From: Promethearchaeota archaeon
GTDB lineage: Archaea > Asgardarchaeota > Lokiarchaeia > Sigyniarchaeales > SOKP01
NCBI GenBank assembly: GCA_016840165.1
Contig: JAEOSU010000080.1
Coordinates: 64,001 to 128,000, forward strand
DNA length: 64,000 nt
Direction of reading: 5' to 3'
Part shown: in pieces, positions 1-64,000 of the stretch
How positions within the stretch are numbered: the first letter of the stretch is position 1
How the letters are laid out: the number at the start of each line of letters is the position of its first letter
Notes under the pieces: generated by a model
Seen by the model: only the letters and a program-made list of their open reading frames with translations
Databases searched by the model: none
Told to the model about the DNA's origin: nothing
Program-made: the position numbers and the translations under genes

Positions 1-1550
1 AGTCCAGCTAACATATAAGCTTCTAAGGTTGGATCATTAATCTGAGCCGAATTTGAAGACGAATAATTAGCCATTAATGAATTGACATAGTTGCTTGGAT
101 CATTATAGTCTGGCATCCATCCAATAAACCATATTTGTAATGCATTCCATCCTCTTAATCCAGGATAGCCTTCGGCAGTTAAATCTCTGTTATACAGACG
201 GTCAAGATATGGATCCCATTCTTGGCCAGCATCTTCCACATTAATTCCGATATAACTGAAATCATTTTCAAGTAATACTAACATATCTTCTCGGAATTTA
301 TTTCCTAGATTATATGTGAAGTTTACCGTCAAGAAGGGGGTACCTGATTCGGCAACAGCAATCCATTCTGCATCTGTGGTAAAGCCTACTCCAAAGCCCA
401 TTTGGGTCATAAAACTTCTTGCCTTAGTAAGGTTTAAGACTGGTACATCAAATGACCAATCGGCATATTGAATTCCTAATGGGATTGGTGACTTTAACCT
501 TACTGCTTCGCCTTCCAAGAGCTCCTCGATCATATAATCATAATCAATTGCCCAGGACATCGCGCTTCTCCATGTTTTATTTATCATTAGATTATTGAAA
601 CCTAAATATTGGGTTATAGTACCAGGTCCAGCCTCGTACAGATCAATATTAGGTTCGGCTCTCATAGTATCATAGTAAGAGGGATGAGGTGAGTCTAGAA
701 TATTAACATCTCCGGCTAAAAGTGCATTATTTCGTGCATCCGAATCTTGAATAACGGAGAAGAATAACTCTTCTACTGCACCAGCGCCTCTCCAATAATC
801 GTCATTTCGTACAAATTTGGCTTCTACTCCCGCAATATAATATTGGAATTTCCAAGGTCCGGTTCCTGAAACTGTCTCGGCAGTAGCTCCAGACATACCT
901 TCACTGATGTAATCATCAGCTGGGGTAATACTTGGATCTAACATCATCGACGCAGTAAAGGTCATAAGAGGTAAGAACACACCATATGGTTTGTTCAATA
1001 CGAATTTGACGGTATACTCATCAATAATTTCTGTATGGTTTAAAACAGAAGTTCCATCAGGCCACTGATAGAGACATGTTATAATAGACTCACCATAGAC
1101 GGTGGATCCAAGACCAGATCCAGGTTGAGCACCGGTTAAGTTCGTCAGATAGAGTAACCTATCCATCGAGAATTTAACTGATGTGGCGTTAAAATGATAA
1201 CCAGTGTGAAAATCTACGTCTTGTTGAAGGGTTACCGTAAGGTTGGCACCACTCCAAGTACCAAAATCCATTGCTAGTCTTGGAATCATCGGTACATCTG
1301 GATGGCTTAAGTTATAGGCCCATAAGCCTTCCCAGACTTGATAGGCGTAATCGAATGAAGCACTATCCCACATATACTGTGGATCTGAATCAGCAGGACC
1401 GTACATTGTTCCAAATATGATATTGGAAGGAAATTCTGGTGGTAGTATTTGGAGACCTAATTGTACTCCAAAAATTATGTTTCCGACACCAGATGCAACT
1501 AAAGCAATAGCAAGGACTATAATTGCTACGTTCTTTTTTTCCATTTCCAT
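1..1550 (-). CDS. ABC transporter substrate-binding protein, family 5 (peptide/nickel type); runs off the left window edge
   Basis: Not in the ORF track because there is no stop in the window. Manual translation from ATG at 1550 gives MEMEKKNVAIIVLAIALVASGVGNIIFG... (N-terminal membrane anchor), then DPQYMWDSASFDYAYQVWEGL, IPRLA, DFHTGYHFNATSVKFSMDR and GTGPWKF, which are SBP family 5 motifs. Confidence 0.88.
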   Translation of the reverse strand, partial: MEMEKKNVAIIVLAIALVASGVGNIIFGVQLGLQILPPEFPSNIIFGTMYGPADSDPQYMWDSASFDYAYQVWEGLWAYNLSHPDVPMIPRLAMDFGTWSGANLTVTLQQDVDFHTGYHFNATSVKFSMDRLLYLTNLTGAQPGSGLGSTVYGESIITCLYQWPDGTSVLNHTEIIDEYTVKFVLNKPYGVFLPLMTFTASMMLDPSITPADDYISEGMSGATAETVSGTGPWKFQYYIAGVEAKFVRNDDYWRGAGAVEELFFSVIQDSDARNNALLAGDVNILDSPHPSYYDTMRAEPNIDLYEAGPGTITQYLGFNNLMINKTWRSAMSWAIDYDYMIEELLEGEAVRLKSPIPLGIQYADWSFDVPVLNLTKARSFMTQMGFGVGFTTDAEWIAVAESGTPFLTVNFTYNLGNKFREDMLVLLENDFSYIGINVEDAGQEWDPYLDRLYNRDLTAEGYPGLRGWNALQIWFIGWMPDYNDPSNYVNSLMANYSSSNSAQINDPTLEAYMLAG

Positions 1551-1767
1551 ATTTTTATCACTTAATATTTGTTATAAATCGATTTATTTTTGCTTAAATT
1601 TTGCGTTAATTATTTTGTTAATTCAAAGGTTTATAAGTTTTACTTTTTTTAAAAGCAATGTTGTTTATATTATAAAATAAACAGATAAAGCACAGATAAG
1701 TTTATAAATTTACTTTGATTCTCCAGCCCAGAAAGATTCTATTGAAAAATTAGGAAATAGATTAAAT

Positions 1768-2961
1768 TTGACTATTATTATAAATAAAGAATTATTACTT
1801 GATTCGCCAATAATTAATCATATTCATGCTTTAGCTTTTGATCGATCAGCGGGAAGTACTGGAGAGACTAAAGCTATTAATTATATTCAAAAGGATTTAT
1901 TAGGTGAAAACATCAATTCTAAGGTTGAATATTTTTCCTGGAGTACCCCTATAAGGATATTAATGAGAACGGTATACTTGATGGCATTAGCATATTTACT
2001 TGTATTTAGATTATTCTTAATTATAGTGGCTTTTTATTTTGGAAAATATTTATTTCAAAAAACAAGGAGATATTCGTTCACACATCGTGAACAATCCAAA
2101 AATGTATTAGTGAAAATTCCAGCGACAAATAAAGAGTCTAAACCATCATTAATAATCTTTTCAGCCCATTATGATTCAATATCTTCACGAATTCCTCGTA
2201 GGATGCAGGTAATTCTCTCACTGATAATTAAATTAATAATCCTTCCATACATGGGCTTATCGATATTTATCTCAGTTTGGTTGGTTTTAAACATTTTTGC
2301 AATAACTGATTTCAATCTTTTATTATTTTATCTTATCACAATATGTTCAATAATCACTTTAAGTGTATTAGTTCCCGGTTTTTTGGTAATATTTTCATCT
2401 AACAAATCGACAGGTTCTATAGACAACGCAAGCGGTGTTTCTATTTTAATGGAATTGGTAAAGAAAGTTAGTGCCAATCCACTCAGAAATTACGATGTGT
2501 TATTCATATGGTTTGGTGCTGAAGAATGGGGATTAAAAGGTTCAAAAAAATTTGTTTCAAAATATAAAAATAAATTTATGAAGAGTTATGATCTTGACCA
2601 TTCAATTCTTATAAATATCGATATGGTCGGATCATATATTGGATTACTTGATAAATATGGAATTATTTCTAAAAATTCAATAAATAAGAATTTAAATCAA
2701 TTGATAGAGAATACAGCAAAAGAATTAAATTTGCCAATTGCAAGGTATGAAAAAAAAATAAAACCAAAAAGTGATTACATACCTTTCAAAAAACTTCAAA
2801 GTAAAACTAGTTTTCAAATAGCTTGTTTTCATTCTGATAAAGATTCTATATATATTCATTCAAAAAGCGATACTCCAGATAGATGTTCAAATGAAATTTT
2901 AAATAATTGTTTAAAGATATGCTATAGAACCATTGAGCATCTTGATGCTAGGAGATCGTGA
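1768..2961 (+). CDS. Membrane-embedded M28-family zinc peptidase
   Basis: SAHYDS, DNASG, AEEWG, NIDMVG and C-terminal H-x-x-x-D motifs, with hydrophobic helices inserted in the domain. TTG start is uncertain. Confidence 0.85.
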   Translation: MTIIINKELLLDSPIINHIHALAFDRSAGSTGETKAINYIQKDLLGENINSKVEYFSWSTPIRILMRTVYLMALAYLLVFRLFLIIVAFYFGKYLFQKTRRYSFTHREQSKNVLVKIPATNKESKPSLIIFSAHYDSISSRIPRRMQVILSLIIKLIILPYMGLSIFISVWLVLNIFAITDFNLLLFYLITICSIITLSVLVPGFLVIFSSNKSTGSIDNASGVSILMELVKKVSANPLRNYDVLFIWFGAEEWGLKGSKKFVSKYKNKFMKSYDLDHSILINIDMVGSYIGLLDKYGIISKNSINKNLNQLIENTAKELNLPIARYEKKIKPKSDYIPFKKLQSKTSFQIACFHSDKDSIYIHSKSDTPDRCSNEILNNCLKICYRTIEHLDARRS

Positions 2962-3004
2962 TTTTTTAGAAGATATATATTATTTTTCCTCATTTAAATG
3001 AAGA

Positions 3005-3925
3005 TTAAATAATAAAAAGATCAAAATAAAACGACCAAAAGAGTATTATAATTAGGCATGCTCCTGCGATTATTATTCCTTTATCAAAAAAGGCTTTTTC
3101 CGTTCTTCGCGCAATCTCGGGTTTTGATGAGGTTAGATACATATATCGCATGATTATATATAATGAGATTGGAATCGTAAATATCGCAATATATTCATAT
3201 AAATTTACCGTTTCTGGTTCGAGTAGTTTAAATTTTAGGATTAAATACAAGGCATAGGTCATAAATAGAGAGGTTGCGATAATAGTGTGAAATTGATCGA
3301 GAAGTTTAAGAGAATATTGACCATAGATTCTCTTATGTTCGACAGCCTTGTCTTTTCCGAGGTAGATTAGATCTCCTCTTCTTTTAGCGATACTTAAAAA
3401 CATGGCAATCTCGAATATAGCTAAAAATAACCAGGCTGACACATATTCATTGATTAAAGCACAACCTGCTAAAGCTCTCCATAGATATCCACTTGATAGG
3501 ACAAGAATGTCAATAAACGCATAGAATTTAAATACTAGATTATAAACTTGACCGGTTATGATAATCGCAATAAGCATGAAGGCATACATTAAATTTGGAA
3601 CAAAAAGAACTAATCCTAAAATCATAATCAGAGCCAATAGGATCAATATTAAAATAGCTGTGAATTTAGAAACATCTCCAGAGGCAAGTGGTTTTTTTCT
3701 AATTTTTTCTGAATGAATCTTGTCATTTTCGATATCTCGCAGATCATTAACAATATAATTGAATGAAGATGAACAGCATAGCAAGATAAAACCAATTAAG
3801 AGAGAAAAATACAGAGTAAAGTCAAATAATCTTTCACTAAAAAAAATACCTACAAAAATTAACCCATTTTTGTAATATTGCCTAATTCTTAATAGATGCA
3901 AAATATTTCTTAACTTGCTTGCCAT
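3005..3925 (-). CDS. UbiA-family prenyltransferase (decaprenyl-phosphate phosphoribosyltransferase-like)
   Basis: RIRQYYKN start, YIVNDLRDIENDKIH, KPLASG and KRRGD motifs; multiple TM helices. Confidence 0.85.
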   Translation of the reverse strand: MASKLRNILHLLRIRQYYKNGLIFVGIFFSERLFDFTLYFSLLIGFILLCCSSSFNYIVNDLRDIENDKIHSEKIRKKPLASGDVSKFTAILILILLALIMILGLVLFVPNLMYAFMLIAIIITGQVYNLVFKFYAFIDILVLSSGYLWRALAGCALINEYVSAWLFLAIFEIAMFLSIAKRRGDLIYLGKDKAVEHKRIYGQYSLKLLDQFHTIIATSLFMTYALYLILKFKLLEPETVNLYEYIAIFTIPISLYIIMRYMYLTSSKPEIARRTEKAFFDKGIIIAGACLIIILFWSFYFDLFII

Positions 3926-3952
3926 AATAACTTGTTTAAAAGGACATCGAAA

Positions 3953-6484
3953 TTAAACTTTATTAAGGTACATAATCTTCTGGGGCTTTATTCTTTTTTG
4001 AATTATATATCCAATTTTACTGAATAGGCTTGTCTCACGCTTCTTCTGAATTAAGGCAGTTTTGTAATCAAAAGCGATTGCCTCAATAGACTTATACGGG
4101 ATCTCTATAAATTGACCAAAAATATTTTTAACCTTTAAAAAAGCATTATTGTGGTTTTTTACCATTTTAGACGCCTCAGTTTTCAAGGAACTTATGTAAC
4201 CGATTTCAAAGTTGTTTACCGGTTTTTTAAGAAATATTTGAACCCTACATTGTTTTTTAATCAACCAATTTATCATATTAATTTCTGAATCCCTAAAGAT
4301 TCTATCTTTTCCAATGACTATAGAGATGTTCCTTGGCCTAATTATAATATCACTAAGCTTTAAAGATAATGGAGGATTTTCCTCATTAAGTTCCTTATTT
4401 TTCAGTTTTATTTCGATATCATCGTAGTTTTCGTTAATAATTATTCCAGAACAGTAAACAATCTTGATTTTTCCTTTTTCTTTAAAAAATAACTCATTAT
4501 CTTTGTAATCATTTAAAATGTGGACTGAATGTGGCAAGTTCGTATCTTTTATTTTCTTTTTGATGATAGAGTTATCTTTTTTGGCAAAAATATATTTTGC
4601 ATGATTATAGCCCTCATTCAATTCTATATCTTTTAATATAAGAGGAGTTTTATTATCAAGAAAGTATAGGCCATTGATAAGGACTCGAGTTGTTTGATAA
4701 AGTGATGCATTTAGTTTCAATTCTCTTTTATTTTTATTATCATAGACACTTAATAAATCGATTTCACATATATTATTATTAAAAGATACATCCTTCAAAG
4801 TTCCGAAAATAATCTCATTAGTGAGTTTATTTCTAAATAGGAAATCCTTGTTTAGATCAAATTCAAATAAATCCTTTCGATTAAGATTATTGATGTACTC
4901 AGATATTTTTTCGATATTAAAAAATTGAGAGAATTTTTGAGTAGCTATTTGATTAAATATATTTCTTTCTGATTCGAATTTGATACCATATTTTCTAATT
5001 TTTGATTTTTTTAGACAGATTAAAGGTAATAAAGCTTCCTTTGAGGAACTTAGATTCTCTCCTAAAATAGCGACCACTCTGTAGTATGTGGGGGGATGAG
5101 AATTCAAAAAATTACTAAGAAGAGAACTACGTGATGGTTTTACTAATGAAGAGTGTATATATTCTGCAGTTTCTATATAGTTTAAGATTTGATGTTCTTT
5201 ATTTATCTTTTCATCACACAATAACATCGTATTTAAGCCAATTTGTCGCCCTGTTGCATAAAAACTCTCTAAATTATAGAGTGCTTTGACTAATTCTTTC
5301 CCATAACCCCTTTTTTTCGCATACTGGTCCGCATTTCCTTCTAAAAATCTTACAAAAATATATATCAAAATATAAATCGCAATATTAACAATAATAAAAC
5401 CGAAAAAGGGAATTTGGGGGTTTCCAAAGGTATAATCATAGAAGGTTGCAGGAAAACCCAACAACATCCTAATTATCAAATCAACACAAGTAATTGTGGT
5501 TAATATTAAGGTATGATTTTTCTTGGAATGAGCAAATTCGTGAGCCACAATTCCTTTAAGCTCATCTTTAGGAATTTGGGATTCATTCTCGGCAATTATA
5601 GCGATTCTTCTATCTAAAAACGATCCATATGCCATAGCATTTAAAATAGGATATTTTCCTATTCCTATTTTTACATTTTTTTTAATTCCCATATGATTTT
5701 TAACTGAATTTATTAAAGAAATTAAATTTTCATCCTTTATTGCCTTAATCCCTAGTAGTTTATCCAAAATTGGTCCTGAAGCAAAATATATTAGCCAATT
5801 CACTATAATCAAAACAAAATAGATGTTAAAAAATAAATCGAGTAGATTAAAATTAGAAAAATCGAGAGGCTTTTGATTGATGAAGTTCAAGGGGGTATAT
5901 TGGTTGATAAATACAACTGCTAGCCATGCTATTATATAAAGTAAGAGAGTCAAATATTCCGGTGACATAAACCTCCAAATAACTATATATCTTCGTCCAA
6001 ATAAGATAAATCCTAAACCTAAAATCACCCAAAAAGAGAATGAGAATGATGTATTAAAGATAAAAGGATTTTGGAGGTAAGAAGATATAATACCAGAAAT
6101 AAAAATTAGATTATAGGTAACTAAAGAGATAATTAATAGTTTATTTAGAACTGGATAATCTTTAAGTTCAAAAATTCCAAACCATAAATATATAGAAAAT
6201 CCTCCAATTAATGAAGTAAATATATCTTTTGTGAAAAAAAAGATTAGAAAGAAAAAGAAAAGGATTGCTACTAAATCACTCATTTCACTTCTTCTTCCCT
6301 GTTTTGACCAACGAAAAATTTCTTCTAGAAAAATAAAATATATAATGAACATTGCGAAAAATGTCCAATCTTGGATAAGAGCTAAAATGTTAGTTAATAA
6401 AAAAAAAATGAATAATGTTGTGAAAAATGAAAAACTTAAAACTAAAAAGATGATGAGTATGATGTATCTACTTATTTTTCTCAA
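3953..6484 (-). CDS. M48 (HtpX/Ste24-like) membrane zinc metalloprotease with long N- and C-terminal extensions
   Basis: NAMAYG, VAHEFAH (HExxH), EGNAD and SHPP motifs. Confidence 0.82.
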   Translation of the reverse strand: MRKISRYIILIIFLVLSFSFFTTLFIFFLLTNILALIQDWTFFAMFIIYFIFLEEIFRWSKQGRRSEMSDLVAILFFFFLIFFFTKDIFTSLIGGFSIYLWFGIFELKDYPVLNKLLIISLVTYNLIFISGIISSYLQNPFIFNTSFSFSFWVILGLGFILFGRRYIVIWRFMSPEYLTLLLYIIAWLAVVFINQYTPLNFINQKPLDFSNFNLLDLFFNIYFVLIIVNWLIYFASGPILDKLLGIKAIKDENLISLINSVKNHMGIKKNVKIGIGKYPILNAMAYGSFLDRRIAIIAENESQIPKDELKGIVAHEFAHSKKNHTLILTTITCVDLIIRMLLGFPATFYDYTFGNPQIPFFGFIIVNIAIYILIYIFVRFLEGNADQYAKKRGYGKELVKALYNLESFYATGRQIGLNTMLLCDEKINKEHQILNYIETAEYIHSSLVKPSRSSLLSNFLNSHPPTYYRVVAILGENLSSSKEALLPLICLKKSKIRKYGIKFESERNIFNQIATQKFSQFFNIEKISEYINNLNRKDLFEFDLNKDFLFRNKLTNEIIFGTLKDVSFNNNICEIDLLSVYDNKNKRELKLNASLYQTTRVLINGLYFLDNKTPLILKDIELNEGYNHAKYIFAKKDNSIIKKKIKDTNLPHSVHILNDYKDNELFFKEKGKIKIVYCSGIIINENYDDIEIKLKNKELNEENPPLSLKLSDIIIRPRNISIVIGKDRIFRDSEINMINWLIKKQCRVQIFLKKPVNNFEIGYISSLKTEASKMVKNHNNAFLKVKNIFGQFIEIPYKSIEAIAFDYKTALIQKKRETSLFSKIGYIIQKRIKPQKIMYLNKV

Positions 6485-6551
6485 ATAAAAGACCAGATAA
6501 ATTTAAAATATATTCAAATCAATTTATTAAAGTATCGAGAAAATTTTAATT

Positions 6552-7913
6552 TTAATTTTTCAATTTCATAGCATTAATTTCCTTCCAAAAATATCGAATT
6601 GTTAAGTAATACCAAATCAGTAAAACAGGAATTACAAGGAGAAAAGATATTACTAGATTAGTAGGAATAATTACCCCAAAGAGGTTAAAATTTAAAAAAT
6701 CAATTGGCATGATTACTAAATCTATAAAAAATAATAAAAGGCATAAGGCAGCTAAAAGAATTATCATTAATATGACAACTCCTCGAATTTGAGGATATTT
6801 TAGCAGTAAGATGATGGTGAAAATTCCAAAAACTGTAGTTACTATCAAAATTATATATATATTGATAATTCCTATGCTCCATGACATCAAAAACGTAGCA
6901 ATTATCGAAAAAAACCCGCATATAATTGAAATAATATAGAGATTATTAACCAGATGATTTTCCTTTAACGGCCCTCTTGCTAGGATTAACCGTGGTAAAG
7001 TAAGTGGTGCCTTTCTATGATCGGATGCCTTAATAGTATCATCTTTTAACAATATGATATCACTTTCTTTATCTTGGATATCTGAACTTTCGAAAAAACC
7101 TTTAAGCGAATAGAGAACGTAAAAACTATTAAAAACGTGAATTAAAACCGCGCAAAAAACAGCTGCTTCGAGTGAGGCAAATAAAGCGATACATGCTAAA
7201 ATGGATCCCATTGCTAGTGTTCCAACATCACCTGGAAAAATCTTTGCAGGATATTTATTGAATATAAAGAAGGGAGCTATTACACTAATAGCACCTATGG
7301 TAAATATTATTGCCTCAGCAGAATTCCAAAGCAAACCACAAATGAATAAAAATATCAAAGCAATAAGACATGAACCCGAACCCTCACCATTATAGCCTTC
7401 TAACATGTTTACAGTATTCGCAAAAATAGCTATAATTAGTGGAACTAATAGTGGATAAATTACAGTTAATCGTAACTGACCTAAAAATGGTATAACCGGG
7501 GATTCAATTTCTATAAATCTATAAAAATTTGCTATGAAAATTATCACTCCCGTAAGAAGGGTTAACATAATCTTATAACGGGAACGTAAACGAATTCTAT
7601 CATCAATAAACCCTATAATTCCTGATACAATGACAGTTAAACAAAAAATTAAGATCTCATTGAAGAACTCCGGAAAAAAAATCATAAGAAAGATTGACAC
7701 AATAGAGAAGCCAAAAACGATACTAATTCCTCCAGATTCAGCAACTTCTGGCTTTGAGTTTTTATGGATGTCATAACCAATAAAATTTTTCTTTTTCATG
7801 AATCTTATTATAAATGGTATCAAAAAGTAAGTTATTATAAATCCGATGAAAAATATTATACCTAAGTTTAAAATTTCTATAAAGCCCCAGTTTAATTCAT
7901 CTAATCGAACCAT
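6552..7913 (-). CDS. aglH: UDP-GlcNAc:dolichyl-phosphate GlcNAc-1-phosphotransferase (AglH/Alg7/MraY family)
   Basis: GYDIHK-x-x-KPEVAESGG, GFIDD, NTVNMLEGYNG and FNKYPAKIFPGDVG motifs typical of the GPT/Alg7 branch. Confidence 0.82.
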   Translation of the reverse strand: MVRLDELNWGFIEILNLGIIFFIGFIITYFLIPFIIRFMKKKNFIGYDIHKNSKPEVAESGGISIVFGFSIVSIFLMIFFPEFFNEILIFCLTVIVSGIIGFIDDRIRLRSRYKIMLTLLTGVIIFIANFYRFIEIESPVIPFLGQLRLTVIYPLLVPLIIAIFANTVNMLEGYNGEGSGSCLIALIFLFICGLLWNSAEAIIFTIGAISVIAPFFIFNKYPAKIFPGDVGTLAMGSILACIALFASLEAAVFCAVLIHVFNSFYVLYSLKGFFESSDIQDKESDIILLKDDTIKASDHRKAPLTLPRLILARGPLKENHLVNNLYIISIICGFFSIIATFLMSWSIGIINIYIILIVTTVFGIFTIILLLKYPQIRGVVILMIILLAALCLLLFFIDLVIMPIDFLNFNLFGVIIPTNLVISFLLVIPVLLIWYYLTIRYFWKEINAMKLKN

Positions 7914-8013
7914 TTTTATTTATCCATTTAGAAATTTAAAGTAACAATAAAGAGAAGAATATTTGTTGTTATTAAATATTTTTTCTTCGATAGAAAAGTG
8001 AATAAATAAAAAA

Positions 8014-8086
8014 TAGCCCGGCACGGATTCGAACCGTGGTCACGGGGTTCAAGGCCCCAGATGCTTGGCCACTACACCACCGGGCT
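8014..8086 (-). tRNA. tRNA-Gln (anticodon UUG), no intron, CCA not encoded
   Basis: Reverse complement folds as AGCCCGG TG GTGT AGTGGCCAA GCAT C TGGGG CCTTGAA CCCCG TGAC CACGG TTCGAAT CCGTG CCGGGCT A. It has the A1:U72 pair typical of archaeal tRNA-Gln. Anticodon at 8050-8052. Confidence 0.93.
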
Positions 8087-8101
8087 TTCATAAAGCTAAA
8101 C

Positions 8102-8731
8102 TTAATTCTGGAGGTTAAAAGGTTTTAAATCTTGTTTAAAAAATCCTTTATGTAATAAATTTTTATTGGTTTTTAGGAATTCTATTTCTAATTCTTTATC
8201 TCGATATTCATCTGGTAGCATTTGTGGAATAGTATCGATTATAGGAAACCATCGTTTACATTCGGGACAAAGCAATACCCCTGTTTCAATCTCAATTTCG
8301 AATTTAAATTTATTAATAATAACCAATTCTGGTAATAGAGCATCCAAATTATTTTCTGTTGAATTTTGAATTGATGTTTTTAATTTATTATAAATAGTAG
8401 TTCTGATATAATTTAGTAGAGTTTTGCTACTTTCAATTCCAGAGAGATCATGTATATTTTCCAATTCATCAAGACTTTGTTTAATCAGTTTAAGATATGA
8501 AATTAGTGGTGTTTTCTCCAATACAAGATTATCTTGAAGATATATTATTCCATCAACGGTAGAAATTTTGATTACATTTTCTGATTTAAGTTTTTCAAGG
8601 TTTCTATCTTGTATAGTCTCTAACATCGAGGTGAATTTGTCAATTCTAGATTCATAAGAAAAGATATATAACTCTAAGGGATACTGTTTATCAATTGGAC
8701 AAGCTAATATATCAAATAACCATGGCTTCAT
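8102..8731 (-). CDS. trm112: Trm112-family methyltransferase activator with large helical insertion
   Basis: N-terminal [11 protein letters not shown] and C-terminal [25 protein letters not shown], the two halves of the Trm112 zinc-binding domain, flanking a >100-aa insert. Confidence 0.85.
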
Positions 8732-8757
8732 TCATTTTCTCCCATAAAATGGATATT

Positions 8758-10614
8758 TTATAATAGATAGCTACGTAATTGTTGAATTATCCTATCGATT
8801 GTTCTATCAATCTTTTTTCTTCTTCTATCGAAATCTGTCGATAATTTTTCGTATGCGGCTTTTGAGGGTAATCGTCCTCTTTTATACCGCGTTTCTAATA
8901 AGTTTAAACTATCATCTACGCTAATCCTTTCTGCATCTAAAACATCCAATTTCTTTATTAGGTTTTCGAAAGTTTCATTAGTGTCCATAAGGACTTTTTT
9001 GAAAGGTAATAATTCTTGTTTTATTTGTTCAATTTTTAGAGTATTTTTGGATAAGATATTGCTATAAGTTTTTTTAGCCATTTTTTTACTTTTTGCTGCT
9101 TGTTCAGCTCTTCGAATTTCCAATGATAATGCATTTTTTTCATCATATAATGAACAAAATTCACGTATCTCACTGAATGGAATGAATTCTCCTCCAAGTT
9201 CACCTTCTATTTCTTTTCTTTTTCGAGTTTTAATAATTACAACATATAGGGACATTATTAAAGCAATAATTAGTATAAGTATCAAGGGGCGAAGTAATAA
9301 ATTAAAAATATCTATTGAAAAAGTGAACTGTACCATAAATCTTTCTATCGGACTTTTATTTTCGGAAATATAAGTTAAAATCGTTGACCCTCGTGATTGT
9401 TGTATAGCATAAGGATCTGTGGAGATAAATACTAGATCATTACACCCTTCAATGACTAGATGCACGTTTTCTTCGAGAACGTAAAATTCATGGGTTGTGG
9501 TATATAAATTTATCTTAATTGATTGCTCAAACCAGTTTATTGAGCTATAATCTTCAAAAGGTAATTGGTATTCTAGCATAAACTTGTATTTAGAACTGGG
9601 AGAAAGTACCGCCCGGTTTCTAGCCAAATTAATTGAAAATGTTTTGATTTCGGGATTCTCTTCGTTTTCAGTAAAAGTAGATATTTCTAAGTCACCAATA
9701 TCATCAAATACCCGTAAATTTTTTGATAATATTGGAATGTTAATGGAAAGCAATGATATTTGGATAAAACCAATATTTTGGATTAGAATTTCTTCCCTAA
9801 TTCTAATTAAACCCCATGCAGATATGTAAATTTCTCGAGTTACACTTTCAATTTGCATTTTTGTCACATCCATATCCCTAAAAGAAATTGTTATTTCCCT
9901 CTCCTCTTCTTTTAGATTTTCTAAAAAGGGTTCTAAATAATCAAGTTCAAGACTATTAGCTAAATCATATTCATAAATATTATCGGTAATCATATTTCCA
10001 ATGTCCTCAACTTGTTCAAAATCTATTACTTCAGAAGTTTCAGGCATCCGAAATAATGTTCGCACTTCTTTTTCAGTTTTATATGGTAAAATTGGAAAGG
10101 GATTTATCGAATAATCGATATTTTGTTCCGTCGGACCGATATAATAGATAGGAATATTTGCATAGCTATGTGAAAAAGTTATAGTTATGTTTTGTTTTGG
10201 AAAAAGTGGTGTGTCAAAATGTATCATAATCATTTCATTATCATTCATAATCAAATTCGATCTCTCAGAGAGCAATGAATGTTCATTTGAACTCACTGAT
10301 TTAAAATATATCAAATTATCTATTAAATTCAACGGGATGCCAACAAGGATCGAAGGAATTGGATTATTGTAAGTATTTTTTACGGTTAAATCGTCTTCTA
10401 TATTTATTATGCCAGAACCGCTAACTTCAACATTTCTAAGGATAGTAGTAATAATAATATTTTCAGCTCCTTCCAAACCAGATGAGTAATTTAAATCAGA
10501 TATTTCGTCAGTATTAACGCCTTGGTTGCTATTATTGATTTGAAATGGCGTAAGCATAATTAATGTTAGAAAAACAATACTTACAAGTAATATTTTTTTG
10601 TTTTTATACTTCAT
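8758..10614 (-). CDS. Ribophorin I (OST1/RPN1)-like oligosaccharyltransferase subunit
   Basis: Signal peptide, two beta-rich lumenal domains, one TM and a cytosolic helical tail. VTREIYISAWGLIRIREEILIQN matches the ribophorin I R-x-I-x-(V/I)S-x-WG-x-I-x-x-x-E segment. Confidence 0.7.
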   Translation of the reverse strand: MKYKNKKILLVSIVFLTLIMLTPFQINNSNQGVNTDEISDLNYSSGLEGAENIIITTILRNVEVSGSGIINIEDDLTVKNTYNNPIPSILVGIPLNLIDNLIYFKSVSSNEHSLLSERSNLIMNDNEMIMIHFDTPLFPKQNITITFSHSYANIPIYYIGPTEQNIDYSINPFPILPYKTEKEVRTLFRMPETSEVIDFEQVEDIGNMITDNIYEYDLANSLELDYLEPFLENLKEEEREITISFRDMDVTKMQIESVTREIYISAWGLIRIREEILIQNIGFIQISLLSINIPILSKNLRVFDDIGDLEISTFTENEENPEIKTFSINLARNRAVLSPSSKYKFMLEYQLPFEDYSSINWFEQSIKINLYTTTHEFYVLEENVHLVIEGCNDLVFISTDPYAIQQSRGSTILTYISENKSPIERFMVQFTFSIDIFNLLLRPLILILIIALIMSLYVVIIKTRKRKEIEGELGGEFIPFSEIREFCSLYDEKNALSLEIRRAEQAAKSKKMAKKTYSNILSKNTLKIEQIKQELLPFKKVLMDTNETFENLIKKLDVLDAERISVDDSLNLLETRYKRGRLPSKAAYEKLSTDFDRRRKKIDRTIDRIIQQLRSYLL

Positions 10615-10765
10615 AAATTTTCTCGGGTCAACCTTGAATTATCTAAAATAATTAAAACACTTAATAAAAATTTATTATATTTTTTTCTTTATTTCAAAAT
10701 AAACCTTAATATTTCTGTTAATTTATATTATTATAATTATTGAAATATTATTAAGTGATTTAAAG

Positions 10766-10975
10766 ATGTCCTCACAAAGAGCTCAATCAAGACGGAAAAA
10801 AAGAAGAAGTGGAAATGCTCCTATGCCTTTAGCAGGCGCGGGATTAATGCGGTTTTTTGAAGATAGTTCGATTGGTATAAAAGTAGGACCTGTTGCAACA
10901 GTTATATTTGCTTTAGCCTTAATTCTAGTTGTGGTTTTCGCTTGGTTAGGTATCTTTAATTGGATTTTTACTTAA
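10766..10975 (+). CDS. secG: Protein translocase subunit Sec61beta (archaeal SecG)
   Basis: Basic N-terminus, AGLMRFFED-x-x-x-GIKVGP motif and one C-terminal TM. Confidence 0.92.
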   Translation: MSSQRAQSRRKKRRSGNAPMPLAGAGLMRFFEDSSIGIKVGPVATVIFALALILVVVFAWLGIFNWIFT

Positions 10976-10995
10976 TCTGTAATTATTTTTTAATT

Positions 10996-11286
10996 ATGAG
11001 ATTTTCAGAATTTCAAACATTAATTAAAGAGCTTTATTTTGAAAAAGATCATACCAGAGGAATTAAGGGCACTTTTATATGGTTAATTGAGGAAATTGGT
11101 GAACTTGCTACATTATTAAAGGAAGTAGATTTAGATGATAAAAAAATTTCAGAAGAAATAGCAGATATAATAGCATGGACTTGCTCTATCGCAAATTTAT
11201 TAAACATTGACATCGAAAAAGCCTTAATGCAAAAATATCCAAATAAATGTAGTAAGTGTAATTCGATTCCATGTAAATGTGAATAA
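10996..11286 (+). CDS. MazG-like nucleotide pyrophosphohydrolase
   Basis: WLIEEIGEL...EEIADII-x-W motif and a C-terminal CxxCxxxxCxC. ATG at 10996 is preferred over the track start, which overlaps secG. Confidence 0.85.
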   Translation: MRFSEFQTLIKELYFEKDHTRGIKGTFIWLIEEIGELATLLKEVDLDDKKISEEIADIIAWTCSIANLLNIDIEKALMQKYPNKCSKCNSIPCKCE

Positions 11287-11300
11287 ATTTTAAAAAATAA

Positions 11301-12374
11301 TCATTGATTTAAATTTATTTCTTCAATCAAATGCTCAGAACAATCTATATGGCGAATCCAATATAGATTTTTGGGTAAAATATTATATTTTGGACCATCT
11401 GGAATTTTTTCATCGAATGCAAGTTTGGTGAGAATATTTGGCATATTAGCTAATGGTATACCATATATTTTACCAGCATAAGAAAAGAAGTAACTGGTTG
11501 TGAAAAATCTTCCAGCATTTATTTCGGTCGGACATATTAATCCACTTTTATCTTCCTTCATATCGACACAGAAAATACCTGTAGCTGTTGAATCGATTGC
11601 TAATATCGCCTTAGTTGCCATTTCGTTTACCTTATCATCATGTATCGTTCTAGCTACAATTGGGGTTCCAGTGATGCCTGAAGGTGCAAGATATGGATAA
11701 ATATATTCAATGCGCTCCCTTGCTTGAGAACATACTAGTTCTCCGTTGTTAAATATACTTTGAAATGCTATATTCCTCCCCGGTAAATATTCTTGAGCTA
11801 TAAATTCCCATTTTTTACCTCTTGATTTCCAGTATTTAATCCAATTAACACCTGTTTCTATATTTTCAACGGGAGTACTCCCAGTACCTCCAGCTCCTTT
11901 TTTAGCACGTATCCATAGTTTCTCTCCTAATTCGTTGAATGCTTTTTCTATATCACTTTCAAGATGATCAAAACGAATTTCAAGTGCTCTTACAGACGGA
12001 AACATGTTTTCTTTCCAAATATCTGAACTTAAATATTTATCTTGGCAACATCTTACTGTTTCTTTTTTAGGTAAAAATGTTATAGTATCAATTTTTTCAC
12101 GATTTTCAGAAATTACTGATACTTCTACATCAGGTTGAGGATGAATTAAGTCTATATCATATTCATTAATTATTCTATTAATTGAAGGAATATAGTCTTT
12201 AGAATCAGCTCTAGGAACAAGAAACATTTTTTCAGTCCATGGGTTTGCAAACTGTAGATGGTACTTATTTATATCTGTACCATATAATCCCCTCTTCTGG
12301 TTAGCCAACTTCAAAGATTTTAAGAAATTTACTCCTGCTGGACCTCCTGCACCTGTTATTAGTATTTTCTTCAT
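11301..12374 (-). CDS. ATP-grasp enzyme (carbamoyl-phosphate-synthase-like, glycan-cluster type)
   Basis: ILITGAGGPAG, CQDKY, QEYLPG and TEINAGRF motifs. Confidence 0.8.
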   Translation of the reverse strand: MKKILITGAGGPAGVNFLKSLKLANQKRGLYGTDINKYHLQFANPWTEKMFLVPRADSKDYIPSINRIINEYDIDLIHPQPDVEVSVISENREKIDTITFLPKKETVRCCQDKYLSSDIWKENMFPSVRALEIRFDHLESDIEKAFNELGEKLWIRAKKGAGGTGSTPVENIETGVNWIKYWKSRGKKWEFIAQEYLPGRNIAFQSIFNNGELVCSQARERIEYIYPYLAPSGITGTPIVARTIHDDKVNEMATKAILAIDSTATGIFCVDMKEDKSGLICPTEINAGRFFTTSYFFSYAGKIYGIPLANMPNILTKLAFDEKIPDGPKYNILPKNLYWIRHIDCSEHLIEEINLNQ

Positions 12375-12587
12375 TATTATATAGTATTTTGAACGTATAT
12401 GTAAATTATATTAAAGAATAAAGCAAACTTTATTAATTTTGGGGATGGTTATTCATTGAGATTTGTAAAATGAAATTGAAATTACAAGGAAAAATAATTA
12501 ATAAAATCGTTAAAAATAATGTTTTAAAGCTTTTAATTTCTAAATTATTTATAAGAAATTTATCAAATAACTAATAAAGATTAGAAA

Positions 12588-13589
12588 ATGGAGATAGAAG
12601 GGAAAAAGATATTAGTAACTGGGGGAGCAGGTTTTATAGGATCTCATTTAGTAGAACGCTTCATAAAAGAAAATGTAGGAGAAATAAGAGTCTATGATAA
12701 TTTTTCAACGGGGAGAAGGAGTTCTATTGATGAAAATAAGGTAAAAATCATTGAAGGAGATATTCTAGACTTTAAAAAGCTAAATTCAACTATGAAGGAC
12801 GTTGATATTGTTTCTCATCATGCCGCTGAGTTAGAAGTATTTACCGGAATTGAAAACTCTATTCATGATTTAAAAACAAATATTGAAGGAACTTTAAACG
12901 TGCTAAACTCTGCTCTAAGTAATGGAATCAAAAAGGTTATATATGCATCATCTGGTGGAGTATATGGTCAAGCACAATATCTACCTGAGGATGAAAAGCA
13001 TCCATTAATGCCTCACTGGCCATATGGAGTTAGTAAGTTAGCTGGGGAGAAATATTGTCTCCAATACTATCTTTTACATAATTTAGCAACAGTTTCATTG
13101 CGTTATGGAATAGTTTATGGCCCAAGAGAATGGTATGGAAGAGTTTTAACTTTATTTATCAAACGAGCTTTAGAAGGTAAAGCCCCTATAATATTTGGAG
13201 CGGGAAATCAAATGAGAGATTATGTATATATCGATGATGCGGTTGAAGCTAATATTTTAGCAATTAAAAGTGAGACTGTAAATGGAAGTGTCTTTAATGT
13301 TGGTGGAGATTCATCATACTCTATCGAAAATGTTGCTAAAATCGTTATTGAGTTAATTAATCCTAACATAAAGCCAATTTATGATAATCCTGAGCCAGGA
13401 GAATCTAGTAAATATCAACCTAATAGAAGGAGATTACCGGGAGAGTTACAAGATTTTATACTTGATAGCTCTCAAATTCATAAAAAATTAGGGTATAAAC
13501 CGAAAACTAATTTTAAGGATGGAGTAAAAAAAGAAATTGAATGGATCAGAAATAATTCGATGTTTTGGAATTATAAAGCTCGTGTTTAA
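12588..13589 (+). CDS. NAD-dependent nucleotide-sugar epimerase/dehydratase
   Basis: TGGAGFIGSH, ASSGGVYG, YGVSK (YxxxK) and RDYVYIDD motifs. Confidence 0.92.
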   Translation: MEIEGKKILVTGGAGFIGSHLVERFIKENVGEIRVYDNFSTGRRSSIDENKVKIIEGDILDFKKLNSTMKDVDIVSHHAAELEVFTGIENSIHDLKTNIEGTLNVLNSALSNGIKKVIYASSGGVYGQAQYLPEDEKHPLMPHWPYGVSKLAGEKYCLQYYLLHNLATVSLRYGIVYGPREWYGRVLTLFIKRALEGKAPIIFGAGNQMRDYVYIDDAVEANILAIKSETVNGSVFNVGGDSSYSIENVAKIVIELINPNIKPIYDNPEPGESSKYQPNRRRLPGELQDFILDSSQIHKKLGYKPKTNFKDGVKKEIEWIRNNSMFWNYKARV

Positions 13590-13610
13590 TAAAGGATAAA
13601 GTGAGAAAAA

Positions 13611-14687
13611 ATGATAATTTGGTTAGATTTCTGTGAACCTAAAAGCGTAACAATGTTAAGACCTTTATATGAAAAGTTAGCAAATATTCATGATGTTTTT
13701 ATAACAGCGAGAGATTTTGATTCTACTCACTTCTTATTAGATAAATGGGGTATTGATTATATTCCTGTAGGAAAATATGGTGGAGGAACTCTAAAATTAA
13801 AGCTATTGGCATATTCTGAACGCTTATTAAAATTAACCAAAATTATTATTAAAAAAGAACCTGATTTCTTATTTTGCATAACTTCTCCAGAAGCATTGAG
13901 AATTTCATTTGGCCTTCAAATTCCAAACATAATGTTCAACGATGAACCACGATCCTACGGACCTTGTTCCACAACCTTTCCATACGTAAATCAGATTATT
14001 GTTCCTAAAACTATTCCATTAGAGTGGTATTTAAATTATGGATTAAAAGAAGAGAAAATAATAAGGTTTAATGGAATTGATGAAGTTGGTTGGTTAAATC
14101 CTAATGATTTCAAACCAAACTTAAAATATATTGAGGCACTTGATTTAAAGAAAGATAAGTATGTAGTATGTCGAACTGAACCAACTAAAGCAGGTTATTT
14201 AATAAAAAAAATGAAACCATATGAAACTCAATTAACGGAAATCTTACCAGAATTATTAAATCAAACTGATGAGACTAAATTTTTAATCTTGACAAGAAAC
14301 GAAGAACAATTCAAATTTTTAAAACAATTCTTTAATACTTATATTAAAAAAGATCAGATTCGAGTTCAGAGGGGTTTAAGTAATCTAGCTCATGTAATGT
14401 ATTTTGCAAAAGCAGTGATCTCCGGGGGAGGGACGATGGTTCGAGAATCCGCTTTATTGGGTGTTCCCTCCATAGAATTCTTTCCATTAGAAACTTATCC
14501 ACAGGAACAATTTTTAATTGATAATGGTTTTCCTCTGCAGCATATTAAGGAAACTAAACAAATTTTATCTACAGCCACAGAATTTATCATGAAAGATTTT
14601 AAGATCGATACTAAAGAGAAAGTAAGTGCATTAGAAAATCCTATTGAAATAGCACTGCGTGAATTTAATAAAAGAACAAAGGTTTGA
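13611..14687 (+). CDS. DUF354-family GT-B-fold protein
   Basis: IWLD start, ITARD and SGGGTMVRESALLGVPSI motifs. Confidence 0.8.
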   Translation: MIIWLDFCEPKSVTMLRPLYEKLANIHDVFITARDFDSTHFLLDKWGIDYIPVGKYGGGTLKLKLLAYSERLLKLTKIIIKKEPDFLFCITSPEALRISFGLQIPNIMFNDEPRSYGPCSTTFPYVNQIIVPKTIPLEWYLNYGLKEEKIIRFNGIDEVGWLNPNDFKPNLKYIEALDLKKDKYVVCRTEPTKAGYLIKKMKPYETQLTEILPELLNQTDETKFLILTRNEEQFKFLKQFFNTYIKKDQIRVQRGLSNLAHVMYFAKAVISGGGTMVRESALLGVPSIEFFPLETYPQEQFLIDNGFPLQHIKETKQILSTATEFIMKDFKIDTKEKVSALENPIEIALREFNKRTKV

Positions 14688-14689
14688 AA

Positions 14690-15346
14690 ATGAATCGACT
14701 AGAGGAATTTCTCAACAATCTAATGATTGAAAGGATCAAAAATTATACGAGAATGGAATTAATCGAAAATGTAATCGATCTTGGTGGCAAAGATGGAAAA
14801 TTTACTAAGCAAATTTCCAAGAATCTAACAGTTGTTGATTTAGATCCTCAAGAAATTTATGAAAATGTAGATTACATTAAAGCAGATATATTGCAATTTG
14901 AATCTGATAATAAATTTGATTTAGTTGTGAGTTCTGCATTTATGGAGCATTTTACTCGAGATGATGGCATAAAGATCCTTAAAAAAATAAATGAACTGCT
15001 TACGGATAATGGAATAGCATTTATTACATGCCCTAATGCTTGGAGTGTAAATAGACTTTTAGGGGAATTCATGGGTATGGGTGGTGCTTTGGAATTGTCG
15101 GACGGTGATAAAAAAGTAGGTCATAAATATCTTTATAATCTTGAGAGATTGGAAGCTATAATAAAAGAAGTATTACAGTTCATTGATTCAGGTTCCTATT
15201 TCTTTAAACCTTTGCCAGCTAATGATATGATTACCTCATTTAATGAAAGTGCCTTCAAGAGCTTTGCTTCTATAACATCAACTACTTATCCAGATTTGAA
15301 ATATTTTTTAGCTGAGATCTATGTGGTAGCTAAAAAGAAATATTAG
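14690..15346 (+). CDS. Class I SAM-dependent methyltransferase
   Basis: VIDLGGKDG motif I, FDLVVSSAFMEH and ITCPN. An alternative TTG start lies at 14684. Confidence 0.85.
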   Translation: MNRLEEFLNNLMIERIKNYTRMELIENVIDLGGKDGKFTKQISKNLTVVDLDPQEIYENVDYIKADILQFESDNKFDLVVSSAFMEHFTRDDGIKILKKINELLTDNGIAFITCPNAWSVNRLLGEFMGMGGALELSDGDKKVGHKYLYNLERLEAIIKEVLQFIDSGSYFFKPLPANDMITSFNESAFKSFASITSTTYPDLKYFLAEIYVVAKKKY

Positions 15347-16449
15347 TTCAAAAATTTTTTATAAATTTCTTCTAACCTTTTTCCAACAGCGTCCCATGAG
15401 TATCTTTTTATAAATTCTTGTGCTTTATTCACTAATTCAGATCGAAGTTTCTCATCTTTAATTAGTCTTGAAATTTCTTCACTTAAACGTTGGGGATTAT
15501 TTGGGGGAACAAATATAGCATTTTCTTCTAAAATTTCTCTAAATACATCAATAGATGAACATATTACTGGAGTTCCGCATGCAATTGCTTCTAATGGAGT
15601 TAATCCAAATCCTTCTGAAGAGTTAGAATAAGTAAGAAAAATATCTGCCATAGAATAATATAAAGGCATTTTCTCCTCAGGAATATATCCTAGAAAATGA
15701 ATATCTTTATAATCTTCTTTCCATTTATTATATTTTTTTTGCATTTGGAAATCAGGTGTACCCCCAATAACTAAATTTAAGTTATCAAAATCTTTTTTAA
15801 TTAAGTTATAGGCCTCAATAATATGATCAACACCTTTATATGATGCAATACGACCTACATATAATAAAATGGGACTGTGAATATTTAATCGATTTTTTAA
15901 ATCTTGAGCTTCTTTAGGATATGGTTTATATTTTTCTTCAATACCGTTATAAATATTATAGATTTTATCGAATCGAATATTAGGAATAAAAATTTTAAAT
16001 CTTCTTTTAATGTAATTTGAAACAGTTAGAATATATCTTGATTTTTTTGATACTAATTTAATAAGGTATTTCTCTAAAGGGATCAGAGTAAGTTTTGTTT
16101 CAAAAGGAGTAAAATCATGAATTGTTGTGATAAATTCTTTAGTACCAGAAAGAATAATAGGAAATGCAGCTTTCGGACTATTCGCATGTATAATATCAAA
16201 TCTATGAGTTCTAAGATATTGAATTACTTTATAAGTAAAATGAAATATCCAGAGAAATCTTTTTCCTATTAAATCGAATTGAACAATATCAGATTTTTTT
16301 AAATCTCTATTCCATTTGCCAGTAATTAGTTTAACATTATACCTTTTTTTTTTAAGATAATCAAAATGAGCTTTTGCAACCTTGGCTTCTCCATCTGCAG
16401 TGTCAGGGGAAACTGCCAGAGATATCAGACAAATTTTTAAATTCTTCAT
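15343..16449 (-). CDS. Glycosyltransferase family 4
   Basis: YVGRIASYKG and EGFGLTPLEAIACGTPVI motifs. Confidence 0.92.
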   Translation of the reverse strand: MKNLKICLISLAVSPDTADGEAKVAKAHFDYLKKKRYNVKLITGKWNRDLKKSDIVQFDLIGKRFLWIFHFTYKVIQYLRTHRFDIIHANSPKAAFPIILSGTKEFITTIHDFTPFETKLTLIPLEKYLIKLVSKKSRYILTVSNYIKRRFKIFIPNIRFDKIYNIYNGIEEKYKPYPKEAQDLKNRLNIHSPILLYVGRIASYKGVDHIIEAYNLIKKDFDNLNLVIGGTPDFQMQKKYNKWKEDYKDIHFLGYIPEEKMPLYYSMADIFLTYSNSSEGFGLTPLEAIACGTPVICSSIDVFREILEENAIFVPPNNPQRLSEEISRLIKDEKLRSELVNKAQEFIKRYSWDAVGKRLEEIYKKFLN

Positions 16450-16468
16450 ATTCTAATAGTATTATAAG

Positions 16469-17449
16469 TTAAGTTAATTGTTCGTATCCATCTTCAGTCA
16501 CTAACACTGTCTCTTCAGATTGAGACACATAAATTCCCTTTTCTTCTGCTAATACATAATGCGCTTTTACTTTATTAGTTCTGACTAATTCTTCAAGTCC
16601 AAATACAACACCCATTTGAAATTCTTTTGCTAGCCATCTCTCAGCAAAAGGTAATGTCTTATAATTCTTGTTAATAAATCCTAAGATCTGTTTTGATGCT
16701 TTTCTTCGTAATGGAACTCTGCCGGTATAGGGATTTAATTCATAAATATAAGACGCATTAGTAGCATGAACAGATCCCCTTCCAGTTGAAGCAAAAATTT
16801 CAATAGCAAGAACATCACCTTCCTCAATAACATCACCACCTTGAGATCCTAACTCAGGTACTTGCTTTTTCCCATGTACTTTCCATCTTTCAACTTGGTG
16901 GCCACCAAGCTCTTTGATTGGATTATATTTAAATCCTTTAACAATATTTTCTGTTTTTTTCCCAATTTCCCTGGTGTTAATTTCAGGTTTAATCATCATT
17001 TTTGCCGCTTCTAATGCTACTTGAGTAGATTGAATGATATTTTCAAGTGATTTATCATCGTTAAAGCTAACTGTAAAGGCAGTATCTACAATGTATCCCT
17101 CAATATGAACCCCTAAATCAAGTTTAACTATATCACCTGATTGGATGGCTAAATTATCATCCTTGAGAGGAGAAGTATAATGAGCAGCTATGTTATTGAT
17201 ACTTACATTAACAGGAAAAGCACACTCACCTCCTAAGTCCCTAATCTTCGTTTCAGTGGATTCTACTAAATTAAAAACATTCTCTCCTTGCTTGATTTTT
17301 GGATTTATAAATTTTTTTACTTCTTGAGCAATCTTCCCCGCTTTTTTTAATGAAGTAACTTTTAGTTTCCGTTCTTCTTCTTCTTTTTCTAATTCTTCTT
17401 TGCTCTTTTCTTTCTTTTCCTTTGAACTATCCTTTTTATTTTCATTCAT
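16469..17449 (-). CDS. map: Methionine aminopeptidase type II
   Basis: AFPVNVSINNIAAHYT, KLDLGVHIEGYIVDTAFT, GHQ and AIEIF motifs, plus the type II helical insert (LPFAERWL). Confidence 0.95.
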   Translation of the reverse strand: MNENKKDSSKEKKEKSKEELEKEEEERKLKVTSLKKAGKIAQEVKKFINPKIKQGENVFNLVESTETKIRDLGGECAFPVNVSINNIAAHYTSPLKDDNLAIQSGDIVKLDLGVHIEGYIVDTAFTVSFNDDKSLENIIQSTQVALEAAKMMIKPEINTREIGKKTENIVKGFKYNPIKELGGHQVERWKVHGKKQVPELGSQGGDVIEEGDVLAIEIFASTGRGSVHATNASYIYELNPYTGRVPLRRKASKQILGFINKNYKTLPFAERWLAKEFQMGVVFGLEELVRTNKVKAHYVLAEEKGIYVSQSEETVLVTEDGYEQLT

Positions 17450-17674
17450 CAAAATAGAGAAATGTAAAAATTGATAAAAATATTTTTTAATTAATTAATA
17501 TCAAATTTAATAGATAATTAAAAATAAATAAAGTAAAGATTAATAAATAAATAAAGTTAAATAAATAGATCAATTAAGTTATTAATCAATTACTCTTTAC
17601 AGTTATTCTAAAATAGAATAAAATATTCTACAAGTTAATCAAGCTATCCTATAAAAAAGTGGGGTTAATTACAT

Positions 17675-18046
17675 TTGTCTGAAAATATAAGCGAACTCAC
17701 TGATTTACTGAGAAAATTATCTGCGGTTAATTCTGACATAGAGGGCTCGGCAATAGTTAGTGTTCAGGGACTTCCGATATGTGACGTGTTGAGTAGAGAT
17801 GTTAATTCTGGGATAGTAAGTGCAATGTCAGCAGCAATTCAGAGTGTTTCAGAACGAGCGGTAGAGGAGCTTGATAGGGGAGATCTTAAAAGAATCCTTA
17901 TTGAGGGGGTTAATGGTATTATTATTCTTTCAAAAGCAGGAGAGAATGCGATTTTATGTACTTTGTGTAATGCTAATGCAAGTTTAGGGATGGTCTTTTT
18001 AAATATTCAAAGTGTTTCAAACCGTATTGCCGCACTTTTAGATTAA
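17675..18046 (+). CDS. Roadblock/LC7 domain protein
   Basis: IEGSAIVSVQGLPI, VSAMSAAI and LGMVF; a GGGG Shine-Dalgarno-like motif precedes the TTG start. Confidence 0.9.
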   Translation: MSENISELTDLLRKLSAVNSDIEGSAIVSVQGLPICDVLSRDVNSGIVSAMSAAIQSVSERAVEELDRGDLKRILIEGVNGIIILSKAGENAILCTLCNANASLGMVFLNIQSVSNRIAALLD

Positions 18047-18097
18047 TATTTTGATTTCAATGCGAGAGAGTGTGTTTTTTTAACCTTATGAGTCATA

Positions 18098-21000
18098 TCA
18101 TCCATTCTTTGAACCCTCATGATCATCTTTTTGCGAGTAAAGCAAGTCTGGATAGATAAAGTTAAACTCTTGACTAAATAATGTATGATTTGACCATTGC
18201 TTTTTTCGTTTACTCCAGATTAAGTTGGTGAGAGGGTTATAGTTATCAAGAATCCGATTATTGCCAATAATTGATTTCAAGAAAAAATCACCATCCACTA
18301 AATCCGTTAATATTAAATATTTCTCAACTTTGAGATATTGAAACACATATTCGAAGACTTGTAAAAATTCCGCAAGCTCACATTCGGGTAAATATAATTT
18401 AACCATCAAACCCTTAACGATGGTCTTTTTCTCATCGAATCCATGAATGTAATATTCACCTTTAATATCATATAAATGGACTAAGTTAAAATATTGAAAG
18501 ATATTCTTTAAGATGGGGAGAGCTTCACTTTTAATATTGAACAAGAAAAAGTGGATTGCTTCCTTGAATGCGAGATTTTTAAAAGTGATATAGGGCCATA
18601 CAAATTTGTTTTTGATAAGGAACTTGATCTTCTCAAATATTGATTGTGAATTAAAAGTCAACTTCTTTTTCACATCAACGGATTCACCGTTATAGACTTC
18701 AGTCAACAATTTGAATGCCCTTGTATCGGGTCCAGCATATTCTAGTCCATTTGCTTTATTTAATGCTAATCGCTTTAATTCTGAGTTTTGAAAACTATAT
18801 CTAGGATTAAAAAGCATGTTTTGAACATACATTCTAAAAGTTTTAGAGTCAAAGTACCAACCATCGGAGCCTAAATTAGTATTGAACTGAACAATTTGGG
18901 AAAATGATTCAATTTTAAACAAACAATACTCACGAAGTTTATTTTGACCCCGTAGCCAGTTAAGGTAGGAAGTATTCGGGTCATTATACGGAAAAAGATA
19001 ATTAATCAATAATGAACTGGAGCTATTGATTGAGACGTTATAGTGAATTTTTTGAAAAGTATTAGTGAGCAAGAGTTTTAAATCTATCTCTGCAAAATTA
19101 AACGGGGTAATATATAAGAAATACTGGGAGAGCCCAAACTTGTGAAATAATGGTAATAATCGAATTGAATCAATATAATGATGAAAAAATCGTTCTCTTT
19201 GGGCGATTTTATACTCTTCCATATCCGAAAAATATTCTTCAAGATGATGATTGAATTGTAACAAAAGACGCAGATCCTCCATCTCAAACGAAATATCTTC
19301 TGAACGAAGGCGAGTAAGAACCGTTTCGATAAGTGTTTTCATACCCTTATTCCTCGGCCATAATTTTATGCCATTGACTGAAATCTCAGTAAACGTGGTG
19401 GTCAGCTCGCCCAACACTTTTTGAATAAAGGTATAATATTCAGAAAATAAATCACTAGTATAGAAAAATTCTTTTTTAGTAAAATCATAAAAATCTTTTC
19501 GAGTAAAAGTTTCTAAAAATCCCGTCCATGGATAGCGTTTGAAAGATATAATATTTTCCTTGAACATACTATTCAATGCTGATAAAAAAATTACTTTTTC
19601 ATCACTTATCATATTCGGAATATATAATGACAAAGAGATATATTCTTCATCCGTTGAGAGATCAACTGTTTCATAGTAATAGATTTCTGGAAAATAGCTT
19701 TTTAGTTTTAGAATCGTCTCTTTTACCTCTAGATTACTTTTTAGGATAATATCCGGGAAATAATGAGCCATCCATGGGATGACTGTATTTATTAAATATG
19801 GTTTAAGAATCTGCGGTTCTTTTTTAATAAATTCCTCGAACAAAAGATTAATTGTTTTGTAGGATATCTCGTGAAGATTTGTCCTTGTTTGAAGCTCTCG
19901 AATACGTTCCTTCTTTACACTAATAATTTTTTCTAATGCTTCGGGCTTTGCAATGAGTTGTTTAATGGTGCTAATACTGAAGATTTTTAAGTTTGAACAA
20001 CCATTTAAGAACTTATGAAAAAATTGAAGCCGTTCTACCTCTTTGTGATATTTTTCATTAGCATTTAAATAATCTAAAAACAATTTTTTGAAGTCGTATG
20101 AATCTGTATTAATATCACTGAAGACTCCGTTAGTATCAATTAGCTGCAAAACGTTTTCTTTCTCAACAAACTCTTTAAATTGAATAATATTGAACAAATT
20201 CGATTTTTTTTCAATAATTCGAAAGTAATTGAGCCATTTTTCTAATTCCTCTATGATATAGAAAAACCCAAAATTGCGATTTCTCTCTAAAAAGCCTTGA
20301 AAATCCTTACGAAGGATGGAGGAGACGCGTAAACTCTCTAAACACTCCTCCAATTCTTTAGTGATATTATTTTGGTCAATAATAAAATCATAAAAATCCG
20401 ATTTTATTATGGAGGAAAGCTCCTTACTCCGGGAAAACCCTAATCCTATATACGAGTAAAATCGAACCCGATCCAAAATCAAAAATTTTAGAAGTGTTAA
20501 TCGGGAATTCACAAATTTGTTATGGTATTTTAGTGTAAACTCAAGTTCGTAGTCTTTTGATCCATTTTTAAGGTTTGGTTTAAGTATCTGGCCCTCTTTA
20601 TATGAGTCCAAGAAATAACGTAAATTCAAATTAAAAGTATAATTTTTTGCGAGGGAACAATATTTGTGAATAATATAGCCAGATTGTTCCATTTTATCGA
20701 GCATAGAGAGTAAATCTTTAATGTAAACCCGCGGAATTACAAAATATGAAAACATTTCTACCGCAAAATTGGTAATTGATAACTTTGGCATAACGATAAA
20801 TGGCATTTTATAGATAATTTTATCAATTTGAGCTTTATCTAACTGGGGATTGAATTTCAGACAGCACGCAATTACCGCCATATCCATTGCCTTCCAATCA
20901 GAATAATAGCTGGGAGCGATTCGACCAGACTTATTGATCCAGCGAAGATTTTTTTGAAATTTTCGGTAGCTTAACTCTGTTTTAATAATCCCTTGCTCTT

Positions 21001-21730
21001 TATATTTTGTAAAATATTCATTATATCCTTCCAATGTATCAACATTTTTTGCTCGATAAAATATCTGAGTCAAGACTCGTAGCGATTCGGTAATCTCATT
21101 ATTATTTATTCGATAGGAGGGTTTTTTAAAAGCCGAATCAAGCATATCCAGTAGTAATTGGGGTACCTCATCAAGATTCAGATTTGAGTATTGCCTGATA
21201 CATTCAAAGAAGTATTGTAAAGGAGTTTTCGAATCCAATTCTTTTAATTCGAGGAATTTCTCAAAGCGAAATTTATACTTTTCCTTTGAATAGCGAATAT
21301 ATCTTTCTCGAGCATTTAAAATCCATTCTTCAAGGAAATCAAATTCCTGTAAAGCAATCTCAACCAATTGTATAATAGCATAATCAATTAAATTAGAGTC
21401 TTTTAGGGCATCTGGAACAAAAGAAAAATAAGCACCTTGAAGTAGATAGTAAGGAAAGAACTTTTGATATTCCTTAAAGAGTTTGATATGGTATATTCCC
21501 TCTTCGACATATCTCATCACCCCATAAGAGAATAATTCGCCATCTGTTTCAAGATTTTCAATTTCGTCAAGGATATGTATCCTAAATTTTTTGTTAATTA
21601 CCTCTAAATTAATATAGGCGGTTAGATGGTTTATTAGGTTAAGGAAAATTTGATAAAATTGATTCTCATCATCGATTGTTGTCGCATTTTTCAATTGATT
21701 AAAATTCGGAGGATTAACCAAGCTCATCAA
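18098..21730 (-). CDS. Large hypothetical protein (1210 aa) with internally repeated alpha/beta segments
   Basis: Uninterrupted 3.6-kb ORF with no catalytic motif recognised and no TM segments. Confidence 0.75.
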   Translation of the reverse strand: MMSLVNPPNFNQLKNATTIDDENQFYQIFLNLINHLTAYINLEVINKKFRIHILDEIENLETDGELFSYGVMRYVEEGIYHIKLFKEYQKFFPYYLLQGAYFSFVPDALKDSNLIDYAIIQLVEIALQEFDFLEEWILNARERYIRYSKEKYKFRFEKFLELKELDSKTPLQYFFECIRQYSNLNLDEVPQLLLDMLDSAFKKPSYRINNNEITESLRVLTQIFYRAKNVDTLEGYNEYFTKYKEQGIIKTELSYRKFQKNLRWINKSGRIAPSYYSDWKAMDMAVIACCLKFNPQLDKAQIDKIIYKMPFIVMPKLSITNFAVEMFSYFVIPRVYIKDLLSMLDKMEQSGYIIHKYCSLAKNYTFNLNLRYFLDSYKEGQILKPNLKNGSKDYELEFTLKYHNKFVNSRLTLLKFLILDRVRFYSYIGLGFSRSKELSSIIKSDFYDFIIDQNNITKELEECLESLRVSSILRKDFQGFLERNRNFGFFYIIEELEKWLNYFRIIEKKSNLFNIIQFKEFVEKENVLQLIDTNGVFSDINTDSYDFKKLFLDYLNANEKYHKEVERLQFFHKFLNGCSNLKIFSISTIKQLIAKPEALEKIISVKKERIRELQTRTNLHEISYKTINLLFEEFIKKEPQILKPYLINTVIPWMAHYFPDIILKSNLEVKETILKLKSYFPEIYYYETVDLSTDEEYISLSLYIPNMISDEKVIFLSALNSMFKENIISFKRYPWTGFLETFTRKDFYDFTKKEFFYTSDLFSEYYTFIQKVLGELTTTFTEISVNGIKLWPRNKGMKTLIETVLTRLRSEDISFEMEDLRLLLQFNHHLEEYFSDMEEYKIAQRERFFHHYIDSIRLLPLFHKFGLSQYFLYITPFNFAEIDLKLLLTNTFQKIHYNVSINSSSSLLINYLFPYNDPNTSYLNWLRGQNKLREYCLFKIESFSQIVQFNTNLGSDGWYFDSKTFRMYVQNMLFNPRYSFQNSELKRLALNKANGLEYAGPDTRAFKLLTEVYNGESVDVKKKLTFNSQSIFEKIKFLIKNKFVWPYITFKNLAFKEAIHFFLFNIKSEALPILKNIFQYFNLVHLYDIKGEYYIHGFDEKKTIVKGLMVKLYLPECELAEFLQVFEYVFQYLKVEKYLILTDLVDGDFFLKSIIGNNRILDNYNPLTNLIWSKRKKQWSNHTLFSQEFNFIYPDLLYSQKDDHEGSKNG

Positions 21731-21942
21731 CTACTATATTTCATTTTGTCTAGCATACTATATGGAGAGGTTTGTTTTAAGTTTTTTTATCCAATTATAT
21801 CATTTATCTTATAATTTTCTTCATTTTTAAAGAAAAATTAGATCTATTCAATTGGAAAAGATATAGGATTTGTATATTATTGTAAGATTTATATATAACT
21901 TCTTTCTTGATTTTTATAATAATTCAATTTTGTGATATTAAA

Positions 21943-22638
21943 ATGGTTTCACCAATAGGTTGGCTTGATGGATTAACTGCATCAGGTATAATCCTTTCCT
22001 CAGTTATTTTTGGATTGTTATCGCTCTATAAAGCAAAAAAATTACATGCAAAATTACTCGCTATTGCCGCTCTTACGATGTTTTTTGTTGGCTGTTTATG
22101 GTTAGGTCCTTTTGTAGATTTCATTATGGTACTTTTTTTTAATACAAATTTAAGCGAGAATATATATTATTCTGTCCTCAGCTATACTAATGTCGCTCCG
22201 GCATTAATTTTTGCGATGTATCTTGGAGGCTCCCTTCTCTTACCTAAAAGAAAATGGATAATCGTTGGAATTTATATCATTTTGGGAGGGATATTCGAAT
22301 ACTTTCTATGGTTTCAGAATGCTCAGTCATTTTCATATATTCCTCATGAGGTCGGCGATTTAATTAATGCTGAATTTGTACGTACCTATTATACTTTTTA
22401 CTTTGTTGTCTTATTTTTAATTTCAGCATTAATTTTTCTCGGAATAGGATTTGCAATAAAAGCAAAACAATCAACAGGACAATTACGAAAAAAGTTTTTG
22501 TATTTATCATTAGGGTTTATAATTTTTGTTGTATGTGGTGCTTTAGATTCTGTTCTTACCTTACCAGTAGCAATAGGAGTCATTCGAGCAGTTATGATGA
22601 CTTTCGCTCTTTGGATGTATCTTGGACTTAAAACTTAG
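21943..22638 (+). CDS. Integral membrane protein with about 7 TM helices, function unknown
   Basis: About seven hydrophobic stretches. ATG at 21943 is preceded by a GTGA SD-like motif. Confidence 0.7.
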   Translation: MVSPIGWLDGLTASGIILSSVIFGLLSLYKAKKLHAKLLAIAALTMFFVGCLWLGPFVDFIMVLFFNTNLSENIYYSVLSYTNVAPALIFAMYLGGSLLLPKRKWIIVGIYIILGGIFEYFLWFQNAQSFSYIPHEVGDLINAEFVRTYYTFYFVVLFLISALIFLGIGFAIKAKQSTGQLRKKFLYLSLGFIIFVVCGALDSVLTLPVAIGVIRAVMMTFALWMYLGLKT

Positions 22639-22677
22639 AAATTTAATTCATTCAATTTTTCTTTTTTTATTCTTTTT

Positions 22678-24153
22678 TTATTGTCTGACTTCTTGAATAT
22701 AATCAAAGATCGTATCTACACGTTCTTTTATAGCACCAAATAAGCCCTCTTCTTCTGAAACAACTGAATTAATGGCAGTTTTTAATCCATAGTGACTTTC
22801 AGAAATCAATACTCGTATAGGTAGGGTTAATATCTCACTCATTAGCATCAAAAATTCTTGAACAATTTTAATAATTTTTGGGAATTTTTCTTCAGTCCTC
22901 TCCATAACCGATTGTTCAGATGAAATAAGTCCATCTTCTCGTTCTCTTCTCAATTCCTCCCAGACATTTTCCTTTAATTCGGCAAAATTAATCCCTAAAT
23001 TTTCTAAGGCTAATTGAGCGCCTTCAAATAAATAATTTATATCATCTTTTCCAGTAAATTGTTTTATATTTTCTACCATCTCAGTTGGTGCTAAACCATC
23101 GAGAAATGAGATAAGTAATTGATGATAATCATTAATCACATCAATTGGAATAAATAGTAAACTGAATTCTTTAATTTGTTGGAATAAATATCCTGCAACT
23201 TTCGAAAAGGTTTCATTCGTAAGTACTTTCTCAAGAATACCACCATATTCATTAAATAGATGGATTGCAAGAAAACCTATGATTCTAATCATGTCATCCT
23301 CATAATTTTTAAAATAATCAAAAAAATGCTCTGGTTCCATGTTTAATTTATCTTGGATGATCTCCCGAACCTTGGATTTAATTCCTTCTAAAGGTTCATC
23401 AAGCATCTCCTCAATTTTATCTAAGGAAAGAACATCCTGAAGTGTATCAATCATATCCATTTTTGTCTCTTGGACTGCTTCCTCCTCCAAATCCTCTTCA
23501 AATTTTACATCTGAATTTAATTTATCCTTTATCTTAACTTCTGAGAGTTTTTTCCATTCTAAAGCATCATATATTTTACATTTAAATTGAAGACACTCTT
23601 CTCCTCGTGCCATACATCTTTGTTCAACAATATTTATTCGATAATCATTTCTTTTGATTTTTAAAATAAAATTTGCTACACTTTCAAGCATACCTGTTAA
23701 TCCACAGGCTAAACCCTCGATATTGTCATTTTTTATTTTTTGAAAATCGAAAGTATCAGCATCATCCATACCGTAGCCAGCACATATTGGGCATGTTTTG
23801 ATGCGAATAATATAATCATTATATTTTGATCCTTCGTGAGGGATCTCCTCATAGGTTAAATCTCCTTCCGCAATTTCTTTTCCAAAAACAACTACCCATA
23901 AGAGTTCAAAATAATCAAGTACTTTTTTTGGACTTCCAGGCATGAACTTAAATACACCTGAATGGCGCTCACACGATTCACGTGCCGCTCTTTTCCCGAT
24001 TTCTCGAAGAATAGTGATACTATCTTCTTCATTTTCCGTAATTTCGTTGATTTCTTTTAGAATTTCCCTATAAAGAAGCGTATAAAACAGAGAATTAGTA
24101 TTTCGTCCAAATGCTTTAGTAATTCTTTTTAATAACCATTGAACAGCTCCCAT
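22678..24153 (-). CDS. V4R/Bet3(TRAPP)-like domain protein with helical C-terminal extension
   Basis: LREIGKRAA helix, CPIC, ACGLTGMLE and EQRCMARGEECLQF (V4R ExxCxAxGxxxCxF-like). Confidence 0.65.
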   Translation of the reverse strand: MGAVQWLLKRITKAFGRNTNSLFYTLLYREILKEINEITENEEDSITILREIGKRAARESCERHSGVFKFMPGSPKKVLDYFELLWVVVFGKEIAEGDLTYEEIPHEGSKYNDYIIRIKTCPICAGYGMDDADTFDFQKIKNDNIEGLACGLTGMLESVANFILKIKRNDYRINIVEQRCMARGEECLQFKCKIYDALEWKKLSEVKIKDKLNSDVKFEEDLEEEAVQETKMDMIDTLQDVLSLDKIEEMLDEPLEGIKSKVREIIQDKLNMEPEHFFDYFKNYEDDMIRIIGFLAIHLFNEYGGILEKVLTNETFSKVAGYLFQQIKEFSLLFIPIDVINDYHQLLISFLDGLAPTEMVENIKQFTGKDDINYLFEGAQLALENLGINFAELKENVWEELRREREDGLISSEQSVMERTEEKFPKIIKIVQEFLMLMSEILTLPIRVLISESHYGLKTAINSVVSEEEGLFGAIKERVDTIFDYIQEVRQ

Positions 24154-24155
24154 AC

Positions 24156-24665
24156 CTAATTCCCTCCTATATTATATTTATAGTGATGGATACAAGTTTT
24201 ATTTCCAAGGGATCGCGATTCTGAGACCTCAAATGGTTCTATTGAGAATTCTGGAGTCGGATTTGAGTCTTGGTTGATGATAGAGATGATTTCTGCCATC
24301 ATTGCAATGATAATTTCACACCCAGCTTCATTAATATCATCAAAATGGTATTTACATAGCGCACAGTTACTATCTTTGACTATTATACTGTTTTCTAATT
24401 TATCTAACTCAACTGAAACCCCACTATTTAAAATATTTTTATATAAAGTGGCTAGTATATCCTTAATGTTAGTTAAATTCGCTGAATCGATTGGTTTCCA
24501 GTATTTAATGTAAGTTTGAGCAATGTTTTTTCCCATTCTTCTAAGTTTTGTTTTGATATCTTTAACATCATTTAGCTTCATAAATCGTTCTAGATGATAG
24601 ACTGCATTCCGCAATTGATTCATAGTTGCCTCTGATTGTACTAATTCTTCTCGTGTATAATTCAT
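24156..24665 (-). CDS. Single-domain V4R/Bet3(TRAPP)-like protein
   Basis: LRRMGKNIA helix (Bet3-like), NCALC, AGCE and ESRSLGNKTCIH. Confidence 0.65.
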   Translation of the reverse strand: MNYTREELVQSEATMNQLRNAVYHLERFMKLNDVKDIKTKLRRMGKNIAQTYIKYWKPIDSANLTNIKDILATLYKNILNSGVSVELDKLENSIIVKDSNCALCKYHFDDINEAGCEIIIAMMAEIISIINQDSNPTPEFSIEPFEVSESRSLGNKTCIHHYKYNIGGN

Positions 24666-24865
24666 TATTCACACCTTTTAAGTAATCTTTTAATTAAGTA
24701 ATAGTTGAAAAATTATTTTCTTTTTTAATATTTTCAATTCGATGAGTATATTATTAGTATGTTTTCACAATGAATAAATTTTTCAATCCAAAAACGAAAA
24801 AAGTATGTTAACAGGAACATATTTTCTAAAGTTTGTATATAAGATAAAAGAAAAGAAAAAAGAAA

Positions 24866-25219
24866 TTACATATTAGCAATTATTTCACGAAGGACTGGTT
24901 CTCCTGCAGCACCAATCATCATGCCATTTCGTACAAGGGGTTGCCCTTGAACTTGTATTGTATGATCTAAAAGTTGACCATTTTTGAAAAAAAGCAATGT
25001 TGGAATCGCAGTTATTCCAAATCGTTGTCCAAGTGGACGATTTTGGTCTAGATCCACTTTTAGGACGTGTATCAATCCTTCCTCATGCAGTTTTTCTAAA
25101 ATAGGACTGACAAATTTACATGGACCACACCAAACGGTATAAATATCTATTATTACTTTTCCCTGTTTCATTTCATTAGAAATTTCCAAGCCATATTCTT
25201 TTAATTCTTCGATATTCAA
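24866..25219 (-). CDS. trxA: Thioredoxin
   Basis: WCGPC active site and cis-Pro motif IPTLLFFKNG. Confidence 0.92.
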   Translation of the reverse strand: MNIEELKEYGLEISNEMKQGKVIIDIYTVWCGPCKFVSPILEKLHEEGLIHVLKVDLDQNRPLGQRFGITAIPTLLFFKNGQLLDHTIQVQGQPLVRNGMMIGAAGEPVLREIIANM

Positions 25220-25415
25220 ATCAATGTCTCTCCTTAAAAGGTAAATGATAGAATTATATTTGATAGGTTTATTTGAAAAATCTACTTTTTCTATATTTTT
25301 TTTATATAATTCATTCTTTTTATTCTTTTTATTTATAAAAAATCACATTTCAATCATTAAAAGTCATGAATTTCATCCCTTAACCTTTAAGCGATACAAA
25401 AATGGTCTTAATTAG

Positions 25416-25437
25416 TGAGATTTGATATCAAATCTCA
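25416..25437. promoter_or_regulatory. Perfect 22-bp palindrome (candidate operator) in the divergent trx/hdrC intergenic region
   Basis: TGAGATTTGATATCAAATCTCA is its own reverse complement and lies about 105 bp upstream of the hdrC ATG. Confidence 0.55.
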
Positions 25438-25541
25438 AATATGTGATGCACTACTTAAATCAGTTTAAAATGAAAAGAATTAATTTTAAAATAAAATGTT
25501 AGTTATAGATACATAAGTTCAGAAAAAGATTATCGATTAAA

Positions 25542-26045
25542 ATGGCTACTATTGATTTTGATTTTAGAAACCAGATTATTCAATCTGATATTGGAAGTAC
25601 GCTAGCGTATTGTTATCAATGTGCTACTTGTAGTGGTGCCTGCCCTGTAGCACAAGTAACTAATGGACGATATAATCCCAGACGATTAATATTAGATGCA
25701 TTACTTGGGCTAAAAGAGAAGATTTTTGGGAAAGAGAATGCATTTAATATCTGGGGATGCACTGTTTGTGATACTTGCGACGAAGTTTGCCCGCAAAAAG
25801 TTGAATTAACTGAGATATTTACGATTTTAAAGAATATGAGTATTGAAAGAGGAGAGGGTCCTGAATATTATACAATACAAGCATCAACCATCCTAGAAAA
25901 CGGTAAAGCTATTCCTATGCAACCCGCAATCGAACGAAGAAGAGAACAATTAAATTTACCTCCCGTTCTTCCACCTAATGTAGAAGAAGTTCAAAAATTA
26001 TTAGAAGCTACAAAACTAGCAGATAAAATCAAAAAAGAAGAATAA
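25542..26045 (+). CDS. hdrC: Heterodisulfide reductase subunit C-like 2x[4Fe-4S] protein
   Basis: CYQCATCSGACP and WGCTVCDTCDEVCPQ; C-terminal RREQLNLP motif. Confidence 0.88.
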   Translation: MATIDFDFRNQIIQSDIGSTLAYCYQCATCSGACPVAQVTNGRYNPRRLILDALLGLKEKIFGKENAFNIWGCTVCDTCDEVCPQKVELTEIFTILKNMSIERGEGPEYYTIQASTILENGKAIPMQPAIERRREQLNLPPVLPPNVEEVQKLLEATKLADKIKKEE

Positions 26046-26116
26046 ATCTCATTCATATACTTATTATCGATATCCTTTTTAGCAAACTTTTTCAATTTTT
26101 ATTTATTATAATTGAG

Positions 26117-26893
26117 ATGATAATAAAAATGAGGAAGCCAATAATAGGTGCTAATTGGAAAATGTATAGAGGGGTCCCTTCTGAGGCTGAGGAGATACTC
26201 AGGGAGTTGGTTCCTAAGGTAATTGATATAAAAAATGTTGATATTGTAATTGCTCCTCCTTATACTTCAATTATTAAAACCATAGAACTAATTAAAAATA
26301 CATCTATAAAAGTGGGAGCCCAGAATATGTATTATGAGGAGAAAGGGGCATTCACGGGTGAGATCTCTCCTTTATTTTTAAAGAAGATAGGATGTGAATA
26401 TGTTATTTTAGGTCACAGTGAACGAAGAAATATTTTTAATGAAACTGATGAATTAATTAACAAAAAAGTGAAAAAAGCATTAGAGATAGATTTAACCCCT
26501 ATCGTTTGTATTGGAGAGCATTTAGATGAGAGAGAAAATGGAAAAACTAAAGGTGTTATTGAAAAACAGTTTGAAATGACTTTCGATGGATTGAATCAAG
26601 AAGATATGATAAAGCTTATCATTGCATATGAGCCAATCTGGGCAATAGGCACAGGAAAGACCGCTACACCCGAACAAGCAGAAGAAATCCACATGTTTAT
26701 CAGAAAAATAATAGAAGATAAGTATAATAAAGATACCGCAGAGAGAGTTAGAATCCAATATGGAGGTTCTATAAAACCATCAAATGCTAGAGAATTATTT
26801 AGTAAAGCAAATATTGACGGTGGTTTGGTTGGAGGTGCTTCTTTGCAAGCAGAATCCCTCTATCAAATAATTAAATCCGCTGAGAATTATTAG
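26117..26893 (+). CDS. tpiA: Triosephosphate isomerase (bacterial/eukaryotic long type)
   Basis: NWKM, GHSERR, AYEPIWAIGTG, YGGS and DGGLVGGASL. The start may be 26129. Confidence 0.96.
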   Translation: MIIKMRKPIIGANWKMYRGVPSEAEEILRELVPKVIDIKNVDIVIAPPYTSIIKTIELIKNTSIKVGAQNMYYEEKGAFTGEISPLFLKKIGCEYVILGHSERRNIFNETDELINKKVKKALEIDLTPIVCIGEHLDERENGKTKGVIEKQFEMTFDGLNQEDMIKLIIAYEPIWAIGTGKTATPEQAEEIHMFIRKIIEDKYNKDTAERVRIQYGGSIKPSNARELFSKANIDGGLVGGASLQAESLYQIIKSAENY

Positions 26894-26910
26894 ATTTTAT
26901 GAACACAATT

Positions 26911-27768
26911 TTATCCTAAAATTTGATTAAATCTAACAGCTAATTTACCAGGGAATTCCCCAAGATAAGATTGTGGTTCAGCAAATAGTAGATAAAAGTA
27001 AGATTGAAATAACCCATCCACGGTGGGTCCAACACCTGATTTTATTATATAAACCCATATTTCTTCATTAGAGGTAAAAGATTGCCTATATATCCATTCT
27101 AAGGGTGGAATTTCGGGAATAACTCCAACATTTCTTAGTATAGCATCAATAGTCTGGAAAGAATAGTTATTTCCGTAAGAAAAGATAGGAGATAAATCAA
27201 ATGAAGTAATAGATATCCCTAGCAAACCATACTTTTTCATCTCATTCAAATATCCCTCGCATAACTTAGATATTTCTGTTTTATGATCGTTAATGCGATC
27301 CCTCGCAGTTTTATCGTTTAAAATGTCTATTATTTTATCTTCCTCATTTTGTAAAAGTTCCATGGCAGAATCAAGAGGAATTCTGGTTGAGATAATAGAA
27401 TCATAAATCAATTTAATTTTTGCTTTCACAGATTTATGCAAAATATATGGTTCAGTTTGAGTAGTGATCAATACATCACCTTTATAACGTGATAGTTTTT
27501 TCTCTTGTGCCGCTTTATCTTGAGAATGAAATTCGACAATCTCGATTTTTTTATCGATATTGCGTGCGAATTCAAAAAGAGCAGATACTAACCCAGCATT
27601 AAGTTCAAACATACTCGTCCTATCTAAATCCATCTTTATTTCTTTACTATTTTTTGAAAAATCAAAAAATCTTAGAAAAAGATTAACATCCTTCGGAATT
27701 TCTTTTAATTCTAAATTATAGTAAGGAAATCCAGTGTTAGTTATGATTGATAATACGTAGTATGTCAT
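26911..27768 (-). CDS. Hypothetical protein, possible longin-like plus roadblock/profilin-like domains
   Basis: N-terminal VLSIITNTGFPYY...AGLVSALFEFA pattern; second domain begins GLLGISITSFDLSPIF. Confidence 0.55.
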   Translation of the reverse strand: MTYYVLSIITNTGFPYYNLELKEIPKDVNLFLRFFDFSKNSKEIKMDLDRTSMFELNAGLVSALFEFARNIDKKIEIVEFHSQDKAAQEKKLSRYKGDVLITTQTEPYILHKSVKAKIKLIYDSIISTRIPLDSAMELLQNEEDKIIDILNDKTARDRINDHKTEISKLCEGYLNEMKKYGLLGISITSFDLSPIFSYGNNYSFQTIDAILRNVGVIPEIPPLEWIYRQSFTSNEEIWVYIIKSGVGPTVDGLFQSYFYLLFAEPQSYLGEFPGKLAVRFNQILG

Positions 27769-27893
27769 TTATCTAGGGCTTTAATAAAAATTTTTTTTTA
27801 TTTTTCTATACATATAGATTTGAGTTTAGCTATTTAAATTAATGTAGAAATGAAGAGAAGCATTTAAAAGGTTATTTTGAGGATTTTAAGGAT

Positions 27894-30689
27894 CTATTTA
27901 ATAATGATTGCAGGTCTTCCAGGTAAGGCTTGGAGTGCTTTTTTATTTTTTGATTGATCTTCCTTGATAATATTAATATCACATTGATATTTATTTTTCA
28001 AAATAGATTGAATTTTAGTGAAAAAAGAATACTCCTCTTGCATATTTATCGGCGGAACGCTATATTTCCCGAGATTTTTTAGGACCTTTATGACAGTCTG
28101 AGAAATAAACTTCCCTTTTTCTCGATTCTCTTCTTTAAACATTAATTCCTTTATAATTTCTTTCTGATCCTTAGTTTTATCTGCTAAAGACAGCAACTGT
28201 GATAGAAAGTTATATTTCCATTGATCCGCTATAATCAGATTAATTTCGTCTGGTTGTTCTAATTTAATTATTACAAGGATATGATTAATCGAATCTATAG
28301 TATTATTGAGTAGATTCCATTTATAGTCATTTTCGACTGTAAGATATTTATCATCAAAACCTGGCCATTTTGAGATACTAAGGAATGTATTTTTATTGAG
28401 ATTTTCCCAGATTTCTTCTGTTACATGCGGAATAAAGGGATGGAGTAATATCGTAAATTTTTCTCGACATTCATCAAATACTTCTTGGGATATACCCTCA
28501 TTTTTATATTTTGAAAATTCAGAAGAAAATTGAATCAACTGGTTGATTGCGTCTCGAATATCTATAGATTCTAAGCTTTCAGAAACGTGTTTAATAGTTT
28601 TATGTAAATAATATAAAATTAGGGTATCCCTTATTGTTTCCTTCTTATTGAGATTCTGAGGTTCGTCGCTAAGCATTGAAAAAACATTTCTCACATATTT
28701 GAACGCAAAATCCACCCCTTCATCTGACCATTCCAATCCTGACTTAGGACTTGCTCCAAATAGTATAAAGAATCTCGCCGCATCGGCACCATATTTTTCC
28801 ATTAATCCAATGGGATCAACAGTATTCCCCAAGCTTTTGCTCATTTTAACACTTTTAAGGATGTATTTTGTACCACAGCGTTTACACATCTTATCATCTA
28901 TTTCGTTTTTCATCGCAAACGTTTCGCATTTGGGGCAATAGGGATGATTTTTGTTGATCATACCCTGAGTTAATAACCGTTGGAATGGTTCATCAATCGA
29001 ATGGAGCCCTAAATCCCGTGCTACTTTTGTGAAAAATCGGGCATATAATAGGTGAAGTATAGCATGTTCAATTCCTCCTATGTATTGATCTACATTCATC
29101 CAGTAATTCGCAACTTTTTTCTTATAGGGTAAATATATTTCATGCGGATCACAAAATCTTAGAAAATACCAAGAACTATCAACAAATGTATCCATAGTAT
29201 CGGTCTCACGTTCAGCGGGCTTTCCACATTTAGGACATATAGTTTTAAGGAATGATTCACTAGTCTTTATTGGATTTCCCTTTCCAGTAAACTTTACATC
29301 TTCAGGTAATTTAACTGGTAGGTCCTCATAAGATACGGGAACAATCCCACATCCTTTACAATAGATTATAGGGATAGGACATCCCCAATATCGTTGCCTA
29401 GAAATAAGCCAATCTCTTAATTTGTAATTTATCGTGAATGAGCCTTTATTGATTTTAGTAAGCTTTTCCGTGATTGCTTTAACTGCAGAACGGTTTTCCA
29501 TTCCATTAAATTCCCCGGAGTTGACCAAAATTCCATCTCCCTCGTATGCTCTAGTCATCTTATTTGGATTTAATGCATAATCAAAAGGTTGGATCACAAT
29601 CTTTATAGGGATATCATATTTTTTTGCGAATTCAAAATCTCTTTGATCGTGTCCGGGAACTGCCATAACCGCACCTGCACCATACTCATATATTACAAAA
29701 TTGCCAACATAGACTGGTACTTTTTCACTTGTCATAGGATTAATGGCATATTTACCGATGAATATACCCTTTTTTTCAATCTCTATATCAGTACGGGAAA
29801 ATTTATCTTGTTTTATAACCTCATTGTAAAAAATATTAAAATTTGGTTCGATTTTTGTTCCCTTAACCCATTTTTTAATCCAAGGGTGTTCCGGTGCGAA
29901 AACCATGAAAGTGACTCCAAACAGAGTATCCGGCCTAGTAGTGAAAATATCTATGGTTCTTTCTCCCCCTTCAATCGGAAATTGGATGATGGTTCCCTCT
30001 GAACGTCCAATCCAGTTTCTCTGCATTATCTTTACTTTCTCGGGCCAATCAACTTTATCTAACCCTTCCAGTAATTCCTCTGCATAAGTCCTTATCTTAA
30101 GAAACCACTGAGTAAGAAATTTTTGATTTACTTCCGCACCACAGCGCCAACATTTCCCAGTTAGGACCTGTTCATTCGCTAATACTGTTTGACATTTTGG
30201 ACACCAATTCACATAGCTTTCTTGTCTATATGCTAAACCCTTTTCAAACATTTTAAGAAAAAACCATTGATCCCAACGGTAATAACTTGGATCATGGCTA
30301 AAGATTTTTCGAGTCCAATCATATGAGAGACCGATTCGTTCTTGTTGTGTTTTCATCAACTCAATATTTGCATCGGTATATGATTCAGGATTCGCACCTT
30401 CATCTATAGCTGCATTTTCTGCTGGTAAACCGAATGAGTCGTAACCCATTGGATAAAGAACATTAAAATCATTCATTCTTTTATACCTAGCGTATGCGTC
30501 TCCAATAGAGTAATTTCTTAAATGTCCCATATGCAAACCGCTGCCAGATGGGTACGGATACATTTCTAATACATAAAACTTTTTCTTTTGCTCCTCTGGT
30601 AATTCAGTAACCTCGAAAATTTTTTCTTTTTTCCATCTGCTTTGCCATTTTTTCTCAATTGCTTTAAAATTATATTCTCGATTTGCCAT
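27894..30689 (-). CDS. leuS: Leucyl-tRNA synthetase
   Basis: MYPYPSG-x-GLHMGH (HIGH), KMSKS, CP1 TTRPDT and [17 protein letters not shown] and YIGGIEHA. Confidence 0.96.
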
Positions 30690-30906
30690 TCTAATCCTAA
30701 TACTTTCTTAAAATATACCAATTATAAATATTACCTTGAATAATTGATTGATTAAATTTTTTTGGAAAAAAACTCCTTCTAACGAAAACGTGAGGTATTT
30801 TAAAAAATAAAAATCTAAAAATTAGGAGTTTAAATATATATTTCTTTAAGGATACTTGTATCTGTAAAGATGCATGATATCAATTTCTAGTAAAGGGGTT
30901 ATTAAA

Positions 30907-31017
30907 GTGAAATTGAAAATTTACCAAGTACTTATGTTTGCTTTAATCGGCTTTATCTCCAGTTTACCTCTCATGAGCATGGCTTTATGCGGTCAGGGGG
31001 GTACTGGAGGACCATAA
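30907..31017 (+). CDS. Putative 36-aa hydrophobic small protein MKLKIYQVLMFALIGFISSLPLMSMALCGQGGTGGP
   Basis: GTG start after a GGGG SD-like motif (in-frame ATG also at 30874), TAA at 31015-31017; below the ORF-track size cutoff. Confidence 0.3.
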   Translation: MKLKIYQVLMFALIGFISSLPLMSMALCGQGGTGGP

Positions 31018-31058
31018 AGAACCAATTTTTATGGTATGGCGACTAGCAAACAGTATTT
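30926..31058 (+). ncRNA. Putative structured RNA element (nested long hairpin / three-way junction)
   Basis: Nested complementary segments with G-U pairs that favour the + strand, followed by T8 at 31061-31068. Details in findings. Confidence 0.55.
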
Positions 31059-31160
31059 CCTTTTTTTTATTATATCATCGAACTTAAGATACCTTTACTA
31101 TTAGTTCAACTTAAAGATTTTTTGGCAAAACTTAATTTTAACCAAAGACTTAGGTACTTA

Positions 31161-32180
31161 ATGGGAGTAGAGAAGATACGAGTATCAATCGGGAGTGCTT
31201 CTGTGCTTGGTTTATATGGAGGCGCCCGTTTTAAAGATCCTCCAACAACATGTTATCTTATGACGTATTCCGCTGGAAATGATCCTGTTGGTAGACGTTG
31301 CTTAGGAAATTGTGGCTTTTGCCCTCAAGCACGTGATGCAGAAAGTTCACTTGAATTGTTATCCAGAGTTACATGGCCAGTATATCATTTAAAGGAAGTT
31401 TTCACGAAATTAAAGTATTTATCTCCAAATAAGCAGTTCAAACGAATATGCGTTCAAACTTTAAACTACACTCAAAATTTTGAAGATTTAAAATACATCA
31501 TTACTCAAATTAGGAGAAACAACAATACTCCTATATCTATCGCCATCCCTCCTTTTACTGAAGAAAAATTGAAGGAATTAAAACGAATAGGAGTGGAAAG
31601 AGTGGGTATCGCATTAGATGCATCAACACAGGAAATTTTCGATAAGATTAAAGGAAAGGGAGTAGATGGTCCATATCGTTGGGAGCACCACTTTAAGACT
31701 TTGGAAAATGCATTAAATATTTTTTCCGAAGGAAAGGTGTCTACCCATTTGATTATAGGATTAGGGGAAACTTCTAAGGATGTGGCAGAATTGATTATGC
31801 GGTTAAGTAATATGAAAATAACGGTTGGATTATTTTCCTTTACCCCAATTAAGGGAACGAGTTTAGAAAAATTAAGCCCTCCAGATCTTTTGCGATTCAG
31901 AAAAATTCAACTTGCACTTTACCTTATTGCTAAAAAGAATCGAACTTTAAACGAGATTACGTTTAATACAAGGGGAGATATTATTAAATTTAATTTGAAT
32001 AAGGTTGAACTATTGCAAATCATTCAAGAAAGTGATGCTTTTTTAACAACGGGTTGTCCCGGATGTAATCGGCCATATTATACATCGAAACCGTCGGGTC
32101 CAATTTATAATTTTCCCAGAAAGTTGACTCAAGAAGAAATGAAGATTATTTATAATTCTCTGTTAAAATATGTGAATTAA
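31161..32180 (+). CDS. lipS2: Radical SAM lipoyl synthase subunit LipS2 type
   Basis: CLGNCGFC (CxxxCxxC) and C-terminal TTGCPGCNRP, the LipS2 signature; adjacent to an lplA-like gene and lipS1. ATG at 31161 is preferred over TTG at 31122. Confidence 0.82.
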   Translation: MGVEKIRVSIGSASVLGLYGGARFKDPPTTCYLMTYSAGNDPVGRRCLGNCGFCPQARDAESSLELLSRVTWPVYHLKEVFTKLKYLSPNKQFKRICVQTLNYTQNFEDLKYIITQIRRNNNTPISIAIPPFTEEKLKELKRIGVERVGIALDASTQEIFDKIKGKGVDGPYRWEHHFKTLENALNIFSEGKVSTHLIIGLGETSKDVAELIMRLSNMKITVGLFSFTPIKGTSLEKLSPPDLLRFRKIQLALYLIAKKNRTLNEITFNTRGDIIKFNLNKVELLQIIQESDAFLTTGCPGCNRPYYTSKPSGPIYNFPRKLTQEEMKIIYNSLLKYVN

Positions 32181-32196
32181 ATAAACTGTATATCAA

Positions 32197-32976
32197 ATGA
32201 ATGATTGGAGATTCATCCCACTGGAAACCAAAAATGGTTTTTGGAATATGGCATTAGATGAGGCTATTTTAACATATGCTATAAAAGGGAAGAGTCCTAA
32301 CACGATTCGCTTTTACAAATGGAATCCCTCTACAGCATCGATTGGAAGGCATCAGAGTCTGTCAGCTGAAGTCGATATGGATGTCGTGGAGAAATTGAAT
32401 TTTAATGTTGTAAGAAGAATTACAGGTGGAGGCGCAGTATTTCATGATAAAATTCGTGAAATAACCTACTCCATTGTCTGTCCAGTCAATCATTTAAAAC
32501 TGCTAAAAGCAAATTCTATTCTTGAACAGTTCGAACTAATTGAAAATGGTATAGTAAATGGTTTAATTAATTATGGATTAGAACCAGAAAAAGGAGTTAT
32601 CCATTGCCCCGCGATCTTTTTGGATGGAAAAAAATTTTCTGGCAATGCGCAAGTGAGAAAAAAGAATTTTATTCTCCAACATGGCACGATTTTGTTGGAG
32701 ATTGATCCTGAGTTAATGTATTCCGTGCTTAAAGCGCCTTATAATGTTTCTAAATCGAGAATGGTAAAGTCGGTATATGCCAAGTGCGTGGGAATAAAGG
32801 AAAAATTGAAAAATTATGAGGAAACGAGTTTTATTAGAAGCTTACGCAATGGATTTGAAAAAACTCTAAAGATTAATTTACAAGAAGATTATTATACTAA
32901 AGAAGAGTTGAATTTAGCGGAGAAATTAGTGAAAGAGAAGTATTCTAATCAGAAATGGCTAAAGAAGTATGAATGA
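32197..32976 (+). CDS. Lipoate-protein ligase / octanoyltransferase (LplA-N/LipM-like)
   Basis: NMALDEA, VVRRITGGGAVFHD, KKFSGNAQ and LQHGT motifs. Confidence 0.9.
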   Translation: MNDWRFIPLETKNGFWNMALDEAILTYAIKGKSPNTIRFYKWNPSTASIGRHQSLSAEVDMDVVEKLNFNVVRRITGGGAVFHDKIREITYSIVCPVNHLKLLKANSILEQFELIENGIVNGLINYGLEPEKGVIHCPAIFLDGKKFSGNAQVRKKNFILQHGTILLEIDPELMYSVLKAPYNVSKSRMVKSVYAKCVGIKEKLKNYEETSFIRSLRNGFEKTLKINLQEDYYTKEELNLAEKLVKEKYSNQKWLKKYE

Positions 32977-34031
32977 AAATGAGTGATCATATCAAGTTAT
33001 TAAAACGATTTGAATCAAAAACCCAAACATGGTCAGATTACCATGAATTCTTAGATTTACCCGAAAATGAAATTGAGAAGTATTTCAAGCTTACTAAAAA
33101 CATAACTATTGAGAATTTTGATAATATCCTTAAGATTTACATTCCAAATAAAAGGTTTCCAGCAATTAGCATAACTGGGAACGAGTGTTCTTTAAATTGC
33201 GAGCATTGTAATAAAAAGTATCTTGATGGGATGAAAGATATACGAAATGGTGAAGACCTAAAGGATTTTTTATATAAACATTTCCAAAATAGAGGTGTGG
33301 GGGCTTTAATTTCAGGTGGATGTGATCTTAATGGCTCAGTTCCTTTATTAAATTTCACAAATGTTCTTAGAGATGTTAAAGAAAATACTACACTAATAAT
33401 AAATGCTCACACTGGTCTCTTGAACGAAAAAACGGCAAGAGCATTAGCAGAAGCAAAAGTTGATATCATTTCATTTGATGTCACTATAGATAATAAGGCT
33501 ATTAGAGAGATTTATCATTTAAATAAGGATGTAGATGATTATAAAAACGCTTTAAAAATATTAAATAAATATCATCTGAACGTTGTTCCCCATATCTGTG
33601 TTGGCTTATATTATGGAAGATTACATGGGGAATTAGATACACTTAAATTTATCAAAGAATCAGGATTGAGCCCATCTCTAATCGTTATCATTGCGTTGAT
33701 TCCTCCAAAAGGAAAGGAAAGTAAATTTAAAGAGCCTAAACCCATTGAAATTGCAAAGGTTATAGCGATAACAAGATTTTTATTCCCTAATACTGAAATT
33801 TCATTAGGTTGTATGAGGCCAAAGGCAGGAGTTAAGATTGAAACTGAAAAATATGCGTTAAAAGCCGGAATTACCAGAATCGAATTACCCTCGAAAAAAA
33901 CAATAAAATGGCTAAAAGAAGTCAATCCACAAATCAAATTTAAGTTTTTTTCTTCATGCTGCGCAATACCAGAAGAGTATGAATCTCAAGCGTTGAGTTC
34001 AGAGGGAGATTTAAAAATCTATAAATTTTAA
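32973..34031 (+). CDS. lipS1: Radical SAM lipoyl synthase subunit LipS1 type
   Basis: SITGNECSLNCEHC, LISGG, GCMR and C-terminal CC motifs (LipS1 signatures). Confidence 0.82.
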   Translation: MKMSDHIKLLKRFESKTQTWSDYHEFLDLPENEIEKYFKLTKNITIENFDNILKIYIPNKRFPAISITGNECSLNCEHCNKKYLDGMKDIRNGEDLKDFLYKHFQNRGVGALISGGCDLNGSVPLLNFTNVLRDVKENTTLIINAHTGLLNEKTARALAEAKVDIISFDVTIDNKAIREIYHLNKDVDDYKNALKILNKYHLNVVPHICVGLYYGRLHGELDTLKFIKESGLSPSLIVIIALIPPKGKESKFKEPKPIEIAKVIAITRFLFPNTEISLGCMRPKAGVKIETEKYALKAGITRIELPSKKTIKWLKEVNPQIKFKFFSSCCAIPEEYESQALSSEGDLKIYKF

Positions 34032-34061
34032 TTATATGAAGATTTAAAAGGTTAAGAGATT

Positions 34062-35465
34062 ATGAGTGAGAAGATAGAATTAATTGGGATAAAAAACATA
34101 CCACTTATTAAAAAAGGAGATAACATTGCTGAAACTATCATGCAATCACTAAAAACTGGAAATTTAACTTTAAAAGAGGGAGACATCATCGTCATTGCTC
34201 AATCAATAGTATCAAAAAGCCGCGGGTATATCAAAAATTTAAAGGAAATTTCACCTAGTAGAGAAGCCTATCAAATCTATGAGAATATGGTTTCGAAGGC
34301 ACATAAGTTAAACATTCCAGAGAAGAGCCCAGAATTAATTCAAGCGATAATAGAGGAGTCAAAAGAGATTATTAAAAGTGAGCATGTAATAATCGTTGAG
34401 ACTAATCATGGCTTTATCTGTGCGAATGCAGGAATTGATAAATCAAATGTCAATGGGAACGATAACGTTACGTTATTACCAAAAGATTCAGATAAAGAAG
34501 CAGAAAAAATTAGGGTTTTACTTAAAAAGATGACCGAGAAAAACATTGCGATAATTATCTCAGATTCATTCGGCAGACCATTTAGAAGAGGTGCAGTTGG
34601 CGTAGCTATAGGAATTTCGGGAATAGAAGCTCTTTTGGATAAAAGAGGGAGTAAAGATTTATATGGAAAAACCTTACAGAGTACTATAATAGGACAAATA
34701 GATAATTTAACTTCAGCCGCTCAACTTATAATGGGGGAAGCAGATGAAGGCTTACCAGTTGTTATTATCCGAGGATATAAATATATATTTTCAGAAGCGG
34801 CTTCAATTAAAGAGATAATAAGAGAGAAAAGTGATGATCTTTTTCGAGTACCTAATGAAGAAAAAATAATGACAAAACACTTAAAATCTCGGAGGAGTTA
34901 TAAATTCGAATTTGAGATTGAGAAAATTACTAATAAAGAGATTGAGGAATGTATTGATATTGCTCGATATGCCCCCAGTGCGCATAATGGTCAATATTGG
35001 CGTTATATAATTCTGGAACAAGACTCTATACGAGACGATTTAATAGAAAAAATGAATAAAAAACTTAAAGCCGATTTAAAAAAAGATGGCAAATCAGATT
35101 TATTTATTTCGCAAAAAACTAGTAGTAGACGTGAGAAGTTTTTAAAGGCTCCAATACTAGTTTTACTATGCTTAGACACAGAAGAACTTGAAGAGTACAA
35201 TGATCCAGAAAGAGATGAACTTGAATATCTAATGGGGGTTCAAAGTATTAGTTCATCTGCTACTTATTTTTTATTAGCATTAGAAGCAAAAGGTTATGCT
35301 TCATGTTGGTATTGTGCTCCATTATTTGCTAAGGAAATCGTGAAAGAAGTATTGAATCTACCACAATCATACATTCCAATGGCATTTTTTACGGCTGGTA
35401 GAGCTAAAAAAGCTCCAACTGTGCCAAAAAGAAAAAATCTAAGAGAAATCATTTTCAAGATATAA
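34062..35465 (+). CDS. cofE: Coenzyme F420:gamma-glutamyl ligase fused to a C-terminal nitroreductase domain (FbiB-like)
   Basis: CANAGIDKSN, SDSFGRPFRRG and MGEADEGLPVVIIRG (CofE); SRRSY, APSAHNGQYW and GYASCW (nitroreductase). Confidence 0.9.
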   Translation: MSEKIELIGIKNIPLIKKGDNIAETIMQSLKTGNLTLKEGDIIVIAQSIVSKSRGYIKNLKEISPSREAYQIYENMVSKAHKLNIPEKSPELIQAIIEESKEIIKSEHVIIVETNHGFICANAGIDKSNVNGNDNVTLLPKDSDKEAEKIRVLLKKMTEKNIAIIISDSFGRPFRRGAVGVAIGISGIEALLDKRGSKDLYGKTLQSTIIGQIDNLTSAAQLIMGEADEGLPVVIIRGYKYIFSEAASIKEIIREKSDDLFRVPNEEKIMTKHLKSRRSYKFEFEIEKITNKEIEECIDIARYAPSAHNGQYWRYIILEQDSIRDDLIEKMNKKLKADLKKDGKSDLFISQKTSSRREKFLKAPILVLLCLDTEELEEYNDPERDELEYLMGVQSISSSATYFLLALEAKGYASCWYCAPLFAKEIVKEVLNLPQSYIPMAFFTAGRAKKAPTVPKRKNLREIIFKI

Positions 35466-35488
35466 TATAGATAAGGTGATTTGAGAAA

Positions 35489-36412
35489 ATGAAATGCATT
35501 GTGCTTCTTGCAGGTGGTGTAGGTGCAGCAAAATTTATTGAAGGGTTAGTTAATATTGTTGATCCCACTCAATTAAAAATTATCATTAATACCGGTGACG
35601 ATTTGGAATTATTTGGTTTAAAAATATGCCCAGATATCGATATTATTACTTATACATTGGCAGAATTGGTTGATAAGAATAAAGGATGGGGTTATCAAGA
35701 GGAAACTTTCAATTGCTTAGAAATACTTAAACAGTATTATGATCAAGGTTGGTTTAACGCTGGTGATAAAGATTTAGCAACCCATATTTATAGAACTGAT
35801 TTATTTAGACAAGGATATAATAAAACAGAAATTACCTCAAAAATAGCTGAAAAACTAAAATTAAAAGCCCATCTTATTCCAATGTGCAACGAAGAAGTAC
35901 AAACATTTATCGAAACGGAAATGGGAGTTATGCATTTTGAAGAATACTACATTAAGTATCAATGTAAACCTAAAGTGAAGAGTATTGAATATCGGGGGAT
36001 TAAAAATGCAACAATTTCTGAAAAGATACCTCTATATCTTGAAAAGGCAGAAAAAATAATAATCTGTCCTTCAAATCCAATTGTGTCCATTGGGACGATT
36101 TTACATATTCCAGGAATGAAAAATATACTAAAAAGTGCTAAAAAGAAAATCTTTGCGATTAGCCCTATTATTCAAGGTGCGACTATAAAGGGTCCTGCGG
36201 ATAAACTTATGGCTAGTTTAGATTTAGAAGTCTCTTGCGTTGGTGTTGCCAAATATTACCAAGAATTTTTAGGAAATTTTATTATTGATTTAAAAGATTG
36301 TGAACAAAAAGAGCAAATTGAAGAATTAGGGATTAAAGCATATTGTTTTGATACAATTATGGATTCTTTAGCTAAAAAGAAAAAATTAGCACAATTTTTA
36401 ATTGACTTATAA
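35489..36412 (+). CDS. cofD: 2-phospho-L-lactate/PEP transferase (CofD/FbiA)
   Basis: LAGGVGAAKF, NTGDD, CPDID, GDKDLATH, HFEEY, PSNPIVSIG and KGPADKLM motifs. Confidence 0.95.
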   Translation: MKCIVLLAGGVGAAKFIEGLVNIVDPTQLKIIINTGDDLELFGLKICPDIDIITYTLAELVDKNKGWGYQEETFNCLEILKQYYDQGWFNAGDKDLATHIYRTDLFRQGYNKTEITSKIAEKLKLKAHLIPMCNEEVQTFIETEMGVMHFEEYYIKYQCKPKVKSIEYRGIKNATISEKIPLYLEKAEKIIICPSNPIVSIGTILHIPGMKNILKSAKKKIFAISPIIQGATIKGPADKLMASLDLEVSCVGVAKYYQEFLGNFIIDLKDCEQKEQIEELGIKAYCFDTIMDSLAKKKKLAQFLIDL

Positions 36413-36429
36413 GTAATTTTTAAAATTTA

Positions 36430-37860
36430 TTATGCTTCTGTAACTTCTTCGATGGTTGGTGGCTCACTTACTTCTTTCTTTACATAATCTCCTACCGAAG
36501 CTAAAATTTCTTTGATCCTACCTTCTTGTTGTAATTTAATAATGAGATTTCTGTGCTTTATATAAGAAATAATTTTTGCAATAACGGGAAAGATTAGTAT
36601 TATAGGAAGTAATAGAATAATTATTACTTCTGGAGAGAACATAACAACACTTTCTACGATGGCCGGTGGCATAGCAAAAACTGACTCTAAAAACCACTTT
36701 GGATGGATAATAATAAAACTAATAATTACTAATAAAACAACCCGAAAGAGAAAATTCAATAACGTTGAAAGGGCTAAACTCTGTTGTTTTGGAGCGGAAG
36801 TTTTTGCCGTTAGAGTGTCTTGAGCCTCAGGATCTTCCCGAAATAATCTATCTATGTATCTTCCGAGTCTCCTCGTTTTAGAAGCTGCCGTCACTAATTT
36901 CTTTTCTTCCTCTTCAAGTTTTTTCCTTTCAATCATCTCTTTCACATAAGAAAAAGATTCTCCAGTTTTGGAAAAAAACTTACTAATTGTAGGTTTCTCT
37001 TCAATTTTTAGTTCTTCTCTCCTCTTCTTTGCTTCTTCCTTTATTTTCTCCACATTTGCATTTACATAGTGCGATTCACTTCTTAATATATCTAATTGAG
37101 CTTCTAATCGAACACTTCTTTGAAGTGATGGTTTAGTGACTGTATCAGTATAATTAATTTGAAATGCTATTTCTAAATAAATATAGGCGACGATAGCAAG
37201 GGAAATCGTGGGGCTAGATAAAAATATGAAGATATTATCGATGGGGATTTGACTTAATGATGGATCTAATGGATTTGGAAGATCTTCTAAATATTCTACT
37301 TGGATATATAATAAGTCTAACATATCTTTTAATCCATTAAGAATGAGAGGCAAAATTAGCATTGTCACTAAGGCACCAACAGCAATTAAATCATGTTTGG
37401 GATTAGTTTTTATAAATGAGCGTATGAGAAAGAAAATTGAAACAATGAATAATAAAACAAATGCTATTAAGTATAAATCTCCTAAAAATATAAAAAACTC
37501 GTCAATTATAAGCGTTGGTATCTCATTTAATTCGGGAGGATTCCCGGATGGAAAATTAAACCATAAACCTACGAAATTTTTAAAAAAAACCATAATAAAA
37601 TTCTGCATAAACTCATATCGGACATTAAAAAACATAAATGAGGAGATTAAGGCACTTCCGAATGCAACAATCAGAGCTAATCCAAAAATTAAATAGCTAA
37701 TTATGTTACTAACGCTAGTAATAAAAGCAGATAATGCTAACTCTCCACTTTCAGTAAATAATACTTCATCAAAGTGAAAGATGTTAAGGAAAATAGATAT
37801 AATCAATATAAAAATGAAGATATTGATGATTTTTAAGATTAATAAATAATATCTTGTCAT
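36430..37860 (-). CDS. Polytopic membrane protein with charged cytoplasmic loop; last gene of the MoxR operon
   Basis: Several TM segments and an E/K-rich helical loop; starts 2 bp after the DUF58 gene. Confidence 0.7.
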   Translation of the reverse strand: MTRYYLLILKIINIFIFILIISIFLNIFHFDEVLFTESGELALSAFITSVSNIISYLIFGLALIVAFGSALISSFMFFNVRYEFMQNFIMVFFKNFVGLWFNFPSGNPPELNEIPTLIIDEFFIFLGDLYLIAFVLLFIVSIFFLIRSFIKTNPKHDLIAVGALVTMLILPLILNGLKDMLDLLYIQVEYLEDLPNPLDPSLSQIPIDNIFIFLSSPTISLAIVAYIYLEIAFQINYTDTVTKPSLQRSVRLEAQLDILRSESHYVNANVEKIKEEAKKRREELKIEEKPTISKFFSKTGESFSYVKEMIERKKLEEEEKKLVTAASKTRRLGRYIDRLFREDPEAQDTLTAKTSAPKQQSLALSTLLNFLFRVVLLVIISFIIIHPKWFLESVFAMPPAIVESVVMFSPEVIIILLLPIILIFPVIAKIISYIKHRNLIIKLQQEGRIKEILASVGDYVKKEVSEPPTIEEVTEA

Positions 37861-37862
37861 TT

Positions 37863-39191
37863 TTAATACGCCTTCCCCTTTTTCTTTGCTTCCATATATG
37901 TACTTAAGATCTGATTCATAATATCATCCGGACCAACAGTGATTATATTGACACCTAAATTACGTACTTCTTGCTTAATTTTTAAGATTTGTTCCATCAT
38001 TTCTTCTGAGATTGCTTCTGCTAAAGCTTTATCTGTTGCTGACAAATCCACCTCATGAATTTCAAACCAAGGACTAAACGGATTGATTAATATAATGGTA
38101 TGATTCATAGGAACTAACTTTCTTATTGCTTTTCCGATTTCTTTTACTGATCCTTCCAAATCAGATATGATAAAGACTAAGCTTCGTTTTTGATATCGTC
38201 GATTTAAAAAATCCATTGCTTCTACCATTCTATTTTTTCCCTGAGGTTTAATTTTTGCCACAAAATCTAATACTTGATAAAAGTGATCTTCACCACTACC
38301 AGGTTTTAAAAATTGAAAATTTTTCTTATCGGAAAAAGTAAAAACACCAACTTTGTCTCTTCTCGTTAATGCTACTTTTGTTAAAAGCATGCACGCTCTT
38401 ATTGCATATTCAAACTTGGTGTTTTCTATTGATCCTCCTGCCATTGAGTTTGAGGAATCAATTACAATCATTACTGAAACGTCTCTTTCCGTTTCGTACT
38501 CTTTGACAATCAAACTACGAGTCCTTGCACTTGCTTTCCAATCAATTAGTCTGAACTGATCACCAAATACATATTTTCTCATTCCATAAAATTCTGAGCC
38601 TAAACCTTTTTGTTTCGAACGTTGTAGGCCATAGTTTAATGAGAGGGATCGTTTTGAGCCCAAAATTTCGATTCTTTTTATATCTTCATAAGGCGGATAT
38701 ACCAAGATATCAGATACGCTATTGGGTACAATTCGCTCAACTGAATTGAATCCTAACCGGTCTTTTATGGTGATAGAGAGAGGTCCTAGTGGATATTCAC
38801 CCCTTACTTTTGGTTCGAGAACATAAGAAAACTTGATTAAACCTTTAGGCTTTAAACGAGTCGAAATATAGTTTTCACCTAACACTAATCGAAATAGTTC
38901 GGGATTATAATAATCTCGAATTTCTAAAAAATCAAAACTATTTTTGCCCGTATTCTCGATAATGACTTTAACATGTACAAAATCATCTTTAAATACTTTT
39001 TCCTTTTCTAGTTCTCTATGTACTTTCAACTCCTCAACATTCATTTGCCAATAAAATAATGGCAAGCTAATAATTGTGCTGAATAGTAAAAGAATAGCAA
39101 AATAGATCAGAAAGTAATTTACAAATGCAAATCCTGCAGTTAGAAAAAAAACTGCAAATATAATTAAAATTCTTCCTTTTCCTCCTAACAT
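37863..39191 (-). CDS. DUF58 (vWA-like) protein
   Basis: EFYGMRKYVFGD, IDWKASAR, LIVKEYE, DSSNSM (MIDAS) and IISD motifs. Confidence 0.9.
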   Translation of the reverse strand: MLGGKGRILIIFAVFFLTAGFAFVNYFLIYFAILLLFSTIISLPLFYWQMNVEELKVHRELEKEKVFKDDFVHVKVIIENTGKNSFDFLEIRDYYNPELFRLVLGENYISTRLKPKGLIKFSYVLEPKVRGEYPLGPLSITIKDRLGFNSVERIVPNSVSDILVYPPYEDIKRIEILGSKRSLSLNYGLQRSKQKGLGSEFYGMRKYVFGDQFRLIDWKASARTRSLIVKEYETERDVSVMIVIDSSNSMAGGSIENTKFEYAIRACMLLTKVALTRRDKVGVFTFSDKKNFQFLKPGSGEDHFYQVLDFVAKIKPQGKNRMVEAMDFLNRRYQKRSLVFIISDLEGSVKEIGKAIRKLVPMNHTIILINPFSPWFEIHEVDLSATDKALAEAISEEMMEQILKIKQEVRNLGVNIITVGPDDIMNQILSTYMEAKKKGKAY

Positions 39192-39273
39192 ATTATTCTA
39201 CCATTCTTTATTTTTTAGACCTTTTTATTAACATTATGTTTTTTATTACTTCAGAAAAGCTATTTGATATTCC

Positions 39274-40254
39274 TTAAATTGGGACAGGTATTTCCTCAAT
39301 GATTCCTTTTATAACGGCTTTAACATCGAGACCTTCTAACTCTGCTTCTGGTTTTAATAAGATTCTGTGATTTAACGCGGGAATTGTCAATGCTCGCACA
39401 TCATCAGGTGTTACATAAACTCGACCTAAAATTGCTGCTCTTGCTTTGGAACATTTCATCAAAACTAATGAGGCTCTTGGTCCACAACCTAATGCGATTT
39501 GGGGGTGATTTCTCGTTTTTAAAATTATATCTCTAATGTATTTTAAAATTCTGTCATCTATATAGACCATATTCATTAGTTTTTGAGCTGCGAGTATTTC
39601 TTCTCCATTAGTTATTGCTTCTACACTTGGAGAATCTCCAGATATTTGTCTTCTCATAATATCCACTTCTTCATCTTGCTCAGGATAATCTAGCCAAAGC
39701 TTAAACAGAAATCGGTCCACTTGGGCCTCAGGCAAGGGATAAGTACCTTCCATCTCCACGGGATTTTCAGTTGCAATGACAATAAAAGGTTTCTCCAGCT
39801 CTAATGTCTGACCCTCAATAGTCACTTGCCTTTCTGCCATTGCCTCTAATAAAGCTGCCTGAGTTTTTGGAGCACTTCGATTAATTTCATCAGCAAGAAC
39901 AACATTTGCAAAAATTGGTCCCTTTTGAAGTACAAATGCTCCCTCGTTTTGATCAAAGATTTTTGTACCCGTAATGTCGGCAGGTAGTAGATCGGGTGTG
40001 AATTGAACTCTTCGAAACGAAATTCCTAATGTTTTTGCAAAGGTTTTTGCCATTACAGTTTTCCCCAATCCCGGTACTCCTTCCAATAAGACATGCCCAT
40101 TGACGAGGAGGGATATAAATAGTTGCTGTAATATCTCCCCATATCCTACAATAACTCTGGATACCTCACTGAGAACTTCTTGAGCTATCTCACGGATCGG
40201 GCTAACATCTAATGCTTCTCTTTCATAATATTTTGCTTTTTCTGGGCTTTCCAT
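39274..40254 (-). CDS. moxR: MoxR-family AAA+ ATPase
   Basis: HVLLEGVPGLGKT, RVQFTPDLLPADITG, LADEINR and EGTYPLPEAQVDRF. Confidence 0.95.
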   Translation of the reverse strand: MESPEKAKYYEREALDVSPIREIAQEVLSEVSRVIVGYGEILQQLFISLLVNGHVLLEGVPGLGKTVMAKTFAKTLGISFRRVQFTPDLLPADITGTKIFDQNEGAFVLQKGPIFANVVLADEINRSAPKTQAALLEAMAERQVTIEGQTLELEKPFIVIATENPVEMEGTYPLPEAQVDRFLFKLWLDYPEQDEEVDIMRRQISGDSPSVEAITNGEEILAAQKLMNMVYIDDRILKYIRDIILKTRNHPQIALGCGPRASLVLMKCSKARAAILGRVYVTPDDVRALTIPALNHRILLKPEAELEGLDVKAVIKGIIEEIPVPI

Positions 40255-40287
40255 ATATATATCACTTCTTTTTTTATTATTATTTTT

Positions 40288-42024
40288 TTATAAATTATTT
40301 ACAACCCATTCCATTTCAAAGAATAGGTCTTCAAAATCTTGTTCATTTTTTACTTTACTTTTACCTTCCTTTATTGCAATTATTCTATCCATAAATTTGC
40401 TTATTCTTCTTGTCTTTAATTTTGTAATATTAGGTTCTTTTGCGATCTTCATATCAATTACATTTTTAGTAGTAATTTTTCTTTCTACTAATAGAGTGTT
40501 AAGTTTGCGTTCTAATCTCCGATATAATAAGACAAGTGCTTTACCATACTTACCTTTTTCTCGGTACCATTCAATTTTTTCAGCAAAAAAGGATGAGGTT
40601 CTGAACCTTTCTCTTTCCTCTTTTTTTTCTTGTTCTTTTGCTTTCTTTTTACGAGCTTTTTCATCTTTTTTAGGAAGGTATTTCCTTAAAGTATAGATTG
40701 CTATAATTGGATAAATCCAACTTGTAATTGGATTCGTGGAAAGATGCACTATGTACTGTAAAATAACCCCAAAAATACCCGCTGATGATAAATCACTGGA
40801 GTATTCAGGTCGTATATGAGCTTCATCAAAAGCGACCACCCAGTCATCCGTTTCGCCGAATGTAAGCCAATTGATAATATTAATAGCGAATTGGCGATTT
40901 TGGTATGAAGGATTATTGATCAACTCATTATTAAATAAGCTAGCATCGGCCGAAATAAAGACTCGTCCATTTCCTAGATCTTTTCCCATAAACATTGCAT
41001 GAGAATATCCCGCTAAAGGCCATCGATCTGGAATACCGGGTAAAAGAGCGGTCATTATACTCAGATCAAGATAATCATATTCTTCATCATACTTTTTATC
41101 ACCATTCTTATCTACAAATGAATAATCAGAAGAATAACCAACCACATCCCATCCAGGTGGTATTGAAGTAAAGGGTTCTCCTAGCGCACTCGATGCTTGA
41201 GAGAGAAGTATTTCTGAGATACCATTAGTTGTTGGATGGCTTGTGAATGATCGAATCACCGGAAAATCTGGTCTTGTATCGTAGGATTGGTTATCTCTCA
41301 AAATTCCATCAGGAAAGATCGCTACGGGAACTGATCCTTGAATATCGGGATCCATAGCACTTGCAATAAAAATTTCCCAAAGTAAGGTACTAGTGCTTCC
41401 ATGATCATGACAAATAAGTAATGAGTTTCGAGAGTCATTTTTAAAAAAATTAATGAAGTAGGGTATTTCAAATATTGGATTATAAAATTGATTGGGGCCT
41501 AGTAATACTAATAAAACAGATTTATTCAAACGCTCTGTGGCGCTTAAACTTGATTGAATTGACATTATATCGTATCCTTGTTGTTCTACAGTATTTCGAA
41601 AATCCGAAGCACCATTCCAATCTTCATTATATATTGAAAAATTCTGAGTATTTTTCCCTTGATCAAATATTGGACCAAAAAGTGGTATAAATACAAATAT
41701 GAATATAGTTATGAAAAGGGCTTGCTTATAAATGGATCCGGATTTAACTTTCTTCCGAGATTGTATTTCACGGGTTTTCTGTAAGTTCACATTACGAATA
41801 TAGATGAACATTCCAATTCCTAGGAATAATGCACCTATATAGCATACTAACGGAAGATAACTTATGTAAATTGGTAGACTTCCCGTTGGGTTACTCCTCT
41901 GATAATCTTCAATGAAATTAGTGAGAAAAATACCATATATGATTAAAAATATGGTTAAAAATCCTAATATTAATCCCATTGAAACATGAACATTTTTTCC
42001 TGTTGTTTTTCCACTAACTGCCAT
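40288..42024 (-). CDS. DUF4350-like membrane protein with GATase-like extracellular domain
   Basis: Three N-terminal TMs, SIYNEDWNGASDF, GRVFISADASLFNN, VAFDEAH, then a TM and a helical cytoplasmic tail. Confidence 0.72.
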   Translation of the reverse strand: MAVSGKTTGKNVHVSMGLILGFLTIFLIIYGIFLTNFIEDYQRSNPTGSLPIYISYLPLVCYIGALFLGIGMFIYIRNVNLQKTREIQSRKKVKSGSIYKQALFITIFIFVFIPLFGPIFDQGKNTQNFSIYNEDWNGASDFRNTVEQQGYDIMSIQSSLSATERLNKSVLLVLLGPNQFYNPIFEIPYFINFFKNDSRNSLLICHDHGSTSTLLWEIFIASAMDPDIQGSVPVAIFPDGILRDNQSYDTRPDFPVIRSFTSHPTTNGISEILLSQASSALGEPFTSIPPGWDVVGYSSDYSFVDKNGDKKYDEEYDYLDLSIMTALLPGIPDRWPLAGYSHAMFMGKDLGNGRVFISADASLFNNELINNPSYQNRQFAINIINWLTFGETDDWVVAFDEAHIRPEYSSDLSSAGIFGVILQYIVHLSTNPITSWIYPIIAIYTLRKYLPKKDEKARKKKAKEQEKKEERERFRTSSFFAEKIEWYREKGKYGKALVLLYRRLERKLNTLLVERKITTKNVIDMKIAKEPNITKLKTRRISKFMDRIIAIKEGKSKVKNEQDFEDLFFEMEWVVNNL

Positions 42025-42077
42025 TGATTTTTCTTTCTCGTAATTTTATATTCGAAAGTGGTTATGGTTAATATTCC

Positions 42078-42458
42078 TTAAAAACTTACTGCTTGGAGCT
42101 TTTTACCCGTGATTTCAGAATATAAATTTCCGAACAGTTGAATAGTAAAATTTAATTCCTTATTAGTTGGTTCAACTCCTCCATATATGATATCCTCAAT
42201 TTTTTTAATAAAAGGATACACTGATTCAGGTTTTTGATTGAGTTCATTAACGCATGTTATAGCATATTCACGTATAGTTTGATGAGAGAGACGGGGTTTT
42301 TTATATTTTCTTCTTATTAAATCATTGTATACCAAGTATATGTAGGCAATAGCTTCTTTTGCTCGATTAGTTTTTACTAAAACTTTTATATTTTCGAAAC
42401 TCTGACTTACATCTAATTCTGGTTCTTCCACTTTCTTTTTTTTCTTTAGTTTTACCAT
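42078..42458 (-). CDS. Stand-alone DUF4129-like helical protein
   Basis: TIREYA...YPFIKKIEDIIYG; clearly homologous to the C-terminus of 42526..44094. Confidence 0.7.
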   Translation of the reverse strand: MVKLKKKKKVEEPELDVSQSFENIKVLVKTNRAKEAIAYIYLVYNDLIRRKYKKPRLSHQTIREYAITCVNELNQKPESVYPFIKKIEDIIYGGVEPTNKELNFTIQLFGNLYSEITGKKLQAVSF

Positions 42459-42525
42459 TGTTTTCCCTTTTTTGCTATTTTTTCAATATTTTAATTTATT
42501 ATTTATTATGTATTTTTATTTTTAT

Positions 42526-44094
42526 CTAAAATTTTAATTCGAAATTATACCCAGTTAATTGAAAATAAACTGGTGAGAATAATTCAATTGTACCATAAAA
42601 ATGCTTATCTGATATTTGATAAGGTTTAGCATATATTATTTCTTCAATTTTTTGGATAAATGGGTAAATTGTGGTTGGATTTAATTTTAAGTCTTTAACA
42701 CTTACAATCGCAAAATCTCGGATCGTCTCATTTACCTCACGAGTTCTTCCGAATTTTGCTTTAATTAGCTCCATGTAAATACCATTAAATAAGTATGAGA
42801 TCGATTCTTCTAATCTGCCAGAATCTTTTAAAATCTTAAGGTTTTCTATTCGACTTTCAAGGGGTAAATTTACAGTCCGTGATATTTTATCTTGTCGGCG
42901 ATAATAATAATAACCATATCCAACTAATCCAAGGATTATCCCCGATAAAACAGGAATGAATACTAAAAAGAAACCAAGAAAAGGAATTTCAGTAGGCGTT
43001 GGAGGAGAGCCCTGTTCTACATTAATAAACTGAAAAGCAGAAATATATTTTCCTATGGAATTTTCCAATTCGATTTCGATAAGTGTGGAACCTGAACCTT
43101 CTGGAAGTGAAAAAGTGTAAGAGAAATACCCGGTTGCATCGCTATATACAGTTGTGAGATAGCCTCCGTCATAATATATAAGTACGGCTTTATTGTTAAT
43201 TAAAACACTATTATCTGTTTTAGAGACGAGATAACCTGCGATATTATATAAACTATATTCAACGGGATTTGCTGATAAATCCCAAAAGCAAGTAATATTT
43301 GAAAATGTTTTAGGATTAGAAATAAATCTTTCTGAAGAATTAATATAAGGAAGGGATGAGTAATTTAACTTCACGGATAAGCTGTCAGAGATAATATCTG
43401 GAACAGGTATGCTTGAAATATAACCAACATCGTCAGTTAGAATAACATTAGAATAAACAAGAAAAGTGTTATCATACCAATAATAATCTACCGGTACATT
43501 AGAAATAGCAGTACCATTATCATATCTTAAATAACCATCAATGAATAAATCTTCTCCTACTAGTGCGGGAATATTAGGATATGGTACATCAAAATAAGAT
43601 TGAGCGCGATAATTAATATTTATAGAGTTTAGAAATTCAATCGCGCCTCCAGGATCAGTTACTTCAGCACTAATATTATGAACTGAGTATATATCTCCTG
43701 AATAGGGAATATCGTAAATTATATTAAATTTTCCATTTATATCAGTCACGTCATTAAAAGAAGAGTATAACTTTCCATTATCAATTACGGAGATAGTATA
43801 TCCGTGGTAACTGGCATTAGTGTAATAATGAAATAGTCTTCCTTCAATGATTATTGAATCTCCATGATAATGGGTTGTTCCATCCAAAGCAGGATTGGTA
43901 AAGTTAATCCATCCCCACAAATAGGAACACTTGAGGTTTGAATCTTCAAATTTTAGTTTTTTATCATTAATAATGTTCCTATTATTGATTAATATAATAT
44001 TTGAAGCATAAAATATCGTAAGTAGAAAAAAGAAAAAATAAGTCGCCTTTATTGCCTTTTTTCCTATACTTTTGTAATGTTTTAAATGCTTCAT
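42526..44094 (-). CDS. Type I membrane protein: Ig-like extracellular repeats, TM, cytoplasmic DUF4129-like domain
   Basis: TDING/TDDVG/SDATG beta-sandwich repeats, TM at FLGFFLVFIP..., and ETIRDFA...EEIIYA tail. Confidence 0.72.
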   Translation of the reverse strand: MKHLKHYKSIGKKAIKATYFFFFLLTIFYASNIILINNRNIINDKKLKFEDSNLKCSYLWGWINFTNPALDGTTHYHGDSIIIEGRLFHYYTNASYHGYTISVIDNGKLYSSFNDVTDINGKFNIIYDIPYSGDIYSVHNISAEVTDPGGAIEFLNSININYRAQSYFDVPYPNIPALVGEDLFIDGYLRYDNGTAISNVPVDYYWYDNTFLVYSNVILTDDVGYISSIPVPDIISDSLSVKLNYSSLPYINSSERFISNPKTFSNITCFWDLSANPVEYSLYNIAGYLVSKTDNSVLINNKAVLIYYDGGYLTTVYSDATGYFSYTFSLPEGSGSTLIEIELENSIGKYISAFQFINVEQGSPPTPTEIPFLGFFLVFIPVLSGIILGLVGYGYYYYRRQDKISRTVNLPLESRIENLKILKDSGRLEESISYLFNGIYMELIKAKFGRTREVNETIRDFAIVSVKDLKLNPTTIYPFIQKIEEIIYAKPYQISDKHFYGTIELFSPVYFQLTGYNFELKF

Positions 44095-44127
44095 TAAAGT
44101 TTTTTCTCACTTTTTAATTCTTTTTTA

Positions 44128-47100
44128 TTATAAATATTTACTTTCTGAGCTTTCAACATACTGTAAACCGTTATTAATTGGATCGAAATAAACCCAGATT
44201 TCTGATTCATCTCTGTAGCGTGGCCAGAGAGGATTGTTTTGATCTATAAATATTCGTGCATGAAAGTTACCTGCGGAATCTGTTTGGACCGTATCATTGA
44301 AAGCAATTATAGTACCATCCAATAATTTCACAGTTACATTAATAAACATAAAAGCCAGCGCAGAACCATTATCCCATTGTAAACTACCAAGGATATGTAT
44401 CGTATCATTTACGATCCACTGATCGGAATATTGGGGCCAAATCAAGTCATAATCAGTATACCAACTATTTTGAATTATGGTTGTGCCAGCAGTTACCGTT
44501 ATTGGCACAACTGAGCTACTTACATGACCTAAGTAATCTGTAAGATTAACTTCAAATGGAAAATAGATACTACCATTGAAATCAATTCGAAAATAATAAT
44601 TACCTTGAGGACAATTGAGAGCAATTTGATTATCAAATTGATAACTTCCATCACTGACGTGTATATAATGAGGTTGTGATAAGTATAATCCTGTAACATC
44701 ATTATCAGTTAGGCTATCAAACATCCGAATTCCAATAATTAAATTTCGCATATTATTTGTGCCATCACGTAAAAATCCAGAAATTTTTAGATTTTCGATG
44801 TCTCTCTGTATTGTTCCTTGATTTGGAGTAGCAGATATCGTGAAAGGCTCATCTATAATTATATAAGTAACGTTAATTGTTGCAAAAGAATGATATTCGA
44901 CTCTTATTTTACGTAGACCAGCAGGGAAAAGATTTGATGAAATACTAAACTCATGAAAACCATCCGGAGTTGGATAAGTATAAGATTGTAAGAGGTTATT
45001 GGTATAATCATCATAAATTCTTACGGTTCTTCCGGTAACTGGGAAATTGTGAGAAATATTTACCTGAAAATGGGCTATTTGGCCATAAATATAGCGTTCT
45101 GGTGGATAAAAATCATCATAATATGGGACCGTTGGGTTTCCCTCAACAGAGAGAAATATATCTAAATTTTCAATGTCCAATACTTTTAACTCGTAGTTCC
45201 CTTCTGTTGAATTCACGAAGTTAGAAATCCAAGACATATGATAATCATATTCATTAAATTGATTGAATGGGGATTGGTAATTAAATTCTCCATCAAATTC
45301 AATTCGGATCGTGTAATTATCTTCTGGTGTATAATCTTGGACTGAATAATCGAGGTCAAATTGACCTGTTTCATCTAACTGGAGAGAGCCACTCTCATAA
45401 ACAAGATAATTTACAGGATTCGATCCTTGATAAAGATAAACATTAATTCGAGCATACTTAATAGGATTCCAATTATTAAAATCTCTTATGTATCCATTTA
45501 AATTGAATATATAGGGTGCTGTGTCGGTCCTATAAATCGTATTGGGCTGTGGACCACTCACTAAATCTATAATGATTGGAGCATCCAAAATGAAATAAGA
45601 ATAGTTATAGTAGGTGCCCCAATTTGCATAAATAAGATGAGGGCCAGCTGTGGTGGTTGCGTCAGTTTGATAAAGGAATTGAGTAGATCCATTAGTAGTT
45701 TGGGCGCTTCCAATAGGAGTGTCTTGTGTAAGGTCATAGAAATAAATAGTTTCTTCATCCCCGATAGGATCTGGTCCCCATTGGAGATATACAGATAGAT
45801 TAAGGTCACCATTTCTTGATATTATTGGTTGGTGATATTGGGTTGAACTAGTACCATTTATCCAAAAATTAAATAAAAGTGTGGAGGGAGTAGTCACTTT
45901 CAATTGATTATAAAAAGACGTGGAAGTATTGAAATTAGATAAGGTAAAAAGGTAAGGATATGGTGCTATCCAATTGCAATCAATAGTGCCATTAAAATCC
46001 ATCCGAAGAGTGTAATTTCTGGTAGGAATATCAGAGTCAACTTCAAAATATTCATTAAAGTTACCATTGAAATCAGTCCATATTCTATCAGAAGGTAAAA
46101 TATCATACCAATAATCTGTTCCTCCCCCAAAGATTTTTAAAGTTAGCTCCGAAAGTCTTATTGGATTACCATTAGTTCGATCTGTTATATTTCCTGCGAT
46201 TTGAAATAAAGTATTTGTTGCACCACCACTGGTACGATTAATCTCGCGGGGGACGGGACCAAAATAGATATTAATCTCTGGTTCTTCATTCAATATAAAA
46301 TAGGAATGATTTTCCAGTGAACTTAATTTTGCGTATAGTAAATTCGGTCCTGCAGTATTACCAATTCCTAATGAGTAATCGCAGCTTGCGATTCCATTAG
46401 AATCTGTAGTATTTGCTCCTATTAATATTCCTTGGGTATAATCATGGAATTCTATATATTGATTTGGTATTGGATAATTAGTCTCGTTTAAAACTAATGC
46501 TGTTAAGCTAAGTGTAGTTGATCGACTTACGACAGGAGAGTCAGGTACATCTGAAGGAACTCCATTTATATAAAATAATAATTTCTTGATTGGTTCTCGA
46601 GATACGTTAAAATCTATTAAATTGCTAGAATCATACATATTGCCAAAGGGATAGAACACACCACTCCACGTATTGTTCACATCAGCACGAAAATCATATA
46701 ATCCATTTGGAACTGAAGGATCAACATTTAAATTAATATAAAATTCACCAAGATCATCAGTATCAACAAATGGAGATTCTATAAAGGGAGTTAGACTTGG
46801 CCTATTATTTGTCCCTTTTTCTAAAAGTAATAGTTCTACGGTTACATACCTTACACGTTCATTATTTACCGGATCTGAAACATAACCTTGTACAAAAGTG
46901 TTTGTATGAGTAGGCAGGGTTACATTCGCAGGATTAACACTTGTTAAAGTAACCTCAATATCACCATGAACCATGTATGATGTATAATTTGAGACACCCG
47001 AATAGTAGGCAGTTATCATATGTGGTCCAACAATCTGAGTGTCATCAATATTGATGAGAATAGATGCGTTTCCATTAGTATCTGTCAAGGATTGTCCAAG

Positions 47101-48570
47101 AAATTGATTATAATATTCATCATAAAAGTAAATTATTCTATCCGAGACAGGGATGTTATTATTTTCTAAGTGTGCCGTAACATTTGCATCAGCTCCCCTA
47201 ATTCCTGATGTAAAATTTGAATACAGTGAAAGGGAGTAATTACTTGGAAGAGGATAAATCTCCATCTGAATCCATCTCCCATTTCCGAAAATATCATTAG
47301 GGATAAATACTTCTGCCCAGTTATATAAATTTCTATATTTAATTGAAAAGTAATGCTGACCTTTATCAGCATCAAATTCCTTAGTAATATTAATAGAATT
47401 AAACCCGCTCACAAATCTGCTTGCAACCCCAAGACTGCGAGTGAATGCGCAAAAAGCTGAAGCAAAATCAGAGTACATTCCTGAACCTGTTCCGCAAAAC
47501 CAATCCACCGCATCTGTTCCATCTGGAGCAGGATTATAATTTAAAGAAAAGCAAGTTTGTAAATAATTCTTCACTTTACTCGCAACTTGAAAGGCATTAT
47601 CATCACTGGAAATAGTTTGATTAATGATATTAAAATGGTTGTTAAAATTTGGATTATTGATTCTGTAAAGAGTTATTGAAGGAGGTAATCTAAGATATTT
47701 ACTTCTTATTCCTGAAGGGGTATATCTTGCTTCCACGGCACTATTGTTAATTTCTTGCTCAGTAGGTAGGTCTAATCCGAACATTTTATATGTTAAATTA
47801 ACCGGATCATTATTATTGAAATAAGGATCCAAGGTTGTACAGTTAAAATCATCTTTATATATATCAGTTTGACCTAAATCTAAAGTATTTATACTATAAT
47901 TATTCACAGCGCTTAAACTATTCTCCATAACATAAGGATTAGGAAAAAGAGTTGGAATAACCATTGAATTTTGTCCAGCAGAAGGAGAAAGAGACATTTG
48001 AACTTTTAAAATATCTTCAAGAGGGGGATGAGAATAATAATCAGAATAAGTATAATAATTATAATTTTGTTTTCCAGCCGTGGATTGCCAGCCACTGCCA
48101 TTATATTCATCAAAACATTCATATTTCCATAAAGTATCATAAAAGTTAAGCACATTAATATCAAAATTTTCATCATTATAAATCCTAAATACCTCAATAT
48201 TTGAGGCAGCAAGGCCAAGTAAAGCAGCCCCAAAATCGGATAAATCTAAATCGTCTATATTACCGTCAAACATGTCTTGTAGCGCATCAAGAGCATCTTG
48301 AATTTGATCTGGATTTAAGGTAAAATTATCAAATAAATCTTGAAAGTCAGAAAAATTGATTGTTAAGGGGATATCTATTAATTCTGCGTCTTCCCATTCC
48401 GCTTCAGACAACTGATCATTAGGGGGTAATCTTAGACCACCCCATAATAAACTCAATAGCACTGTTGAAAACGCGAATAGTGTAATAAACAATCCAACGA
48501 GAAGGAGTGTTTTAATTACTCGTTTTTTATCAACACTTGAAGCTAATAAATCTTCACGGAATTCAGACAT
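44128..48570 (-). CDS. Giant surface protein with transglutaminase-like fold (catalytic triad substituted) and Ig-like repeats
   Basis: DFASAFCAFTRSLGVASRFVSGF and NWAEVF...GRWI match the TGase-like core; repeated GP(H/N) beta-sandwich units; N-terminal TM. Confidence 0.8.
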   Translation of the reverse strand: MSEFREDLLASSVDKKRVIKTLLLVGLFITLFAFSTVLLSLLWGGLRLPPNDQLSEAEWEDAELIDIPLTINFSDFQDLFDNFTLNPDQIQDALDALQDMFDGNIDDLDLSDFGAALLGLAASNIEVFRIYNDENFDINVLNFYDTLWKYECFDEYNGSGWQSTAGKQNYNYYTYSDYYSHPPLEDILKVQMSLSPSAGQNSMVIPTLFPNPYVMENSLSAVNNYSINTLDLGQTDIYKDDFNCTTLDPYFNNNDPVNLTYKMFGLDLPTEQEINNSAVEARYTPSGIRSKYLRLPPSITLYRINNPNFNNHFNIINQTISSDDNAFQVASKVKNYLQTCFSLNYNPAPDGTDAVDWFCGTGSGMYSDFASAFCAFTRSLGVASRFVSGFNSINITKEFDADKGQHYFSIKYRNLYNWAEVFIPNDIFGNGRWIQMEIYPLPSNYSLSLYSNFTSGIRGADANVTAHLENNNIPVSDRIIYFYDEYYNQFLGQSLTDTNGNASILINIDDTQIVGPHMITAYYSGVSNYTSYMVHGDIEVTLTSVNPANVTLPTHTNTFVQGYVSDPVNNERVRYVTVELLLLEKGTNNRPSLTPFIESPFVDTDDLGEFYINLNVDPSVPNGLYDFRADVNNTWSGVFYPFGNMYDSSNLIDFNVSREPIKKLLFYINGVPSDVPDSPVVSRSTTLSLTALVLNETNYPIPNQYIEFHDYTQGILIGANTTDSNGIASCDYSLGIGNTAGPNLLYAKLSSLENHSYFILNEEPEINIYFGPVPREINRTSGGATNTLFQIAGNITDRTNGNPIRLSELTLKIFGGGTDYWYDILPSDRIWTDFNGNFNEYFEVDSDIPTRNYTLRMDFNGTIDCNWIAPYPYLFTLSNFNTSTSFYNQLKVTTPSTLLFNFWINGTSSTQYHQPIISRNGDLNLSVYLQWGPDPIGDEETIYFYDLTQDTPIGSAQTTNGSTQFLYQTDATTTAGPHLIYANWGTYYNYSYFILDAPIIIDLVSGPQPNTIYRTDTAPYIFNLNGYIRDFNNWNPIKYARINVYLYQGSNPVNYLVYESGSLQLDETGQFDLDYSVQDYTPEDNYTIRIEFDGEFNYQSPFNQFNEYDYHMSWISNFVNSTEGNYELKVLDIENLDIFLSVEGNPTVPYYDDFYPPERYIYGQIAHFQVNISHNFPVTGRTVRIYDDYTNNLLQSYTYPTPDGFHEFSISSNLFPAGLRKIRVEYHSFATINVTYIIIDEPFTISATPNQGTIQRDIENLKISGFLRDGTNNMRNLIIGIRMFDSLTDNDVTGLYLSQPHYIHVSDGSYQFDNQIALNCPQGNYYFRIDFNGSIYFPFEVNLTDYLGHVSSSVVPITVTAGTTIIQNSWYTDYDLIWPQYSDQWIVNDTIHILGSLQWDNGSALAFMFINVTVKLLDGTIIAFNDTVQTDSAGNFHARIFIDQNNPLWPRYRDESEIWVYFDPINNGLQYVESSESKYL

Positions 48571-48876
48571 AAAAAATCATAATTTCCCTAAACTTGATCG
48601 GTTTGAAATTTGCAATATTAATTAAAATTATTATATATATAATTTTCCTAATATTTCTCAAATATATTAAATATCCATGATTAACTAGCTATCAAGTTCT
48701 AAAAGCAATTATCATCATGTCAAAAAGGAGAGGAAAAAGGGGAAAATAAAATTTTTTTTTTATTCCTTTGAATACAATTGAAGACCTTAATATCTCAAAA
48801 GATAAACTGATGAAACTATTAAATCCGTTTGGAAGTAAGTTCGAATAAAATAAAGATTTTAAAAAAATAATTTAAT

Positions 48877-49749
48877 CTAGAACTCAAAACCACATTTGGT
48901 GCAAACATTTTTTTTAGCATAAACTGGCTTTGGAATGTAACTAATGATTTTAGTCTTATCTTCAACCTCTTTAATAGCAAATCCACTTGCCCCGCAATTT
49001 GGGCACACGCGCCTTCCTGAAGTTAATCCACTTCCTACATCAGAGCTAGGCGTAGAGCTAGCTGTAGGAGAGGGAGTACTGCCAAAACCACTACCAAATG
49101 TAGATGTTGGGGTTTGAGATGTAATTCCTTGAGCCAAACTTGATGGCATAACTGCTTTTGGTTCTTTTAATTCCTGAATACGTTTTTCTTTGTAGACTAT
49201 TTCTTCTTGTAATTGATTTACTCGGGATTGTAATGGTCCAATCTGTTGCTGTAGATTCATATTTTCTTGTTGCACGGTTTGTAATTGACCCTGCAATTGA
49301 GGGATAGCAACTTCTAATTGGGCTTTTTCATTATTCAATTGATTGATTTGTGATTGATATCCTTCCATGGTTGATTGAAGATTACCTAGTTGAGAACTTA
49401 ATTGTCTGATTTGGTTATCTTTTTCTGCTAATTGAGTATTCAAATTTGCACACTGTGAGTTAACTTGATTAAGTTTAGATTGTAATTGCTCTATGGTCAT
49501 ATCTTTTTCTTGGAACTGCATCATCATTGTATCATAATCAGCCTGGGAAGGGCCAGATGGTTCTGATGTATATGTAGGGGCAGAAGAGGGATAGGTAGGG
49601 GCCGGAGGTGGTGAGCTTGGCGGGGTTTGAATTGGAGGTGGCATCGATGGTGGCACTCCAGAAGGTGGGGGCATGGATGGGGGTTTTATCGGAGGAGGTC
49701 TAGGCCTTCCATATTCATCCTCGTCATCTCTTTCATATTCGTCCGACAT
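48877..49749 (-). CDS. Proline-rich / coiled-coil / zinc-ribbon protein
   Basis: N-terminal polyproline tracts, a Q/L heptad region of about 125 aa, an S/T/G linker and CPNC...CTKC. Confidence 0.8.
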   Translation of the reverse strand: MSDEYERDDEDEYGRPRPPPIKPPSMPPPSGVPPSMPPPIQTPPSSPPPAPTYPSSAPTYTSEPSGPSQADYDTMMMQFQEKDMTIEQLQSKLNQVNSQCANLNTQLAEKDNQIRQLSSQLGNLQSTMEGYQSQINQLNNEKAQLEVAIPQLQGQLQTVQQENMNLQQQIGPLQSRVNQLQEEIVYKEKRIQELKEPKAVMPSSLAQGITSQTPTSTFGSGFGSTPSPTASSTPSSDVGSGLTSGRRVCPNCGASGFAIKEVEDKTKIISYIPKPVYAKKNVCTKCGFEF

Positions 49750-49859
49750 AATATTCTACTTTTTTATTTATTTATTTTTTATATTTTCTGTAACTTAAAT
49801 GGGGGACTATGTTTATAAATTAATGCAATAATGATGAAGAAAATCTTATAGATACTCCA

Positions 49860-50960
49860 TTAATTGAAGCAATTCCAATAAGGATTTAGAATTTCTTTCA
49901 ATTTAGGTATGAGTTTTTTCGTAATATAATTTAAAGTTTGATCATCTGATTTTCGCGGATTTTCAGTAATTAGTTTTTCTTTATCATTATTTAACACTTG
50001 CAGGCAATTATAGACGGCTTTCGCTTGTTTATCTATTTCATAGCCACCTTCAAGGGTGATTTGAATCCTACCTTCCGCGAATTTATCAGCTACTGTTTTG
50101 ATTTTACCTAAATAATTTGCAGGAGCTTGAAATGTCCATCCCATATTTGTTAATCGATCTGTCCAATGCGTGTCAAATCCAGCAGATATCAGGATAAATT
50201 CGGGTTTAAATTGATTACAAATTGGTTCGATTATTTCATCAAAATATAGCATGATTGTATCATCCGCTGCTCTTGGAGGTAATGGATAATTAATTATCTT
50301 ACCCTCTCCTTTTCCAGAGCCAATATCATTTATAAACCCACTACCTGGATAAAGTGTCCTCCCATCTTGATGAGAATTAAATATGACAACATCTCCATGA
50401 TCGGAACCATTGTAAAAAATATCTTGTGTTCCATTTCCGTGGTGACAGTCCCAGTCAATAATTGCAACTCTTTTAATGTTTTTTTCTCTAAATAAATATT
50501 CAGTAGCTATTGCTATATTATTAAATATGCAAAAACCCGAACATCTATAAGCATTTGAATGGTGGCCAGGAGGTCTCACAGCAGCAAATACGTTATTAAC
50601 ATTGCCTGCTAAAATCTCATCAATACCTTTCAAATTACCCCCAACACTATATAATGATGCCTCATATGTCTTTGCAGAAACTGCAGTATCCATATCAAGT
50701 TGTTGGATATGACCAGTAGTTTTTGCTAATTCACTGACTTCTTTTACTTCCTGAATTAAACTATCTTCATGCACGTATCTGATTTGTTCTAAGGTTGCTT
50801 TTTCCGGCTTTATTAATTTAAAATTTGAACTCTCAAATAATTTTTTTTGATTTAATAACTCCATGATAGCTACAAGTCTTTCATGACTTTCCACATGTGT
50901 CCCAATTCTATGTTCTAGAAAAATATCATCATAGACTATTCCGGTCGTCAATTTTACCAC
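49860..50960 (-). CDS. Histone deacetylase-family (Zn-dependent) lysine deacylase
   Basis: RPPGHH, GFCIFNN, DWDCHHGNGTQ, YPGSG, SAGFD and LEGGY motifs. Confidence 0.93.
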   Translation of the reverse strand: MVKLTTGIVYDDIFLEHRIGTHVESHERLVAIMELLNQKKLFESSNFKLIKPEKATLEQIRYVHEDSLIQEVKEVSELAKTTGHIQQLDMDTAVSAKTYEASLYSVGGNLKGIDEILAGNVNNVFAAVRPPGHHSNAYRCSGFCIFNNIAIATEYLFREKNIKRVAIIDWDCHHGNGTQDIFYNGSDHGDVVIFNSHQDGRTLYPGSGFINDIGSGKGEGKIINYPLPPRAADDTIMLYFDEIIEPICNQFKPEFILISAGFDTHWTDRLTNMGWTFQAPANYLGKIKTVADKFAEGRIQITLEGGYEIDKQAKAVYNCLQVLNNDKEKLITENPRKSDDQTLNYITKKLIPKLKEILNPYWNCFN

Positions 50961-51096
50961 TTCATATTTGTTTTGTTTTTTATTGTTATATTTATCTTAG
51001 TTTTTATAAAGTTTTTACTCTTGGGGCTTAATTGATTGCATACTTGTTTAATCAATAATTGAAGTAAAAGAATAAACTACAACTCTTTAATCAAAA

Positions 51097-52077
51097 TTAG
51101 GGTTTTACGAGTATCTTGATAAATTCTCTATTCTGAGATTCTAAAAATCTTTCAAAAGTTTTTTGTATTTCTTCAATTGGTATAACTTCTGAAATATATT
51201 GATTAGCGGGTACTTTTTCTTGAGCAAATAATGCAATCGATTCTATGATGTCTTCGCTATCATGCCCTAAACATCCTTGTAAATTGACTTCCTTAGAGTT
51301 AAGCATAAATAGGGGGAAAGTTATACTCCCTTTGTGAATGCCCATAAGTACAATAGTTCCTCCTTTTTTTATGAAATTAATAGCATTTGAAATTGTTTGT
51401 TCATTACCAACGCAATCAAAAATAAAACTAGGAGGTCCAAGTTTTTTAATAACCTTTTTGACTTTTGCTCTACTTGTACCAACAGCATCAGTTGCTCCCA
51501 TACCTAACGCCTTTTTCTGTAGAAACTCGTTCGGTTCAATAACAACGACATAATTTGGACTCTTTTTTATCAGTAATGCTTTAAGAAATGCTAAACCTAG
51601 ATTACCTCCTCCAATAATGAGAACCTTTTCATTTTCCTGAATTTTAGATAACTTAAAAGCTCTCATTGCTAAGGCAAAGGTTTCTACCATTACAGCATCC
51701 TTTATTGAGATGTTTTCTGGGATAGGGAAAAGTGATATATTAGGAACTTTAACATATTCAGCGAAACCACCATCTTGAAACATACCAAGTCCTTTAAGAT
51801 CGCCTTGACTTACATCAAGGGAAACATTCACACAAATTACTCTATCTCCAACTTTAGCATTAGTAATATTCTTTCCAATTTCTTCTACAACACCCGTAAT
51901 TTCATGACCCATAATTAAAGGAAAATTATACATTTTATACATAAAATTTGTAATATCGCTACCACATATTCCACAGTAATGGACTTTAACAATAGCTTCA
52001 TTTGGACCAGGAGTAGGTTTGGGATAATCTTCCTTAAGAACAATATTTTTTATATCCTCAATAACGGCTGCTTTCAT
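51097..52077 (-). CDS. Zinc-dependent medium-chain alcohol dehydrogenase
   Basis: CGICGSD, GHE, GGFAEY and GGGNLG motifs. Confidence 0.9.
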   Translation of the reverse strand: MKAAVIEDIKNIVLKEDYPKPTPGPNEAIVKVHYCGICGSDITNFMYKMYNFPLIMGHEITGVVEEIGKNITNAKVGDRVICVNVSLDVSQGDLKGLGMFQDGGFAEYVKVPNISLFPIPENISIKDAVMVETFALAMRAFKLSKIQENEKVLIIGGGNLGLAFLKALLIKKSPNYVVVIEPNEFLQKKALGMGATDAVGTSRAKVKKVIKKLGPPSFIFDCVGNEQTISNAINFIKKGGTIVLMGIHKGSITFPLFMLNSKEVNLQGCLGHDSEDIIESIALFAQEKVPANQYISEVIPIEEIQKTFERFLESQNREFIKILVKP

Positions 52078-52237
52078 TATCGTAAATATACCTTAGTTTT
52101 TAAATGAATTTAAATGATAAATATACTATTTAAGAGGTTAAAAATAATAAAACTTTTTGGATTAATTAAATTCATGCTATCTAATCATTTTATTGGAAAT
52201 TAAAGGATATCATTCCATTAAAATAACTGGAATTATA

Positions 52238-54106
52238 ATGATAGAGCTATTTGGGGATAAAATTTTTGGTTTTTCTGGTAAGATAGTTAATATCGACTTA
52301 AGTTTACAAAAAATTTCAGAGGACCCAATCAATAATGCATTTATAAATCTTTTTTTCGGTGGAGCGGGTTATGCCTGTCGATATTTATTTGATCATATAG
52401 AAAAGGATACGGATCCCTTATCCAAAGAAAATATTTTATTCATAATGAATGGTCTTTTTACTTTAACTGATGCACCCCTATCGAGTAGATTCGTCATATG
52501 CTCTAAATCACCCTACACAAACTTATGGGGTGAAGCGAACTGTGGGGGAACTTTTGGTCCAGAATTAAAGAAGGCAGGATTTGATGGGATTATTATACGT
52601 GGTCGAGCAAAGCATCCAATTATGATTAGTATTAAAGAGAATAAAGTTAAGATACTCGATGCTAAAGAAATATGGGGCCTTGGAATTAAAAAAACGAGAA
52701 CTCATATTAAATCACAATCAGAATTTAAAAAGGCAAAAGTTCTCTGTATTGGACAAGCAGGAGAGAATTTAGTAAATTTTGCTACTATTAACGCAGAAGG
52801 AAGATCTGCGGGAAGAACAGGTATGGGTGCGGTGATGGGTTCAAAAAATTTAAAAGCGATCACGGTTCAAGGAAGTTCATTCAAACCCAAAGTCGCTCTG
52901 TTAAAATCTTTTAAATGTTCAATTAAGAAACTAATAACTTATTTAGTTAAAGCAAATGCAACCAAAGTCTTAAGAGAATTTGGGACATCCGCGACTGTTT
53001 TAGGGGCATATGCTACTGGAGATCTGCCTATTAAATACTGGTCAAAAGGAAGATGGAGTAAAATTAATGATATCTCAGGTGAGAAACTAAAAAATATACT
53101 CCTCGTAAGAAATAAATCCTGTTATGGTTGTTTGATTGGTTGTGGCAGAATAATTAATATTGATAACGAGAAATATCATGCTCAGGAATGCGAAGGACCT
53201 GAATATGAAACTATTGCTGGTTTTGGCTCAATGATATTAAACAATAATTTAGAGTCAATAGCTATAGCAAATGATATGTGCAATGATTATGGATTAGACA
53301 CTATTAGTACCAGTGGAGTTATTGCTCTTACTTTTGACTTGTTTAATAAAAATATGATACAAAGTGCTGATGTCGACAATCTTAATTTAGAATGGGGAAA
53401 TGCCGATTCTATGTTAAAATTGATTGAAAAAATTGCTAAAAAAGACGGAATTGGAGAGATATTGGCACGGGGTTCAAATGCAATGGGGAAAAAGTTTAAA
53501 ATTCCTAAAGATTCTATAGCTACAATCAATAATATGGAAGTACCATATCATGACTTAAGATTTTGTCATGGTATGGCTCTAACTTATGCTTATAGCCCAA
53601 GAGGACCCTGTCACACCACTGCTGATGGGTTCAAGGTTTTTCGAAAAGAAAATGAAGTAGATTTCTCTAGCCTTGGAATTAAAAAGATTAAAATGAACTC
53701 AAATAGTAAAACAATGGTCAAAAACATAATTAAGCTACAAAATTACCGTTCGATCTATTCAAGTTTAATTTTTTGTTTTTTTTCTAATCCTCCACCGTCA
53801 TATATCTGTGAACTTATACATGGTTTAACGGGTGTAGAATTTGATGTAAATGATCTATTAATTTTTGGTGAGAGGATTTTTAATTTGAAGAGATTATTTA
53901 ATATTAAAATGGGACTGAGTCCTCAATATGAATCCATTCCAAAGATCCTTTTGGAACCTTTAGATGAAGGACCAATTAAATCAATGAGTCCAAAGTTCGA
54001 GAAGTTAAAAAAATATTATTATAGATACAGAAAGTGGGATCTTAATAATGGAAAACCCAGTCAAAAATTACTTTATGCATTAAAATTAAATGATCTAACA
54101 TTCTAA
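52238..54106 (+). CDS. Aldehyde:ferredoxin oxidoreductase family (W/Mo-pterin)
   Basis: KSPYT, AGFDG, AGRTGMGAVMGSKNLKAI, CYGCLIGC, PEYET and DYGLDTIS. ATG at 52238 is preferred. Confidence 0.92.
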   Translation: MIELFGDKIFGFSGKIVNIDLSLQKISEDPINNAFINLFFGGAGYACRYLFDHIEKDTDPLSKENILFIMNGLFTLTDAPLSSRFVICSKSPYTNLWGEANCGGTFGPELKKAGFDGIIIRGRAKHPIMISIKENKVKILDAKEIWGLGIKKTRTHIKSQSEFKKAKVLCIGQAGENLVNFATINAEGRSAGRTGMGAVMGSKNLKAITVQGSSFKPKVALLKSFKCSIKKLITYLVKANATKVLREFGTSATVLGAYATGDLPIKYWSKGRWSKINDISGEKLKNILLVRNKSCYGCLIGCGRIINIDNEKYHAQECEGPEYETIAGFGSMILNNNLESIAIANDMCNDYGLDTISTSGVIALTFDLFNKNMIQSADVDNLNLEWGNADSMLKLIEKIAKKDGIGEILARGSNAMGKKFKIPKDSIATINNMEVPYHDLRFCHGMALTYAYSPRGPCHTTADGFKVFRKENEVDFSSLGIKKIKMNSNSKTMVKNIIKLQNYRSIYSSLIFCFFSNPPPSYICELIHGLTGVEFDVNDLLIFGERIFNLKRLFNIKMGLSPQYESIPKILLEPLDEGPIKSMSPKFEKLKKYYYRYRKWDLNNGKPSQKLLYALKLNDLTF

Positions 54107-54180
54107 TAAAATATATAATTCTAAAAACCATTTGTCTATATTAAAATTATATATGAAAAAAGTTTAATTATGTGATTATA

Positions 54181-54885
54181 ATGATGGAAAGAGAAGAAGA
54201 GCATATCGTAGGAGGCGGTAAAATTAGAAGTGCAATATTAGGGCTTAATGATGGTTTAATTTCCACCTTTACATTATTAGTTGGAATTGCTGCTGCATCG
54301 TTTGCGGGAGGAGGAGGAACGAATATTATAATCTTAACGGGTATAGCTGCTATGGTATCAGGAGCAATAAGTATGGGGCTTGGAGAGTACGTGTCATCAA
54401 AATCAGAATATAATTATATTAAAAATGAAATTAGGAAAGAAAAAGCAGAAATAGAGTTATTTCCGGATGAAGAGAAACAGGAAGTGAAAAATTATTTTGA
54501 AAAGATGGGACTTAAAGGTAATACCTTAGATTCATGTGTTGATTCAATCACAGGTAATAAAGAGACATGGCTCAATTTTTTATTAAAAAGTGAATTAGGA
54601 TTAGAGGAGCCAGAATCACCAATATTAGGAGCTCTTCTGACATTTATATCATTCATTCTTGGTTCATTAATCCCTCAGATTCCTTACTTTCTAAATTTAG
54701 GATTCATATCTTTGATACTATCGATGATAATCTCATTTGGTTCACTTTTCCTTGTCGGTGCTTTAAAAACCAAAATCACTGGTGAAAAAAAAATAAAGGG
54801 GGCTTCTGAAATGTTAATTATTGGAATTATTGCATTTAGCATTTCATATTTAATTGGTTTGGGACTTGAACAATTGATAATTTAA
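54181..54885 (+). CDS. VIT1/CCC1-family Fe/Mn transporter
   Basis: ILGLNDGL and GAISMGLGEYVS motifs, plus an acidic cytoplasmic metal-binding loop. Confidence 0.92.
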   Translation: MMEREEEHIVGGGKIRSAILGLNDGLISTFTLLVGIAAASFAGGGGTNIIILTGIAAMVSGAISMGLGEYVSSKSEYNYIKNEIRKEKAEIELFPDEEKQEVKNYFEKMGLKGNTLDSCVDSITGNKETWLNFLLKSELGLEEPESPILGALLTFISFILGSLIPQIPYFLNLGFISLILSMIISFGSLFLVGALKTKITGEKKIKGASEMLIIGIIAFSISYLIGLGLEQLII

Positions 54886-54903
54886 GAAAAAAATTAAAAT
54901 CTA

Positions 54904-55485
54904 TTAAAGGAAAATTTCTTCAAAAAATTGTTGATCATGGTCACAATTAGGACATTTTAAAGGTGCTTGATTTAATTCTACATTTCCACATATTTTGCAT
55001 AAAAAAATCTCAATTTCATCGATAGTTTGACCACTATCGAGGAGTTCTAAGTACTTCATAAACAATTCGCCATGTACTTTCTCAGCTTTTCTCGCTAAAT
55101 CAAAACTGAATTCAGCTAGGTAAAAATCTTTCTTTTTAGCATTTTTTATGAAACTCTTGTACATTTTTTTAAATTCATAGGTCTCTCCTGCAATAGCATC
55201 TTTTAAATTATCTCTGGTGGAGCTAACTTTAATAGATAATTCAGACTCATCAGAACCAACTATATGATTAATATTAAATTTTTTATTAGTGATTTTTTCT
55301 AAGGCTCGTAAGTGATTCTTTACATGAATCTCCTCTGCTAGAGAAACAGTCTTAAATAATTTGGCGATCATTAAGTGGTTTTCTTTCAACGCTTTCTCTG
55401 AAAATAAAGCATATTTTCTTTTTGCTGTATACTCTCCTCTAATACCTTCCTTTAAATTTTCGATTATTATATTAATCTTTATCAA
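54904..55485 (-). CDS. rbr: Rubrerythrin
   Basis: GE...Y, AEEIH, GETYE, AEKVH di-iron ligands; C-terminal CKICG...CPNC rubredoxin-like domain. Confidence 0.9.
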   Translation of the reverse strand: MIKINIIIENLKEGIRGEYTAKRKYALFSEKALKENHLMIAKLFKTVSLAEEIHVKNHLRALEKITNKKFNINHIVGSDESELSIKVSSTRDNLKDAIAGETYEFKKMYKSFIKNAKKKDFYLAEFSFDLARKAEKVHGELFMKYLELLDSGQTIDEIEIFLCKICGNVELNQAPLKCPNCDHDQQFFEEIFL

Positions 55486-55569
55486 TCTCTTATTTTATTA
55501 TAAAGAGATTAATGAATTATATTATAACAATTTTACTTTATATGAATTTTTAAAGTAATTAAAAGTAGG

Positions 55570-57696
55570 TTAGTCCTCCTTATTTGTAAATCGTAGAAAA
55601 TTATTTCTTGGCTCATAAAGAGTACCTTCCTTTACAAGTTCGTCAATGGCGTCTTTTATCCATTTCTCATCTAATTCTTCCTCTAATTCGAGAATCTCAA
55701 TAACATTTTTCCTCTCTAATGCTTGCCAATGATTCTCTTCAAATACTTCTTTTAATCTATTTAATAGTTTGTCTAGTTTATTGATTGAGCTCCTTGATTG
55801 TCCCACTAAAATCCGATCCATGTCAATTTTTCCAGTCGTTTCATCGTAACCTGTATCTTCTAAATAGCGTTTAAATAATTTAATTATCTCTTCTACATCT
55901 TCTTTTACAACTTTATTTCTTAAGGCCATTTTTGCATAGGCTTCACTTAATCTTACAAGAGCATCTAAATTTCTTGCTAAAATCGATACTATGGCATCTT
56001 CACTGTCATATTTCCCTCGCAAATCTAAATAGTATTCTTTAATTCTTTCTTTTGCCTCATCTGTTAAGAGTGGCTCATAATTTCTTCGAGCGTGCTTTAT
56101 ATACTTTTTAAGCAAATCTCCATTAATAGGTGCCGTAATATCTGTTAGATCATCATTTAGAGAGCCATTCCTGATTATTGAGTTCTTTAAAATAAATTCT
56201 GCCATTAGGGCATCATCTGCAGGATCAGGTCTATCAATTACCACAAATATCAGATCAAACCTGGACAATAAAGAGGGTGGTAAATGAATATTCTGAGTTG
56301 GAGTTTTATATCTATCATATCTTCCTGAACGAGGATTTGCTGCTGCTAAAATTGCAGTTTGAGCCTTTAATGTAGCCACAATTCCTGCTTTGGCTATGCT
56401 TACAGTTTGTTGCTCCATTGCTTCATGTAGAGCAGATCTATCTTGTGGATCCATTTTATCAAATTCATCAATTGCAGCAATTCCACCATTTGCTAATACA
56501 ACTGCTCCTGCTTCAAGATTCATTTGCCCTGTATCTGTATCTTTAATTACAGCTGCTGTTAAACCTACTGCAGTTGATCCTTTTCCAGAAGTATATATTC
56601 CTCTTGGGGATATATCTATAGCAGATTTCAAAATTTCACTTTTTCCGGTTCCAGGATCTCCTACAAATAGAACATGAATATCTCCTCGTTTATAGCCGCC
56701 ATCAGGCTTTTTTTTTCTTGTCCCTGCAAATAAACTTAAAGCGCATGCCATTTTTAGATCTTCTCTTCCATATATTGTTGGAGCAATTGAACGCGCTATT
56801 TTTCTTTGTATTCGTGGTTCTTTGGCTAGTTTCTCTATTTCTTTTTTATCTTCTTTTGATAAATCCATTATTTCATCGGTTTTATCTTCGGGATCTATTA
56901 GATTCACCTCGATAAAGGTCTTAAAAAGTGTGCTATTGATACTTTTTGTAGATTGAGCTAAAGTTGATTTATATATACCTACTACATTAACCCTATCTCC
57001 AGGTTTGACTGTATCAACTAAATCATGTTTTAAGATAGATTGAATAGCTCTTGGAATTCTACCAGGTGGTAAATCTTCTGGGATTTCTTGAATGGTTACG
57101 CTTTGCCAATCAATAAAAGTAGAGTTTTTCGATATGAGTCTAAAATCTGATTGAGCTTTTGCTTTACAACTTTTTTTTATACAAAATTTTGGCCATTTAA
57201 TTCGCGAGGTAAGTTGAGTAACGTTGAATTGAGTTTTACAAACCATACATTCGAATGTTGCTTCAATTAATTTAGGCCGAATAGTAGAGCTTCTAATCAA
57301 AATTCCATTAAAAGAAACTAAAGTATCAATATGCTTTGCCCTTAAACCTCTTAATGGAATAGTTAATGGACTCTTTTCATCAATAGTAGATAATCTAACA
57401 AAAAAATCCTTATTGCTCGTTTTTGATCCTTGGGATTTCAATAATTTTTTAAACGCTTTAATAGCCTCCTCTATTGACGATTCAGGGTCTTTTCTAAGCA
57501 TTTCAGCTAATTGTGAATCAAAAGCAAGAAGATCTTCATAATATATTATTAAACTATTACCATTTTTCGAGATAATTTCATTTATTTGTTCTTGATATTT
57601 ATAAACGCCAGGTTCATCCTCAAATAGACGGAAAAAGTCTTCATATCGCTGAGTTGTATAAATGGGTACACTAGGAGTTGATGCGGGAGATGCCAA
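55570..57696 (-). CDS. mcm: Minichromosome maintenance replicative helicase
   Basis: Zn finger, GDPGTGKS, GLTAAV, IDEFDKM, HEAMEQQT and SRFD; no intein evident. Confidence 0.97.
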   Translation of the reverse strand: MASPASTPSVPIYTTQRYEDFFRLFEDEPGVYKYQEQINEIISKNGNSLIIYYEDLLAFDSQLAEMLRKDPESSIEEAIKAFKKLLKSQGSKTSNKDFFVRLSTIDEKSPLTIPLRGLRAKHIDTLVSFNGILIRSSTIRPKLIEATFECMVCKTQFNVTQLTSRIKWPKFCIKKSCKAKAQSDFRLISKNSTFIDWQSVTIQEIPEDLPPGRIPRAIQSILKHDLVDTVKPGDRVNVVGIYKSTLAQSTKSINSTLFKTFIEVNLIDPEDKTDEIMDLSKEDKKEIEKLAKEPRIQRKIARSIAPTIYGREDLKMACALSLFAGTRKKKPDGGYKRGDIHVLFVGDPGTGKSEILKSAIDISPRGIYTSGKGSTAVGLTAAVIKDTDTGQMNLEAGAVVLANGGIAAIDEFDKMDPQDRSALHEAMEQQTVSIAKAGIVATLKAQTAILAAANPRSGRYDRYKTPTQNIHLPPSLLSRFDLIFVVIDRPDPADDALMAEFILKNSIIRNGSLNDDLTDITAPINGDLLKKYIKHARRNYEPLLTDEAKERIKEYYLDLRGKYDSEDAIVSILARNLDALVRLSEAYAKMALRNKVVKEDVEEIIKLFKRYLEDTGYDETTGKIDMDRILVGQSRSSINKLDKLLNRLKEVFEENHWQALERKNVIEILELEEELDEKWIKDAIDELVKEGTLYEPRNNFLRFTNKED

Positions 57697-57874
57697 ATAT
57701 TTTCACCTTTAATCTAAATTTACATACCAAAGTTATTTTTTATAGCTTTTTAATTCGTCATATTAACGATTTAAGCTTATTAAGGAGAAAATAATATTTA
57801 ATGGAAAAAAGCATAAAGACCGGATAAATTTAGTAATATTTATTGATAATATTTAATGAAAATGAGCAAGATAT

Positions 57875-60800
57875 TCAACTTTCTTTTAACTTAACTAAAG
57901 TTTCACAGATTATCGGATCTTGTGACATTTCACATCTTACTTTTAATAAAGAAATTACTCTATCCTTAATATTTTGCTCTTCATATTTTACCGTTCTTCC
58001 AAGTATTAAAGCAATTGACTGCTGAGTTTCTATTGCTGTCTCGTCAGTTAGTTGTTGTAACAATTTTGAAAGGATTTTAGTAATACCCTTATTTTTAATA
58101 ATATCGACCATAGCATTTACGGCTGATCTTCTCACTTCTTTAGATTCATCTGCAAGAAGCTTAATAAAATAATCAATCGTTTTACCAATATCTTCTTCTC
58201 CATATATTTTTAATAAATTAGCCGATCCCTCTCTTACTATCGGATCTTTATCATTCACATTATTCAATACTTTTTCAAAGGGAATCTGTGAAGGTTGTAA
58301 GTCCTTTATTGAAGATAGAAGGTTCATTGAAGAGCGCCGAACCCAATTATTTTTATCTTCGAGTAAAATAACCAATTCATTGATGATTTGTTCTTTATTT
58401 TTAATTAATTTAACTAGACTTCCAATGCTTGATATGCTAGCTTCTCTAACATTCCACTCTTCATCATTTAAAGCGTTATTTATTAAAAATTCGCATACTT
58501 GATTGGGAGATTTCACACCGATAAATCCTAGTATTTTCACTACCGTTTCCCTAATAAATGAATCATTATCAGAAAATAATTCCAAAAGGGGATCTAGTGG
58601 AATGATATCCGGGTTCTTCTCTGTGAGGATCATTATTATTTTTATAAGAGGAACCTTGAGATGCGACTCTTGCTTTTTTAAAATATCCAAAAGTTGATTA
58701 ATTATTGCAGTAAACGACAGGGGAGAATTTTTTGCTACTTTTGAGAGTAATTGTATTATATTTTTTTTTACTTCATTAACATGTTCACGTTGAAATATAT
58801 TCAGAAGTAAACCCACATCGATTTTCTGAATATGATCATCAATTATACCATCAAGAGAATTTATAGCATTTAATCTAGTGAAATCATTTTCAGAATCTAA
58901 TGATTTGATCAACCTTTCATAAATTTCATAGGGATGATGCCTAGCAATCTTAATGATGGTATTGGATATGATACCTTTTGAGAAAAATTTTGAATCATCT
59001 TCAATCGTGATTAAATTATTAAAAACCAATTCTGGAGATTTATCATAATTTTCAACTAAAATATTAGAAACTGTTTTTTTTATTTCCTCATTTTCAAATT
59101 TGATGAATTTTAGAAGTGTGGATAAGATTTTTTCACTATCCATCTCCCATAAATCACCAATCAATTGTAAAATACTCATAGTAATGGAGGGATTGTTTTT
59201 ATCTAATTTGTTTATGATGCTATCAAGATTAATCAATTTTGGACTCTCATTATAAAATTTGATGAGCACTAAAATTGCTGCGTCTCTTACTAATTTATCT
59301 GCATCACTTAATGCATCAAGAAATGGTGAAATTTGGATTGAATATTTCTTAAAATTTCCTATCTTAGAAAACAGAGTATAAATTGAAGCTCTGACTGAGC
59401 TAGATGGGTCTTTCATATAAGGAATTAAAGTTTGGACTAAATCTTTATCAATATATTCTGTTTTCAGTCCTGCTAAATTACTTATTGCTTTTGCTCTGAT
59501 TTCTTTATTTGGATGATTTATCTTCTTTATTAAAATTTTAACTGGGATCTCATATGGAGCTTTAGGTATACTATTTAGTATCTCAAGCTGGACCTTTTCA
59601 TCTGGATCCTCTAATAATTTAATAAATTCATTGGATTTTATTAATTCATCCTTGATTAATTTAAGTTTTATCAAAAGTTTAATCCCAATTAATTTAATCC
59701 TCCATTCAGAATCTCTAATCAAATTTAGAATTTTATTTTTTGAGATAGTTCTTAAAATATCATTATTCAAATTAAGTATAATTTTAGCTATTGACAGAGC
59801 TTTGGTATAATTTGAAGATTCTAGTTCTTCAAGTAGCCAAGGGAATATTAAATTAGGTGCATCTTGAGATAACCTATTTAAAATATTGAAACAAATCTTT
59901 CTCATAACATCGTTTTGGTCAGATAGACCATCAATAAGTAAGTCTTTAAATTTCCAATTATTAAGATCTATTTCAGAACGAAGCGTAATTCTTTCAAACA
60001 TCAAATTAATTGTCTTTTTAGCATGATTGTGTATCTTAGGATTTTTATTTTTGAGAAAATTAAAAAGGGGGATGGGATCAAAATTATGACCACACTGAGT
60101 TATCTTTGAAATTTTAAGATTGATTATGAATTCATTTCTTTGAGATAAAAAGTAATATGTTGTAAATAGTATCATTGTAATCTCCTCGATAATTGCCGCC
60201 CAAGAGAGTAGAAGATAATTAGGTATAATTTGATTCGTGATAGCCCAAAAGTTAAAAACTTCAGATAATTTATCTGAATTGACAATTAAGAAATTAATTA
60301 GGACATTAATCCCAATAGCAGCGATTAAATAAGCGGAAAAATATATATCTATAGCTTTATATTTAATTTTTCTCCCCCAAAATCTTGTGAAATATCCAAC
60401 GACTCCAAAGAATAAGGTGACAAATACAAATACTGAAGTCATAGTAGAAAAAGCCAGAGAGCCGGTAAAATATAATCCAATAGTTTGAAAAAAAGAAATC
60501 CAAGCCCATACAAATACAAACAACATGACTCCAAAAGTTATATAGGGAATCGGCTCAGACAGAAACTGTTTAATTCCTCTTTTACTATTTTCAAAATTAA
60601 GGAAAGAATAACGCTTTATTTCCGGAATATGATAATATGCATTAGAAAGGCCGGCGATATACCCTTTCGAACCAAAAAAAGTTAAAATCGTTATAGGATA
60701 TATTAACAGCCAAGAGATCCATATTATCGCAAAAGGAATATTTACTATAGCTATAAAAAAAGGTGGTATTATAAAAAATAAATAAAGAATAATTGCCATT

Positions 60801-61222
60801 GAAATTGACACTATTTTATTATTTGAGATATTAATAAAGTGTTTACTCAAGAACTTATGAAAAACTGTCAATCCTTCACTTGATTTTCCACTAATAGCAA
60901 TAAATAGGAAATCTATTAAGGGGTATATTGAAATATAAAGCACACATACTAAAAAAGGGAGGAGAAAAGCTAAAGGATGGATTTCTGGTGGTGAGATAGA
61001 GGGATTTGTCCAAAATTCAGGAGTTTTTACTGTGAAAATAAAAGCCATCACCACAACAACCATGACAGAGAAACTAAAAATTATTCCATAAAAAATTGTT
61101 AATATCCTATCTTTTAAACTAAATTCTCCTTTCTTAACCAAGCTAACTTGTTTATTAATTATAAAAAACCCGAAAATGCAGAATATTATAAACAAAACAA
61201 GAAAAATCGATTCAACAATCAA
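57875..61222 (-). CDS. Polytopic membrane protein with a large C-terminal HEAT-repeat solenoid
   Basis: About 8-9 TMs in the first ~360 aa, then repeated L-x-D-x-x-x-x-VR-x-x-A/S motifs (DSEWRIK, DPSSSVRAS, DEEWNVREAS, DKNNWVRRSS, DESKEVRRSA). Confidence 0.85.
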   Translation of the reverse strand: MIVESIFLVLFIIFCIFGFFIINKQVSLVKKGEFSLKDRILTIFYGIIFSFSVMVVVVMAFIFTVKTPEFWTNPSISPPEIHPLAFLLPFLVCVLYISIYPLIDFLFIAISGKSSEGLTVFHKFLSKHFINISNNKIVSISMAIILYLFFIIPPFFIAIVNIPFAIIWISWLLIYPITILTFFGSKGYIAGLSNAYYHIPEIKRYSFLNFENSKRGIKQFLSEPIPYITFGVMLFVFVWAWISFFQTIGLYFTGSLAFSTMTSVFVFVTLFFGVVGYFTRFWGRKIKYKAIDIYFSAYLIAAIGINVLINFLIVNSDKLSEVFNFWAITNQIIPNYLLLSWAAIIEEITMILFTTYYFLSQRNEFIINLKISKITQCGHNFDPIPLFNFLKNKNPKIHNHAKKTINLMFERITLRSEIDLNNWKFKDLLIDGLSDQNDVMRKICFNILNRLSQDAPNLIFPWLLEELESSNYTKALSIAKIILNLNNDILRTISKNKILNLIRDSEWRIKLIGIKLLIKLKLIKDELIKSNEFIKLLEDPDEKVQLEILNSIPKAPYEIPVKILIKKINHPNKEIRAKAISNLAGLKTEYIDKDLVQTLIPYMKDPSSSVRASIYTLFSKIGNFKKYSIQISPFLDALSDADKLVRDAAILVLIKFYNESPKLINLDSIINKLDKNNPSITMSILQLIGDLWEMDSEKILSTLLKFIKFENEEIKKTVSNILVENYDKSPELVFNNLITIEDDSKFFSKGIISNTIIKIARHHPYEIYERLIKSLDSENDFTRLNAINSLDGIIDDHIQKIDVGLLLNIFQREHVNEVKKNIIQLLSKVAKNSPLSFTAIINQLLDILKKQESHLKVPLIKIIMILTEKNPDIIPLDPLLELFSDNDSFIRETVVKILGFIGVKSPNQVCEFLINNALNDEEWNVREASISSIGSLVKLIKNKEQIINELVILLEDKNNWVRRSSMNLLSSIKDLQPSQIPFEKVLNNVNDKDPIVREGSANLLKIYGEEDIGKTIDYFIKLLADESKEVRRSAVNAMVDIIKNKGITKILSKLLQQLTDETAIETQQSIALILGRTVKYEEQNIKDRVISLLKVRCEMSQDPIICETLVKLKES

Positions 61223-61325
61223 TTAATTCACAATAAATTTTGTTATGTTAAGTAAATAATAAATTATTATTTCCGTTTTATTGTATAGTTTTAGTATATA
61301 AAGGTAAGTTTATTTATTAAATATA

Positions 61326-61895
61326 GTGAGTGAGACTTTGGAAAGAGTAGAGGAAAATTTCGAGAATTATTTATTAAGGCTGAATTTTATATATAAAAAT
61401 CAAACTATTACCACTAAGTGTATTAAAGATCATCCAGGAGTACCCTTATTAGGAGAAACTTACGGTCCTTATCAAAAGGATAAGGAATATAATATAAAGT
61501 TTTTTATAGCAGTACCATTCATAAAAAACGGTTATTTAAAAGTGAAAGAGACGGAGAAATGTGATAATGTTGATGTAATGAATTATGCAGTTGAGGAAGG
61601 AGATAATGAAAGCTTGATTCGCAGAGAAAATAAACATTTTCTAAATAAAATTAAAGAATTCAGATATTTTATGGAAAGAGAGGTTGAGAAAAAGTCGAGA
61701 CCAGAAGTTGAATTAAAGCGCTATAAATCATATCATGCAAGTATTGTTGATAGTAGATTAAGCAAGTTATTAAGATTAGCAAAGGTTGATTTATCGTTGA
61801 ATGATGAACAGAAATTGACAAATTCAGAGATAAGATTATTCAATCAATTTTCAAAGAAAATTAAAATTTGGAGAGAGTTTTTTTTAAATCGATAA
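61326..61895 (+). CDS. GINS subunit, Gins23/Psf2-like (B-domain then A-domain)
   Basis: N-terminal YGPY...IKFFIAVPFIKNG B-domain-like segment; helical C-terminus with RLSKLLRLA and LTNSE; near mcm. Confidence 0.6.
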   Translation: MSETLERVEENFENYLLRLNFIYKNQTITTKCIKDHPGVPLLGETYGPYQKDKEYNIKFFIAVPFIKNGYLKVKETEKCDNVDVMNYAVEEGDNESLIRRENKHFLNKIKEFRYFMEREVEKKSRPEVELKRYKSYHASIVDSRLSKLLRLAKVDLSLNDEQKLTNSEIRLFNQFSKKIKIWREFFLNR

Positions 61896-61910
61896 ATTCA
61901 GTAAGAAAGT

Positions 61911-62597
61911 TTATTTGTTAGTTTTTAATTTTATTTCTCTTATTCCATACTTTTTATAATAGGTTTCAATTTGGTGGGCAATTTTTGGATCTAAGTCCAT
62001 ATGGAATAAGATATTGGGAACATTACTCATTGAATAATATTTAATGCCCATCTCTTTTAATGTATCCTCAAAATAATTTCCATCATCTGAAATCTCTTCA
62101 CGATTAGTTAAAGCAATTACTGAAAGGATATTAATATTAAGATTTTTTAGTAAATTGACGCTTTTTATTAATGATTGACCGGTGGTACTCACATCCTCTA
62201 ATATAATTATATCACCTTTAGGATAACCAAGAAAAAACTTGTCTTTTGAATCACCATGATTCTTTGGTTTCCCTCTTCCCATTGACATAGGAAATGCCCC
62301 AATTTTGTAATCCTTATGGGATCTTGCCCATTTAAACTGAGTAATTATACCTAGTTTTGATGCACCTTCTGGAACCCCATAAAAGCAATTTGGTTCTAAT
62401 TTCAAATATTTAGTAAAAGATATTAAATAATCAGTTAATTTATCAAGTAAAAAAACATCCTCTGCAATAGTTCTCCAATTTACATAAAAACATGAAGATC
62501 TACCAGATTTTAGTTCAATTGGTTCCTCAGGAAATCCAATTACTTTGTTATTTATGATAAACTCAATGAACTGTTCCTTAACGGTTTCCCATATCAT
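61911..62597 (-). CDS. pyrE: Orotate phosphoribosyltransferase-like
   Basis: LKSGRSSCFYVN, KPKNHG loop and ILEDVSTTGQS PRPP-binding motif. Confidence 0.82.
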   Translation of the reverse strand: MIWETVKEQFIEFIINNKVIGFPEEPIELKSGRSSCFYVNWRTIAEDVFLLDKLTDYLISFTKYLKLEPNCFYGVPEGASKLGIITQFKWARSHKDYKIGAFPMSMGRGKPKNHGDSKDKFFLGYPKGDIIILEDVSTTGQSLIKSVNLLKNLNINILSVIALTNREEISDDGNYFEDTLKEMGIKYYSMSNVPNILFHMDLDPKIAHQIETYYKKYGIREIKLKTNK

Positions 62598-62606
62598 TTA
62601 AAAAGG

Positions 62607-63131
62607 TTAACCTCGCAATAATAAGTATTCTTTTCTGATTTTAGCATATTCTTCCCCTGAGATTTTTCCAGCTAAAAAATCTTTTTCTTTTTGTTGCATC
62701 AATTTCCTTTTTGTATCTAGTTTCTTTTTCTTCTCTTCGCTACTAAATCTCTCTGAAATCTTTGTTAGTAAATTTTGTACTTTTTCATTTTTTAAAGTTG
62801 CAAGTTTTTTTAAGTATGGTTTGATTGGTTCCATTTGGTCGATATTCTTCTTCGAAAGTTCTTCTAATCTTATTAGGGCATCAAGAATTTCATCCTCTTT
62901 ATCACTTTCTAATACATCTATCAAACGAGGTATAGCAACATCGTTCAAAACTTCATTGAGATAATTTTCTACTTCCTTTTTAAGTATATTATCATTATAA
63001 GATTTTAGTTGATTATTCTTGACATATTCAATAAAGATTAAAGGTAATTCGACTGGCCACTCTTCCATTTTTTCTTTATCAATTAATTGTACAATTCCAC
63101 CATCTTTTTTTTGAAACACTCTTATATCCAA
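62607..63131 (-). CDS. Hypothetical protein (HEAT-like helices and SHOCT-like C-terminus)
   Basis: IPRLIDVLESD helix pair and terminal DFLAGKISGEEYAKIRKEYL; overlaps the top6A stop. Confidence 0.6.
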   Translation of the reverse strand: MDIRVFQKKDGGIVQLIDKEKMEEWPVELPLIFIEYVKNNQLKSYNDNILKKEVENYLNEVLNDVAIPRLIDVLESDKEDEILDALIRLEELSKKNIDQMEPIKPYLKKLATLKNEKVQNLLTKISERFSSEEKKKKLDTKRKLMQQKEKDFLAGKISGEEYAKIRKEYLLLRG

Positions 63132-64000
63132 TCACCCGTACTTAATTTTTCTGGTAGATACTCTTCTGATAAAAATTCAAGCCCATGTGAAGATAATGCT
63201 TGGATCTCAGCCTTTTTCTTGAATTGTAATGCTAGTTTTAAATCTTCTTCCCATTTCTTATTTTTCTTTACAAAATCTTCCTTTAACAATTCTTTTGTTC
63301 TCTTAATGTCCATAGGTTTCATATCTAACCGTGCTTTTTTAGGAACGTTATATTTATCTAGATCTTTAGTTAACACCCCCAGAAGCTTTATATCTGGGGT
63401 TGCTAAAAACGGTGATTCATAGCTTAATCTTTTCGATCCCCGTAAATAAACACTATGAATATAGTGACCATAGGGATCACTGTCTACTAAACTAAAAACC
63501 GGTAATTGAAGTTCTTTATTTAATCTTTTTAAAAACATACGCGTAGCGATATCGGCAGCACCTTTTGCAGTCATTATTATGGAGGGATACTTCTTCCAAA
63601 ACTTATCCTCTGAAATACGCCTCATTGCGGCTTCTTTTTCAATTACAAGGATAAATTCAGCATCAGATTCAATAATATCTACTTTATCTAACATTGGAGT
63701 TATTGCCCAAGCTCCAGACCCAAATTTTTCTAAGTCGATGATATTATTTTCATCCCTAATTCTCAAGCGACCAACACACAAACCTTTAGCTGAAGCAATG
63801 ATGTGAGTGGAATTTCTAGTAGTATAGAGCATAGAAGAAATATCTTCAATACTTTTATCACTATTTTTCTGTTCTCCATATATCTCGACATCTTGATAAA
63901 AAACATCCCTTAATGTACTATGTTTATCTTTAACAAGCAACTCGTGAACTACTTCAGCAACTCTCATCAATCGGGTTATATCCGCTACACTAGCAAGAGA
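63122..64000 (-). CDS. top6A: DNA topoisomerase VI subunit A (Spo11 homolog); 5' end lies beyond the window
   Basis: TLRDVFY catalytic Tyr, VIEKE, DSDPYG (Toprim DxD) and KAEIQAL. The frame stays open to base 64000. Confidence 0.95.
   Translation of the reverse strand, partial: SLASVADITRLMRVAEVVHELLVKDKHSTLRDVFYQDVEIYGEQKNSDKSIEDISSMLYTTRNSTHIIASAKGLCVGRLRIRDENNIIDLEKFGSGAWAITPMLDKVDIIESDAEFILVIEKEAAMRRISEDKFWKKYPSIIMTAKGAADIATRMFLKRLNKELQLPVFSLVDSDPYGHYIHSVYLRGSKRLSYESPFLATPDIKLLGVLTKDLDKYNVPKKARLDMKPMDIKRTKELLKEDFVKKNKKWEEDLKLALQFKKKAEIQALSSHGLEFLSEEYLPEKLSTGDWI

Follow-up and report, generated by a model that had tools for sequence, protein, structure and literature searches.

As far as we know, experiments have not yet established a type I system in any archaeon. 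Hallmarks described for type I toxin mRNAs are primary transcripts that cannot be translated and long-distance interactions between their 5' and 3' parts (PMC6733600). The locus described here resembles hok/sok of plasmid R1 and aapA/isoA of Helicobacter pylori in that a small transcript of its own carries a short ORF, whose product is a hydrophobic peptide with a single helix (PMC6733600, PMC5416894). Translation starts at a hairpin, the 5' part is met by a fold-back of the 3' end (which in a sister genus reaches the start codon), copies are multiple and tandem in some genomes, and the phyletic distribution is patchy, all as in hok and aapA, whose metastable hairpins and 5'-3' interaction parallel the mRNA fold we propose (PMC6733600). 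Unlike those systems, no antisense RNA is known here, and in the copy between leuS and lipS2 the fold-back falls on codons 7-15, not on the Shine-Dalgarno (SD) motif or the start codon. The peptide differs as well, with a Gly-rich, uncharged tail and no sequence similarity to any toxin family, and so does the host, an Asgard archaeon that uses a TATA promoter and an oligo-T terminator. In layout the mRNA resembles a type I toxin mRNA, and it is at most a candidate member of that class.

In the literature on Asgard small proteins, archaeal type I systems and Lokiarchaeum transcriptomes, the nearest precedent was a preprint on Methanosarcina mazei; none was direct. The spRNAs it describes, sRNAs that encode small proteins, are, like the transcript predicted here, stand-alone short transcripts of archaea, and they are presumed to be RNA-regulated (bioRxiv 10.1101/2025.10.28.685009). 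They belong to another phylum and have no sequence relation to our element, and they have asRNA partners, whereas none was identified here; a conserved helix between ORF and 3' UTR does not seem to be among their described features.

KdpF, AcrZ, MgtS and CydX are small membrane proteins of bacteria, each found with a larger partner. The peptide gene described below is similar in size and build (30-40 aa, a single transmembrane helix) and in lying beside a specific, co-occurring larger gene, but the ~1,210-aa companion is predicted to be soluble, and the two genes are divergently transcribed rather than in an operon. A further comparison is offered by Phr, PapR and NprX, the exported signalling-peptide precursors of Firmicutes, which are also ~40 aa long and have an export-like hydrophobic stretch at the N-terminus and, at the C-terminus, a short peptide that is conserved. 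Against this likeness stand the archaeal host, a hydrophobic segment of transmembrane length and a neighbourhood with no RRNPP-type receptor.

The element lies in a 64,000-nucleotide stretch of a Promethearchaeota contig (the window; all coordinates refer to it), in the intergenic region 30690-31161 between leuS (27894-30689, - strand), a bacterial-type gene for LeuRS, and lipS2, which starts with ATG at 31161. Profile searches identified the genes downstream of the element as lipS2, lplA, lipS1 and then a cofE/fbiB-like gene. G+C content rises to 0.46 within the element, compared to 0.19-0.24 in its flanks. The initial annotation had read this sequence as an extensively paired, non-coding RNA. 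Our comparative analysis of the sequence indicates that it is probably the mRNA of a conserved, previously unannotated gene of Lokiarchaeia for a 36-residue membrane peptide. Its features, predicted or computed, are as follows.

30829 to 30836, + strand: TATA box TTTAAATA of the small gene, identical in 17 of 17 aligned homologous units.
30851 to 30862, + strand: near-palindrome GATACTTGTATC, at the predicted transcription start.
30881 to 30915, + strand: 5' UTR hairpin, CAATTTC/GAAATTG and TAGTAA/TTATTA, in the MFE structure of the 209-nt transcript.
30907 to 31017, + strand: ORF of 36 codons and stop, GTG start, TAA stop, product MKLKIYQVLMFALIGFISSLPLMSMALCGQGGTGGP.
30926 to 30951, + strand: 5' arm of the long-range helix, in codons 7-15, paired with 31038-31058 at P >0.9.
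30957 to 31009, + strand: inner helices CTCCAGT/ACTGGAG and ACCTCTC/GGGGGGT with an apical GCATG hairpin, P >0.9.
31011 to 31035, + strand: local hairpin ACCATAAA/TTTATGGT over the Pro and stop codons, P 0.99.
31038 to 31058, + strand: 3' arm of the long-range helix, within the 3' UTR and just 5' of the T-run.
31061 to 31068, + strand: T8 run, predicted archaeal-type terminator.

The TATA-like box and the T8 tract had both been noted in the initial annotation, and both are present. Homology with a second copy in the same genome begins abruptly at the TATA box (30829) and fades ~40 nt or less past the T-run at 31061-68, and a run of at least six T ends every homologous unit analysed, 26-57 nt past the stop codon. 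Judged from the position of the TATA box, transcription would start at ~30859, which predicts a transcript of ~210 nt in total, with a 5' UTR of ~48 nt and a 3' UTR of 43 nt. In the paralog and the homologous unit L013 the palindrome at this site is perfect, GATACATGTATC, and its core TACATGTA is retained in the ortholog L051; in the alignment, sister-genus units are without this segment. A purine-rich, SD-like AGGGG (30894-30898) stands ~8 nt 5' of the start codon. We therefore predict that the block from 30829 to 31068 is a stand-alone transcription unit.

Because the conserved unit consists of promoter, ~210-nt transcript and terminator, it is neither a leader specific to the lipoate operon nor a MITE. 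The first reading had left two options, a stand-alone transcript of ~200 nt and a leader that would act on the lipoate/F420 operon much like a switch, and the former agrees with the TATA-to-T-run block shared by homologs. The leader has to be given up: the element has its own T-run before lipS2, and other copies precede unrelated genes, encoding a TrkA_N channel-like protein, ribosomal protein L15e and a CxxCxxCC protein. An AT-rich motif upstream of lipS2, AAAACTTAATTTT, is conserved in L051 and may be the TATA box of lipS2 itself.

Evidence for coding came from homologs collected from metagenome proteins, their contigs, a pattern scan and HMM searches of the genomes of relatives. These yielded 20 distinct homologous ORFs of 36-41 codons, open in this frame only, from three genera of one Lokiarchaeial family. 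The position of the start codon is constant, with GTG, ATG and TTG alternating there, and in the G016 unit the upstream sequence in frame is without any start codon. Indels within the ORF alignments are whole codons, while those in the 3' UTR have many lengths. Variable columns number 18, 14 and 32 at the three codon positions, the third being the most variable. Across the 20 ORFs, median pN/pS was 0.44 in frame, while the two shifted frames gave 0.84 and 1.29; of 190 pairs, 183 had an in-frame value below 1. A conserved ORF of 36-41 codons under purifying selection and preceded by an SD-like motif is at odds with the idea of a non-coding RNA. Gene calls in metagenomes give the protein either as a 47-aa form or as a 38-41-aa MKLK form.

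The peptide has the shape of a single-pass membrane helix and is under purifying selection. Its layout is a basic N-terminus (MKLK), one helix of transmembrane length, a nearly invariant LP kink and a Gly-rich tail that ends in GGP; the family consensus is M-K-L-x-K-x-Y-x-V-L-L-F-V-L-I-G-x-x-S-x-L-P-M-x-S-x-V-L-G-x-x-G-x-G-G-G-P. AF2 models residues 2-28 as a helix (pLDDT 80) and the Gly tail as disordered, and the maximum KD19 hydropathy of 2.05 fits a membrane span. As predicted from AF2 and KD19, then, the 36-aa product is of the small (<60 aa), hydrophobic, membrane-targeted kind that is typical of type I toxins. No match to the peptide was found in Pfam, NCBIfam or PADLOC, nor a usable one in an ESM Atlas feature search, and a search for longer or fused forms found none.

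The RNA of the leuS-lipS2 copy is strongly folded. All of the complementary segments listed in the initial annotation occur at the positions it gave them, and folding surpassed that of dinucleotide shuffles, the comparison it had called for: the 143-nt core (30920-31062, + strand) folds at -49.7 kcal/mol compared to -31.1 +/- 3.1 in the shuffles (z -6.0), with none of 200 shuffles equally good. From start codon to T-run the z-score is -4.9. Over the 209-nt stretch the + strand scores -4.0 and the - strand -2.9, in line with the preference for the + strand suggested earlier. In the Boltzmann ensemble the outer helices have P >0.9. The inner helices pair codons of the Gly tail with Ser, Leu and Pro codons. 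In the 5' UTR hairpin the SD-like AGGGG sits in the loop, where it is not occluded, and the last base of GTG together with codons 2-3 is in the stem. The long-range fold-back of this copy spans codons 7-15 and not the start site, which in the predicted fold is occluded only in part.

The segment 31010-31019 does have the three rival partners that had been proposed for it, but the mutually exclusive folds they were thought to give are not seen in the ensemble: CTTTAT (30951)/ATAAAG and the pairing with 30983-94 both have P ~0, and the local hairpin at 31011-35 has P 0.99. Since the alternative pairings are near zero and the centroid structure of the 143-nt core is nearly the same as the MFE structure, there is no thermodynamic sign of a switch. 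A riboswitch with a conserved non-coding aptamer was rejected for the same near-zero pairings, for conservation that follows codons, and for the lack of an Rfam match. The initial annotation had not recognised SRP RNA, RNase P RNA, 5S rRNA or a tRNA in the element, and cmscan against Rfam at gathering thresholds detected only a tRNA elsewhere in the 64-kb window; at E up to 10 the search gave only chance snoRNA matches outside the element.

Exceptional stability and the inner helices are mainly a property of the leuS-lipS2 copy and its closest relatives. Next to the -4.9 of this copy, z-scores were -2.7 in the paralog C2, -2.9 in the ortholog L051 and -2.75 in L018; in L013, L015, L029 and G016 whole-transcript values were from -0.3 to -1.2, no better than shuffles. 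The inner helices are weak or gone in L013, L015 and L029. C2, L013 and L051 retain the local hairpin at 31011-31035, which is weaker in L015 and deleted in L029/G034. The RNA feature that the comparison suggests for the whole family is the long-range helix that joins codons ~7-16 to the final 20-30 nt of the 3' UTR, just 5' of the T-run. This helix is part of the MFE structure in the leuS-lipS2 copy, C2, L013, L015, G016 and L051, and of the RNAalifold consensus both in the element's own group and in the sister genus. Taken alone, the duplex of ORF and 3' UTR has a z-score of about -1 in the element's own group, which is not significant; in the sister genus it reaches -4 to -5.5 in 5 of 11 units (0 of 300 shuffles), with 90% of cells paired compared to 34-49% for slid partners. 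There, ~20 bp join ORF and 3' UTR and a further 7-10 bp join the start-codon region (TTGAAAT) to the extreme 3' end (ATTTCAA), and the computed MFE structure of G113a has the start region paired with the 3' end. By eye, sister-genus 5' UTRs could form an analogous hairpin (ATTTCA/TGAAAT and TTAAT/ATTAA, with AGGT in the loop).

Most pairs of the long-range helix are invariant, and covariation is therefore sparse. Compensatory changes were found at C30948-G31041, which is U-A in C2; at G30936-C31051 (A-U) and C30931-G31053 (U-A), both in G034/L029; and at two pairs within the helix of the sister genus. The 5' UTR and the 3' UTR arm are conserved at the nucleotide level beyond coding needs. L018 and L019 are an exception to the general pattern, in that their 3' UTR has a hairpin of its own, in which the 3' arm pairs with a local copy of the ORF segment ATGTTTGCTTTAAT, a copy that takes up the 5' arm and the loop.

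The source genome holds two copies of the element only. C2, on another contig and 94% identical, lies between an enoyl-CoA hydratase gene and the TrkA_N channel-like gene, and arose later, through duplication of the transcription unit alone. In an HMM search of the genomes of the order, 12 of 154 gave a match at E <= 0.01, all of them in one family; by genus, matches were found in 3 of 41 genomes (plus the source genome itself), 7 of 54 and 1 of 1. The matches in G064 and G127, among the 12, were judged false, and that in G120 is a truncated remnant. Of the individual HMM matches, L024, L041 and L047 were rejected as false positives, and L040 is a remnant truncated at its 5' end. Some genomes carry 2-4 copies; G107 and G113 have tandem pairs at a distance of 267-269 nt, and G072 has a pair as well. 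Pfam assignments show that the context of L029/G034 differs from leuS-lipS2.

At most loci of relatives, the small gene is divergent from, and ~100-280 nt from the start of, a gene for an orphan protein of ~1,210-1,221 aa. Adjacent divergent homologs of this large protein were found in G016, G113 (twice), G107 (twice), G102, G072, L018, L029 and L051. The large-protein family is present in 109 of the 135 genomes of the Lokiarchaeial family, and small genes were found only beside members of one subclade, those that are at least 55% identical to the query. The source genome has a member of this subclade within the window (18098-21730, - strand); neither of its small-gene copies adjoins the large protein. 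On the contigs of L051 and P0007, the order is large protein (reverse strand), small gene, lipS2, lplA, lipS1 and cofE, the left neighbour of the small gene being the large-protein homolog and not leuS. Both sides of this shared intergenic region are still recognisable in the window, and therefore ~9.1 kb (21.8-30.8 kb, including leuS) came between the partners. The large protein is predicted to be soluble (maximum KD19 1.13) and gave no match in Pfam, NCBIfam, PADLOC or PDB sequences; an AF2 model of its N-terminal 430 aa, made from 9 sequences, was poor (pLDDT 56).

These features suggest how the gene might work. The finished transcript would fold compactly, be poorly translated and resist exonucleases of 3'-to-5' decay. 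By limiting the access of ribosomes, the compact fold would restrain synthesis of the peptide, and the 5' hairpin that holds the start codon would do the same job while transcription is under way. The peptide would act in the membrane, together with the divergent ~1,210-aa protein or under its control. That it is a small membrane peptide tied to or regulated by this protein is a possibility we put forward tentatively; a type I toxin-like peptide is rather unlikely, an exported or processed one improbable, and the rest of the probability falls to some other role. In our view the element is a small-protein gene whose mRNA is structured; the chance that it is something more unusual is small. One unusual form, which seems to us doubtful, would be a hitherto undescribed two-part module specific to Lokiarchaeia, in which a micro-peptide mRNA locked by fold-back in the manner of hok and aapA, its product either toxin-like or rationed, is combined with the co-occurring subclade of ~1,210-aa proteins.

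A type I toxin-like module would be a specific form of the small-gene explanation, in which the peptide damages membranes, the 5' hairpin and the 3' fold-back silence the mRNA in the way known from hok and aapA, and control is exerted by an unseen antisense or trans-acting RNA or by 3' trimming. It would account for a hydrophobic single-helix peptide of 36-41 aa, for the multiple and tandem copies in G107, G113 and G072, for the patchy distribution (12 of 154 genomes at E <= 0.01, including the two false matches), and for the pairing, in the sister genus, of the 3' end both with codons 8-16 and with the region of the start codon. We nevertheless consider it unlikely. Flank alignments inspected by eye showed no antitoxin RNA or conserved antisense promoter, although motifs are uninformative in sequence this AT-rich; the leuS-lipS2 copy leaves the SD in a loop and folds back over codons 7-15 and not over the start; and a type I toxin would not typically show strict conservation of an uncharged GxGGGP tail or keep stable synteny with a single subclade of proteins. 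A secreted or processed precursor seems improbable. In this case a Sec-type signal peptide would free a C-terminal octapeptide (x-x-G-x-G-G-G-P), or the product would be a RiPP matured by the neighbouring radical SAM enzymes. The alignment does show, by eye, a basic n-region, a hydrophobic core, a Pro eight residues before a small-x-small site (A-L-C or V-L-G) and a conserved short tail, and radical SAM genes lie downstream both at the leuS-lipS2 locus and in L051. The ~21-residue hydrophobic stretch is, however, of membrane-anchor length, and the radical SAM genes are LipS2 and LipS1 by equivalog models, above the curated cut-offs (335 bits against 270, and 263 against 230). Most other copies have no radical SAM neighbour, and a RiPP precursor for LipS1/LipS2 was rejected for want of consistent adjacency to a dedicated maturase.

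The remaining explanations place the function in the nucleic acid. A dual-function RNA would be translated and would in addition regulate by base pairing, with its structured or its 3' portion, as do the bacterial SgrS and RNAIII or the Methanosarcina spRNAs. It would be favoured by nucleotide conservation in the 5' UTR and the 3' UTR arm that exceeds what coding demands, by the size and autonomy of the transcript, and by the spRNA/asRNA pairs reported in M. mazei (bioRxiv 10.1101/2025.10.28.685009), but intramolecular pairing with the ORF and start region already accounts for the conserved non-coding segments, and we find this reading decidedly improbable. It is very unlikely that the element is a non-coding structured RNA, whether an sRNA or a riboswitch or leader of lipS2-lplA-lipS1-cofE, with a fortuitous ORF. 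Such an RNA would explain the very strong folding of the leuS-lipS2 copy with its + strand preference, the few compensatory pairs and the position upstream of lipS2 in two species; it would leave unexplained the frame-specific purifying selection and whole-codon indels over three genera. Conservation tracks the codons while overall folding is lost in several homologs, other copies stand before unrelated genes, the element has its own terminator before lipS2, and neither an Rfam match nor alternative folds above P ~0 support this view. A MITE- or REP-like repeat whose hairpin acts at the DNA level is scarcely credible. Two genomic copies and inverted repeats inside the unit might suggest one, and the initial annotation had kept it in reserve should there be many dispersed copies with target-site duplications. 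There are just two copies, each with promoter, ORF and terminator; their borders are promoter and terminator, without terminal inverted repeats or target-site duplications, and related species have copies at syntenic positions.

With the small-protein gene, Lokiarchaeia gain a conserved family of small ORFs, with ~20 distinct sequences from three genera, and lipoate/F420 metabolism loses a false riboswitch candidate. Small proteins of Asgard archaea are systematically missed, and the peptide gene here had been read as RNA. Its predicted promoter, SD, start and terminator provide a worked example of Lokiarchaeial gene signals, and the link to the orphan 1,210-aa protein is a handle on the function of that protein. 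Should the peptide prove toxic and RNA-controlled, this would be, to our knowledge, the first type I-like system in archaea. A 3' UTR that has co-evolved with its own coding region, as it seems to have done here, is best known from bacterial toxin mRNAs and has barely been explored in archaea. Beyond the 3' UTR, sister-genus units also share a conserved block of ~40 nt past the T-run.

The conserved 36-residue membrane peptide gene between leuS and lipS2 (the small gene) has, in most relatives, a divergently encoded neighbor that specifies an orphan protein of ~1,210 aa. The family of this big protein includes the window member and the loci L018, L029, L033, L034, L037-L039, L043, L046 and L049-L051, and was found in 109 of the 135 genomes of the archaeal family; it had no match in Pfam, NCBIfam, PADLOC or PDB sequences. 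One subclade, at ≥55% identity, supplies the divergent neighbor of the small gene in most genomes, and two relatives, G107 and G113, each carry paralogous pairs of the two genes inside one genome. The features of the window that concern us here are:

18098-21730, minus strand: big-protein gene, encoding an orphan, predicted soluble protein of ~1,210 aa
21800-30800: gene for a polytopic membrane protein of 243 aa, a pair of Bet3-like genes, trxA/hdrC-like genes, one longin-like gene and leuS
27894-30689, minus strand: leuS (LeuRS), matching TIGR00396 leuS_bact
30851-30862: 12-bp palindrome GATAC(A/T)TGTATC, overlying the small gene's predicted transcription start (also L011, ~1523-1534)
31069-31160: region with the motif AAAACTTAATTTT, ~35-45 nt ahead of the start of lipS2 (L051, 930-973)

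In the window, the big-protein gene and the small gene lie some 9.1 kb apart (21800-30800), whereas the gap in relatives is only ~100-280 nt; both sides of the ancestral intergenic region can still be identified in the window. Within this interval, the Lokiarchaeial LeuRS scored 971 bits against the bacterial model TIGR00396, exceeding its cut-off, versus just 288 bits for the archaeal model, under its cut-off, which suggests that leuS was acquired horizontally.

The palindrome may serve as an operator or form a 5'-terminal RNA hairpin; a perfect copy is found in the paralog (the second copy of the unit, on another contig of the same genome), the core TACATGTA is retained in the ortholog L051, and the palindrome is missing from the units of the sister genus. 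The window and L051 both conserve the motif AAAACTTAATTTT upstream of lipS2. It probably represents the TATA box of lipS2 itself, so that lipS2 need not rely on read-through from the small gene.

Three members of the small-gene family are degenerate: L004 (G034) has a TGA at 628-633, two codons ahead of the usual stop, which its metagenome twins L029 and L030, both intact, do not share; L040 (G120) is reduced to the 3' half of the gene; and L053 retains the ORF and lacks the TATA box, the SD (CCC replaces GGG) and the terminator.

Further variation was seen in the 3' part of the unit and beyond its terminal T-run. One lineage carries a local hairpin in the 3' UTR of the small gene:

L018, 3118-3166, and L019, 1194-1242: hairpin ATGTTTGCTTTAAT-AGCAAACA

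The 5' arm and loop of this hairpin match a segment of the window gene's ORF exactly, as if this terminator hairpin derived from an internally deleted copy of the small gene. Three independent contigs stop 87-102 nt past the ORF (~40-50 nt beyond the T-run), a hint that a repeat lies at this point. Units of the sister genus (L034, L035, L037, L039, L043, L046) share a conserved block of ~40 nt after the T-run (ACATTTATTCCTCT.ATT.CTTGGAT...); it could be an antisense promoter, a downstream promoter element, or a border at which the duplicating unit recombines.
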